A DNA stretch of 64,000 nucleotides from NCBI RefSeq assembly GCF_006345805.1, contig NC_042999.1, forward strand, positions 79,050,001 through 79,114,000, given 5' to 3'. How positions within the stretch are numbered: the first letter of the stretch is position 1; every line of letters begins with the position of its first letter. The notes below the pieces were generated by a model. The model made no database searches. It saw only the letters and a list, made by a program, of their open reading frames with translations, and had not been told where the DNA came from. Below are positions 1 to 64,000 of the stretch, one piece after another. A program made the position numbers and the translations under genes. The DNA comes from Octopus sinensis. Taxonomy: Eukaryota.

Positions 1-162
1 TTCAGTTTATTTCAATATTTCTTGCCAATAACCTAGACCCAAGAACCTTGCATTGGAATTTCAACATCAACAACACGGTATATTTTGTATATATGTATGT
101 ATATGTGTGTATGTATCTATGTGTGTCTATATACATACATACACACACGTACATAAATATAT

Positions 163-246
<84 letters not shown>

Positions 247-1690
247 GTGTGTGTGTGTGTATATAATATATATGTATATATATATGTAATATGTGTATAT
301 ATATATATATAAACTCTCAGCCCTTGAGTCATTCTGTTGTTTCTGCTAAATGTACGTGTGTGCGCACGTGCGAGTTGGTGTTCATTAGTATACACAAAAT
401 AGACGCGCATAAAGAATATGCGGGCGAACACACAAGCTTATACACACACACACTCTCGAATATATACCAATTACCCATATGTGCATTTAGGTATGGATGC
501 ATTTAAGCATGCATACATGCATGTTTGTAAATAAGTATGTGAGTGCCTATGTGTGCATGTGGATGTAGGTATGGGTTTATGTGCCGTATTTGTAATGACC
601 AATAGAATAATTTGGCCAAGCAGTTAATTTGACCTGGTGTTATGAAATGTTCTTTTGTAACTTTATCGTAACTTTGCTATTTCATTGGCAAATACACGTT
701 ACAAGACTCACTCATAAGGGGTGATAAATTTCAGAATTCTTGTAAAAATTAACAAAATTAGAGAAATAAGAACAAAAGTAACAATTACCAAAAATAATTA
801 TCAAAAAGAATAATAATTAGTAAAGAGGATAATTATAATTATTTTTGGTAATTATTATATTTGCTTCAAGAATTGCGACTCCAAGCGTGCCATAATTATC
901 TCTTCATATGAAGAATATTTGCTCTTTGCTGGGAAATACCGCTCCTAACTTATCGAATGAAATAGTAAGGTTTCAACGCCAGAAAATTTCATTACGTATC
1001 TCAAGGTGCCTTTTCAACGACAGTGCAAATGAAAAATTAAGTAACTGAATGTCATACGTTTTCGATCAGACACACACAAACGCACACACGCACACACACA
1101 CACATACACACACACACGCACGCGCGCACACACACACACACACATGTATGTATGTTCACTTCTATCTTTAATTATTTGAAGTCTTCCTGTAAGGAAGGTG
1201 CAGTCTAACGAGATACAAAGCTCTGTCATTGGAATGTAGTTAGCAAAAGTACATTTTGAACGTGAGAAAGTCTTACATATTTTTACTGTTCCGCTTACAG
1301 GTTGCTTTTGTAACGTACACCTTCGCTGGTTGATTTCTTTTGGACATTTCAGTTTTACCAAAGTGTCACTTAGGCGTTTACTCATCAGACCAGGTGCACC
1401 GTTTATTATGCCTATAAGTGTGAATTTATCATATACGGCCTGTTACATTTGCTCTGTATGTATGAATGTATGCATGCCTGCGTGCGTATAAATACACACA
1501 CACAAACACACAAATATTTATATATTTATATATATATATATGAACTTTAGATTAGTTAAAATATGTAACAAATATATTCTAACCTCAAGTTCGCTTATGC
1601 CTAAACACTGCTTATGCATACATACATACATACATACATACATACATACATACATACATACATACATCATACATACATACATACATTATC

Positions 1691-1732
<42 letters not shown>

Positions 1733-1749
1733 CACAATATATATATTTA

Positions 1750-1787
1750 TACCACGTTTCAGTACATGTGTATGTTCATCAGGCCCC
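1750..1787 (-). ncRNA. Degenerate hammerhead-like motif
   Basis: Minus strand: CTGATGA-acatacacatgtact-GAAAC-GTG-GTA, running into AT/TA repeat. Stem II is weak and the stem I 3' strand is absent. Confidence 0.35.
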
Positions 1788-1961
1788 AATCGCGATCGGC
1801 ACCCGATGAACGCACACATAATATGGGAAAACTATTAGTAGCACGATAAATACATGTAGTTGAATCGTTTAGTAATATTGAAGTGGCATTGGATGGAGTA
1901 CTTTTCGTATTGACTTTTGCGCAGTTAAATTATATATATAGATATATAATATATATATATA

Positions 1962-2013
<52 letters not shown>

Positions 2014-2876
2014 CATACAACATATATTATATATATACGTGTACATGTACACACACACACACATATGTATATGTAGAGAGATAGATAGACAGATACGTGT
2101 ATGTGTGGATACATTTGTACTTAGAACAGGAAGCGTGCGTCACTACTTTTATGTATATGTCATTACGTATGTCATCCATTCTCACTTTTAAATTTATATG
2201 CATGTTCACAACACAAGATACAAATTTAGAATACTTGGAAGAATTTAGAACTCTTCAATGTAGCATACATACGCATGAGGCGTCTATCGTAGCGATTTTT
2301 GTAGAAATTGTACAGCCATAATTCAATCGAGAAGTTCACTATAATATTTCCATACCTGACCATTGTTTCTTGTCTTGCCCTGCTGCTTATTGTAATAATC
2401 TACACGTTATTTACCATAATAAAATTTCCAGTTGATTAATATTAGTAATTTCTTTGCATTAATCCAAAGAAGCAATTTCTTTTCACTAATCCAAAAGTCA
2501 TTTCTTTGCATTAACCCAAAGAAGATAACAGTTATATTCCTTTTCTTCAACCAGGCTTGTATTAATGGCAAAAAGTTTTACGGAATAGTAATCGTTCCAT
2601 GAAAGAATGAATATTTCTCAGTTCCGACATCACTGGCTCCAATATTATATCTATACATGTATTTCAAGACTTCTGCGTACTGAAACTACGTTGATACTAG
2701 ACTCCATAGCTGAAGAGAAATATTCCACGTCTAATTCTCATGTTTTCTTAATCGTTTTCCGTACCATCTCACTTTGTTTTCCACGGCATATATTTCTAGC
2801 ACCACACCTATCCTTTTTGCTTATGCGTGTATATATATCGATGTCTGCGAGCATGCATACCAGCGTATATGAATGC

Positions 2877-2926
<50 letters not shown>

Positions 2927-3229
2927 TGTATGTATGTGGGAATGTATGCATGTATGCAGTTGTGTTTAATTGCTAGCTTCTCATTTTTTTGTCAATTTCA
3001 ATGTTCTAAAATAATTTTAACTGTAATATCTTTGCATAACAAATGCGTCTGAGAGAAGGAAAAGACAGAAAGACAAACGACAACAGCAACAACAGACACA
3101 CAATAAACAGCAAAAATAATAACAACATCGAAACAAATTTAAAATGCCAATGTGATCGACTTAAACGAATTAAGGTTTATGAGTAAAATATTGCATTCAG
3201 CCATTAAAGTTTCTTGTCGTTGTTGTGAT

Positions 3230-4154
3230 TGTTTTAAGTAATGATATTACTGTTGGAGATGGTGGTACATTTTGTTGTTGCTATTGTATGAGCTGGTGAT
3301 GGTGGTAGAGAGGAAGGTGGTGGTGATACCGAAGTTGCTGTTGTTGCTGCTGGTGGTGGTGGTGGTGGTGAGGGTGGTAGTATGTTAGTGTTCTCGATTT
3401 GGTTGTCGTGCTGATGACGGCAGTTGTCTGCGGTGTCCATGGCTGAGACGGCTATGATGTTATTATTGATAGTATTCGCTTTGGTGATGGTGGTGCTGGT
3501 AGTGCTGGTGATGGTGGTGATGGTGGAGACGGTAGCTACGACGATGCTGGTGGTGTTAAAGATACTGATGGACATTTCTTGATGTTGGTAGTAGTTGCGC
3601 TATGATGACAGTAATGACGGAGGTGGTGGTGGTAATAGTGGTGGTGGGGTTGAAAAGGATAATGATGATGATGAAGACGGTGGTGATGGTGTTGACGACG
3701 ACGACGACGACAATGGTGGTGATGATGATGATGACGATGGTGGTAGTGGTGGTGATGTTGGTGGTAGCAGTCTTCGTCGTAGTGGTGGGGATGATGATGA
3801 TAACGATAATCATGATGATGATGATGATGATGTTACTGCTGCTACTGACGGTAATGCTGCTGCTGCTGATGATGGTGATGATGTTATTGTTAGTACTGTT
3901 CCCAGTGGGAGGGGATAGTTATGTTAGTTTTGGTCTGTTGGTGATGTTGTCAGAGACGCTGGCGGTCACAGCGATATTGGTTTTAATACTACTGTAAGTG
4001 AGGATGGTGTTGGCAATGATGTTCTTGGTGGTGGTAGCTACAGCAACGTCGGTGTTGCTGATGGTGGCGATGGTGTCCGAGGCAGCAATTATAGCAATAG
4101 TGGTATTGATGTTGGTCTCTCAGAAATTGTAATGGTGATGTTGCTGGTGATGAG

Positions 4155-4187
<33 letters not shown>

Positions 4188-4245
4188 GGTGGTGGTGGTG
4201 ATGATGATGATGATGACGATGATGATGTGAATACGACGGTGATGG

Positions 4246-4297
<52 letters not shown>

Positions 4298-4480
4298 GAT
4301 GATGATGATAGTGATGTCGATGATGATGACAATGATGATGACGACGACGACGATGACGATGATGATGGTAATGATAACGATAATGACGCCTACGACGACG
4401 ACGATGATGATGATGATGGTGTTAGTGGTGATGCCGGTCTATTATTAGAGGTGATGGTAACGATATTGTTGGTGATATTT
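3230..4480. repeat. Degenerate (TGG/TGA/TGC/TGT) trinucleotide low-complexity tract
   Basis: Continuous triplet-periodic G/T-rich sequence ending in near-pure (TGA)n/(TGG)n; gives poly-D/M/V/H/S pseudo-ORFs in several frames. Confidence 0.85.
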
Positions 4481-4494
4481 GAGATTAGCCCATA

Positions 4495-4706
4495 GTGACG
4501 AGCTGGCAGAATCGTTAGCCCTCCGGGCAAAATGCTTCGCCGAATTTACTTCGATTTTATATTCTGGGTTCTAATTGCATCGAGCTCGACTTTGCCTTTC
4601 ATCCTTTCAGGGTCGATAAAATGAGTACCAGTTGAACACTGGGGTTGGTGTAACTGTCTTACCTTTCCCCTTGAAATTGCTGGCTTTGTGCCAAAATTTG
4701 AAATCG
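4495..4706 (+). mobile_element. tRNA-derived SINE, family B (core CTTTCATCCTTTCGGGGTCGATAAA..AGTACCAG, Meta/MESC-like)
   Basis: Head GAGCTGGCAGAATCGTTAG and the same core as copies at 4983, 49139 and 47227. The domain name is from recall and is unverified. Confidence 0.8.
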
Positions 4707-4780
4707 ATATTTGTGATTAGCACCAGGTTCACCTTGATTGAGTGGATCAATAATCGAAAGCTTATTAGGTATGACCCACC

Positions 4781-5325
4781 TGGTACTTAATTTATCGACC
4801 CCGAAAGGATGAAAGGCAAAGTGGACCTCGGTGGAATTTGAACTCAGAACATAAAGACAGACGAAATATCTATTTCTTTACTACCCACAAGGGGTTAAAC
4901 ACGGAGAGGACAAACAAGGACAGACAAACGGATTAAGTAGACTATATCGACCCCAGTGCGTAACTGGTACTTATTTAATCGAGGCGGTGAGCTGGCAGAA
5001 ACTTTAGCACGCCGGGCGAAATGCGAAGCCGTATTTCATCTGCCATTACGTTCTGAGTTAAAACTCCGCCGAGGTCGACTTTGCTTTTCATCCTTTCGGG
5101 GTCGATAAATTAAGTACCAGTTACGCACTGGGGTCGATGTAACCGACTTAATCCGGTTGTCTGTCCTTGTTTGTCTTCTCTCTGTGTTTAGCCCCTTGTG
5201 GGTAGTACAGAAATAGGTACTTATTTAATCGACCCCGAAAGGATGAAAGGCAAAGTCGACCTCGGCGAAATTTGAACTCAGAACGTAGCTAAGCATTTCG
5301 CCCGGCGTGCTAACGCTTCTGCAGC
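4781..5325 (-). mobile_element. Two antisense family B SINE copies (4781-4868 partial; 4871-5325 interrupted by a sense copy)
   Basis: Reverse-complement core GGTACTTA..ATCGACCCCGAAAGGATGAAAGGCAAAG at 4782 and 5216. Confidence 0.85.
4983..5215 (+). mobile_element. Full-length family B SINE with a 17-bp TSD
   Basis: Starts GGCGGTGAGCTGGCAGAA; flanked by identical GGTACTTATTTAATCGA at 4966-4982 and 5216-5232. Confidence 0.92.
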
Positions 5326-5763
5326 CATTCTGGGGAAGCACCATCAAGGATTTAGTCGAACCTGTCGACTCCAGTACTTATTCTGTCGGAACTCCTTTGC
5401 CGAACCGCAATGTCACTGGGACGTAAACAAACTATCAACAAACGATCACCGTTTGTCAAGTAGTGGTAGGCGACAAATACAAACACAAAGACACACATGC
5501 ATTATACATACATACATACGTATGTATGCATACATGCGTGTATGTGTATGTATGTATGTATGTATGTATGTATGTATGTATGTATGTATGTATGTATGTA
5601 TGTATGCATGTATGCATGTATGCATGTATGTACGTATGCGTGTAAGTATGAATATGGATATATATATATAGAGAGAGAGAGATTCAGAAATGTAACCGCA
5701 CGTGGATTATTGGCGATATTTTCGTCCTTTTTCCTTCTTGCCTTTGGACATTCCTGATTTTCC

Positions 5764-5799
5764 TGTTTCCGAAGAAGAGCTATGCTCGAAACGAAAACA
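5764..5799 (+). ncRNA. Minimal hammerhead-like motif, probably inactive, in a Penelope-like non-coding element (about 5683-5905)
   Basis: tgttt-CCGAAGA-A-GAGC-tat-GCTC-GAAACG-a-aaaca. Stem I tgttt/aaaca, stem II 4 bp; the U of the cleavage triplet is missing and U4 is C. Confidence 0.55.
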
Positions 5800-5906
5800 A
5801 CTAGTATTTTCCCTCTCTAAGCATCATATTAATACATTGCTTGTGCTACGTCCTTTTTTGTTTTTTGTTTTTTGTTTTCTTTTTCACTTTTCTCTGCTTT
5901 TTAATA

Positions 5907-5982
<76 letters not shown>

Positions 5983-5999
5983 TTATATAATTATATGTA

Positions 6000-6053
<54 letters not shown>

Positions 6054-7089
6054 ATATTATATATGCATGTATGTATGTCTATGTATATATTATATATAGA
6101 TAAGCTTCCACACAGTTCCCAATAGAATAAAATGTAGTTTGAGGGGAATTCTGCTGCTATTTTTATCAAATAGCTGTCTTGCTGCTAGTGAAGTGTTTGA
6201 TTGTGCTCTTTGAAGAAATAAAGAGAAGTGAAGAGATAAAAATGGAGAACGAAGGTGTTGTGGGATGTAAATAATAAAATAATTAAGACATCGTCATACA
6301 TAACAATTAAATAAATGACTAAACTAATTTTATTGTAGTTGTGCTATTTTTCATTATTTTAAATATTTTATTCATATTTTGGTTCTATGGTTGGGGTGAG
6401 AGTTGCAAATTGAAATTCACTCTTTAATTGAAAGAAAAATAAATCATCAAATAGACAAAGTTTGATATTAACAACAATAATTATTATAACATTAGCATCG
6501 AGATCAACAACATAACAAGGGCAGCAACAACAACAGCGGTGACAACCTCAACAACGGACTCAGCCATGGTTACGATAGGGGCTAACATTACACCAGTGGC
6601 AAACCCCTCAACATTAAATGTTAGCATAATTGTCACGAAACTATAAATACATTAAACAACAGCTCTAACAAATATCAACAACAACAAAAACGGTCTTACC
6701 AAAAATCACTGCAATTACGTCAAAAAGTAGAGCAGTACCTTTCATCGCCATCAGCATCGCTGTCTCAATACCAGCAATTATCAGCATATCGAACACTACA
6801 AAATTAACAACTATCATTTTTCTACTAATAAGGATGACACCACAAATAAACAATACAGCAAATAACAATTATTACAATTAAAATAATTACAAATGCAATC
6901 AAATCCTCATCAAAACTCCAGGCACATCTCCAACTGCCATAACCAACGTAAAAACAACAAAATGAAAACAGAAATTATAATAACATCCAATATATAAAAA
7001 TAACATTAAAAAATAACACAAAGAACAACCAGACCGCGATTGAAATAATAATAAAAATAAGTGATTTGTTGTATTTAAATATTTAAAAA

Positions 7090-7500
7090 ACGTAACGGCA
7101 AAATTAAAATATAAACATCATAAAAATGTAAAATATAAACATAACATAAAATATAAGCATAAAATATGACATGCATAAAATATAAACATAAAATAGAAAC
7201 TAAATATGATCTAAAATATAAAACGTATGATCTATAAATATAAGATATAAAGCTACGATACAAACAAAATATAAAGATAAAATATAAAACTAATGCATAT
7301 AAAATATAAACTAAATGTAAAACAAAATATGCAGGTATAATACAAGCGTAATATATAAAGCTTAAATATAAATATAAACATAATATACAAATAAAATGTA
7401 CGAAGCATATAAGAATAATATATAAAATAAAATGTATACAAACAATAAATAAACATCGGTAAAATACATTTATATAAAAAGTAACAATAAGAAATCAAGC
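7090..7500. repeat. Degenerate A-rich minisatellite (AAAATATAAACAT-like unit, about 13 bp)
   Basis: Recurring ATATAAAC/ATATAAGC/ATATGAC units separated by ATAAA. Confidence 0.7.
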
Positions 7501-7692
7501 AAACAATCAATACCACACATTTTCTCTCTATACAGACGAAAATTAATTTCAATTATATAAATATAATATTAAGGCATATAGAAATAACGATAAAGAAACC
7601 AGAAGTGAGCGTTAGAATCATTTCTCTACAGAGTAAAAATTCAATTACGAATACACACCACATACACTAAGACATCAGCAAAAAACACACGT

Positions 7693-7777
<85 letters not shown>

Positions 7778-8275
7778 ATATATATATTTATATATCGTAC
7801 ACACACATAAATATGAAGGGAGAGGTGAGAGAGAAAATTGTGAGAAAATAAGAAAAGATCAAAATATTTAAAAATAAAAGTGAAAATTATAAATAAATAA
7901 ATGAATACAAATTATCTCTAATCAAACGAATAAAAATCCGTCATCGTGACAAAGCAATAGCAAAATATAAAACAATTATTATTTTTTTTATTTTTTAGAA
8001 TTATGATTTGATTTTAATTATATTTTTTTAATTCTTAATTTTATTATTTTAATTATATTAATTAATATTTCGTGTGTTTGTTAATGATGTTACGATTGGA
8101 TTTCTTGATTTAAATCATTGTTTTGTTTTGATATGTATATTTTTGTAGAGGCGGTTGGTCCCGTATTTTCTTTAGTTGGTGAACGAAAAAACAAAAACTA
8201 TGAAACAGGTCTATATTTAAAAGATGACGAATCATATAAATTATTTACATTATTTATATTTGACGGAGATTTGTC

Positions 8276-8315
8276 CTGATGAGGGCTAGAGTGTATGTCA
8301 GGCGAAACGTTGTGT
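8276..8315 (+). ncRNA. Degenerate minimal hammerhead inside a 33-bp inverted repeat
   Basis: CTGATGA-gggctagagtgtatgtcaggc-GAAACGTT; flanking inverted arms 8244-8276 and 8334-8366. Confidence 0.5.
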
Positions 8316-8757
8316 TAACAACAAACAAGATGCGGACAAATATCCCTCAAATGAAAATAATGTAAAAAAATATGAAATCAAAAATTAAGAATATGACAAT
8401 AGATACACTTCCTCATTCATAATAAATCTTGTGGAGTTTCAGCAAGTGAGAATTGTAGATTTGCAAATGCTTCCACCATAGCGTTTTGATATAGCACATA
8501 TTTTTTTTTAGTTTTTGTTAACGATTTATATTTTTGTGGAAGTTTCTGTAAAGAAAAGGAAATCGCTTTTTACGTTTATGAATTTGCTTTGTAAGATTCC
8601 GATGTGAAATCGAGTGTTGAAAGTGATATTGTCATACTTTGGCTTGGTTATTTTTTTTTCTTACCAAATAAAACACACACACTATATATTCGTTCTTCAC
8701 ACGTGTTTTTCCTCCTGTTCTGTTTAGAGGAACAGGACGAAACACGTGGATGGAAGA

Positions 8758-8800
8758 GTCGCTGAAGAGGTCACAGATGTGTGACGAAAACTTTTCCGAC
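8758..8800 (+). ncRNA. Type I hammerhead ribozyme motif
   Basis: gtcg-CTGAAGA-G-GTCAC-agatgt-GTGAC-GAAA-ACTTT-TC-cgac. Stem I gtcg/cgac, stem II 5 bp, UUC triplet. Confidence 0.7.
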
Positions 8801-9726
8801 GATGGACATAAGATAAAATAAGAACATTAATAAACGAGTGAACAACGAATATACAGAATATACATACATACCTATCTACCTACCGACCAACATACATACA
8901 TAATATATATATATATATATATTATGTGAAATAGAAAGATGAATAATCTTGTAGTAGATTAATCAAAAGTTTAACCGATACCTTAGTAGCAAAAATCACA
9001 GCAGTAAACAAAAGACACAATATGGTCCCATTATTCAATCGGATTTTTGGTAATTGTGCCTTTCGAAACACGTGTAGAATGAAATAAAACGATTTCTGTT
9101 CAATCTGCGTTCAGCTCCATTTCTTCAATTCACCAATAATGTTATATATATATTATATATATATATATATATAATATATATATATATATCGCGTAGGTTT
9201 ATTTGGCAAGAAGAAAATGACCATCCCGAATATAACAATAGAATGCTTTTGTTATGCTAATATATATATATATATTATATATATATATATTATATATATA
9301 TATATTATATATATATATATATGTGTGTGTGTGTATGTATATATATATATTATACGCTTTTAGTATAATATAAAAAATATTAGTACAGATGTATCAAATA
9401 TATATTCGAACTGGCCTTTTTACCTATTAGGTCCGTCCGTTTCGCTTCTAGAAATACATACTCAATTATTCTCGTAGATGTTGCAAATGAGCCAGCATTA
9501 TTAGTACTTTTGTTGTAGCTGCTATCAGTATCGCTCCAGCTGTCATTGCTCTCACTGTCAATGCTCTAGTGGTTGTCGTTGTGTACTAACGTTTTGTTTC
9601 TATGTTTGCACCGGCTCTATAATTTTATTTGCCGACCCCCGTTTCTCTTTTATTACTTCTGATGATGTTATTGTTGATGGTGGTCATAGTAAAGGTATTG
9701 TTGTTGCTGGTTTTGTTATTGCCACA

Positions 9727-9768
9727 TGGCTCAGTGGTTAGAGCGTCGAGCTTACAATCATGAGGTAG
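9727..9768 (+). mobile_element. Isolated tRNA-like head of family D SINE
   Basis: TGGCTCAGTGGTTAGAGCGTCGAGCTTACAATCATGAGGT matches the head of the copy at 21179. Confidence 0.8.
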
Positions 9769-10315
9769 TAACGAAAACAGCCGAAATGTTTGGTGTATCA
9801 AGAAGTACTGTCTCGGAAGATACGACAGCCTTTGAGAAAGAGGAAAACCCTCCTCGTCGAAACAAAACTCCGGAAGAAAACCAAAACTTTCAGATAGGTA
9901 CCGTCGGATTCCTACGCGAATTGTTAGAAAGGATCACAAACGTACAGCTCCCAAAATTACGACAGAGCACCTCGAGAACCCAGTTTCCACAAAAACTGTT
10001 CGCCGGGAGCTGCACAAAGCCGGATTTCACGAGAGGGCTGCAATCAGAAAACAACTACTTTCAAAATCAAACGTTGCAAAGCGTTTAGAGTGGAGTAAAA
10101 ACCTACAGAATTGGTCCCTAGAGCAGTGTAAGAATGTTATTTTCATGGACGAGTCATCTTTACCTTATTTCCGACCACCGGCCGAGTATACGTGTGGAGA
10201 CAGCTAAAAGAAGCATGTGACCCAGACTATTTTCTTCCAACTGTTAAACATGGAGGAGAATCTTTGGTGATCTGGGTTGGGTTGGGGTGGGCTATATCTT
10301 GGAAATCGCCGGCCT
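9767..10315 (+). pseudogene. Tc1-like transposase relic (frameshifted, N-terminal half)
   Basis: Across frames: VTKTAEMFGVSRSTVS (HTH), SGRKPKLSDR, PVSTKTVRRELHKAGF, KRLEWSK, VIFMDESSF (first catalytic D), VYVWR, LPTVKHGG. No TIRs found. Confidence 0.92.
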
Positions 10316-12002
10316 AATATGAGCTATTTATGTCATGGTTTTTCATCGTCCTAGAGTAGTGATGTGTTTTGGTTTCTCAGTTAAAGCTAATGCATGATTG
10401 GTATGTTGTCGATGCTCGTGAAAGAAGGTATGAACATCATAATAAAGCATTTTACTAAATCTTTAAGATATTGCTGTCTCATGTTTAGACCCAAGAAACA
10501 AAAAAATATTAACAACAACAACAATAACAACAACAACATCAACAGCGGCGGCAGCAGCAGCAGCAGCAGCAGCAATAACAACAACAACAGCAGCAACAAC
10601 AACAGTAACCTAGTGACGTCATAGGAATTATAAACTTTCGAGAGAACGTGAAGTAAGTTTTCTTTGCAGCAGTGAATATCGAAGCATAAACTATAAATAA
10701 TAGAGTGTAATATTGGATTGAAAAAGCCTTCAACTTTCTCCAGTCAAAGGGTTCTCAATCCTATATTTACACGCTATTATTTATAGCTTTATGTGCTTCG
10801 AGATACATTGTTCCCAACCAAAATTGCTAGACATTTAGACATTGTTATTCGTTCCCGCCTCATAGAAGCTGTTATTTAACTCTAGGTTAAGTCTAATCGA
10901 CAAAATCCATAATGTAATATATCCCACCCATGATCATCTAGTCTTTTTGATATTTATTGGATTGCAATTTCTAATGTGTTCTACTAAGATGGAAAAGTGT
11001 GAGTTGAAACAGTTTTGGCTACTGTTGACTTTAGCAACTCGAGCGACCTGCTAAAATAAGCGTTTCTGTTTGTCAAGTACGTGAAACTGCTTGGCCCAAG
11101 ACAATGTCTTGTAAAGATTTGGAATTTTCAATTGATTTTGCACAGAGGAAATGTAAAAATGCCAACTAAATCTCAGTCATACACGAACGCCAAAAACATG
11201 AGTCACTGAGCTAGATCATGTGAAGAATTATGTACACATTCTTCTCTACCAGACGAAATATCATGAAATGAAAATTAGGAATGCACAAGTACGCTGACTT
11301 ACCATGCAATAGAAATTCTTTTCACACCTGTACTGGCATTTCCCCACCCTTCCTTTTATATACACTGTGTCTGTCCAAGTCTTCGTTTAGATTTAATATT
11401 TATAAATGTATATCTTTGGGCAACTCTTTGCTTAATACTAAATTAATTAAATGTTTAAATTCAGATGAATGATCGAAGAAAGAAACAAAGAAATTTTGTT
11501 TCATTTATTCCCTTGTGAAATTAAAGGAGGTTAATTGGTAATTTCGAATTGAGAAACATACGTACGCACACATAATTACATCTTAGACACGCACATACAT
11601 CCATTTATATCCATACATACATAACATACATGCATAACATACATACACACAGAAATATAGTGAAAAAATAAAAATGGATTCTCCATCGGTTTCGGCGGTG
11701 AGTATTCTACCTGTTCGATCACCTGAACTACGAAGCCATTAAGTGCTGTGTATACCGCAGATATGTAAGTCTTTATCGTAACCTTTGAGTAAAATCAGCC
11801 TAATAAAGACTGTTACAAAAGCGGTTCCTTGAATTAGAGGTACAATATATTCGAAATGTTCTCAGACTTTGCGTCTACTCAATTTTATTCAAAAGTCTTG
11901 GTTGGGTCGACTTGAGACAAGGTGCAAGATTCGAGTTTGCGGAATTGAACCCAAGACATAATAAATACAAAGCGAACTTCTTAACCACTGAGGGATATAC
12001 GC

Positions 12003-12120
<118 letters not shown>

Positions 12121-12129
12121 TCTATCTAT

Positions 12130-12229
<100 letters not shown>

Positions 12230-12335
12230 TCTATCCATCTAGCTAGTAATCTATCTATCCATCTAAGCATACGTATATATATATTTATATATGTATTTAT
12301 TTATTTGTATGTATACACACACACACACGCACGCG

Positions 12336-12390
<55 letters not shown>

Positions 12391-12769
12391 TTATGTATGT
12401 TTATGTATGCTTGTATGTGTTTGTATAGGATTAAGGCGTAAATATGTGAAAAAGAGTTTTCACAATGCAGTTGGTACGCTGCTGCAGGTATATGTGTTGA
12501 CATGAAAATGATACTAGTATCGTGACAAAATAACATAAAAAATAACACTTCAAATTCTGTGACCTGAAAGTCTTGCTGTTTCATTCAAGATTTGTTGTTC
12601 AACCGTACGTACTTTGGTGTTGAAAACCTTTCTTTTTTCATTGGTATGTTCATCAATAAATTGTTAAATTATGGTGGGTGCATGTAAGAGAGTATATATA
12701 TCTTTATTTCTCAGAAATACTACGTGTATATCTCCTCGTGTCCCATTCTTTTCAGCAGATCAATATTAT

Positions 12770-13176
12770 CTTTTACTCTTTTACTTGTTTCAGTCATTTG
12801 ACTGTGGCCATGCTGGAGCATCGCCTTTAGTCAAGCAAATCGACCCCAGGACTTATTCTTTGTAAGCGTAGTACTTATTCTATCGGGCTCTTTTGCAGAA
12901 CCGCTAAGTTATGGGGACTAAACACACCAGCATCGGCTGTTAAGCGATGTTGGGAGGACAAACACAGACATACAAACATATACACACACATACATATATA
13001 TATACATATATACGACGGGCTTCTTTCAGTTTCCGTCTACCAAATCCACTCTCAAGGCTTTGGTCGGCCCGAGGCTTTAGTAGAAGACATTTGCCCAAGG
13101 TGCCACGCAGTGGGACTGAACCTCGGAACCATGTGGTTGGTAAGCAAGCTACTTACCACACAGCCACTCCTACGCC
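12770..13176 (-). mobile_element. tRNA-derived SINE, family A (internal microsatellite, AAGAGTAA-type tail), full length
   Basis: Reverse complement of the 42793/46219 sequence; A-box-like TGGCTGTGTGG and B-box-like GGTTCAGTCC. Confidence 0.9.
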
Positions 13177-14304
13177 TACTATTGATGTGTGTCACTAAAA
13201 TTAGCCTTAGACGCATGAAATACTTCACATCCACAGGGCTACAATCCCTCATATATAGATAAATCCGTAACGTGGTATTTATCAACTATATGTCATCTAA
13301 GGATGCTTTACACACGTCACACAGTTGCTCCTCAATCAGTACAGTTTTTTGTTCTCTTTTAACGTCAGAATTACATCAACTGGTGTAGTGTTTTCTCTCT
13401 GGTTTACCTTAAAATTCGAGCAATCCGTAGTGATTGACGTCTTTTCATGAGAGACTTCCATCATCTGGTTCGATTTTTGTCTGGGCTCACTTCTCTTTGT
13501 TCCCAGTTCCTTTTCTGGTTTCTTTATAAAGGTAATCATTGTAATTGCGAATCAAAGGAAATATATCTGAAACTAAAACACTTATTATAAATTAAAACTA
13601 TATAAATAAACAGCAAAATTTTGAAGATATCATAAGTGATAATTTTCAAAACTAATGATGAGTTGAATTCATAATGAGGTGTTACATATTTAAATAACAC
13701 AAAAGTAATACATTGCTGTTGTTGTTTAATTTGTTCGCAGCATTGTTTACCTTTCATTGGTTATTGTGTTTCTGATGTTGCTTTTGTTCTTATTGTTGTT
13801 CGTATTTTTTGTCTGGCTTCCCACCATCTTCTCCTTAGAAATATATTACTTCATATTATCGAAAATCAACGTAAAAACTAATATAAAATTTCCAAAAATA
13901 TACAAAAACGTAAAAATAAATGAACGAATATCATATAAGCAGTATTTCATGAATATATAAGGAGTAATTTTACCCATCCTAAATAGAATAAATAAAGAGA
14001 AATGTGGAACTTTTTGACAAATTTCTCGTGAAGATTTAAATATTACAGGTCGCAGAAATTAGGGATGTTGTGAAGGAACATGGATAAAACTCGTCACAAA
14101 TCTGCAGTTCCATTAAAAGGTCAAAAGAAGGGTATATGTTTAACAAACAAGTTAACAGAGGTGTCTCTAAGCAAAAGTTCTGGATAACGTCAAAGGGACA
14201 TATTGGTCATAGGTGAAACACGAGTACTGATAAGGTCGGTTCAGGGAAGGTCTACTTGGGGCTAAGCAACAAGAAGAAAAGTCACAACATCGTTAATAAT
14301 GGTT

Positions 14305-14467
14305 TCTAATTTTGGCAGGAGACCAGCAATTCAGAGAGTGGGGTTAAGTCGATTACAATGACTCCAGTTCTGAACTGGTATTTATTTTTTCGATTTCGAA
14401 AGGATGAAAGACAAAGTTAACCTCGGCGGAAATGAACCGGCGCAATATCAATTCTGCCAGCTCACCA
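14305..14467 (-). mobile_element. Degenerate family B SINE
   Basis: CGAAAGGATGAAAGACAAAGTTAACCTCGGCGGAA and TTCTGCCAGCTCACC. Confidence 0.75.
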
Positions 14468-15070
14468 CCAACATCATTCACATTGACTATATGTAATCAT
14501 CGCTTCGAAAAATTGTGGAAGACGACTAAAACACGACTGTCTTTGAGCGTCATCGCATCCTCCTATATCAGGCCTTGCATCCTGCCATTTCCCCGCCAAC
14601 CATTCGCGTATAAAAATCTTTGATTAAAAGAATATGTCACTCACAAAGACTAGGTTTCTTCTTGAGGACCACAAAGTACTAAACCCTTTCAAAAGTTCAT
14701 AATTGATACATACGATGACAATGTCTTGCTACGTTACATTAAGGTATCTTAAAATGCAACCTCAGTAAAGGCTATTTGACAAATTGTCATGAAATCGGTT
14801 ACAGGTGAGTTCACCGCTATCATTTCGTCGCAGGAGAGTTCATCGCCATGAATTCACCACGAAGAAAGTTCACAGCGAGGAAAGTTTACCGAGAAAATAT
14901 ATCCAAAGTATTTCACCATTAATAGTTAAGAAATATTTCATTGACAGAGGGAGGGAAAAGAAAAAATGGTGAGTAAATGTCTCACCAGGGAGCAGTGCAG
15001 ATGTAACCGAAACAATAGTTGTGCTAAATAAGGCTTACAGTACACATTGTCTTTCCTATTAATTATCTAG

Positions 15071-15137
<67 letters not shown>

Positions 15138-15150
15138 GGGGTGGGGTTGT

Positions 15151-15295
15151 GTTTATATTAACATTCAGCAGAAGTAACAGAGTGACTCAAGGCCCGACAG
15201 TTTCGTGCGTTGGCCCTTATCAAAGTTTCATAAGTGTCAACGCACGAAACTCTCGGACCTTGAGTCAATGTTACTTCTGTTAAATATTAATAAAA
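15151..15295. repeat. Fold-back inverted repeat, about 60-bp arms
   Basis: TGACTCAAGGCCCGACAGTTTCGTGCGTTG versus CAACGCACGAAACTCTCGGACCTTGAGTCA, extending outward through CAGAAGTAACA/TGTTACTTCTG. Confidence 0.85.
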
Positions 15296-16299
15296 ATACA
15301 CAAATGCACATTTTGAGTTCTATTTTTCCTGTTTACATCACCATTCCTATATATAGATATGTGTGTGTGTGTGAATGGGAAACAGTAGAAAATGGAGAAA
15401 TTGACAAATAGACATCAGTTTATTCAAAGATATTCAAATCAATATAATATGAAATTATTATCCCTACAGCCGTTTCCATAGCCAATTAATTCAATTAGAG
15501 ACAATAAATTAAATTAATTTATTTTGAAATTTTCATATTGGAGCTAGTTAATTGGGTATTATATTAGAGGACAGTTTACCAGAAAGGAGTTACTTTCCAA
15601 CGTGTTGGTTGATCCCTGACAGACTCATAGGTATGTACGTATATATGAATGTACACATACGCATATACACGTACAAAGAGAGACAAAGTCACAGAGAAAC
15701 AGAGGAAACAGAGAGAGACACAGTGATAGCCAAGCTTAGAGATATAAAGATAAATAGACATCGGTTATATTTCTACATGTCGAATTGTCGAGCCTTTTCA
15801 TCTCTAACTTTATACTGTTAACTCATAAAATATCAATACCAACTACTAATATCAAAATGAATATATAATTAAGTGCTCACGCGCAAACACATGTACACTC
15901 ACGCACACACGCGCAAACAAATGGAAACACACACACATACGCGCGCCAAAAAAATACAAACGCATGCACGTACGCATACACACATACATATACATATGCA
16001 TTTCTATCTCCACCTTTTCTCTTTCTTTCTCTCTTTTCCTCTTGCTTCCTATTCAGAAGTACACACGTAGAGCAAGAGAGAAAGAGAAAGAGAGAGGAGG
16101 GGAGGGAGAGAATGAAAACATTTCTTTTGTAAATATTACTGAAATATTAATAGAGACGACTAGTTATAGATAGCTTGATTATAATATATAGAAGTAAAAA
16201 CTACAAATACATACTTGCTTATACATATATATGTACACACACACAAACACACTAACATATATATATATGGTTCTGGTAGGGTATAAGGGAGGGTATATA

Positions 16300-16381
<82 letters not shown>

Positions 16382-16407
16382 ATATATACATATGTATACA
16401 TACACAC

Positions 16408-16449
<42 letters not shown>

Positions 16450-16462
16450 ATTCTAGCAAAAA

Positions 16463-16500
16463 CTGTCTGATGAACGGCAACGAGAAACTCAGAGTAACAG
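16463..16500 (+). ncRNA. Minimal type I hammerhead ribozyme motif
   Basis: ctgt-CTGATGA-aCG-GCAA-CGa-GAAA-CTCAGAG-TA-acag. Stem I ctgt/acag, 2-bp stem II with a GCAA tetraloop, GUA triplet; AATAAA follows and (TA)n flanks both sides. Confidence 0.72.
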
Positions 16501-16626
16501 ATTTTGTTGAATTTTCTGCTGCTTAAAATAAAGTATATATATATATATATATGTGTGTTTATATATTTACTTATACATATATATATATATATATATACAT
16601 ATATATATTCATATATATATATATTC

Positions 16627-16657
<31 letters not shown>

Positions 16658-17011
16658 CGCACATAATACACATACAGAGATACACACGCACCTGTGTCTT
16701 TATTAAAGTGTGTTGGCGTGTATATAAATATATATATATATAATATTGATATATGTTTATGTGCATAGTAAATGTGAAGTTTTATACGTATTATGCATAA
16801 AAATCGACTAAATTTTATTAAAGTTATATGATCATTTGTCAGGGAAGAAACTATGAACTGCATCAGTTTTATTCTGAGTTCGAATCCTAATAGTTTGGAT
16901 TTATCTTGTGGTATTTTCGGGAAAGATGATATAGGAACTAATCATTAAATCGAAGGTTCGTGAATATACCTTGGGAATCGGTAAACACTGATTTAACCTA
17001 AATTTGAGACA

Positions 17012-17261
17012 CCAGCAAAAGACGGATTTCGACTGATGTACTTGCGCGTACAGATGCACGTTCCCACGGCTTTATTCATCGTATTCTCACCTGGAAACGA
17101 TTTTTGTAATTTTTTCAAAACTTATACACGCCCTGATACCGTCAGTATCTACATATCAAATTCGAGCGCAATCGGATGGAGGATGCCCGAGATCCTAGAA
17201 AACACACACACACACACACACACATACACACACACAGATAGAACGGATTTTATATAATAGA
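17012..17261 (-). mobile_element. Non-autonomous Helitron-like element
   Basis: Minus strand begins A|TCTATTATATAAAATCCGTTC, has an internal (TG)n and ends TTTTGCTGG|T (CTAG-like); homologous to 52807-53111. Confidence 0.75.
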
Positions 17262-17367
17262 TATATACACATATACATATATATAAAGGAAGGAGAATGG
17301 AGAACTATGCATCTTCAAATCTTGGTTATTGCTATATTATTCACGTTACATTCATGTGAAATTTCAA

Positions 17368-17466
17368 TCCGACGCGCGTTTCTGTTGCATAAGCGTCCTG
17401 ATGTCTCTTGATGTAGCATTTATGTGAATATAGTTGTTTCATTTGCAGTACATATTCATTCAGGGT
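17368..17466 (-). ncRNA. Degenerate hammerhead with long stem II
   Basis: Minus strand: cc-CTGAATGA-..tgtactgca...tgcaaca-GAAAC-GCGC-GTC-gg. Canonical palindromic GCGC loop and GUC triplet, with a 1-nt insertion in the core. Confidence 0.5.
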
Positions 17467-19107
17467 AGACATACCTATGCAGCTTTGTTCAAAGTTTCAC
17501 CTATGTGGGAAGAAGGAGCAAAATGTACACATACATGTACACAGACATATAAATACACGCATGTACGCACGTTCACACACACAATTATATAGCCATATGT
17601 ATATAAATATAGGACTAAGGGACTTTCAGTGTTTGTATGGGTGTATACATATTTGTGTGTGTATGTGTGTGTGTATGTGTGTTATATCTAATAATATACA
17701 TATAGATATTTACATAACATAGTTGAATTGCATCTTCATATGGAAGCATATATATATATATATATATATACATACATACATACATACATACATACATACT
17801 TACATACATATGTACATGAGCAAGCGTGTATGTGTAAACGTGTGCATATAAATATAAATGCAAATGTATACGTATGTGTGTGTGTTTGTGCGCGTACAAA
17901 GTGTAATAATCGATAGCTTTAAACGCCGTAGCACTGAAGGAGCAGGTGGCGCCATCAGGCGATCTGCTGTTTATCCAATTCATGTGACATATGTAATAAA
18001 ATTTTAAAGATTTAGTTATGTGATTACACAGTAGGCTGAATATATTGGACTTGTAGGCTTGAATTCCACTGAATAATTTAGCAGTGATATAATTGAATAG
18101 GGCGACAGCGGTAGCTAAACAGATAACGTTTATATATGATAGCGTTTGAGAGTTTTGCAGACGATAAGTCGTTAGAGCAACGGACAAGCAGCCGATCGCT
18201 AGCTGGTTCGTATCCCCTACCAAAACATATCCACATTATTACCAGTATTGTGTAGTGTACATAGCCGAGTTATTTAATATACGATATCTCACTTTTTCTA
18301 GCTGTAAACAAGTACCACAAACCAGCAACAATCGAGCCCCATGTGGCAGCAGCGGTAACACTATAAAATTAATGAGTGATTCATTCTTTAGCTTTCGGAG
18401 TTGTTTAGTCTGCGAGTCAGGCCCAGTAAAGTCAACCTATAATCAAAAGCGTTTCAACCATGGCCATCCTGTCCTTTTGCATGTGAGAAACTAATTACAA
18501 TGGTCAATATATTCGAAATTATTTTTAAGATGGTATGTTCTTTAATTTTATAAAGATGTCACTGTTATTTTTAGTCAGTCTATTTGTATATTTAATGTAT
18601 TTTCATGGTGATAACGGTGGCGGTGGTAGTGGCGATGTTAGTAGTAGTAATAGTGGTGACGGTGGGGCTGTCTATTCTTTGGTTGCAGTAATATATAGTA
18701 CAATCATTTACCATACTATTGTACTCATTATTAATTAAAGCTTTTCTGATAAAGTGCAGAGTGTGAGAATACTAAATGTAGCATATTGAGTAGAGACACA
18801 CATAAAAAATTAATTCTATATTAATGGGGGCAAAATTTCTCTTTGCATGTGGTCGCTAATAGATGCTTGCTATTGATGACGCTCAAAGAACAGAAATACA
18901 TATTTAGCAATTCCACTGCCGCTGTTTGCCATTTTTCGTCTGCTACTGATATATTTCTGTGTTATTTAACACTATACTTTTATATGAGATTGAGTCTCGT
19001 AAGGATACTGCAGTTTCCAGGATATTTACAGTGTACCTGCGTTAAGTATGATATACAGAATGCTCATTTGTATTAATACTGCTTATATATATATATACAT
19101 ATATATA

Positions 19108-19514
19108 GAAGTGGCTGTGTGTTAAGTAGCTTGCTAACCAACCACATTGTTCCAGGTTCAGTCCCACTGCGTGGCATCTTGGGCAAGTGTCTTCTGCTAT
19201 AGCCCCGGGCCGGTCAATGCCTTGTGAGTGGATTTGGTAGACGGAAACTGAAAGAAGCCTGTCGTATATATGTATATAATATATATATATGTATGTGTGT
19301 GTGTGTTTGTGTGTCTGTGTTTGTCCCCCTAGCATTGCTTGACAACCGATGCTGGTGTGTTTACGTCCCCGTCACATAGCGGTTCGGCAAAAGAGACCGA
19401 TAGCATAAATACTGGGCTTACAAAGAATAAGTCTCGGGGTCGATTTGCTCGACTAAAGGCGGTGCTCCAGCATAGCCGCAGTCAAATGACTGAAACAAGT
19501 AAAAGAGAGTAAAG
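19108..19514 (+). mobile_element. Family A SINE
   Basis: Near-identical to 42793-43215. Confidence 0.9.
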
Positions 19515-19580
19515 ATATATATATATATATATGTATGTATGTATGTATATATTTTTATGTGTGTGTGTACATGCATACGT

Positions 19581-19882
19581 GGAGGCGCAATGGCCCAGTG
19601 GTTAGGACAGCGGACTCGCAGTCGGAGAATCGCGGTTTCGATTCCCACACCGGGCGTTGTATGTGTGTATTGAGCGAAAACACCTAAAAGCTCCACGAGG
19701 CTCCGGCAGGGGGCGGTGGCGATCCCTGTTGCACTCTTTCGCCACAACTTTCTCTCACTCTCTCTTGAGTAACGCTGCGATGGACTGACGTCCCGTCCAG
19801 CTGGGAGGAATACATACGCTACAGAAACCGGGAAACGGGGCCCATGAGCCTGGCTAGGCTTGAAAAGGGCGACGTTTTTTTT
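19581..19882 (+). mobile_element. tRNA-derived SINE, family C, with V-domain-like segment
   Basis: Head GGCGCAATGGCCCAGTGGTTAG...GGTTTCGATTCCC; CTGCGATGGACTGACGTCCCGTCCAG resembles the V-SINE core as I recall it. Confidence 0.75.
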
Positions 19883-19895
19883 ATACATGCATACA

Positions 19896-19990
<95 letters not shown>

Positions 19991-21095
19991 TATATATATA
20001 TATGTATGCTTGTATATACGTTAGTATGTATGTACTATGTTATGTATGTGTATGTTTGTACGTATGCGTGTGTGTGTGTGTATGTACGTGATTGTCTGCA
20101 TAAATGTATGTGCCTGTGTTTAATTGCATAAGTGTTAATATATTCATTGCAGGGAATATTTAAAAGGTAATATAGAAATTATTATGCGATGACAAAAATA
20201 AGAATAATAAACAATATTCGTCAATGACTAATATTATCATTTGCGCTCATGCGACAAATAAAAGAGATAGCATCAGAAAGGTTTTGGCATTATTCTGACC
20301 TCATCAACGAGGCATAACTTTCTTTATATTTACCAATGAGTAGTTATAAAAATATCATTAAGTCAATGTAATAGACTGTACATTGGTTGGTGTGGGAATA
20401 TATACGCTTGCAAGAATTCATTTATATATTTTATATGGATATGTATGTGTCCGTGTACTTATTTGTCTGTCCTAACACATAACGGTGAGTAGCACTGAGA
20501 AAAACGGAGGAAGGGAGGGATTATGAATAAACGGTCTTGTGCTAAATAAGTGATTGATTAGCTTTGATAGAAATAGACAGGCTAGACCATAGATAGAATT
20601 CTGAATGTTTTTGGCGTGTCTATGTATAGCTATCGCCGTGCATATGTCACTGTGTGAGTTAATTCTGGACAAAGTGTTTTGCGTGTGTTTGCTAGCTTCA
20701 ATAAATAAACAGCTAAAAACGGGGACAATTAATAGATATATTCTTTGTCGGCATATGCGTGCGTGAGTGATTAAGAGAGTGTGTGCGCATATATGCTTGT
20801 GTGTTTGTGTGCATACGAGTGTGTGCATGTGTATGTGTGTGTGTGTGTGTGTTTGCTTGAACGAGTATATTTGTTTGTAAATGTGTAATGCATATTTGAT
20901 ATTGTGATATTGATAACTAATTCTATATACTTCGGTCCTATCAATAAACTGATTAGCTATGACAATTAGAAACCATTCATCCATTCATCTAAACTTGTAT
21001 CTAATCTCTCTCTATTGATATATATATTATATATATATATATATATATATTTATGTATGTATATACATATATGTGCATATATTCATACATATATA

Positions 21096-21178
<83 letters not shown>

Positions 21179-21511
21179 GGCGCGTGGCTCAGTGGTTAGA
21201 GCGTCGAGCTTACGATCGTGAGGTTGTGACCTCGATTCCCGGACCGGGCTGCGTATTGTGTTCTTGAGCAAGACACTTTATTTCACGTTGCTCCAGTTCA
21301 CTCAGCTGTAGAAATGAGTTGCGACGTCACAGGTGCCAAGCTGTATCGCCCCTTGCCTTTCCCTTGGACAACATCGGTGACGTGGAGAGGGGAGCTCGGT
21401 ATGCATGGGCGACTGCTGGTCTTCCATAAAACAACCTTGCCCAGACTTGTGCCTCGGAGGGTAACTCTCTAGGTGCAAACCCATGGTCAGTGCCTGACCG
21501 AAGGGGTCACC
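21179..21511 (+). mobile_element. tRNA-derived SINE, family D, CORE-like
   Basis: A-box TGGCTCAGTGG, B-box-like CTCGATTCC, then TGTGTTCTTGAGCAAGACACTT...CAGCTGTAGAAATG resembling the CORE domain. Confidence 0.78.
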
Positions 21512-21560
<49 letters not shown>

Positions 21561-21578
21561 TGTATGTATGTATGTATG

Positions 21579-21614
<36 letters not shown>

Positions 21615-21618
<4 letters not shown>

Positions 21619-22509
21619 GGTATGTAGAAAAATACAACATGGACAAGAACGTATAACAGATAGAAGACGATACAATAAACATGGACAGGACATTCGAACC
21701 CCTCAGTCTTCAGTCAAGAACCGGATCATCGTAGTAATTTCGGCTGATTAATCTTGAGATTACTAGATCACGGCCAGCCCTCCAAGAAAAACTAAGCTGG
21801 AAGCGTAGATTTCCTGGAAGAAGGATCGAATGCATACGAACACCAGGACAGCAAAAGGGACAGATATAAAAAAAACAAAAAACAATAATGGAATACAGAA
21901 ACATGAAATACAGAAGCATTAACGGTGAAAACAACAAGTGTCTTACGACTGATAACAAGCAAACAAATTTTTTCTCTGGCGCATTGGAAAAAGCCTTTAT
22001 AGCGGCGGACGAAGAACAACGATGTTAACACGACGAGGGTCAGGAGCTGAAAGGCAGATTTCGGCCAACAGTCACGTGACAGAGAAGAGGGAAAAGAAAA
22101 GAAAGAGAGAGAGAGAAAAGGGGGACAAAACGCAACAAAGAGAGAGAAGAGAGAGAAAGAAGGAATCAGAGAGGAGAAGGGATGGGTGTCGAAGAATGAC
22201 CTGTGAGTGCAGAGCGAGACAAAGAAATAGGAGGGTAGTGGAAGACTAGACCAAAGGATCAGAGGAAAGAGAAGATGAATAGAGAAAGTGAGTAGAGAGA
22301 AAGATGAATAGAGAGAAAGAGAGAAAGTAAATGAGAGAGAGAGAGAGACAAACAGAGAGTCGTACCAATTATTAAGAATATGTGTTCACATTAATGATAA
22401 AGGGGGTACGGGGCGCCTGGAATATATGTTAAGGTATGTAGAAAAATACAACATGGACAAGAACGTATAACAGATAGAAGACGATACAATAAACATGGAC
22501 AGGACATTC
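21615..22509. mobile_element. Terminally redundant non-coding element (81-bp direct repeats, period 814 bp) in (TA)n; Penelope/retrozyme-like
   Basis: TTAAGGTATGTAGAAAAATACAAC...GGACAGGACATTC is identical at 21615-21695 and 22429-22509; no TG..CA LTR termini. Confidence 0.7.
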
Positions 22510-22631
22510 ATATATATATACATATATACATATATACATATAGATATAGATATATGTGTATATAGACTCTTCCTCCATTGTTATTGTTGTAAGTTCTTAT
22601 TGTTGTTGTTATTATTATTATTATTACTTTT

Positions 22632-23208
22632 ATTGAGTGAGAGGGCAATGCATGCCATCAAATTGACACTGGGGTACAAATTTACGAAGCACAGTACACC
22701 CATCATCATTACCCGTTTGATAAGGGTATACCAGGCACATGCATCTCAACCATATTTGCGCTACTTTTTAGAATTTTCTTCAGGTCGAGTAGTCCATTCC
22801 CCTCAAAAGGCCCCTGAATAAGGGTTGTATAAGGATGCTGAACAAAACACCCATGTTTCCAGAGGTGTATCATCCAAACCCCAAAGAATTGATATTGTGA
22901 TATTGATAACTAATTCTATATACTTCAGCTATGACAATTAGAAAACATTCATCGATTCATCTAAACTTGTCTCTAATCTCCCCAACTACTTCTGCTCGTG
23001 ATCAGAGATGCACATATCATCAGCCACCAAGAGACTCGCTCAAGTGGTTATGGTTAAACAACTGACAAGCAAATCTGTGGTATTGAGCAGAATGTTTGCT
23101 GTAGCTCATCTTTTATACCAAGACAAGACAATGTACATGATAACACTTCCAGTCGCTTAAGAACAGAAGCCATGAGAGCCACTGTCTGGTACTGCATCAT
23201 GGCATGCA
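22632..23208 (+). mobile_element. Unclassified (TAA/TTA)n-associated interspersed repeat, family E
   Basis: Begins ATTGAGTGAGAGGGCAATGCATGCCATCAAA; homologous copies at 28312-28485 (-) and 61405-61978 (+). Confidence 0.8.
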
Positions 23209-23607
23209 TTATTATTATTATTATGATATAACTTCAATAATTGGTAGATTGAGTCAAATTTCTACAGTATTACGTGCTACGTCTCCATGTTGCTGAGGTG
23301 TGTGCAGCATTGTGTGTTTTTTTCTGCTGTTGGCAGTATGCGAACTCTCCCCGGTGCTGTATTGTGCTAATCTTTTTTTTCCTTGGGGTGTGGTGCTGTC
23401 TTTTGTTCTATTACTCCTTGTATTGTTTGTTGAGTATTTAATACTTCGGTTTTTTTGGCTTGCTTTTTGGTTTGCTGGAGTGTATAATGCTTTTTTTTAG
23501 CTTGCTGGTTTTATTGGCATTTACTGGATAAATGCTATATAAAGTGTCTTATTATTTGTATGCTGTCTTTTTTAGGTTGTATTATTGGATTGATATTATT
23601 GTTATTA

Positions 23608-23650
<43 letters not shown>

Positions 23651-23663
23651 CATTATCATTAGC

Positions 23664-23694
<31 letters not shown>

Positions 23695-24960
23695 TTCCTA
23701 TACTCACAATAGATTAGACTGTTGGAAAAGATAAATTCCTAAGGTCGGGCTACAGCAAGTAACCTTAGATGCCAAGAACCCTCCTAAGTCTCCTAGCTGT
23801 CCTTAATAGCGCTGTTTTCTGGAGCGGTACTAAACTGGGCTTTAAACCTTTTTCTTCTATTCATCTGTTCAAATCAATAGGGATAGTTCATAATGCACCA
23901 AGAACCACTGGGATACATTTTACCTGCACTTTCCATAGTCTCTGTAAGTCAAGGGCTAGGTCCTGGTAGTTTTCTTTATACTTCTCATATTGATTTTCTC
24001 ATCTGTAAAGTTTAATTATCTGGCACTTTCTATTCCTTTTATCTGCTACTACAAAATCGGGCCTTCTAACTTATATTATTCTGTCAGTTTGAATGTTAAA
24101 GTCACACAACATTTTATATTACTAACTTTCTAGAACTTTACCATTTGTCAATATGCTCAAATCTTAGCTTTCTACACAACTCCCAGTGGATTACTGTACC
24201 TAAGTTGTAGGTTTTTCTGGTATTCTTTCTGTGCCAGCATGCTACACTCACTATATGAGTAACACTTCCCTCTTTTGTGTTGCATAACCTAATTGAGAAT
24301 CTACTTGGTCTTTGTCTATCTTGGCTTTTATTCAGTTAGTCCTTCACGCTTGATCTTGTGCTGGGACAGACTTTCTATCTCCTTTTCAGCCTTCCTTTCT
24401 GCAACCACAACCATGTCTCACTACTACTAATTGCTGCAACTATCTTTGGGAATCTACCATGCAAAGCCTTCTCCTGCCAGTCAGATAATTTCTGTTCTTT
24501 TTCTGGTTTTTAACTTCATCTGGCATCTTGGTTTCCCTATATCCTGTTGTGACTCTTATAACTCTCGATAAACTTTCTTCTCTATTACCTACAGAGGAGT
24601 CTACATCTGCTCTAGCTAACCCTACGCAGTCTTCTACTGATATCAATCCTCTTCCACCTTCCTTTCTAGGTCTGTATAATCTTGTTAATCCTGCTCTTGT
24701 GGGAAATCCTTCATTCATATTGAATTCCTTCCTAGTTCTTCTGTTTAGCTTAGCTAATTCAGATTTTGTCAGTCTACAAAAGCTTCTGAATATCAAAGTA
24801 GTGATACCGCGCAAGTATTTACAGCCTCCACTAGATTCGAACTAGTTAGCTTTGACTTCATAGCTTCCTCACTTTTCTAATGTATTCCTTCTCAACTTTC
24901 GTTTTTATTTCTATAATCAGTACTCTGTCAGATTCTAATACTCCCAGATACTTATAACTC

Positions 24961-24961
<1 letters not shown>
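23695..24961 (-). mobile_element. Decayed RLE-type non-LTR retrotransposon (R4/Dong-like), RT C-terminus through endonuclease
   Basis: Minus frames: YKYLGV (late RT motif), RLYRPRKEGGRGLISVEDC, RPDFVV..KRN, IPIDLNR, LQKTALLRTARRLRRVLGI-stop; many stops and frameshifts; triplet microsatellites on both flanks. Confidence 0.88.
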
Positions 24962-25030
<69 letters not shown>

Positions 25031-26008
25031 TATTCAACGGCAAAAGTTGCGTAAGAAACTCAAGGTCAAAGTGTTTCATGAATGGCGCATACCAGACTTT
25101 GACAAGTGCCATACACAATACTCTTGGTCCTCGGCAATAGTATAACATTGCATGATGTATGTGAGTGCGCGCACGTGCTTGCGTGTGTATGTGTATTTTC
25201 TCTGTGTTATATATGTGTTATATGTATAAATACGTCATCACTTTCCGTTAATGTCTATCGTCCGAAACATTAACATCATCATCTCTTCCTCGGCAACATA
25301 ATTTATTCTGCCGAGGACATTTCCTTTAATCGTGGATACTCACTAGTGTCTTCATCTTTTAATGTTCACATGTATATATGCAGTAGTTTAACTTATCGAG
25401 TTTAAAGTGTCAAAAATAATCAATTTTGAAAGTATCACAACCCTGATACAAAAGGCCTTTTCTTTTCTCTTTTAACCCACGAAGTGAAATAACCGACGAA
25501 TAAATTATATAATACATCAGTTACCCATGTATTATGAGTTCGATAATCGCGGGTGGTATTTTACCTAGTTTTTACGTAGGGATCTATATATTACATTGCA
25601 TTAACTGTAGAGAGTGTTAGCTGTGATAGATTGGCTTTTAATCCAGGAGGTAATTTATCGCATACACTACGTAGAATGAATACACTTCTAAGTACGGGTT
25701 CTCAGGAGACTCATCGTTTTATTTTATTATATTCAATTATTTCAAATCTGTGTTTCATGAAATGGTTATAATTGAATAGAACCTGTGATCATAATTTCAA
25801 AATGATCATTCTAAGAGTAATTTCGATGAGTTTTGTAGACTTCATGTTGAGTGAACATCCCAGAAAAGGAAGATAAACAGATTATGAAAAAAGAAAAAAA
25901 TTCTTGATACGAGTTGTAAATTATTATTGTTTCTTATATCTAAATGTTGCAACAAAAGAGAGGTAATCGAAAATGCTGTACGTACAGACATACATGCATA
26001 TATATATA

Positions 26009-26074
<66 letters not shown>

Positions 26075-26270
26075 AATAGTCGTTGAAGTTTTCATCATCA
26101 CCATCATCATCGATATCGTCGTTACCACAACCACCACTACCACCGGCGGCACCGCCACTACCACCACCACCACCACCATCATCATCATAATCATTATCTT
26201 CGTCGTCGTCGTCGTTGTCGTAGTAGGTATTATCAGCAACAATCGCAACAAAAACAAACAAAAAAAAGCT

Positions 26271-26860
26271 GTGGCGACTGCAATAGCAACAATAACAAAA
26301 ATAGTTGCTGCAGCAACAACAACAATTGCAAGATCCACAAAAATAGCAGCGGCAACAACAGCAATCGCAACAATAACTAAATTAGCAACAACAACAGCAA
26401 TTGCAACAATAGCAAAAATAGCAGCGGCAACAACAATAGCAATTGTAACAAAAATATCAACGCTGACAACAGCAATCGCAACAGTCGCGAATGTGGCAGG
26501 GACGACAAAGGCAATCGCAACAGTCTCAAAAATAGCAACAGCAATAACAACAATCTCAACTATATCAAAAGTAGTAGCGTCAATAGCAACAGAAACAGTA
26601 GCAGCAGCAAAAGCAAACAATAGCAACAACAAAAAATAATATCACGAACAACATCAGCGTGAGCAACAAAAATAGCAACACTAATATCAGCAGCATAACA
26701 ATAAAGACATCAAATACATCAAAATCCACAACTTCAAAAACAACAACAGTGTTAGCATCAACAACCAGAAAATTAATAACAGCAACGTCAACATTAGAAA
26801 TATCAACGGCAATACCAAAAACAATATCGTCAACAAAAACAGCAACACAAACAAGAATAT
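26271..26860. repeat. Degenerate (GCA/ACA/ATA) triplet tract with a higher-order period of about 36-39 bp
   Basis: The + frame reads AIATITKIVAAATT / TIARSTKIAAATT / AIATITKLATTT / AIATIAKIAAATT; no ATG or splice acceptor. Confidence 0.7.
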
Positions 26861-27674
26861 TTCATAAGCTTTACTTCTTTATTATATATTGTTTGTTGTA
26901 TTTGTGTAAGGTTAATTGGTTTTTAAACTTGAGCAATCAAAGATTAGAGATAATTTTTCATTTAAAGATTTTCCAAGAAATATCAGATATTTTTAAGTAC
27001 AACAACAACAATAACAGAACAGCGGGTGTAGTAGTAGTAGTAGCAGCAACAACTACAACAACAACAACAACAACAACAGCAACAGTAGCAAACAACAAGA
27101 GCTAAAAGAGTAAAAACAAAAGCAATAAGAACAGTTTTAAAAAAAGGAAACATCATCATCGTCTTCGACATCGTCGTTGTCGACATCATCATCATCAACA
27201 ATAACATCAGCAACAATAACAACAACGGCGTCAATGAAAATACCAACAGCAACAAAAACACTTTGGCGAAGGCAACAATATTAACGACATCCTCCTCTTC
27301 CTCCTCCTCCCCTCCTCCTCCTCCTCCACATCATCATCATCATCAACAACAACAACAACAACTTCAATAGCGACACAAGATGAATAATTTAAAAGCAACA
27401 GCTACAACACCCTCAATAACAATAAAAACACAAAACAAAACATATGAAAATTAAGTATTTTAAACTACAACAACGACAGTAGCAGTAAATTAAGAAAAAT
27501 ATTTATAGTTAAAGCAACAAAGACGACACTGGTGACAATAACAGCAGCAACAACAACAATCACAGCAATTTTCTAATATTAACAATCATAAATAAATAAA
27601 TAAATAAAGGATCGCAAGTCCCTCCCGGGCCATTGGTTTATAAGGTCGGTTTCCCGGTTTTGTGACGTATATAG

Positions 27675-27928
27675 GAGCAGGCATGGTTGTGTGATAAGAA
27701 GCTTGCTCACCAACCACATGGTTCCGGGTTCAGTCCAACTGCGTGGCACCTTGGGCAAGTTTCATCTACTATAGCCTCGGGCCGACCAAAGCCTTGTGAT
27801 TAGATTTGGTAGCAGGAAACTGAAAGAAGCCCGCCGTATATATATGTATTAGGGAGTATAACTCCACACTTACAGGGAAAAATTCAGTTTAGTATTAAAT
27901 CAAATTTACAATATAAATATACATATAG

Positions 27929-27996
<68 letters not shown>

Positions 27997-28225
27997 TATA
28001 ATTAGTGAAAACACCTGTTAATTCAAACAATGATAGACGTAAAACACATCATATAGAAAAAATAACATATATGATAAAACATTTACGTAGATCACAATAA
28101 AGTACACAATAGTACAAAATATATTATTTCCTAGATGAATTCCAAAATAGCGGTTCTATCTTAGCTGTAAGTTCCATAACAAACGAAAATGAGATTTAAA
28201 TACACTCAATAAACTTTACTTATCA

Positions 28226-28272
<47 letters not shown>

Positions 28273-28557
28273 TAATAATAATAATAATATAATAATAATA
28301 ATAATATATAACAGCACATGGTCATGTGCTGTTATCTTGATATGAGGTCACCATGTCGCGCACATATGGTTGTGATGCATGTGCCTGGTGTACCCTTATC
28401 AGACGGGTAGTCATGATGGGTATATTGGGCTTCGTATATTTTACCCCAGTGTCACTTTGATGGCAAGAACACCTCTCTCACTCAATAATATAATAATAAT
28501 AATAATAATAATGATGATGATGATGATAATAATAATAATAATAATAATATAATGATG

Positions 28558-28617
<60 letters not shown>

Positions 28618-28852
28618 TAATAATAATAATAATAATAGGGGGTATAACTCCAAACATACAGGGAAAAATTCAAGTTAGCATTAAATCAAATTTACAATAT
28701 GAATATATATATATATATATATAAATTAGAAAAAAACCACTATTATGTAATTCAAACAATGATAGACGTAAAACACATCATATAGAAAAAAATTCATAGT
28801 TCCGTGTCAGCACCCCAGCATGGCCGCAGTCAAATTACTAGAGCAAGTAAAA
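27675..28852 (+). mobile_element. Family A SINE pieces (27675-27848 and 28811-28852) separated by nested insertions
   Basis: The 5' half ends GAAAGAAGCCCGCCGTATA; the 3' motif CCAGCATGGCCGCAGTCAAAT reappears near 28815. Confidence 0.7.
28312..28485 (-). mobile_element. Family E fragment within (TAA)n
   Basis: Reverse complement of the 22632 and 61405 starts. Confidence 0.8.
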
Positions 28853-28980
28853 TGATAGAAGACAAAGATATTTCATTGTTGAAATCATAAGAAAAGTATG
28901 AAATAAGAAAAACTTAACAGAGATAATAAAAACATATTCCTTCCTCTCTCTTTCTCCCTCTGTACGTATGCATATGAATG

Positions 28981-29014
<34 letters not shown>

Positions 29015-29290
29015 TGTATGTATGTATGTATGTATGTATGTATGTATGTATGTATGTATGTATGCATGCATGCATGTATGTATGTAATTTTGTATGTATG
29101 CATGTATATATATATATATGAATGTGTGTATCTATCTATCTATCTATCTATCTGTGTGTATATATATAAATATATGTAGATATAATTACACATGTATGTA
29201 TATGTATGTGTATATATAAATATGTGTATAGATATGTAATGTATGTATACACATATATCTATATATATATATATGAGTGTGTGGATATAT

Positions 29291-29367
<77 letters not shown>

Positions 29368-29667
29368 ACATATATACACACATAAATGTATACATGTATG
29401 AGTTTATACACGTATGTGCGTATTTGTATGTGAGCGCGTGTGTGTACGTGTGCATGCGCGTTTGTATGTGTGTGTGTGTGTGTGTGCATATGTGTATGTG
29501 TGTGTGGGGGGATATATGTGTATTTATATGGTCCACAACCTAAAACCAGCGTATTATATTTTATTGTCATGTCCGTTCGACTGTAATAAATCTGAAACAT
29601 GCAATTCTATCCATCCCGGACAAATATGTTACCGAGGGTAGTGTAAGGAAAATGAAGCAATATATAC

Positions 29668-29726
<59 letters not shown>

Positions 29727-31311
29727 TGTATGCTTGTGTGCGTATACGTATATGTATGTATGTATATATATATATATATATATACTATATATATGTTCAT
29801 ATAAATATATATTTTTATATTGATATTTATTTTACAGACAGTAATATATATGCGTGCAAACGTACTGGTTTATTGCGTAATATCTTACTATGATAAATAA
29901 GAATACACACTCATACATATATTGTAAAAGGAAGGCATTAAAATACATAGAAGTGCATATGAACACATGCTCTTTGTGTCTGTATATATGTACGTCTGCA
30001 CTGACGCATGTATGTATGTATAAATACGTATACACACATACATATATGTATATGTATATTTATAAACATGTGTGTGCATATATATATATATATATGCGTG
30101 TTTGAATATATATGCACATATAAGTATATATATATAAAAACTCATACATATATGCTATATGTTTTTATGAGGACCAGTAAGATGTTCCAATAACAATTTT
30201 ATGACTGTTTTATCTTCCCGCAAAACGCTGTTTTTAAATTATTTTAGCCTGTTTTATTTTGTATAACGTATTTTTCCTGTTTATTTGAGAATTGTCACCA
30301 GCACCATTCACCCACCCACACACAATATATGTGTGCGTTTGTGTATATGTGTGTGCTTGCGTATCTAATTGTATGTATATGCCATAATATAGTGATGCCC
30401 ACAGAAAGAATATGTTTAAGGGAAAGATTTTCGGCGTGGTTTTCTACCCTGGATCTCGAAAGAAATTTGTTACATTCTCCACACAATCTACAAGTATCTT
30501 TCTGTATTGTTCGGGTTTTCTTCTCCTTAATACGTAAACCATCTTATTCCTCAACACCTAACTTAGCATAAGCTATCGCTTCAAGTAACTTAATTTACAG
30601 CCAGATAATAATCAATGTTATTGTAGGAACAGCAGCTGTAGTTGCTATGCACCTAATAACTGCTCTCTTAACTCAAGGTACTTGTTTGGACAAGGAAATT
30701 CTATAGAATTTTCAGTTAGAAAACAGACCTCGACAAAAGCCAGTATTGGAATGACAACTAAAAGATTTAACTCTTTCAACCACCAACATAGTCATTCGTT
30801 TAGATGACAACCAGGAGGGAGGCAACTGAAAGACCCGAATGTATATTATGATTTTGAATGGAGTAACATTTCTCATGCACTTTGATATATGCACAAACAT
30901 TTCTGTAATTTCTGCTGTTCTGAAGCCCTAAAAATATTTGATAAAGAGCAATTGCTAGGGAAATATACCGAAGGAATTACATAACTTAAACATAAATTTT
31001 AAAATTACTTAAAGTTCAAACCAGTGCTATGTCCTGTTGTGGGGTGTGAAGCTTGTGATTTTCTGAATTAGGGTAGCACAGCTACTTCAAAACTCTTCTT
31101 TTCTACTTAGACATAATTAGTAATCATTCTTATTTTACTTTAGCCGTAAATTCTATGATGAATCTAAATTCCTACATGCAAATATTTTTTACATTCCTAG
31201 TCATTCCAATTAACTATTAAATTAGTCTAGTTAATTAGATAATTTATGTTGATTAATTATTTATTGCTTAATTAATGCATTAGTTACAATATAAAATGCT
31301 ATGAAGTTAAG

Positions 31312-31697
31312 ATGTTGCCTTATAACTATAATTTATTCCCATAATCCTTATATATAAATTTATTTAACTCTTACCCAGTTCTATTAGGTCGTTGCTCATT
31401 TTCATATACATAAATACCTGTATACATGTATACAAGCATACTAATATATATTGATTTATATAGAGTGAGATAAATGAATACACTTACAGTGTAACTATAT
31501 GTGGCTTTCATATATGTTTATTAATACCCAAATGATATACATCTCAGCCAAGCATACAACGTACATACTCTATATCAGTCTAATATAGAATATGTGGCGG
31601 TTTATGAAAGAGAGCAACGACCGAATGGAACTGGGTAAAAGTTAAATAAATTTATATGTAAAGCTTATAGGAATAAACTATAGTTATATGGCAGCAT
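31312..31697. mobile_element. Palindromic MITE/fold-back element, about 95-bp imperfect arms
   Basis: ATATAAATTTATTTAACTCTTACCCAGTTCTATTAGGTCGTTGCTC (about 31352-31397) versus GAGCAACGACCGAATGGAACTGGGTAAAAGTTAAATAAATTTATAT (about 31612-31657). Confidence 0.75.
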
Positions 31698-32342
31698 AAT
31701 TATGTTTGACTCTCTATATGGAGTTAACTATCGCATTTATATTTTTTATCAGAAACATTCAAGTTGTTGTTCAGGCTATAACATCTTAAAAGAGTAGCGT
31801 TTCTCCGATAAATACTATAAACTTACCTCATAACATCATCATAAAACTCTCAACAGCTACTGCGTTGTAACATTGCCTGGTCACATATTTCTTCCAGTCT
31901 GATCGAGAATCCAATATTGCAAATTGTGGTTATTAAACCCTTGTACATTGATATTTTAAAACCGATCATATATTTACCATATATTCTTCTACATGCATTC
32001 CCTAAAATGTTTGATAAACTGTACTAGTATCATCGTGATTGATTTCTGGCATCAAAAGAAAGTCACGTCGAAATAGTTTTCGTTTCAGTATTAAACTTAA
32101 TGCAGTTGTGTTAAAATCAACTTATGACCCCTTAAAGGCAAATGCTTCAGGAAAGAGTCGGTAATTGCACAAAAGTGATATTGGCACACCGCTGTAAATT
32201 AACATATTCAAGCTTAACGGAATACAACTTTAAGATCTACACGCAATATTCATAGTCTTTTAGACACTCGTGTGAAAGTAACAAAACGTCGAGTCAGGAG
32301 ATTGCAAGATCAAGTTCGAATTTGCCAAACAATATTCTAGAG

Positions 32343-32810
32343 CAAGGGTCGGCGAACCGGGGTAAATTACTCCAAGTAGGGTAAAAATGAAATTCTTGGG
32401 GTTAATGAAGATCATTAGACACATAGGTAAAATTATATAAAAAGACGTGTTCCTTGTCACGACAAATTTTTCTTCTGGCAAGACTACACCTGTCAAGTGT
32501 TTAGGAGACGTCACACCATTTTGAACTACAAACATTTTGGCTGTTAAGGCGTTGTCAACATCATTTCTCCAAAACCTGAAGTGAAAAAGGTTCTAGAAAA
32601 ATCCTTTTGTTTCATAATGAGTACACTAATTTATTTTATCGCATTTGTTTTATACTTCTTATATTTATAATTGTATTCTCCATATATATAGTCAATAAGC
32701 GTTTTGAATTCAAAGAATCTATGATTTTCTTTCTTTCAAATCTAGTGGGTAACGTCGGCGTAAATAAATATTTTTGGAGATAATTGGTTAAAAAAGTTCC
32801 ACGACTCCTG
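32343..32810. mobile_element. Non-autonomous hAT (Charlie-type) MITE
   Basis: Imperfect TIRs CAAGGGTCGGCGAAC / GTTCCACGACTCCTG; 8-bp TSD TTCTAGAG (32335-32342) and TTCTTGAG (32811-32818), matching the NTCTAGAN preference. Confidence 0.8.
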
Positions 32811-33337
32811 TTCTTGAGGATCTAGTGATGCTTGCGTATCGATGAAAGCCTTTTCATATTGACATTTCCTTTCAACTTGTCAGTAAAAGACCAATTCAAA
32901 ATAACATCACGGAATGTTAATACTACAGACCTTTATTCTATATACAGTCTAAAACAGATAGTAAATGTGGAAGTTCTTTGAAGTTCTTCGATCGTTTTTG
33001 AAAGATCCATAAAGTACTGTAAATCCCTATGAATATTTGAAGTTCTTGCATTTCTGTGTTAAAGCTAATTGCTTTGAACCGTATGTTACAGGAAAACTTT
33101 AAACTATTGGTTTCTCTTAATTATAATAAGAACTCCAATCTTGCATACAGTTTTACTTCGTTTTTACTTAAGTACTGATTACCTGTTCTCTAAAACTATC
33201 AATATAGATGTGTATTTTTATCTTACTTATTCTTGATTTCTACTTATCCTACTGTTACTTTATTCTCATATTTCCGTTTTTCCTGAACCCTCATACATAC
33301 ATACAAACATACATACATACATACATACATACATACA

Positions 33338-33371
<34 letters not shown>

Positions 33372-33436
33372 CACACATACATACACACGCATACATACAT
33401 ACAGATAGATAGACAGACAGACAGACTGACAAACAC

Positions 33437-33851
33437 AGATGCCTGGGACTGACAAGAAAAGTATTACCGTCACAGAAGTCAGCTGTCGTGCTGATACAAA
33501 TATGTCTTTGAAAATTATAATGATAACTATGGTCAACTTATTCGAGACCTCCAGTCTCTATATTCGGTTTACAAATTTACATTTATACCAATAATTACTG
33601 GAGCACTTGGTTTTGTAAGTAAATAACTAACTGTCAGACTTGGATTTTCAGAAAGAAAAATAAATCAACGAACTGACTCGCACATTACAAATACAGTCCG
33701 TAAGAGGAACAATAAAACTATACAAGAATTCTCTCAGGTCTAAAATGTGACACAATTTTCATTGTCTATATTCCAACGATAGAGCTATGTATCTTTGTTA
33801 GAAACCAGTTCTTTCTTCAAAGGAAAAATTTAAGTAATTATAAACAGAAAA
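33437..33851 (+). mobile_element. RLE-type LINE 3' fragment within (TACA)n
   Basis: ITVTEVSCRADTNM, YGQLIRDLQSLY, FTFIPIITGALGFV, LQIQSVRGTIK; homologous to 60225-60782. Confidence 0.8.
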
Positions 33852-34151
33852 CATACATACATAATACATACATGCATACATACATACATGCATACATACA
33901 TACATACATAAATACATACATACATACATAATGCATGCATATATACATACATACATACATACATACATGCATACATACATGCATACATGCATACATACAT
34001 ACATACATACATGCATACATACATACATACATGCATACATACATACATGCATACATACATACATGCATACATACATACATGCATGCATGCATACATATAT
34101 ACATACATACATACATACATACATGCATGCATACATACATACATACATACA

Positions 34152-34397
34152 GAATGAGAATCAGAAGGTGATGAGTAGAGCTGGCATGGGAAGTTTGCAG
34201 AACATGGTAACTAAGTGGCGAATATGGTTTACTGGCCATGCATTTTGATTACTGAAGAAGGGACATGTTGGCATCGTGAGGGACTGGTCGATGGTAAGAT
34301 GAAAAAAATCGAAAGGAAAGCCAAGGGAGCCATGATGGCGATGGGGGTTGGCCCAAGTGGAACCAGGAGAAAGGCGTGTAATCGGGATGTTTGGGAA
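34152..34397 (+). mobile_element. Old RTE-like LINE C-terminal fragment
   Basis: NQKVMSRAGMGSLQNMVTKWRIWFTGH, KGKPR and ACNRDVW resemble the RTE ORF C-terminus; internal stops. Confidence 0.65.
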
Positions 34398-34494
34398 AGT
34401 TATATGTGTATGTAAGTACCTATGTATGCATATCCATACACACATGCACACATATATGTATATACGTATATACATATATATATCTGTGTATATG

Positions 34495-34536
<42 letters not shown>

Positions 34537-34998
34537 CGTGTGGGTGTGTATTTATATATATATATTAATAAAACAAAGTTATTTCATTCCACACGTGTAG
34601 AAATATAGGAAAAATAGAAGCTGAAAATGCACTGAGAACAGTTAAGATATTTTTTATTAATATATTTAAAGCTTTAAATATGTATACACACACACACACA
34701 CATACACACACACACACACACACACGCAAACACACACACATATATGTATATTGAGAGAAAGACAGAGAGTGTGAGAAAGGTGAGAGTGAGTGAGAGAGAT
34801 GTAAATAAATACATAGATATACATATATATATCTATCTCTCCTTCATAATTCCTCCTTCTCCCCTCCTCTTGTTGTTGTTCTTCTTTTTCTGCCAAACTC
34901 AGAATATTGACTGTATACAATCTCAGTTATAATAATGTTACTATATACATATATTTGTATTGGTATGTGTGCACGTGCGTGAGGTTTAATTGAGGCAT

Positions 34999-35042
<44 letters not shown>

Positions 35043-35845
35043 TCACGCACACACGTATGGAGGGAAGGAGTTAGAAAAGAAAGAGATGAAAAAGAGAGAG
35101 TGAGAAATACACATACACACACACGCACACACACACACACAGGTAGACAGACAAGAAAAGCCAGATAGAGAGACAGAGAGCCAGGGAGAGAGAGAACACA
35201 TCAGAGAGAAGGAGAGAGAGGAGCGATAATAAATCTAGAATGAGTATTACTAAAAAAACAGGCAGACAGGCAAACAGCCAAACATCTGTGGGTCTCTCAC
35301 ATTCTCACAAGAAAATTCAATTTGTTATACATGGAAACTGCAAACAGAAATGGTGCAGGCTTTGCTTAATAAATTTTCTTATTATTTCTTCGAATTCTTT
35401 GCCTAATCTGCATGAAAGAGATCTTCTCTGCTAAATCTGAAATGCCAGGACCCAGCTGGTGCTTTTCATAAAAGCGGTAAATTTTGAAATTATCCATTGA
35501 TACTGTTGAGAATTATGATTGAATTCTAGGAAAACATTACGCCACCATAAGATTCGAGATATTCCCGCTTGTTTCTGTGTGCACACAAATAAACACACAT
35601 ACGCACGCCCGCACATAGAAATACACGTATATGCACTCTCAGACATATTTACATAATACACGTATACGTATACTCACAGACAAATATATCTACAGTGATA
35701 TCTACTCCAGTACTCAAAACCGTATTTGCTCATATATAAAACACGTGTATGTTTAAACCGACACAAAACAGCTACCTATACACACACTCCTATGTGTGTG
35801 TGTGAATGTGTCTGTGTATGCAGGTGTATATGAACATTATAATAT

Positions 35846-35909
<64 letters not shown>

Positions 35910-37233
35910 TGTAAGTGTACATGTGGGGAATAGGTTTTAACTACATTAATATATCGTCGAAAGCACGAAGAATCTCCAGCTTTGACTTATATTATGAATT
36001 TCTTGAATTTTCTTAACAATGCATTGTTTCGGTTCGAACAATATATTTGTGAAGTTCACTGGGTGAAATATTCTCAGAAAAAAAAATTATTAAAAGCAGA
36101 AGAAAAAACAGAGATTTATCGAAATATTTACTGCTATAAATACCACGTAAAAGCCCTGTTAAATAATTGTTTATATTTACAAAATTGTCCGAAGATTCTA
36201 TGAGAATATTTTGTATGTTCTAATATTCTATATGAATACTTTCTAAGTTAAACACACGAAGAACATAAGATGGTGAAACAACTAAAGAATTTTGAATTAT
36301 ATTCCAAGAATATGCGACCAATGCATGTTTTCTTAGAAAGTTTAGAAGCTGGTCAAGGAATTCTTTTTTCCAATGTACATATGAGGCTACTAACTAAATA
36401 TGAAGTGACCAATATGACTTAGAATTCCAATCTCAATGTCACCTTCGTATTTCTAGTCGTTACATTCAACATACGAGTAACACACTTCTTAACGGCTGAT
36501 CTTGCATTTACAAGTTGAAGAGAAAGATATTTGTTGATAACACAACTATCTTATATGTAATTAAAAAAAACACCAGATGGTTAGTCGCAAAAGCTACATT
36601 ATTAGCAGCAAATACAAAGAAACTTGAAACTCGACACACAATGCGCATTTTCCCAATAAACTAAAGCTATAAAACTTACATACATATACTTCATCAGTGA
36701 ATTGAATTAGATATCAACAAGCAGTGGCGGTAATAAGAAACATGAAATATACATGCAATTGTTTCTATGATGTTTGCCAAAATGATGAAACGCTAAAAGT
36801 GGCATTAACAAGGGCTATTAAAATCATTTCTCTTGCAAAGAAAACGAAAATAATCCTGAAATGTCGATGGACTGAAAAATATATTACTTTGAAGAAAACA
36901 TAAAGGAGAATCCTTGACTACCTGTGGTTGTTTTATTTAAAAAAAAATTTTGCAGTTTGGTTTGAAATATTCTTGAACTGATCTCGATGTTATATTTTGT
37001 TCTATCCCGAGAAGATTATTATACCAATAATAATCAGGACATTGATGAGATTGATCGCAAATAACGATACATTATTTTGACAAATCTAGTTGGTTGATTG
37101 GTTGACCAAAAGATTAATTAAACAATTGATTAGTGAATTGATTAAATGATTAGATAACAACAACAATAGTAGTAGTAGTAGTAGTAGTTAGTAGTAGTAG
37201 TAGTAGTGGTAGTAGTAGTAATTATAATAATAA

Positions 37234-37742
37234 TGGACTTGACAGAGCAAAAAATTGGTACGATCATAAACCTGAGGGCATTGTCAAAAATAGAAATGCA
37301 AAAGTCCTACTGGGTTTTATGATTCAGTGTGATCAGAATAGGAAGCCGGACATTGTCTTAATTGAGAAAGAAAACAAACTATGCTGGATCATAGACATAG
37401 CATGCCCAGCTAACGACAAGGTATGCGATAAGGAGGAAAGAAAAGTCGAGAGATATGACAGGTTAGCTTGGGAAGTTAAGCAGTTGTAGTCGAGGAAAAA
37501 GGTAGCAGTAGTACCAATAATTGTCGGAGCCCTGGGAACAGTGAGCACAAATCTCGAGAAGTACGTAGAACAAATAGGGGCTGCAATAAGGGTGGTGCAC
37601 TTGCAGAAAACAGCACTGCTTGGAGCCGCTCGAATACTCCGGAAGGTGCTCGAAAAATAAGAGGTGTTACATTAGTTCACTGGTAGTGAACAGCTGACAC
37701 CATAGTACATCTCCAGCGTTAGAAACTCTGCAAAGGCAATAG
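37234..37742 (+). mobile_element. R4/Dong-like LINE 3' fragment (subfamily 1) in (TAG/TAA)n
   Basis: WYDHKPEGIV, RKPDIVLIEKENKLCWIIDIACP, VVPIIVGALG, LQKTALLGAARILRKVLEK-stop; one internal stop. Confidence 0.9.
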
Positions 37743-37785
37743 TGATAAGAATAATAATAATGATAATAATAATAATAATAATAAT

Positions 37786-38547
37786 GAGGAGAAACCTCTG
37801 CACGGCAAATATGTGGCCCGCAGCAAACAAGCTGATGTTGACCAGAAGCAAACCCATCAGTGGCTACGGAGCTCAGGGCTAAAAGCAGAGAGCGAAGGTT
37901 TCATCCTGGCTGCTCAAGATCAAAGCCTATTAACCCGGAACTACCAGGCCAATGTGATGAAAAGTGGAGCAGACCCAAAATGCCGATTCTGCAACGACAT
38001 GATTGAAACAGTGGACCACCTAATCTCAGGATGTAAAGTCTTAGCACCAGTGGAGTATAAATTAAGACATGACAGAGTTGGCCAATGTCTACACTGGCTA
38101 ATAAGTCGGCATTACAATATCAAAACTGCCGACAAGTGGTATAATCACCACCCTGAGGCAGTAACTGGAGGAGAAAATGTAACCATTCTGTTGGACTTTC
38201 CAGTACATACAGACCGAACCATCAAGGCCAATAAACCAGATATTGTTGTGAAAGACCAAAACAATAAAGTTTGCTTATTGATCGACATGAGCATCCCCTG
38301 TGATCATAATATCTCAGCGAAAGAGTTTGACAAGCTCAGAAAATATAAAGACCTACTCATTGAAATTGAGAAAATGTGGCATCTCAAGGCGGTTACAATA
38401 CCAGTGATCGTAGGAGCACTAGGAATGATCAAGAAGGGAACCGAAAATTATATGAGAATGATCCCTGGCTTACCATCCCTGCAAGAAGTGCAAAAGATTG
38501 TCTTAACTGGTACATCACACGTATTGAAAAGAGCATTGTCGATGTGA
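37786..38547 (+). CDS. Truncated LINE ORF: CCHC zinc knuckle plus restriction-like endonuclease (no RT, no true start)
   Basis: CRFCNDMIETVDHLISGC, RHD, KPDIVVKD..IDMSIP, K..KY, PVIVGALG. Confidence 0.85.
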   Translation, partial: EEKPLHGKYVARSKQADVDQKQTHQWLRSSGLKAESEGFILAAQDQSLLTRNYQANVMKSGADPKCRFCNDMIETVDHLISGCKVLAPVEYKLRHDRVGQCLHWLISRHYNIKTADKWYNHHPEAVTGGENVTILLDFPVHTDRTIKANKPDIVVKDQNNKVCLLIDMSIPCDHNISAKEFDKLRKYKDLLIEIEKMWHLKAVTIPVIVGALGMIKKGTENYMRMIPGLPSLQEVQKIVLTGTSHVLKRALSM

Positions 38548-38716
38548 GAATTATTACTACTCATGTATTTTAATTTAACTTTAAAAAAAAAAAAATGAAC
38601 GAACTATTGAGTTTAGTTTAATGGCCTACCAATGTATACTATGAGTTTCTTTGCCCTAGGAGTCGGGAAGACACTCGGCAAGAAATGGAAGCAAATTTGA
38701 AAGAAGAAAAAAAAAG
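37786..38716 (+). mobile_element. 5'-truncated R4/Dong-like LINE, copy 1 (subfamily 2)
   Basis: Open frame from EEKPLHGKY to the stop at 38547, then a 3' UTR; (TAA)n on both sides. Confidence 0.93.
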
Positions 38717-38748
38717 TAATAATAATATAATAATATAATAATAATAAT

Positions 38749-39676
38749 GAGGAGAAACCTCTGCACGGCAATATGTGGCCGCAGCAAACAAGCTGATGTT
38801 GACCAGAAGCAAACCCATCAGTGGCTACGGAGCTCAGGGCTAAAAGCAGAGAGCGAAGGTTTCATCCTGGCTGCTCAAGATCAAAGCCTATTAACCCGGA
38901 ACTACCAGGCCAATGTGATGAAAAGTGGAGCAGACCCAAAATGCCGATTCTGCAACGACATGATTGAAACAGTGGACCACCTAATCTCAGGATGTAAAGT
39001 CTTAGCACCAGTGGAGTATAAATTAAGACATGACAGAGTTGGCCAATGTCTACACTGGCTAATAAGTCGGCATTACAATATCAAAACTGCCGACAAGTGG
39101 TATAATCACCACCCTGAGGCAGTAACTGGAGGAGAAAATGTAACCATTCTGTTGGACTTTCCAGTACATACAGACCGAACCATCAAGGCCAATAAACCAG
39201 ATATTGTTGTGAAAGACCAAAACAATAAAGTTTGCTTATTGATCGACATGAGCATCCCCTGTGATCATAATATCTCAGCGAAAGAGTTTGACAAGCTCAG
39301 AAAATATAAAGACCTACTCATTGAAATTGAGAAAATGTGGCATCTCAAGGCGGTTACAATACCAGTGATCGTAGGAGCACTAGGAATGATCAAGAAGGGA
39401 ACCGAAAATTATATGAGAATGATCCCTGGCTTACCATCCCTGCAAGAAGTGCAAAAGATTGTCTTAACTGGTACATCACACGTATTGAAAAGAGCATTGT
39501 CGATGTGAGAATTATTACTACTCATGTATTTTAATTTAACTTTAAAAAAAAAAAAATGAACGAACTATTGAGTTTAGTTTAATGGCCTACCAATGTATAC
39601 TATGAGTTTCTTTGCCCTAGGAGTCGGGAAGACACTCGGCAAGAAATGGAAGCAAATTTGAAAGAAGAAAAAAAAA

Positions 39677-39677
<1 letters not shown>
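38749..39677 (+). mobile_element. 5'-truncated R4/Dong-like LINE, copy 2 (tandem duplicate)
   Basis: Appears identical to copy 1 except two single-base homopolymer deletions near 38770-38780; same truncation point. Confidence 0.93.
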
Positions 39678-39709
<32 letters not shown>

Positions 39710-39746
39710 GTAATAATAATTCTTATTATTATAATTCTTCTTCTTC

Positions 39747-39816
<70 letters not shown>

Positions 39817-39818
39817 GT

Positions 39819-40092
39819 AGTTCAGATACCAGGAACCCCCAAAATGGCAGAAATTCATAAGATAGTGTGCATGGGAACTGTCCATATCCTACGTAAAATA
39901 CTGTCTATGTAATCTCAAATTTATAACAAACTCATAACTTTCTTGTTTTCTTAAAAATTCTCTAGAACAATACTATGTGCAAAACCAAATATATCACACC
40001 CTAGGCATAACACCACCATGAAGTTCTAACTTGCCTCTTTAGATCTCTGAAGTCAACTTGTACAAATACAAAGCAAAAGTCAAACACGTGAT
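39819..40092 (+). mobile_element. R4/Dong-like LINE extreme 3' fragment (subfamily 3)
   Basis: QIPGTPKMAEIHKIVCMGTVHILRKILSM-stop parallels MIPGLPSLQEVQKIVLTGTSHVLKRALSM-stop. Confidence 0.8.
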
Positions 40093-40146
40093 AATGATAA
40101 TGATCCTGCCTTAATAGGAATTCTTTTAACTCAGTGTATCAAATAC

Positions 40147-40500
40147 AAACGAATAATTGCCTGTGTAACTGTAAAAACAAAATTGTCTGCCCTTTAATAA
40201 ATCGGTGTTTAAGGAAAAATATTGCATAAGTCCATATGCTACAATTTGGAAATGATTCTTATTCATATAATCAACGAAGAAAACTTAATTGTATTAATCT
40301 TAGTAAAAGCATTTGGAATTTAAAAGATAGAAATATTAGCTATGATTTAAATTGGTCCATTATTAATTATGTTCCATCGTACAATATGGGAAATTCTACA
40401 TGTGTTTTTCCCCTGAAGAAATGTATTATATAATTCTAAATTAATTTTATTAAATTTTAACGGGAGTTTCACAATGAAATTTTGCCACAAATTTCGAAAG
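40147..40500 (+). pseudogene. Decayed Penelope-like element, GIY-YIG endonuclease region
   Basis: CNCKNKIVCPLINRCLRKNI ... NLSKSIWNLKDRNISYDLNWSII...YNMGNSTC matches the Cys-rich linker and LSKxIWxLK..W motifs of PLE endonucleases; the central GIY/YIG part appears deleted. Confidence 0.75.
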
Positions 40501-40684
40501 GCATTTAAATATTTCAATCCTGAATTAAAATTGCTTTTTCTATATTATATAATAAGCATAAGTTTTCTAAAAGAGTTTACTATATTTGATAAGTAGATAA
40601 CTAATTGTTGTGACGTAAAATATCTAAGTTTCTAATTGTCGTAACGTAGAATTCTTATGTTAATTTAAATGTTTTTGTTATTCA

Positions 40685-40835
40685 CTGACGTCACCAAGAG
40701 TTGACTGCCAAAACAGATTTTTTTATATTATATTTCTTCTTAGCGTTCTTTATGTACGCGTTCAATGTACTGGAAATAGTTCCTTATTTCACCTTGAATT
40801 TAACTAATTTTGGATCGCCTTGGAAACGTTGCGTT
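40685..40835 (+). ncRNA. Degenerate hammerhead in the putative Penelope pLTR
   Basis: CTGACGt-ca-cCAAG...CTTG-GAAAC-GTTGC-GTT; mutated core and a long stem II insert. Confidence 0.35.
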
Positions 40836-41041
40836 AATATGAATTTTCTGAAATATAAATTTCAATCACACTTTTTTTATATCTAAATAATTTAACCCAA
40901 AGAAATAAAGTGAATTCTACAATTGTGAGGTGAATTCTACAATTAAAGATATGATGTTCTCTATACATAATTTTGTTGTCACATATACAGGGTGCTGCGA
41001 ATAAATTGTCGTCTAATTTACGCAAAATATTTTGATTGCTC

Positions 41042-41102
41042 GATAACTGAAGAGATGCCAGTGCAAGTTTCCGCCCCGACATCCGAAACTCGGAGTTTTA
41101 TT
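41042..41102 (+). ncRNA. Type I hammerhead ribozyme motif
   Basis: gataa-CTGAAGA-GATG...CATC-c-GAAA-CTCGGAG-TT-ttatt. Stem I 5 bp, stem II 4 bp, GUU triplet. Confidence 0.65.
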
Positions 41103-41146
41103 ATGGCAACCGAATAATTGTCGCATATTATATTACAGATAAATTC

Positions 41147-41224
<78 letters not shown>

Positions 41225-41344
41225 CTTATAAATTTTATATGGCTCTTTTTCGATTCACCACCCTTTTTCACTGCAGCCGCTGACAGGTTGTGCTAATCCA
41301 CCACCGACACTAGCGAGCAGTCACCATATTCCTTTCCATATCGG

Positions 41345-41432
41345 CTAACTCTGATGAGCGTTAGGTTATGTAATCAGATTGTTACTTAACACTCCATTGT
41401 ATTCCTAGCGCGAAACCAATTGGTAAGATTAA
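41345..41432 (+). ncRNA. Type I hammerhead ribozyme motif, canonical core
   Basis: CTGATGA (41351-41357); 8-bp stem II GCGTTAGG/CCTAGCGC; GAAA; palindromic CCAATTGG; GUA with predicted cleavage after 41425; bulged stem I taact/agatta. Confidence 0.82.
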
Positions 41433-42274
41433 CTGTGATAGACATATAGTACTATATATTTCGGATAATACACATATACACACACGCATACCTACCCAAA
41501 CACACACACCTAGCCACACACACACACACACGCATATATAAGCGCATAATTAGGTATACACGTTTCACACACGTAGTACTTACAGTAACGCATATAGTTG
41601 CATATGTACGAGTATACATACGCATACACACATATGCAAACACACCAACACACACACATACACATATGCACACATTATAACCCACACATGCGCTCTCACA
41701 TGTGCCATATATCAGTGAGTTTGAATGATAAACTATGAAGCACGCTCAGATAATTATGGTGACAAATTGAATACAGAGCAAAAGGAGAGAGAAACAAAGT
41801 GGGAGAGGGAGAGATGATGTGAGAGAAAGTGATAGAAACAAAGGCTAAAGAGAGTAAGTGACGTGGTAAAAAAATATACTCAAATGATATTTAAAACTGA
41901 ATAAATAATACATATTCCATCAATATTAAAAACAATATAAAACATCTGAAGAAGATAGTGGGGAAAGAGGGTAAGTATAGTATATTGCAAAAATACGGTA
42001 GAAATTAATGGTAAATGTAAGGAATGGAAGAGCCATTGTAGAAGCAAGTGAGACGATAAAAATTCTCAAAGGAACAGAGGTGTGAGTGATAGAAGAAAAG
42101 ATAGAATGGGAGAATTACAGAATGAAGATGACGCTTGATAGGCGAATCTCTCTCTCTCTCTCTCTGTCTGCCTCTGCCTGCCTCTGCCTCTGCCTCTTTA
42201 TATATACACACACACACCAAGGCGACGTCTATATGTCATACTTGATGACGCACAAGCTGCTTCGTTCGTACGTA

Positions 42275-42347
<73 letters not shown>

Positions 42348-42348
42348 A

Positions 42349-42518
42349 GCGCATGTGTGCTGTGTAGTAGGAAGCTTGCTTCTCAGCCACATGGTTCCGG
42401 GTTCAATCCCACTGCAAGGCACTTTGGCCAAGTGTCTTCTACTATAGCCTTGGGCAGGCCAAAGACTTGTGAGACGGCAACTGAAAGAAGCCCGTCGTAT
42501 ATATATATATATACATAC

Positions 42519-42579
<61 letters not shown>

Positions 42580-42760
42580 TTTCCGCGCCATCGCTTGACA
42601 ACCAATGTTGGTATGTTTACGTCACCGTAAGTTGTAGTTCGGCAAAAAAGACCGATATAATAATTACTAGGCTTACAAGGAATAAGTTCTGTGGTCGATT
42701 TGTTCAACTAAAAGTGTTGCTCCAGTATGGCCACTGCCAAATGACTGAAACAAGTAAAAG
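42349..42760 (+). mobile_element. Family A SINE (older subfamily)
   Basis: Colinear with the adjacent copy but more diverged. Confidence 0.88.
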
Positions 42761-42792
42761 TATATATATATGCATGTATATATATATATATA

Positions 42793-43215
42793 GGCGCAGG
42801 AGTGGCTGTGTGGTAAGTAGCTTGCTAACCAACCACATGGTTGCGGGTTCAGTCCCACTGCGTGGCATCTTGGGCAAGTGTCTTCTGCTGTAGCCCCGGG
42901 CCGACCAATGCCTTGTGAGTGGATTTGGTAGACGGAAACTGAAAGAAGCCTGTCGTATATATGTATGTATATATATATATATGTGTGTGTGTGTGTTTGT
43001 GTGTCTGTGTTTGTCCCCCTAGCATTGCTTGACAACCGATGCTGGTGTGTCTACGTCCCCGCCACTTAGCGGTTCGGCAAAAGAGACCGATAGAATAAGT
43101 ACTGGGCTTACAAAGAATAAGTCTCGGGGTCGATTTGATCGACTAAAGGCGGTGCTCCAGCATGGCCGCAGTCAAATGACTGAAACAAGTAAAAGAGTAA
43201 AAGAGTAAAAGAGTA
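42793..43215 (+). mobile_element. Family A SINE, full length
   Basis: GGCGCAGGAGTGGCTGTGTGG head through an (AAAGAGTA)3 tail. Confidence 0.92.
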
Positions 43216-43232
43216 TATATATATATATATAT

Positions 43233-43536
43233 GTCACGTGATCACGTGACCGACCAGATCATCAGATGTAGTTACACATCGCTGGTCACAATGCGTTCGC
43301 ATTGTTTTAGCTTTCGAATGACGCCACCCCGCTGGCTAAGCGAGCAGGCGACAGAAGAAAGAGTGGGAGAAAGAGTGGTGAAAGAGTACAGCAGGGATCA
43401 CCACCCCCTGCCGGAGCCTCGTGGAGCTTTTAGGTGTTTTCGCTCAATAAACACTCACAACGCCCGGTCTGGGAATCGAAACTGCGATCCTGCGACCACG
43501 AGTTCACTGCCCTAACCACTAGGCCATTGCGCCTCC
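43233..43536 (-). mobile_element. Family C SINE variant with a different 3' tail
   Basis: About 180 nt of head and body match 19581-19761, followed by an unrelated tail ending GTCACGTGATCACGTGA. Confidence 0.82.
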
Positions 43537-43774
43537 ACATATATATATGTATTCGTATCAATGTATGTATATATATACATGTAAACATATATGTATGTAT
43601 ATATATTTACAATGAGAGAGAGAGAGAGGGTGGGAAAAAGATATGTATATGTGTATATGCATGTATTTATGTCTGTATATATATTATATAATATATATAT
43701 ATATATGCATATACACATACATGTACATACCAATATATATTTTTGTGTATATGCAGATGCATATATGTGTACAG

Positions 43775-44030
43775 AGCGTAAAAAACGTAAACAACATGAA
43801 AAACGAGAGCATTTAATACGAAAACATGGAAAACAAACTTTTTTGCGAACAACAAAAGAAACAAACAGAAAAACAAGACAGGCAATATAAAGAACAGTCC
43901 CTTCATCAGTTGTCCACTGTTTTATCTACTCTGCATTTCGAGCAGCAGGACAAGATGCGTCTTCGTCAAAACAGTTGCTCCCGCAAAGCAAATTAAATAA
44001 AATTTGGTATTGCGGAGGTAATTTGGTAAC
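43775..44030 (-). mobile_element. Short A-rich non-coding repeat containing CTGATGAAGGG (related copies about 50923-51460, 53215-53365, 59007-59215)
   Basis: Shared layout: (TA)n-rich flank, purine-rich AAAC tract, CCCTTC(A/T)TCAG, ATCTA(C/T)TC..TTTCGA; no complete ribozyme fold seen. Confidence 0.55.
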
Positions 44031-44089
44031 TGCTAAACCGTTAAATTGTCCCAGAAACGAACCATTTCAACTTTCATTTACAGTTACAT

Positions 44090-44437
44090 GTTGCTGGATG
44101 CCTGTATCCCTGGAGATTACATCAGGATAGGAGAGTGTGCGCCCTCTGGTATTGAGAGTAGATGGCTTCCAGAGGAGGAGAGTAGAAATTACCGCTTTTT
44201 CAGCTCTACAACAATGCTACAACAAAGAGATGACACAGGTGGTAGTTTCCCATATATTTGCACTTTGGTTGGATGGCGCCTCCACGAGAGATTTTGAGCT
44301 CTCATAAGGAGGCGAGTGTAGGTTCCATCCAACCGCCTCTCCAACCGACCTCCGTAATGCCATGATGGACCGTGAAGTCTGGCGTAGCATGGTAAATTCC
44401 ATTGTCTCGATCACGGTCGAACAATGATGAATGATGA
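44090..44437. mobile_element. RTE LINE 3' fragment with 5' inversion and TSD
   Basis: Minus 44344-44090: LERRLDGTYTRLLMRAQNLSWRRHP..HCCRAE..RGRTLSYPDVISRDTGIQQ. Plus 44347-44437: DLRNAMMDREVWRSMV and a (TGA)n tail. TSD TACAG(T/G)TACAT at 44079-44089 and 44438-44448. Confidence 0.88.
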
Positions 44438-45689
44438 TACAGGTACATATTGATTTTTCTGGACACTATAAAAACTTTTCAAAATCTGGTTTGGGTTTTC
44501 CATAAAAGTTACCCATATGCGATGAACTTCTACACATTTCATCTGAATACTATTCAATAATCAGGCATTGCTTGCTTAAATCGACTTTACCATATACCAA
44601 AAGACACTCGAATCGCAGGACGTCACACAGTGCGATCGAACCCCTAAGACTCGTGGTTACAAAACGAACTTATATATTAATTTATTTGTTTATTCATCAC
44701 TCCCCCCCCCACACACACACACATGACTTATCCGTTACTATATTTTTAGCGTTCAAATATAATCCATTAAATCTAAAACAGGACTCACTCGATGAATCTT
44801 AACTTTTTTCCTTTGAAATGTCTTTTCCGACAGCCGCCATTTTTTTCTTTCATTCACCTAACATTTCTTCCTTCTGTCCATTCTTTCCTTTTATTCTTTC
44901 CTTTTTATTTCTTTCGTTTCTTCTCACTTTTACATTTTTGTTTACTTATATTTTTATTGCTGTCTGATTTATTTTTTGTTTTCATTCAGCCTATATCAAT
45001 TTCGCACTTCTTTCTTTACATCTTACTTTCTCTCATTCCTTCTTTTCTCATCCTTTATTTTGTGCGTTCATTCTTTCTTTTCCTTTCTCTCTTTCCACTT
45101 ATTCTTTGTTTCTTTTCTTATTTTATCTTTTTATGTTTTCGTTTTAATTCTCTTTCTTTTTTTTTTCTATTTTCACTTCTTTTTCTTCTGTCTTTATTTC
45201 TTTATATATGTCGTTTTTACAACTTTCTTTGTTGTTTAATGTCCTTCTATATACACATGTACAGATACATGTGTGTATATACACGCATAAAAACATATGT
45301 ACATATACTTACATATATATGTATGTATATATAAAGACACACACATACACACATATATATATACGTAGACAAATATGTATGTATGTATATATGTATGTAT
45401 GTATGTATACATCCATCGTTGCATCAAAACGCAGCTGATCGGAATTATACGACGTGGAGACAGTTTTATCCATTCTGTTACAGCCTTCAAGATGGGAAAA
45501 AACAGTAAAGAAACTAAAAAACGAAATGTGCAGAAACAAACAAGAACATAACAAAAAGACGAAACGAAAACAACAACCCCACACGCGCGCACACACGTAA
45601 TATACATACATATAAATATATATATGCACACATGTATATACATACATACATAACACATTAATATATATTTGTATATATATATGAATATA

Positions 45690-45738
<49 letters not shown>

Positions 45739-45761
45739 ATTATATATATATATATATATAT

Positions 45762-46042
45762 AACTAATGTAGGATAAAATTTGTTTTAGGGAAAAAATTT
45801 TATCAATGGCCAGCATATCAAAAAAATACCTTTAAAGGTCAAATTTACAAATATTTTACAAAATAAGGGCAAAAAAAAAAAAAATTCTATTGCCAAGTAT
45901 GCCGAAAAAAGACAAAATTGTCAATAACCATTATAATTTATGCCGTCTCGAAACAAACCGATAGAAATTTCTAAAAATCCGTTATTACGGTTGGTCCAAT
46001 TTCGAGGTTAATCATAAGAATTTTCCCTTCTTCAGCGATAAT
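45762..46042 (-). mobile_element. Penelope-like non-coding element related to 54075-54418, with a degenerate hammerhead
   Basis: Shared TCAATGGCCAGCATA, AATTCTA.TGCCAA.TATGCCGAAAAA; minus strand tatcg-CTGAAGA-AGGG..CCTC-GAAATTGGAC. Confidence 0.7.
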
Positions 46043-46044
46043 AC

Positions 46045-46103
<59 letters not shown>

Positions 46104-46127
46104 TAGTATATATATATATCTATATAT

Positions 46128-46211
<84 letters not shown>

Positions 46212-46218
46212 CCTCATA

Positions 46219-46625
46219 GGCGCAGGAGTGGCTGTGTGGTAAGTAGCTTGCTAACCAACCACATGGTTCCGGGTTCAGTCCCACTGCGTGGCATCTTGGG
46301 CAAGTGTCTTCTGCTATAGCCTCGGGCCGACCAATGCCTTGTGAGTGGATTTGGTAGACGGAAACTGAAAGAAGCCCGTCGTATATATGTATATATATGT
46401 ATGTGTGTGTGTTTGTGTGTCTGTGTTTGTCCCCCCTAGCATTGCTTGACAACCGATGCTGGTGTGTTTATATCCCCGTTACTTAGCGGTTCGGCAAAAG
46501 AGACCGATAGAATAAGTACTGGGCTTACAAAAGAATAAGTCCCGGGGTCGAGCTGCTCGATTAAAGGTGGTGCTCCAGCATGGCCGCAGTCAAATGACTG
46601 AAACAAGTTAAAGAGTAAAGGAGTA
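46219..46625 (+). mobile_element. Family A SINE, full length
   Basis: Near-identical to 42793-43215. Confidence 0.92.
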
Positions 46626-46762
46626 TATATATATATATATAATATACATAAATACGAATATAGTGAACAAGTGAGTTTCAAAGATTCTTGGTATAGGCAA
46701 TAATTAATAGCGCTCAAAAGCCTCGAACTTAGACTCCGAAGTTTTTACGCGGAACTGTATAT

Positions 46763-46801
<39 letters not shown>

Positions 46802-46802
<1 letters not shown>

Positions 46803-46956
46803 GACAGGCTTCTTTCAGTTTCCATCTACCAAATCCACTCACAAGTCTTTGGTCAGACTAGGGTTATAGTAGAGGACACTTGCCAAATGTGTCACGGAGT
46901 GGAACTGAACCCGGAACCATGTGGTTGGGAAGCAAGCTTCCTACCACAGAGCCGCA
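46802..46956 (-). mobile_element. Family A SINE 5' half, antisense
   Basis: GGCTTCTTTCAGTTTCCATCTACCAAATCCACTCACAAG...GAACCCGGAACCATGTGG. Confidence 0.85.
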
Positions 46957-47226
46957 TTGTATACATATGGTTTCGAAATTGCAATAATATTCTCACAAGC
47001 TCATCGAAGTTTTACAACATACTGTATCGGACTCATAACTTCCTTCAGAAGCAAATTTTCCCTTTCTATTTTATTAACCTTATTTAGATCTAGAAAATTG
47101 CCAAAATGCATGTTATCATTCACTTTCTTTATTTGTTTTAAATATATCAAATTTGCCTTATAACGAGATATTCTAGTGGTCTAATGCAGTAGATGCTATG
47201 TTTTGTTGTAAAATTAGTTTTAGATT

Positions 47227-47432
47227 TTGGTACAAGGCCGGCAGTCGCAGTGGAGGAAGAAAAGCAATCTATTACATCGATCCAGTGTTCAATTGGTACT
47301 TATTTTATCAACCCCGAACGGATGAAAGGCAAAATCGACCCCGGCGGCGTTTGAACGCAGAACGCAAAAGAAGACGAAATACCGGTAAGCATTTTACTCG
47401 GAGTGCTAGCGATTCTGCTAACAAGCCGCCTT
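47227..47432 (-). mobile_element. Family B SINE
   Basis: TGGTACTTATTTTATCAACCCCGAACGGATGAAAGGCAAA. Confidence 0.8.
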
Positions 47433-48409
47433 AAAAAACAAAAAAACAAAAAAAAAAAAACATTACTAACTTCAGACTTTCCTTTCGTTTTGAATTCTTT
47501 GCTATATTCGTTTCTTCATCATTGCTTCTTATAAATAATTCGAAAATGAATTTTATATTAATGCCTGTGAATTTTATTTAGAAATAGACATTTCTGTTGT
47601 CATATCGACTAATATAATTAATTCGTTCAAACCTGAAAAGAAATCAAAAAACAAAAAAAAGTGTGCTCTGGCGGGAGCTGACATTATTATCCAATTACAA
47701 TGACGCGTTTAATCACGTGGTTTCGTATGCAAGAGCTACTGTTTCACTTGACTTTACAATGGTGGGTTTATTTATCTATTTATTTATTTTGTACTTTCGT
47801 ATTTTTATAGTCACTTCTTATCAATACTGACATTGACTACTTATATACAACTAGTTACTACTTTGTCGTGTTTATTATCGTGTTTTAGCTTCCTTTTAGT
47901 GTTCCTACTGAAGTATCTTTTGTCAAGTTCTCTAATGTTTTAACTACAGTATAATGGGAATTAGTATTTGTGTACTCATGACATTCTTTGTACTCCAGGT
48001 CGGATGAAGAAAATGACTACCACGTGGTTTTTCAAACGAAGAGGTTCATACTTGCCATGAAAGAAGAAAGAAATATTGGTTACTTCTGAGTTAACAGTGA
48101 GTGATCTTATAATAGTACATCCACCTTCCTTTACCACTGATTCCTCCAACGCTGATCCGGATAGCACGGTAGGTTTATTTGTGGACCACGTTCTGATTGT
48201 CACAGATCACTCCGTGATAACACAGGTTGTTAATCAGTCAAAGGTTATACTTGTGCTGCAAAAGTGTGCCTCGGCGACCACATACAATGCTCAGGATGAC
48301 TTGAGGCCTAGGAACGAAGCTTACGTTTTCCATATACTCTATTATTCATTTATCACTGATACGTTTAACATGTAGTTTTTTCGGATTCAAAAGCCCGTGG
48401 CTAACACTG

Positions 48410-48638
48410 TTACCCTGTTACTCTGTTACTTGTTTCAGTCGTTTTTACTGCAGCCATGCTGAAGCACCCCACAAAGGGTTTTTAGTCGCAGAAATGGACT
48501 TCAGGACTTATTCTTTGTAAGCCTGGTATTTATTGTTTTTGCCGAACCGCTAATTTACATGAACGTAAACACACCAACATTGGTTGTCAAACGATGGTTA
48601 GGGAACAAACACAGACACAAACACGCACGCACACACGC

Positions 48639-48701
<63 letters not shown>

Positions 48702-48873
48702 AACACACACACACACACACATGTACACAATGGGCTTCTTTCAGATTCCATCTACCGAATCCATTCAGAAGGCTTTGGTAGCAGAAACTTGCCCAATGTG
48801 CCCCACAATGAGATTGAACCCGAGACCATGTGCTTGAGAAGCAAGCTTCTTACCACACAGCCACGCCTGCGCC
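48410..48873 (-). mobile_element. Family A SINE with expanded internal (CA)n
   Basis: Both halves match the family; head CCACACAGCCACGCCTGCGCC at the right end. Confidence 0.85.
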
Positions 48874-49138
48874 TGAAGATATATATTTTTTCAAGACTTC
48901 GAAAAGACATGAATGCGTACAAAAAGCTAAATAATTAAGCAACTTAGAGGTTTGACTCTTATGTCTACAGAGGATTTCGTAGAAATTTTCTCAACACATT
49001 TCACTAATCTTCAAATGGTTTTGAATTCTGTATGATCATAACTTCCCTTAAGGGAGCTTTGTGGAGCTGAGAGTTATGTAGAACTATTTCCAATCTATCG
49101 TCGGCTTTTCCAAATTTGCAATATTGTTCACTGAAAAA

Positions 49139-49349
49139 GGCGGCGAGCTGGCAGAAACGTTAGCACGCATGGCGAAATGCTTAGCAGCATTTCGTCTGTC
49201 TTTACGTTCTGAATTCAAATTCCATCAAGGTCGACTTTGCTTTTCATCCTTTCGGGGTCGATAAATTAAGTATCAGTTGCGTACAGGGGTCGATCTAATC
49301 GACTGGCCCCTTCCCCAAAATTGTCGAGCTTTGTGCCTAGAGTAGAAAA
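49139..49349 (+). mobile_element. Family B SINE
   Basis: GGCGGCGAGCTGGCAGAAACGTTAGCACG head and the family core. Confidence 0.88.
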
Positions 49350-49438
49350 TATATTGTTCATTGAAAGTTCGTGAAAGTCATTGATTTCGATGACGTGGTC
49401 TATAAAATTGTATCTGAGGGAACATACACAGACACAAA

Positions 49439-49489
<51 letters not shown>

Positions 49490-50218
49490 ACACACACAAA
49501 CAAACAAACACACACACACATATTTACACGATGGGCTTCTTTCAGATTTTGTCTACCAAATCCACTCACAAGGCTTTGGTCGGCCCGTGGTTATGGTAGA
49601 AGGCAGGGTAAGTGACATTCTAAATTAATCAGGACATTTAGTAAGTGTCGAGACAATTGCGTATTTACTCCTGTTTGACTTTCTTGTTTATAGCATTGTT
49701 TCATTCATAAAACTATTTCTAAATTAATTTGCCTATATGCTTTATATTCGTCTGTTATTGATACTTTCACGTATCTTAAGTAACGATTAATTTAAAGCTA
49801 TGTCCCAATACATCCATTCTGTCGGTGAATCTTTATTAAGTTCAAATTTCGCCAAGATGAACAAAAATTTCAGTTTTTCAAAATTTTACTGAATTTCCAA
49901 GGAAAGGCAAAGAACTGTGAAGAATCAATCAAGTGTCGAGGTATAAAGAATACATCTTTTTTAAACAAGTCACTTTTTGTTACGTCATACAATCTCTCTA
50001 AATAATATTTCCGATAAAATGAAGAAAAAGGTCTTTTGTTTCGTTGATTTACGAATGAATAAATGAACACACCACACACACATGTATGTGTGTATGTCTG
50101 TTTGTATGTATATAAGAGATTTTTTGTTTCGTTTATTTACGAATGAATAGGTATCTAAAAATACAATATTATATACATATATACATAATAAATAATATAG
50201 TATGTATGTATGTATGTA

Positions 50219-50326
<108 letters not shown>

Positions 50327-50422
50327 CGGGAAGCTTTATGAAAATAAACAAAAGACGAAGGCAGGTGGAAAACAAACGAACAATTGTATTAGTATGGCGC
50401 TCAGGAAATATAATAAAACAAG

Positions 50423-50460
50423 TCTTTAACGTTTCGAGCCTACGCTCTTCAACAGAAAGA
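50423..50460 (-). ncRNA. Minimal hammerhead variant (CUGUUGA core, no stem III) in element 50325-50460
   Basis: Minus strand: tcttt-CTGTTGA-A-GAGC-gtag-GCTC-GAAA-CG-TT-aaaga. Confidence 0.62.
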
Positions 50461-50461
50461 T

Positions 50462-50907
50462 AACAATGATAAATATCAAAGGAGTTAATACAGTAGCGGT
50501 AACACATCGTGACGTATTTTTGCCATTTCAATATGGCTAACCCCTAAGGGTGGATGCTACTGTTTTTTAGCCCCAGGAGGACACACTCCTCCAGCGGCCA
50601 TAGACACACTTTCTGTGTCCTGTCAGTATTTGCAAAGGGAAGTCATCCTTCCCGTCTTCAACTTATGATACACACGGACTCGAGTTTCGAGGTATTGACC
50701 TCTCGTCAGCGTGTGACATCATAGTTGTCGGCGAGAATTAGATTCCTTCACAAATAATTATACTTTTTCCAGCGTCCACTGTCGCTGATATTGAAAAAGT
50801 GAAATCAAACAATGATAAATATCAAAGTGAGTTATATACAGTAGCGGTAACACATCGTGACGTATTTTTGCCATTTCAATATGGCTAACCCCTAAGGGTG
50901 GATGCTA
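50462..50907 (-). mobile_element. Retrozyme-like element: 1.3 copies of a monomer of about 347 nt containing one hammerhead
   Basis: Direct repeats 50462-50559 and 50808-50907 (differing by two 1-nt indels); no ORF; ribozyme at 50671-50715. Confidence 0.82.
50659..50727 (-). ncRNA. Type I hammerhead ribozyme, intact consensus
   Basis: Minus strand: CACACG-CTGACGA-GAGGT-caat-ACCTC-GAAAC-TCGA-GTC-CGTGTG. Stem I extends to about 17 bp with two bulges (caact-atgatg / tatcat-a-agttg). Predicted cut between 50677 and 50676. Confidence 0.92.
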
Positions 50908-52569
50908 TATATATATATATGCGTATATGGGAACAGGACATCACCAACAGTGCAAACAACATGAAATACTTAAACAACGAGGGAAAAGAAATTGAAAACA
51001 GGACAAGTAAACACAGAGAAAGGACCCTTCATCAGTTCTCAGCTGTCTATCTATTCCTCATTTCGAGCATTCAACGCTAATACGAGTCTTCAAAGACAGT
51101 TGATCCCATAAATTCTAAAATAAAATTTAAGATTTATGGTGGGGTGGAGGGGCAAAGTAGGGAATAAAAACAGGACAGTGGGGACATACAAGGAAACCGA
51201 ACGAATAAAAAAACATGGAGAGTCGCTACACCAGAACAAGAGGAAAATAGTGAACGTTGGGAGAAATATTTTCTTTGACAAGAGAAAAAATAGAAGTGAG
51301 AGAGAGAAAAAAACGTCGTCTTTTGAACGTCCGTGCAGGAAAAGATGTTCACGTGAGGAAAAGAAAGATGGACGATGGTCACATGTGAGCAACGAGAGAG
51401 AGAAAAAGAGAAACAAGGGGAGAAAGGCAGATACAAACAAGGAAAATGCCCCTTGTATTTGAATACTATGCAAATATTCTTTTAAAAAACTTTTAAAAAA
51501 CATTTTTCCAAAATGTAATTGTTTTCCATACTTATAGTTGAAAAATTCTCAATGAGTGAAGCCGGCACTGAAATGTTTTTTATAAAATTATTTTAGCATT
51601 TTCTATCTTGACTTTTTACCATATATATATATGTGTGTGTGAGCGTGCGTGCGTGCGCGTATATACATACATACATATATACATACATACATACATACAT
51701 ACATACATACATACATACATACATACATACACGAGTGTGTGCGCGTGCGTAATAAGAACAGTAAAATTCAAGAAATGTATTTACTTCGCAAAAAATATAT
51801 GGAAAATTTAGCGTGTTTTAAGTAATTAGCGTTGATTAATAAATCAAATTACACGCAATATCACATAATTTAACTTTTTTTCAATTTTGTGCAAATATTC
51901 AATCTCAATTTATTATTCTCTTTGCAGTTCCTTCGTGCTTTTTAATACAAATCAATTTTTATCTTAAATGAATTTAATTTAAAATAAACTAGTGCTCATT
52001 GGAGCACTTTCTTCTTATAAGTATATCTGGTGATTACTTTAACTGAAAATTTAACAATTTTATTCGATCTGTAAATGCATATTCTTTAAGTGAATCTATG
52101 AACAAAAAAGCTTTGAAATTGTATTTATTTAAAATAGTTATAAATGGGTTTTAATAGAAAAATACATTATATAAATGGCAAACCTAATAAACCGTAACAT
52201 AAAATTGATCATAAGCTAGTTGTAGTTTTTTAAATATTTTAAATTTCAATTCTGTTGATTTCTTATTGAAACTATGTATATATAAATACATTTCGGTTGC
52301 GATGTATAATGATGTAATTTGAATAATGCTTGTTGCTTACACCACTATGACTACCAGTAGAATACAATTTACAGGTAATAATTCAAATTATTGTAAATGA
52401 TTTTTGTATGTTTTTATAGAGGGTGAGATTTGAAGAAAGTGAAACTAAGTTAACGCATTGGGTGAAAACAATTGTAATAATGCTACTCTATCTTCATATA
52501 GAAATTATTGGCTTCATTGAAAGATGAATGTAAAAAATAGGTTATAGCGTTCAGTTGTTTTTCACATAT

Positions 52570-53470
52570 CTTTTACTTGTCTCAATCATTAGACGCGGTC
52601 ATGCTTGGGGCACCACCTTGATGAATTTTTAGGCAAATGAGCCGACCTCAGTACTTTTATTACTTATTCTGTCAGTTCCTTATGCAGAACGGCTAAGTTA
52701 CGGGGACGTAAACATACCAACACCGATTGTCATGCGGTAGAGCGGAGACAAACACAGACACATAGGCACACACAAACACATTCACATATAAATATTTATA
52801 TATTTATCTATTATATAAAATCCGTTCTGTCTGTCTGTGTGTGTCTTCTAGGATCTCGGGCACCCTCCATCCGATTGCGCTCAAATTTTATATGTAGATA
52901 CCGACGGTATAAGGGCGTGTATAAGTCTTGAAAAAGTTACAAAAATCGATTCCAGGTGAGAATGAGATCAATAAAGCCGTGAGAACGTGCATATGTACGT
53001 GTTTCTCAAAGGGGGGGCTATGGGACGGTATGAGATGTTGTTTTCAGAAAATTTGATTTAAATCTTTGACAACTCAGCACCGTCTGTTGGACGGGGACGG
53101 CGTTTTGCTCGTGCATATATATATATATATATATATAATATATTAATAAATAAAACATATGCATATATATGTACATATATGTACGTACCTACCTCTACAT
53201 GTATACATACACGCATATATGAGTACAGGACACCAAAAAAAACGTCGAACACAATGAGAAACGAAAACATAGACACAAACACAAAAAAAGTACAGGACAA
53301 ATAACACAAGGAAAAAAACCCCTTCTTCAGTCGCCATGGTTTCATCTACTCTACGTCTCGAAGGTGACACGACGCGCTTCTTTCAGTTTCCGCCTGCCAA
53401 ATCTACTCAGAAGGCTCTAATCAGTTCGAAGTTATTGTAGAAGTCACTTGTCCATGGTGTCACGCAGTAT
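52570..53470 (-). mobile_element. Family A SINE (3' half 52570-52780, 5' half about 53370-53470) interrupted in its microsatellite
   Basis: Both halves are recognisable; a Helitron and a second repeat lie between them. Confidence 0.75.
52807..53111 (+). mobile_element. Non-autonomous Helitron-like element
   Basis: A|TCTATTATATAAAATCCGTTCTGTCTGTCTG..., subterminal CCGTC/GACGG hairpin, end TTTTGCTCG|T; homologous to 17012-17261. Confidence 0.78.
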
Positions 53471-54316
53471 GGCTGTGCTCGGGTATGTACACATTCACAT
53501 GTAAAATCGCATATAAAAACAAAAGTCTCTGCATATCTGTGCGGGTGGGTGGGGCGCGTGTGGATGAACATGCATGTACGTACATCAAGTTATAAGAGGT
53601 CAGCATGTAATCGGTCTCCAGTAAGCAGAATTTCTAGCAATCTCCAACAACTAGACAAATATACCAGTTACCTTAGACTATGTTTCCGACTGGATCTGTT
53701 CATTATACAGGGGGGAAATGTACTTTTCCAACGACACTGTGAGACCTAAATGCACAAGTAATTTCCCCTGCGATGTGGTTCAAGGATTCTGGATTTCAGA
53801 TGAATGGTGCCGCTACGGGTACTTGTGCTAATGCACATGTGCGACGATGACATTCAACCATTCTGCTGTTTACTCGCTCGCGGAAACATACGAGTGGTAT
53901 TGAGTGCTATTGTATAGGTGTTAGTAGTCGCCCGGTGATGCTGATCTTTAAGAATTGTAGTCATCAAAGGGAAAACATTTGAAGAAGATGATGATCAAAG
54001 TCCCTCACTCTCTCTCTCTCTCTCTCTCTTTCTCTCTTCTATGTCTGTATATACATATATATATATTATATATATATATCTAATGAGGATAATTTTTTAA
54101 AATTTTTTCGAAAAAATCAATGGCCAGCATATTAAAAAATACCTTAGACGGTTAAATTTATAAACAATTCATAAATGAGGGCAAAGGAAAAAATTTCTAA
54201 TGCCAAATATGCCGAAAAATTGGACATATTGTCCAAAAACCATATAATTTTTTCACAATACGCATGCTACTCGAAAAAAGGTCGACAGACATTTCTAAAA
54301 AATTCCATTATTACCA

Positions 54317-54369
54317 TATCGGACCGATTTCAGAGTTTGCTACTAAGAGCTCTCTCTTCGTCAGTGATA
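54317..54369 (-). ncRNA. Hammerhead motif (left-arm copy)
   Basis: Minus strand: tatca-CTGACGA-AGAG...CTCT-GAAA-TCGG-TC-cgata. Confidence 0.65.
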
Positions 54370-54653
54370 CATGTGGCAAAAGAAATAAATGAGATACTTA
54401 CTCATACCCATGGAAGAATTTTTCGAAAAAATATTTTCTCGAAAGAAATTTTATCCTCATTAGATATAAATTTAAACGTTCACTTCCGGACTATCTCACT
54501 CTGTGAGGGCCTCAGTTCAAATCGCACGTGTCTCGAATGGGCTGGAGTATTTCTATTTTGGATGTATTTGGGGTACTTAGTTGTGCTCATGACTTAGTGT
54601 TTGCTTCTTCCATGGGTATGAGTAAATATCTCATTTATTTCTTTTGCCACATG

Positions 54654-54706
54654 TATCACTGACGAAGAGAGGGCTCTTAGTAGCTAACTCTGAAATCGGT
54701 CCGATA
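54654..54706 (+). ncRNA. Hammerhead motif (right-arm copy)
   Basis: tatca-CTGACGA-AGAG-agggctcttagtagctaa-CTCT-GAAA-TCGG-TC-cgata; A-C mismatch at the first stem I pair. Confidence 0.65.
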
Positions 54707-54857
54707 TGGTAATAATGGAATTTTTTAGAAATGTCTGTCGACCTTTTTTCGAGTAGCGTGCGTATTGTGAAATAATTATATGGTTAATGGACAATATGTC
54801 CTATTTTTCGGCATATTTGGCATTAGAAATTTTTCCCTTTGCCCTCATTTATGGAAA

Positions 54858-54893
<36 letters not shown>

Positions 54894-54943
54894 TGTGTGT
54901 GTTGTGTGTGTGAAAAAATATATTTATCTGAATATATCAGTAC

Positions 54944-55090
54944 GTGGCTGTGTGGTAAGAAGCTTACTCCCAAAACACATGGTTCCAGGTTTAGAGTCCC
55001 ACCTTCGGCAAATGTTCTCTACTATGGCCTCTGGCCGACCAAAACCTTCTGAGTGGATTTGGTAGACAAAAGCTGAAAGAAACGAAATCC

Positions 55091-55128
<38 letters not shown>

Positions 55129-55642
55129 TATATAATATATATAGTATATATATATAATATATATATATATGTATGTATGCATGTATATGTTTGTGTGTCT
55201 ATGTTTGTTCCCCCATCATTGCTTTACAACCGATGTTGGTGCTTTTACGTCCCCGTAACTTAGCGGTTCGGCAAAAGAAACCGATAGAATAAATACTATG
55301 CTTATTAAAATTAAGTCCTGGGGTCGATTTGTTCTACTAAATGTGGTGCTCCAGCATGGCCGCAATCAAAATGATTGAAACAAATAAAAGAATAAAAGAA
55401 TATATCATGTATACACACACTTACATATATATATACATACATATATACACACAAATACAAACACATACGAGGTAAGTAGCTTGATTCCCACATGGCTCCG
55501 GATTAAGCTCCACTGCGTGGCACTTGGATAAGTCTCGTGTACTTACAGCCATGGAGTTACCAAAGATTTGTGAGTCTATTTGGTAGACAGAAAATGAAAG
55601 AATCCCGTCAAATACATACATACGTGTACACACGCGCATACA

Positions 55643-55716
<74 letters not shown>

Positions 55717-55915
55717 GTATACGTGTTCGTGTGTATGTGTCTATCTTTGTCCCTCATCACCGTTGGTTTGTTTACGTTCTCAGCAAAAACCGACTGAAAG
55801 AATAAGTACGAAGCTTAAAAAAGTCCCGGAGTCGATTTATTCGACTTATCACCTTTAAAGGCAGTGCTCCAGCATGGCTACAGTCTAACGACTGAAATAA
55901 GTAAAAGTAACAAAA
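54944..55915 (+). mobile_element. Two tandem diverged family A SINEs (54944-55398; 55471-55915)
   Basis: Each has the GAGT(G/C)..TTTGGTAGAC and GTGCTCCAGCATGGC motifs. Confidence 0.82.
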
Positions 55916-56414
55916 GACACACAAAGCATGATTTTTTCTTTTGTTTCCTCTTTGTACATATGAGGTAAGTCATTTACCGACATCAGCGCTATCGACACCA
56001 TGCCATCACCAAACACGGGAACTCCACCCTAATACTACGCACATACACATGAACTCAACTGCATATACAACGCGCTAAACTAGTACTTTCTTTATCCCCC
56101 GAATAACACCACCACCATCATCACCACCACCACCACCACCACCACCACCACTACACAAATTCACACCCTTTATTATATTTACACTCACTCCTACCTCTTT
56201 CTTTGTCTCTGCCTCCCCTTTGCACATGTACACAAAAGCTGTTCACCCGACCCATCGACCCAACCACACTTAAACGTCTGTTGTTCCTTTTTTGTTATTT
56301 AATTTTCCACCATATACCCAACTGTAATATTTCACTTGACCTTACCCGCCTACAAAATGGCTGCTTCCCGCCTTGCTCACACGCATCCACACACGCACAC
56401 ACACACGCACACAC

Positions 56415-56473
<59 letters not shown>

Positions 56474-57224
56474 TCTATGTATACGCTTTAAAAAATTTTA
56501 GTGAATATATTTATTTATTCTTGTTTTCTCAACACTTAATTATTCTTTATCTTTCTTTTTTGAACCATGTGTAATTATTATTATTTGGCAGAGAAGGGCA
56601 AACGTATGACAGTCGGGATGGGGCTACAGAATACATACAATGCCTGTTTTGCACTATTCATTTACACATTTTCTGAGTTTTGAGCTCAAATCTAGCCGCA
56701 GTGAAGTTGTGACTTCCACCATTTCAGATTCGATTAAATAAGTACTTAACGTTTACGCAACATGCAAAGAACGGCGGAGTGACAGACTGTCTGTATTGGT
56801 TGATGGCATATAATTCCTTGTTCGGGATGTCGTTACGTTCCATTACGATCTGAATTCTGCGTTTTAATTTTATGCTATTTTCGCAGAGATCGACGAAGTA
56901 ATTTCCAGTTCAGCGCAGTTTTCAATATAAACAAAAACCAATTTTGAAATGTGTTTTCTGATACATAAGCAAAAAACAAAAAAAAAAAAGAGATTAATAT
57001 GATAAAATTATTTGTGCTATTCTATGTGTATCAGTCATTAGGCTGCTGCCATGCTGGAACAACTCGTCGAGGAACTTTTAGTCGAATTAATCGACCCAAG
57101 TACATATTTTTTTGAAGCAATGCCACTTATTCTATCTGTCTCATTTGCCGAACAGCTAATGTTACGGGGGCGTAAACATAATACAAGTGGTGGTGGTGGG
57201 GATTAAAGACAGGCACAATTGTGC

Positions 57225-57256
<32 letters not shown>

Positions 57257-57267
57257 TATAAATATAT

Positions 57268-57441
57268 TTGCACGAAGCCAGCAATTTAGGGGGAGTGGTT
57301 GAGTCGCTTACATCAACTCCTGTGCAAAACTGGTGCTTTTTTTTCTGCAACTCAAAAGGATGAAAGGCAAAGGCGACCTTAGAGTAATTTGAACTTACAA
57401 GACGAATGAAATGTCGCTAAGCATATGCCCAGGATGCTAAC
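57268..57441 (-). mobile_element. Degenerate family B SINE
   Basis: AAAGGATGAAAGGCAAAGGCGACCT..ATTTGAACT. Confidence 0.7.
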
Positions 57442-57472
<31 letters not shown>

Positions 57473-57837
57473 GTATATATAAACAAAGTACATATATATA
57501 TATATATATATACATATATGACTCGTATTACTACCTCAGTCAATCTAAATGTATATGTTTGCCGTTACCTGTCGTAAATAGCCTTTTTCTATTTGCAATA
57601 TGCATTTTCGTTGAAATTTTTTAATTTTTTACCCTTACATTTCCACGTGTATTCTATATTTTCTTTTCGGAACATATTTCTACCATATATATATATAATA
57701 TATATATATAATATATATATATATATATAAAGTTAATCCAAACAAGAAAACACAAAAAAAACAAAAAACACAACAACGCAAGGACGACAACAAATAAAAG
57801 TATTATAGGACGCTCAGGAAAGAAGAGAAGAAGGAGG

Positions 57838-57872
57838 GTTCAACGTTTCGAGCGGAGCTCTTCGTCGGAAAC
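57838..57872 (-). ncRNA. Minimal hammerhead variant (CCGACGA core) in element about 57730-57960
   Basis: Minus strand: gttt-CCGACGA-A-GAGC-tcc-GCTC-GAAA-CG-TT-gaac. Confidence 0.62.
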
Positions 57873-58407
57873 ATAGGAGAAGGAAAGATCCCGAGAAGGG
57901 AAGACAGAGGAAAAAAAACGCCAGCGGTACTCACGAGGTCACATATTGAAAAACCGGAAGTAGATATATATGTGTGTGTGTGTGTGTATGTAAGTAAATA
58001 TATATAGATATACACACGTGCATACATAGACATTTCATCAAAGTGTCGATGAGAATTTACAGGCATCATAAAAATGTAACTACCATCGGTAGATCATATT
58101 TATATTTTTCATGTATAGGAAAGATGAATTTTAATGAATACGTATATACGACCTTAAAACCAACCTGAATCTGTACAAAATTATTCGGGCGTGCTTGTGT
58201 GTGTGTGTGTTGTGTGTGTGTTGTGTATGCATGTGTGTGTGTGCGTATGTATGTGTGTGTATAAATAACTAAAGAAACGAAAGTAGGGTACTCAGCACAT
58301 TGATTAGGAATTACCTTTATGGATCAAAATACTTTGATCCAATCTCCTTAGTACTCTGAGTTTCGAACGTGATGCTAGTCTTCGGCCATTGGAATTTGAT
58401 TCAAATT

Positions 58408-58491
<84 letters not shown>

Positions 58492-58527
58492 GCTAGCTAG
58501 CTAGATATATCTATACATATACGTATA

Positions 58528-58605
58528 TACATATGTTTCGAAGACAACATTTGTTTTATTCCAAAGGAATAAACGGTGTAAAATGCAATCTTCTCATCAG
58601 GAAAG
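58528..58605 (-). ncRNA. Hammerhead core whose sequence ends at the cleavage triplet
   Basis: Minus strand: CTGATGA-GAAGA-(extended stem, inner tttattcc/ggaataaa hairpin)-TCTTC-GAAAC-ATAT-GTA, then microsatellite; the stem I 3' strand is absent. Confidence 0.75.
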
Positions 58606-60224
58606 AAAGAGAGCCTGTCTCAACAACAAGACATTATAACAATTTCGATGACTGCATAAATAATGAACAGAACGTTATTAAATATTTTTAAAAACCGTTT
58701 GTAGATTCGACGTCAAAGGCAGATACATGAACGAGAAGGGGTAAAGAAATAATAAGTAGAGAACAAATAAAGAGGGATACATATGTCGAAAATAAAAGAA
58801 TTTGAATAGCACCTGCATTCAGCTCCATTTATTTACTTATACTACACAAGTTACTGCGCATTTACCCGGAGTTTCTACCTTTGAAAAGATCGCTACATCC
58901 TTGTTACTTGCGTGGATTTTGCTACCCTGGTAACTGTTTATTGAATTTTCCATGTTAACGGTAAACAAAGGATAATTTATTCATCCATATATATATATAT
59001 ATATATACGCATTGAGTCGAAGCAGGGGCAGCTGAAGAAGGGGAATGTTCCTTGTGTTGTTTGTCTTGTACTCTGTTTTTTCGTTGTTAAAAAAAGGTCC
59101 GTTTCCTTGTTTGGTTTTATGTTTTCGTTTCTCGTTATTTGTGGTGTCCTGTACTCATATATGCATGTATATATACATATAGATGTAGGTATGTACACAT
59201 ATGTATGTATGTATGCATATGTTTTATTTATTAAATTGTTATGATATATTTATATATATATATCAATTAGAGTATTTAAGTTGACAGGAAGAATCGGCAA
59301 ATGATCTCATTGTTTTATTTTATTAACTAGCAAGCGTAGATTCAGAGTTCGAATACGGTATGGAAGCCTAATGTTCGTATTACTGTCTCAAGTTTATAGC
59401 TATTAAATTTGTACTATTAGATTTTGTCTCCTTTGAATTTGACCTTTTAACCCCTATAAATAATTTTCGTGAAACAACTATAAAAGCATAGGGATAGCAA
59501 CATTTGGTTGATGATGATGATGATGATGCTGACGATGATACAGAGAGGAGAGAGGAGTGGAAAGATCTTGGTGAGGATTAAGACCATAATGGTCGGGAGT
59601 ACGATGAATTTTGTTGAAGCTAATGAGTAGGACTGGGCTGGGATGATGGTCATGACGATGATGACGCCACCATCATCATCAACGGCAGCAGCCACACTAG
59701 CAACCGCAGCCGCAGCAGGAGCCGTAGCCGCAGCCGCCGCCGCAGCACCAGCAGCAGCATCAGTAGTAGCAGTAGCAACAATATCAACAGAGAAAATGAT
59801 GATGATAATGGTGGTGGTGGCACTGATGATGCTGATGAGGAGAGAGGAGGATAAGTTTCGAGAAAGAACAGTAACATCAACAACCATAACAGCACCGAAA
59901 AGGTTTAGTAAACTGTAAAATGATTCTACATTAGCGTTTCAACGTGTAATCCTTATCAGTGTGTGTGTGTGTGTGTGTTTGTCTGTCTGTGTGTGTGTGT
60001 GTGCATGTCTATGTAGTGTGTGTATATGTGTGCATGAGCGCGGGTGTCTGGGAGGAATATACGAAAAGAAAACGACGGTTATCACCTACAATACACGTAT
60101 GGTTAAAAGTACATCACCACACACTCGTGCACACAACACACATACACATATGCATACATACATACATACATACATACATACATACATACATACATACATA
60201 CAAACATACATACATACATACATA

Positions 60225-60782
60225 GATTGTGGAAATCAGCTACCCAGCTGATGTGAACATAAATCTGTAGAAAAAGAGACTACCAACGTTGGACTATTGA
60301 GAAATCTGCTCTATGCAGATTTATACCGATAATTATTAGGGTATTTAGGATTTATACCTGTAATTATTGGGGTACTAGGATTTGTAACAAATTGCTTAAA
60401 TACCAATCTTGAGAAATTAGGCTTCTCAAAATCAGAAAGGGGAGAGCTGATTCGAAGACTATCGGTCCAAGCCATCACTGGAACTGTAAAAATCTGTAAA
60501 ACTTTCCAGAAGTTTATCACTTGAGTATATAGGAACATGTCTAAATATGTAAGTATATGCATGAGAAAACTTACATAAAATAAAACATACAAATATGCAC
60601 TTATACATACATACATACATACATACATACATACATACATACATACATACATACATACATACATACACATATACAAAAATAGCCTGTTGTTTGTGTCGAA
60701 ATTCCAATGAAGGTGCCTTGGGTCTAGGTTAGAAACCGGCTCTTTCTCTGTTGGCAAGCAATATTGAAATAAAACTGAAGAA
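60225..60782 (+). mobile_element. RLE-type LINE 3' fragment within (TACA)n
   Basis: IVEISYPADVNI, FIPVIIGVLGFVTNCLNTNLEKLGF, LIRRLSVQAITGTVKICKTF, stop at 60522-60524; 3' UTR with internal (TACA)n. Confidence 0.82.
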
Positions 60783-61254
60783 TACATACATACAAACGTG
60801 CATGCACACACATACACACACACACATACACGCGTGTATACAAACGTACCAACATGTAGAACCATAGAAGCAAAGATATAACTACATAGAAACCAATATA
60901 AACACACACATATATATTTGCATGTATGCGTGTATGTACGTACGTATGTATATATGTATATGTGTGTTTGAGTGTGTGCGAGTGTGTGTGAGTGTGTTGT
61001 TCTCTGTATATGTGTATGGCATTAAATCGCACCCTAGATTAAACTGTCACTATGCCTTCTACGGATGACTTGTCTTTCACCAGATTACTTCCCGTTGACA
61101 CCTCGACTTTTGGTTGCCAGAAATAGAGTTTGGGTTTTTACTCTCTTTCATGTTTCTACTATAACTTTCACTATATTCTTTCGATTCGGACTTTCTACAT
61201 TTACAAATGTTGCACCCCCACCCACACAAAACTAGTTATGAAGCCGATATTTTA

Positions 61255-61390
61255 CACTCAAAGTTCAAACACCGTTGCAGTGAATTTATCATCCTTTCAG
61301 GGTCGATAAAATTAGTACCAGATAAGCTCTGGGGTCGATATTATCGACTTTGCTTCTGCCCTTTGAAATTGCTGGTCTTGTGTCAAAGTT
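61255..61390 (+). mobile_element. Partial family B SINE
   Basis: TCATCCTTTCAGGGTCGATAAAATTAGTACCAG. Confidence 0.75.
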
Positions 61391-61404
61391 AGGATCTATT
61401 ATTA

Positions 61405-61978
61405 AGTGAGAGAGCAATGCTTGCCATCAAAGTAACACTGCAATACAAATATACAAAGTGCAATGTATTCACCATGACTTCCCGTCTGATAAGGGTACAC
61501 GAGGCACATGCATCATAATCATATGAGCGTGACATGATGAATTTTTATCAAGATAAATAACGCATGATCTTATATCAAGATAAATAATGCGTGATAAATA
61601 ACGCAAGTGGTCCCAGCAAAATATTTCTTCAGGTCGAGTGACACATCCTGCTCAAACGTCCCAAAAGAAGATGAACGAAACACCCATATTTCCAGGAGTG
61701 AATTATTCAAACCCGAAAGAATTCCTCTCAACACATGGCTATTATGTACATCACTATTCCTGCACGTGATGAGAGATGCATCAGACACTAAGCGACATGT
61801 TCATCTGGTTAAGGTCAATCAAATGACAAGCAAATTTGCGGTGTTGAGTAGAATATTTGTTGCAGCCCATCTTTTGTACTAAAAAAGGAGAGAAAAAAAA
61901 AAACAAAACAAAACAAAATAACATCTAAATGTTAACACTTCTAATCAGTTAAGTTCAGAAGCCATTAAAGCCACTACG
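61405..61978 (+). mobile_element. Family E repeat
   Basis: Colinear with 22632-23208. Confidence 0.8.
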
Positions 61979-62245
61979 CTGGCAGAATCATTAGCACGCC
62001 AGGACAAAGCGGAATACTCGTGTCTGATAGAGATTACGTCAACGAAAGTACAGCACTTACTAGCAAGATTTACTTGCTTATGAGATACAGACTTGTGTAG
62101 GTGTATGAATCCAATCCAAATCACACACGTACACACACATGCACATACACTAGCACACACACAGAACCGCATTCACAGATGGCCTCTAATCTCATCACCT
62201 ATTTTTACATTGAATCTCTTCTCGTATTTTCCATCTATATTTTCC

Positions 62246-62277
62246 TTCTGATGCAGGACTAACTTCCGAAACGTCAA
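62246..62277 (+). ncRNA. Degenerate minimal hammerhead
   Basis: tt-CTGATGC-A-GGA-ctaact-TCC-GAAA-CG-TC-aa; A9 is altered and stem I is only 2 bp. Confidence 0.45.
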
Positions 62278-62766
62278 TACTCTTTGCCTGTTATCGTGCG
62301 AATCTGCATGTGCAGGATGCAATAAAGGAAATGAGAAGCGTGAGAAATGGGTGTAGATCTAGATCTTAATTTATTCACATAGATAACTAGATAAATAGAT
62401 GGATAGAGAGAGAGAGAGAGAGAGGCAGAGAGAAAGAGGAAAAGAGAGAGAGAGGAAGAGAGAGAGAGAGAGGACGAGAGAGAGAGGGTGAGAGAGGTGG
62501 AGAGAGAGGAGGGGCAGAAGGAGAAAAGTCAAAGTGGGAAAATGCACAGAACCATATTGAAAGCGAATCTCCCATCTCTCAAAGCAATTTTAGAAATTAT
62601 GGAGTGATAAATTATATTCTAAAAACGAAATGAAAATTTATGAAGAAATCAGTAACAAAAATTAAACAGCAAACAATAAAAATGCAAAAACGTAAGTATG
62701 CCTGCAAAGAAATTTATGTTCCTATTTCTCTGGAGTGTAGTTATATGAGTGATTATATAGCTAATA

Positions 62767-62831
<65 letters not shown>

Positions 62832-62857
62832 GTGTGTGTGTTGTGTGTGTGTGTGTG

Positions 62858-62896
<39 letters not shown>

Positions 62897-62897
62897 A

Positions 62898-62935
<38 letters not shown>

Positions 62936-63779
62936 CTGTGTATTATATATATATATACACCCATACACACACATACGCACAAACAAACATGTCTGTGTAC
63001 GCTCCGGTTGTGCGTGTGTGCGCGCGCCGGTTGTGTATGTGTGTGCGTATGAGTGTTTACGTGTATGTATGAGCTTATGTGGGTGTGTATACATGGAGAT
63101 AGAGAAGTAAGGTATGTGAATTCATATTCGTTTACATATATACTTATATAAAGATATAACTAGAAAATCAGAAAAGCCGATAAATAGTTAGTTTTGGAAG
63201 AGTGAATCTCGAAGCACATAAAGCTATAAACAATACCATGCAAATATTGAGTTGAAAAAATTCTTGGATCAAAAAAAGTTGGAGGGTGCCCATGGAACAC
63301 GAACCCAATATTTACATACTATTCTTTATAGCTACATCTATTTCAAGATAAAAGAAGAATTATTTCACGTTGTCTCGAGTTTCTATAAATTCTTATGGCG
63401 TCAATTGCATGTATATGTGCGTGTGTGTGTGACATCAATTGTACGTATGTAATGTGTGTGTGTGTGTGTGTGTGATGTCAGTTGTATGTATATGTGTGCG
63501 CGCGTATGTAATGTATACGTACAATATATACATATATACATACAAACATACATACACACATGCATACACACATTCTTATATATGTGTGTGGGTATGTGTA
63601 TGTATGCTTATGCATTAAGTGTGCGTATATTTCTACTTCGTGCATAACTTAATATATCTGTATGGCGAGAGGTGGTGTATATATGTGTGTGTCTGTATTA
63701 TGTCTGTATATCTATCTATCTATCATCTATCTATCTATCTATATCTATCTATCTATCTGCTATCTATTAATCTATCTAC

Positions 63780-63852
<73 letters not shown>

Positions 63853-64000
63853 ATCTCTCTATAAATATAATGGCTACCGAATAATTGCACATTATATTTA
63901 CAGATAAATCCTCTGTTTACAGAGAATCGAGGTCTCTTTCATTCTTTTGTTGTCTTACCATTTCTATTAATACATACATACATGCATACATGATACATAC

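What the first reader, a model, noticed from the sequence alone, without database searches (positions are those of the whole stretch)
50462..50907. Candidate retrozyme: a 1.3-mer of a non-coding monomer of about 347 nt with an intact hammerhead
Seen: direct repeats of about 100 bp (50462-50559, 50808-50907) bracket a textbook type I hammerhead on the minus strand (CACACG CUGACGA GAGGU-caau-ACCUC GAAAC UCGA GUC CGUGUG). Stem I extends to about 17 bp and the stem III loop UCGA is palindromic; there is no ORF. Known: metazoan non-LTR retrozymes are repeats of a few hundred nt with type I hammerheads that yield circular RNAs, and palindromic loop III permits dimeric cleavage (work of Cervera and de la Pena). 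Inference: a greater-than-unit-length insert is what reverse transcription around a circular or multimeric RNA would leave. I cannot verify whether this family has been described in cephalopods.
Basis: partly seen in the sequence, partly recalled or inferred. Interest (0 to 1): 0.85.

Follow-up and report, generated by a model that had tools for sequence, protein, structure and literature searches.

The report
Hammerhead retrozyme with Penelope insertion signature
A 353-base non-coding unit carrying a hammerhead RNA motif lies in hundreds of copies in this animal genome, inserted into TA repeats as head-to-tail and back-to-back arrays that end at two fixed points; it is a new member of the known animal 'retrozymes', likely pasted in by a Penelope-type enzyme that would run repeatedly round a predicted RNA circle.

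Summary
Observation confirmed. 50462-50907 (minus strand) is 1.26 units of a young family (353-nt consensus; 671 exact core matches in G000) with a canonical type I hammerhead, predicted to cut between 50677 and 50676. It fits the known animal non-LTR retrozymes. Copies are not randomly permuted. In 80 insertions the 3' ends fall at two fixed unit positions (~54, ~97-100), followed by (AT)n in 102 of 105 arms; 5' ends vary. In 36 of 40 back-to-back insertions one arm ends at each site; none repeats a site. An autonomous Penelope-like element (PLE) of this genome does the same (3 of 3). This is the PLE 'tail' signature. Units within an insertion, both arms included, share one haplotype (cross-arm 18/18 to 38/38 at five sites), and arrays reach 10.5 units across a seamless cleavage site. 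Best reading: a PLE enzyme primes twice on one circular monomer and rolls (0.62). A linear uncut multimer remains possible: 18 of 40 single-arm 5' ends cluster, and 1 of 3 traced variants has a possible source array. No partner PLE was identified; cleavage, expression and circles are untested.

The parts
50462..50907 (-). Retrozyme insertion, 1.26 units: unit position 1 at 50907, full unit 50907-50560 (348 nt), second partial unit 50559-50462 (positions 1-100)
50671..50715 (-). Type I hammerhead core: stem I 50715-50710 / 50676-50671, CUGACGA 50709-50703, stem II and loop 50702-50689, GAAAC 50688-50684, loop III UCGA 50683-50680, GUC 50679-50677; predicted cut between 50677 and 50676
50655..50728 (-). 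Extended stem I with internal loop (loop 1); the window copy lacks one U of the consensus loop
50678..50685 (.). Perfect 8-nt palindrome spanning helix III (predicted 8-bp intermolecular helix in a dimer, -10.7 kcal/mol)
50462..50465 (-). 3' end of the insert at family end site B (unit position 97-100), inferred reverse-transcription start
50506..50509 (-). Family end site A (unit position 51-54; also at 50854-50857), not used by this copy
50908..50921 (.). (TA)n run at the 5' junction of the insert
50326..50461 (-). Neighbour, joined without a TA run: last 136 nt of a young autonomous PLE (GIY-YIG frame upstream in other copies), with a degenerate hammerhead-like motif
50166..50325 (.). (TA)n microsatellite beyond the neighbouring PLE end
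50922..51135 (-). Neighbour: 3' end of another repeat that ends in TA; similar pieces lie beside GIY-YIG loci

Best explanation
This is one copy of a young non-coding 353-nt hammerhead repeat family that inserts into (TA)n with two fixed 3' ends, and it is likely a non-LTR retrozyme whose RNA is predicted to self-cleave and circularise and would then be copied into the genome by a Penelope-like RT/GIY-YIG protein. Steps. Shown: copy number, tandem and back-to-back arrays, TA targets, two fixed ends 46 nt apart, one end of each kind in back-to-back insertions, one haplotype per insertion, seamless passage across the cleavage site. Inferred: (1) a transcript with two hammerheads cuts at both, helped by the palindromic helix III, and a host ligase closes the monomer (shown for coral, mussel and axolotl retrozymes, PMC7229834); (2) a PLE protein, probably a dimer, nicks both strands of a TA run and starts reverse transcription inside the RNA, one strand at site A and the other at site B (two internal starts and two-strand extension shown in vitro for an anole PLE, PMC11167929); (3) each polymerase runs round the same circle for 0.2 to 10 laps; (4) the two cDNAs are joined head to head, or one is joined to the target at a TA/AT microhomology. 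The window copy is a single site-B arm of 1.26 laps. Family identity plus PLE mobilisation about 0.9; circular template about 0.65.
For: 671 exact core matches, control 0; 93-99% identity of full-length matches. 105 of 126 arm pieces end at site A or B by a strict caller, and 102 of those 105 run into TATA/ATAT. Back-to-back insertions: 30 of 40 A+B by the strict caller, 6 more by eye, 0 A+A, 0 B+B, 4 with one truncated end (binomial p 9e-10 on the 30). The same rule in a sister subfamily (22 of 24 pairs, read from coordinates only, two look duplicated) and in an autonomous PLE of this genome (3 of 3). The same two ends recur in a 70%-identical older subfamily. Mixed insertions at five common polymorphic sites: 0/73, 0/75, 1/38, 1/45, 1/55 against expected pair identity 0.81, 0.72, 0.50, 0.63, 0.50; both arms agree 37/37, 38/38, 18/18, 23/23, 29/29; 33 rarer variants are in all units of their insertion, in 24 insertions. 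Divergence within arms 0.79%, across arms 0.65%, between insertions 1.47%; in 5 of 32 back-to-back pairs neither arm could be a fold-back copy of the other. For 2 of 3 traced all-unit variants (a 7-unit array; a two-armed insertion) no source locus was found: the only other matches lie on another haplotype or an 88% diverged copy. All-unit variants are richer in A>G/T>C than single-unit ones, which are mostly G>A/C>T (11:4 vs 30:53, p 0.010). The cleavage-site 12-mer is intact in 176 of 192 passes, and only 4 of 120 5' ends lie within 5 nt of it.
Against: 18 of 40 single-arm 5' ends fall in unit positions 1-50 (p 3e-6), which a linear transcript starting there would also give. One of 3 traced variants has a sister locus (L218) with the variant in all units and an arm long enough to be a linear source; the exact patterns miss copies with nearby indels (2 of 4 in L218), and a source may be absent from the assembly. 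22 variants occur in some but not all units, several in period-2, period-4 or adjacent patterns, which need multimeric templates or DNA-level duplication. In 27 of 32 back-to-back pairs one arm lies within the range of the other. In the anole PLE the uncut RNA was the main substrate in vitro (PMC11167929), and 8 of 9 Xenopus retrozyme dimers did not cleave (10.64898/2026.07.22.740005). Isolated helix III is unfavourable (+1.5 kcal/mol) and has near-zero probability in the folded circle. No autonomous partner sharing sequence was found. The sample is selected for an intact core or a long match, so reading through the cleavage site is partly built in.
Confidence: 0.62

Rival explanations
1. Same element, same PLE enzyme, but the template is a linear, uncut transcript that starts near unit position 10-40 and spans more than one unit (pLTR logic). 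A 1.08-mer regenerates itself; longer homogeneous arrays descend from homogeneous source arrays or from DNA-level duplication between the terminal repeats.
For: 5' ends cluster at positions 1-50 in 18 of 40 single-arm copies, many of 1.07-1.13 units; L218 could be a linear source for the C23 insertion; periodic partial variants in four long arrays; uncut RNA is the main substrate of the anole PLE in vitro.
Against: It does not explain how many different rare variants became fixed in every unit and in both arms (33 variants, 24 insertions); 2 of 3 traced variants have no source array; the 5' cluster is a 45-nt zone, not a sharp start; array length could only shrink at each round.
Confidence: 0.24
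2. The template is the cleaved linear monomer and the RT jumps from its 5' end to the 3' end of the same or a sister monomer, giving tandem units without a covalent circle.
For: Would also give one haplotype per insertion if monomers come from one locus.
Against: No excess of changes at the cleavage site (176 of 192 passes intact, within the range of other 12-mers) and no pile-up of 5' ends there (4 of 120).
Confidence: 0.06
3. The unit is the pseudo-LTR of an ordinary coding PLE not yet found, and the arrays are its truncated copies.
For: All insertion hallmarks are those of PLEs; only part of the PLE diversity was examined (150 of 5029 GIY-YIG candidates scored).
Against: Up to 10.5 head-to-tail units with no coding sequence between them; no PLE terminal repeat resembled the unit in the 40 GIY-YIG loci and the further PLE loci fetched; the three direct PLE-retrozyme junctions involve unrelated, truncated PLE ends.
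Confidence: 0.05
4. A satellite DNA spread and amplified at the DNA level, with the hammerhead as a relic.
For: Some arrays show block duplications.
Against: Fixed 3' ends, variable 5' ends, TA targets and the A+B rule; core and helices kept across subfamilies 70% apart.
Confidence: 0.03

Closest known systems
Metazoan non-LTR retrozymes (Cervera and de la Pena 2020, PMC7229834; parts 2-4 of 6 read, supplement not readable)
   Same: Non-coding tandem unit of 150-450 bp (mussel 350-390, axolotl 353), GC under 50%, canonical type I hammerhead with a 2-bp helix III and tetraloop, highly self-paired fold, dispersed and tandem copies.
   Different: Circular RNA and cleavage were shown there and are untested here. 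The parts read describe no fixed ends, TA targeting or back-to-back arms, and name PLEs only as candidate mobilisers. Target duplications cannot be resolved in TA runs here.
Animal retrozymes as non-autonomous PLE derivatives (Li, Clavereau, Pollet 2026, 10.64898/2026.07.22.740005; parts 1-3 of 5 read)
   Same: Same conclusion that PLEs mobilise retrozymes; monomers to multimers.
   Different: Their evidence is co-occurrence and pLTR homology in vertebrates (24 of 57 Xenopus families); no mollusc among the groups named, no insertion-end analysis in the parts read. Here the evidence is insertion anatomy, and no homologous pLTR was found.
PLE 'tail' and internal initiation: anole Poseidon element (Frangieh et al. 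2024, PMC11167929; parts 1-2 of 4 read) and PLE architecture (Craig et al. 2021, PMC8557442; passages)
   Same: [quoted passage not shown]
   Different: Those are coding elements; the tail here is 46 nt; the in vitro work saw no difference of start site between strands, whereas here the two arms use complementary sites almost without exception.
Non-autonomous Chlamys PLEs such as MRC1 (PMC8557442; passage)
   Same: Non-coding, multicopy head-to-tail insertions moved by a PLE.
   Different: They share 3'-end sequence with their autonomous family and are not described with a hammerhead; this unit has one and shares no sequence with the PLEs examined.

Membership tests
Type I hammerhead ribozyme | Core CUGANGA / GAAA / NUH with stems I-III, open at stem I | tested here: met
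   Rfam RF00163, 45 of 45 positions, 32.2 bits, E 6.5e-6, below the gathering score of 34; core nearly invariant in ~190 units (sample selected on the core)
Type I hammerhead ribozyme | Helices kept under divergence | tested here: met
   27 sequences from three subfamilies: stem I pairs 22-27 of 27, inner stem II 24-26 of 27, stem III 25 of 27; the first stem II pair only 12 of 27 (C-A in 15); loop III UCGA in the young and CCGG or its one-step variants in the old subfamily; scan conditioned on the core
Type I hammerhead ribozyme | Self-cleavage as monomer or dimer | not testable with these tools
   Only folding energies
Non-LTR retrozyme | Non-coding unit of 150-450 bp with one type I hammerhead, in tandem and dispersed copies | tested here: met
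   353 nt, 671 core matches, arrays to 10.45 units
Non-LTR retrozyme | No LTR/PBS/PPT architecture with a distinct internal region | tested here: met
   The direct repeats are part of the repeating unit; PBS and PPT were not searched for separately
Non-LTR retrozyme | Stable self-paired fold of the unit | tested here: met
   Circular fold -117 kcal/mol, z -7.4 against 60 shuffles
Non-LTR retrozyme | Expressed as linear and circular monomeric RNA | tested here: inconclusive
   Only assembled contigs of runs not on record as RNA
Non-LTR retrozyme | Target-site duplication | tested here: inconclusive
   Insertions lie in (TA)n, where a duplication cannot be told
PLE-mobilised element | Two fixed 3' ends (tail), variable 5' truncation, partial tandems, inverted 5' copies, AT-rich targets | tested here: met
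   autonomous control
PLE-mobilised element | Sequence shared with the terminal repeat of an autonomous partner | tested here: not met
   None in the PLE loci fetched; the search covered a small part of the genome's PLEs
Autonomous PLE | RT plus GIY-YIG open reading frame | tested here: not met
   No such frame in the unit or the window

The most novel reading that the evidence does not exclude
The insertions are a genomic record of double rolling-circle reverse transcription: a dimeric Penelope-like enzyme primes both nicked strands of a TA target on one ribozyme-made RNA circle, one protomer at each of two fixed sites 46 nt apart, and each rolls for up to ten laps. That would be direct evidence for the so far only proposed retrozyme life cycle and would explain the PLE tail-at-one-end rule as a built-in asymmetry of the dimer; the partner would recognise the RNA by structure, since no shared sequence was found.
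Probability: 0.45. Interest if true: 0.72.

Novelty: new member of a known kind. Interest (0 to 1): 0.5.

Why it matters
The element type is known from many animals, a mussel included, so the locus itself is ordinary. What is useful is that this family is young and numerous enough to read the mechanism off the genome. How animal retrozymes are copied has been a proposal (circle plus a borrowed RT, PLEs as candidates). Here the insertions carry the full PLE signature, a near-strict one-end-of-each-kind rule, and one haplotype per insertion. That turns two open questions, whether the circle is the template and why PLE tails sit at one end, into defined experiments with a 353-nt RNA, two mapped start sites and several intact young PLE frames from the same genome. 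Six literature searches listed no paper on a cephalopod retrozyme or on such an end analysis for a retrozyme; the library lacks most subscription journals and Repbase/Dfam were not available, so the family may already be catalogued as a repeat.

Tried and rejected
Rfam at gathering threshold: blank for the whole window; the match appears only by E-value. Expression: no RNA holder listed; contigs of four runs guessed to be RNA cover the unit, and one is 383 nt (353 + 30, the shape of a cyclic contig), but tandem DNA or multimeric RNA gives the same, so this is not used as evidence. Partner search: a copy next to a 775-aa PLE frame (L135) proved to be an independent insertion of a sister subfamily between TA runs; PLE families called A (781 aa), B (775 aa; RT and GIY-YIG by Pfam), F and G have their own terminal sequences and share none with the unit; a PLE-F junction with an old retrozyme copy is single among the scored matches. 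Random permutation of start points: rejected. Pile-up of 5' ends or scars at the cleavage site: none. A-to-I editing as the source of all-unit variants: A>G 6 against T>C 5, no strand asymmetry. Loci of the sister subfamily were not retrieved, so its ends were read from coordinates only. One region (C4_73542774) was dropped before counting as a flank-identical duplicate of C12752. The supplement of PMC7229834 could not be read and bioRxiv supplements are closed; they may list cephalopod elements. Earlier notes of this scan held nothing for this genome or sequence.

Full report
1. Observation. The stretch 50462-50907 is as described. Two copies of about 100 nt lie 346-348 nt apart and bracket, on the minus strand, a type I hammerhead at 50715-50671 that matches Rfam Hammerhead_1 over all 45 positions (32.2 bits, E 6.5e-6; gathering score 34). 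The predicted cut is between 50677 and 50676. The unit folds far better than shuffles. It is non-coding. I number the unit from window 50907 downward; the insert is positions 1-348 plus 1-100, or 1.26 units.

2. It is a young family. The own genome G000 (2.72 Gb; the organism is named by no call) holds 671 exact matches to a 27-nt core, control 0. The first 100 listed fall into 58 clusters by my hand count, which extrapolates to about 390 loci. Full-length matches are 93-99% identical (40 of 1235 candidates scored). The majority unit from 179 full units is 353 nt; the window copy has five single-base deletions in its full unit, one in loop 1, and two in the partial unit. A sister subfamily (88% identical, itself 95-98% uniform) and an older one (about 70%) exist. 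Across 27 hammerheads from the three, helices are kept, stem II changes from GAGG/CCUC to YGGG/CYCA, and loop III changes from UCGA to CCGG (11 of 27; 11 more are CUGG or CCAG, likely CpG decay), so that helix III stays a perfect 8-nt palindrome (the scan was conditioned on the core). A short palindromic helix III is the known sign of dimeric cleavage (PMC4209133, passages).

3. Insertion anatomy. I merged 100 loci into 78 regions (all 33 core clusters of contig C1, 23 of the 25 listed for C2, and the best long matches), dropped one duplicate, and parsed 80 insertions with 126 arm pieces. The 3' ends, in ribozyme sense, are fixed: 60 at site A (position 50-54), 45 at site B (93-101), 21 not called, mostly internal pieces or ends with local changes. 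102 of the 105 called ends run into TATA/ATAT. 5' ends vary. 89 of 126 pieces exceed one unit, 29 exceed two, the longest is 10.45. Forty insertions are back-to-back pairs: 30 A+B by the strict caller, six more by eye, four with one truncated end, none A+A or B+B. The sister subfamily shows 22 such pairs of 24 from coordinates alone, and three of three back-to-back insertions of an autonomous 775-aa RT/GIY-YIG element also have one short and one long end. These are the hallmarks of Penelope-like elements: partial tandems, inverted 5'-truncated copies, a 30-40 bp tail often at one end, (TA)n targets (PMC8557442, passages), and two internal RT start sites that define the tail (PMC11167929, parts 1-2 of 4).

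4. One template per insertion. At five common polymorphic sites, mixed insertions number 0/73, 0/75, 1/38, 1/45 and 1/55, and the two arms agree in 37/37, 38/38, 18/18, 23/23 and 29/29 cases. Of rarer variants at positions covered twice or more, 33 are in all units (24 insertions), 22 in some, 168 in one. Divergence is 0.79% within arms, 0.65% across arms and 1.47% between insertions; in 5 of 32 pairs neither arm can be a fold-back copy of the other. Arms cross the cleavage site without a scar (176 of 192 passes intact) and rarely stop there (4 of 120). I traced three all-unit variants genome-wide. Two (all 7 units of an array on C1; all 3 covered units, both arms, on C5) have one other match each, on a different haplotype or a diverged copy. 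The third has a sister insertion with the variant in all four units and an arm long enough to have served as a linear source. Exact patterns missed 2 of those 4 units, so absence of a source is soft.

5. Results against the circle. Single-arm 5' ends cluster at positions 1-50 (18 of 40), often at 1.07-1.13 units. A polymerase stalling just after a full lap would give this, and so would a linear transcript that starts there. Four long arrays show period-2, period-4 or adjacent repeats of variants, which need dimeric or longer templates or later duplication. Uncut RNA was the main substrate of the anole PLE in vitro, and 8 of 9 Xenopus dimers did not cleave. Assembly polishing could also even out arrays; I could not test it.

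6. Partner. The genome has several young PLE families with intact frames (150 of 5029 candidates scored). None of those fetched shares terminal sequence with the unit. Three loci join a truncated PLE directly to the 5' side of a retrozyme (L093, L047, L225), and the window copy joins its site-B end directly to the last 136 nt of a young PLE, at an internal AT. These may be template switches or insertion with deletion; they name no single partner.

7. Mechanism and odds. Most likely (0.62): transcription, double self-cleavage, ligation to a circle, then target-primed reverse transcription by a dimeric PLE protein that starts at A on one strand and at B on the other and rolls. Copy number, ends, targets, pairing and clonality are shown; cleavage, circle, dimer and partner are inferred. 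Rivals: linear uncut multimer (0.24), jumping on linear monomers (0.06), pLTR of an unfound PLE (0.05), DNA-level satellite (0.03).

8. Known relatives and novelty. The unit meets the sequence-level definition of a metazoan non-LTR retrozyme (PMC7229834, parts 2-4 of 6; PMC7761336, passages); expression as a circle could not be tested. A 2026 preprint argues that animal retrozymes are non-autonomous PLE derivatives, from co-occurrence and pLTR homology (parts 1-3 of 5). So this is a new member of a known kind. I found no paper on a cephalopod example or on an insertion-end and clonality analysis of a retrozyme in six searches; supplements and repeat databases that I could not see may hold the family. 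Two earlier scan notes from other genomes describe a sea-squirt retrozyme and a tRNA-bearing PLE-type repeat in TA runs; I did not check them. Interest 0.5: the locus is ordinary, the family-level mechanistic record is the part worth a specialist's time.

Noticed in passing
window 50166-51731: A nest of PLE-type ends in TA microsatellites: the 3' end of a young PLE (50326-50461), the retrozyme, another TA-ending repeat (50922-51135) and a 73% match to the 3' end of PLE family F (about 51445-51731, + strand).
   Followed up: partly
window 50461/50462: The retrozyme's site-B end is fused, without a TA run, to an internal AT of the neighbouring PLE end, which is 100% identical to other genomic copies; the whole 50326-50907 block may be one template-switch insertion.
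   Followed up: partly
L093:1922/1923, L047:1123, L225:~570: Truncated PLE coding or 3' sequence joined directly to the 5' side of a retrozyme arm; chimeras or insertion-linked deletions.
   Followed up: partly
L185:5158-5900; L223-L230: Young autonomous PLE families whose hammerhead-like motifs have altered cores (CCGAAGA in family B copies, UUGAAAA in family F) yet are recently active; each has two 3' ends about 35-40 nt apart.
   Followed up: partly
L137:1174-2610 and L141:6003-7439: PLE family A has a separate 479-codon open frame upstream of the RT/GIY-YIG frame, with no convincing Pfam match.
   Followed up: no
window 54368 (-), 54655 (+), 8758 (+), 41043 (+): Further hammerhead-like motifs from a loose scan; the two near 54.5 kb are a back-to-back pair related to one at L150:6955.
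   Followed up: no
L078 (C11432), L079, L077, L093: Long arrays with period-2, period-4 or adjacent repeats of variants: dimeric circles, block duplications or assembly artefacts.
   Followed up: partly
L065 (C1:140526155): Short 42-nt pieces (unit 59-100) repeated between TA runs, suggesting local re-duplication of the tail.
   Followed up: no
window 37723-38547 and 38726-39508 (+): Two near-identical tandem frames of about 260-270 codons that look like the C-terminal end of a non-LTR retrotransposon protein (recalled resemblance, not tested).
   Followed up: no
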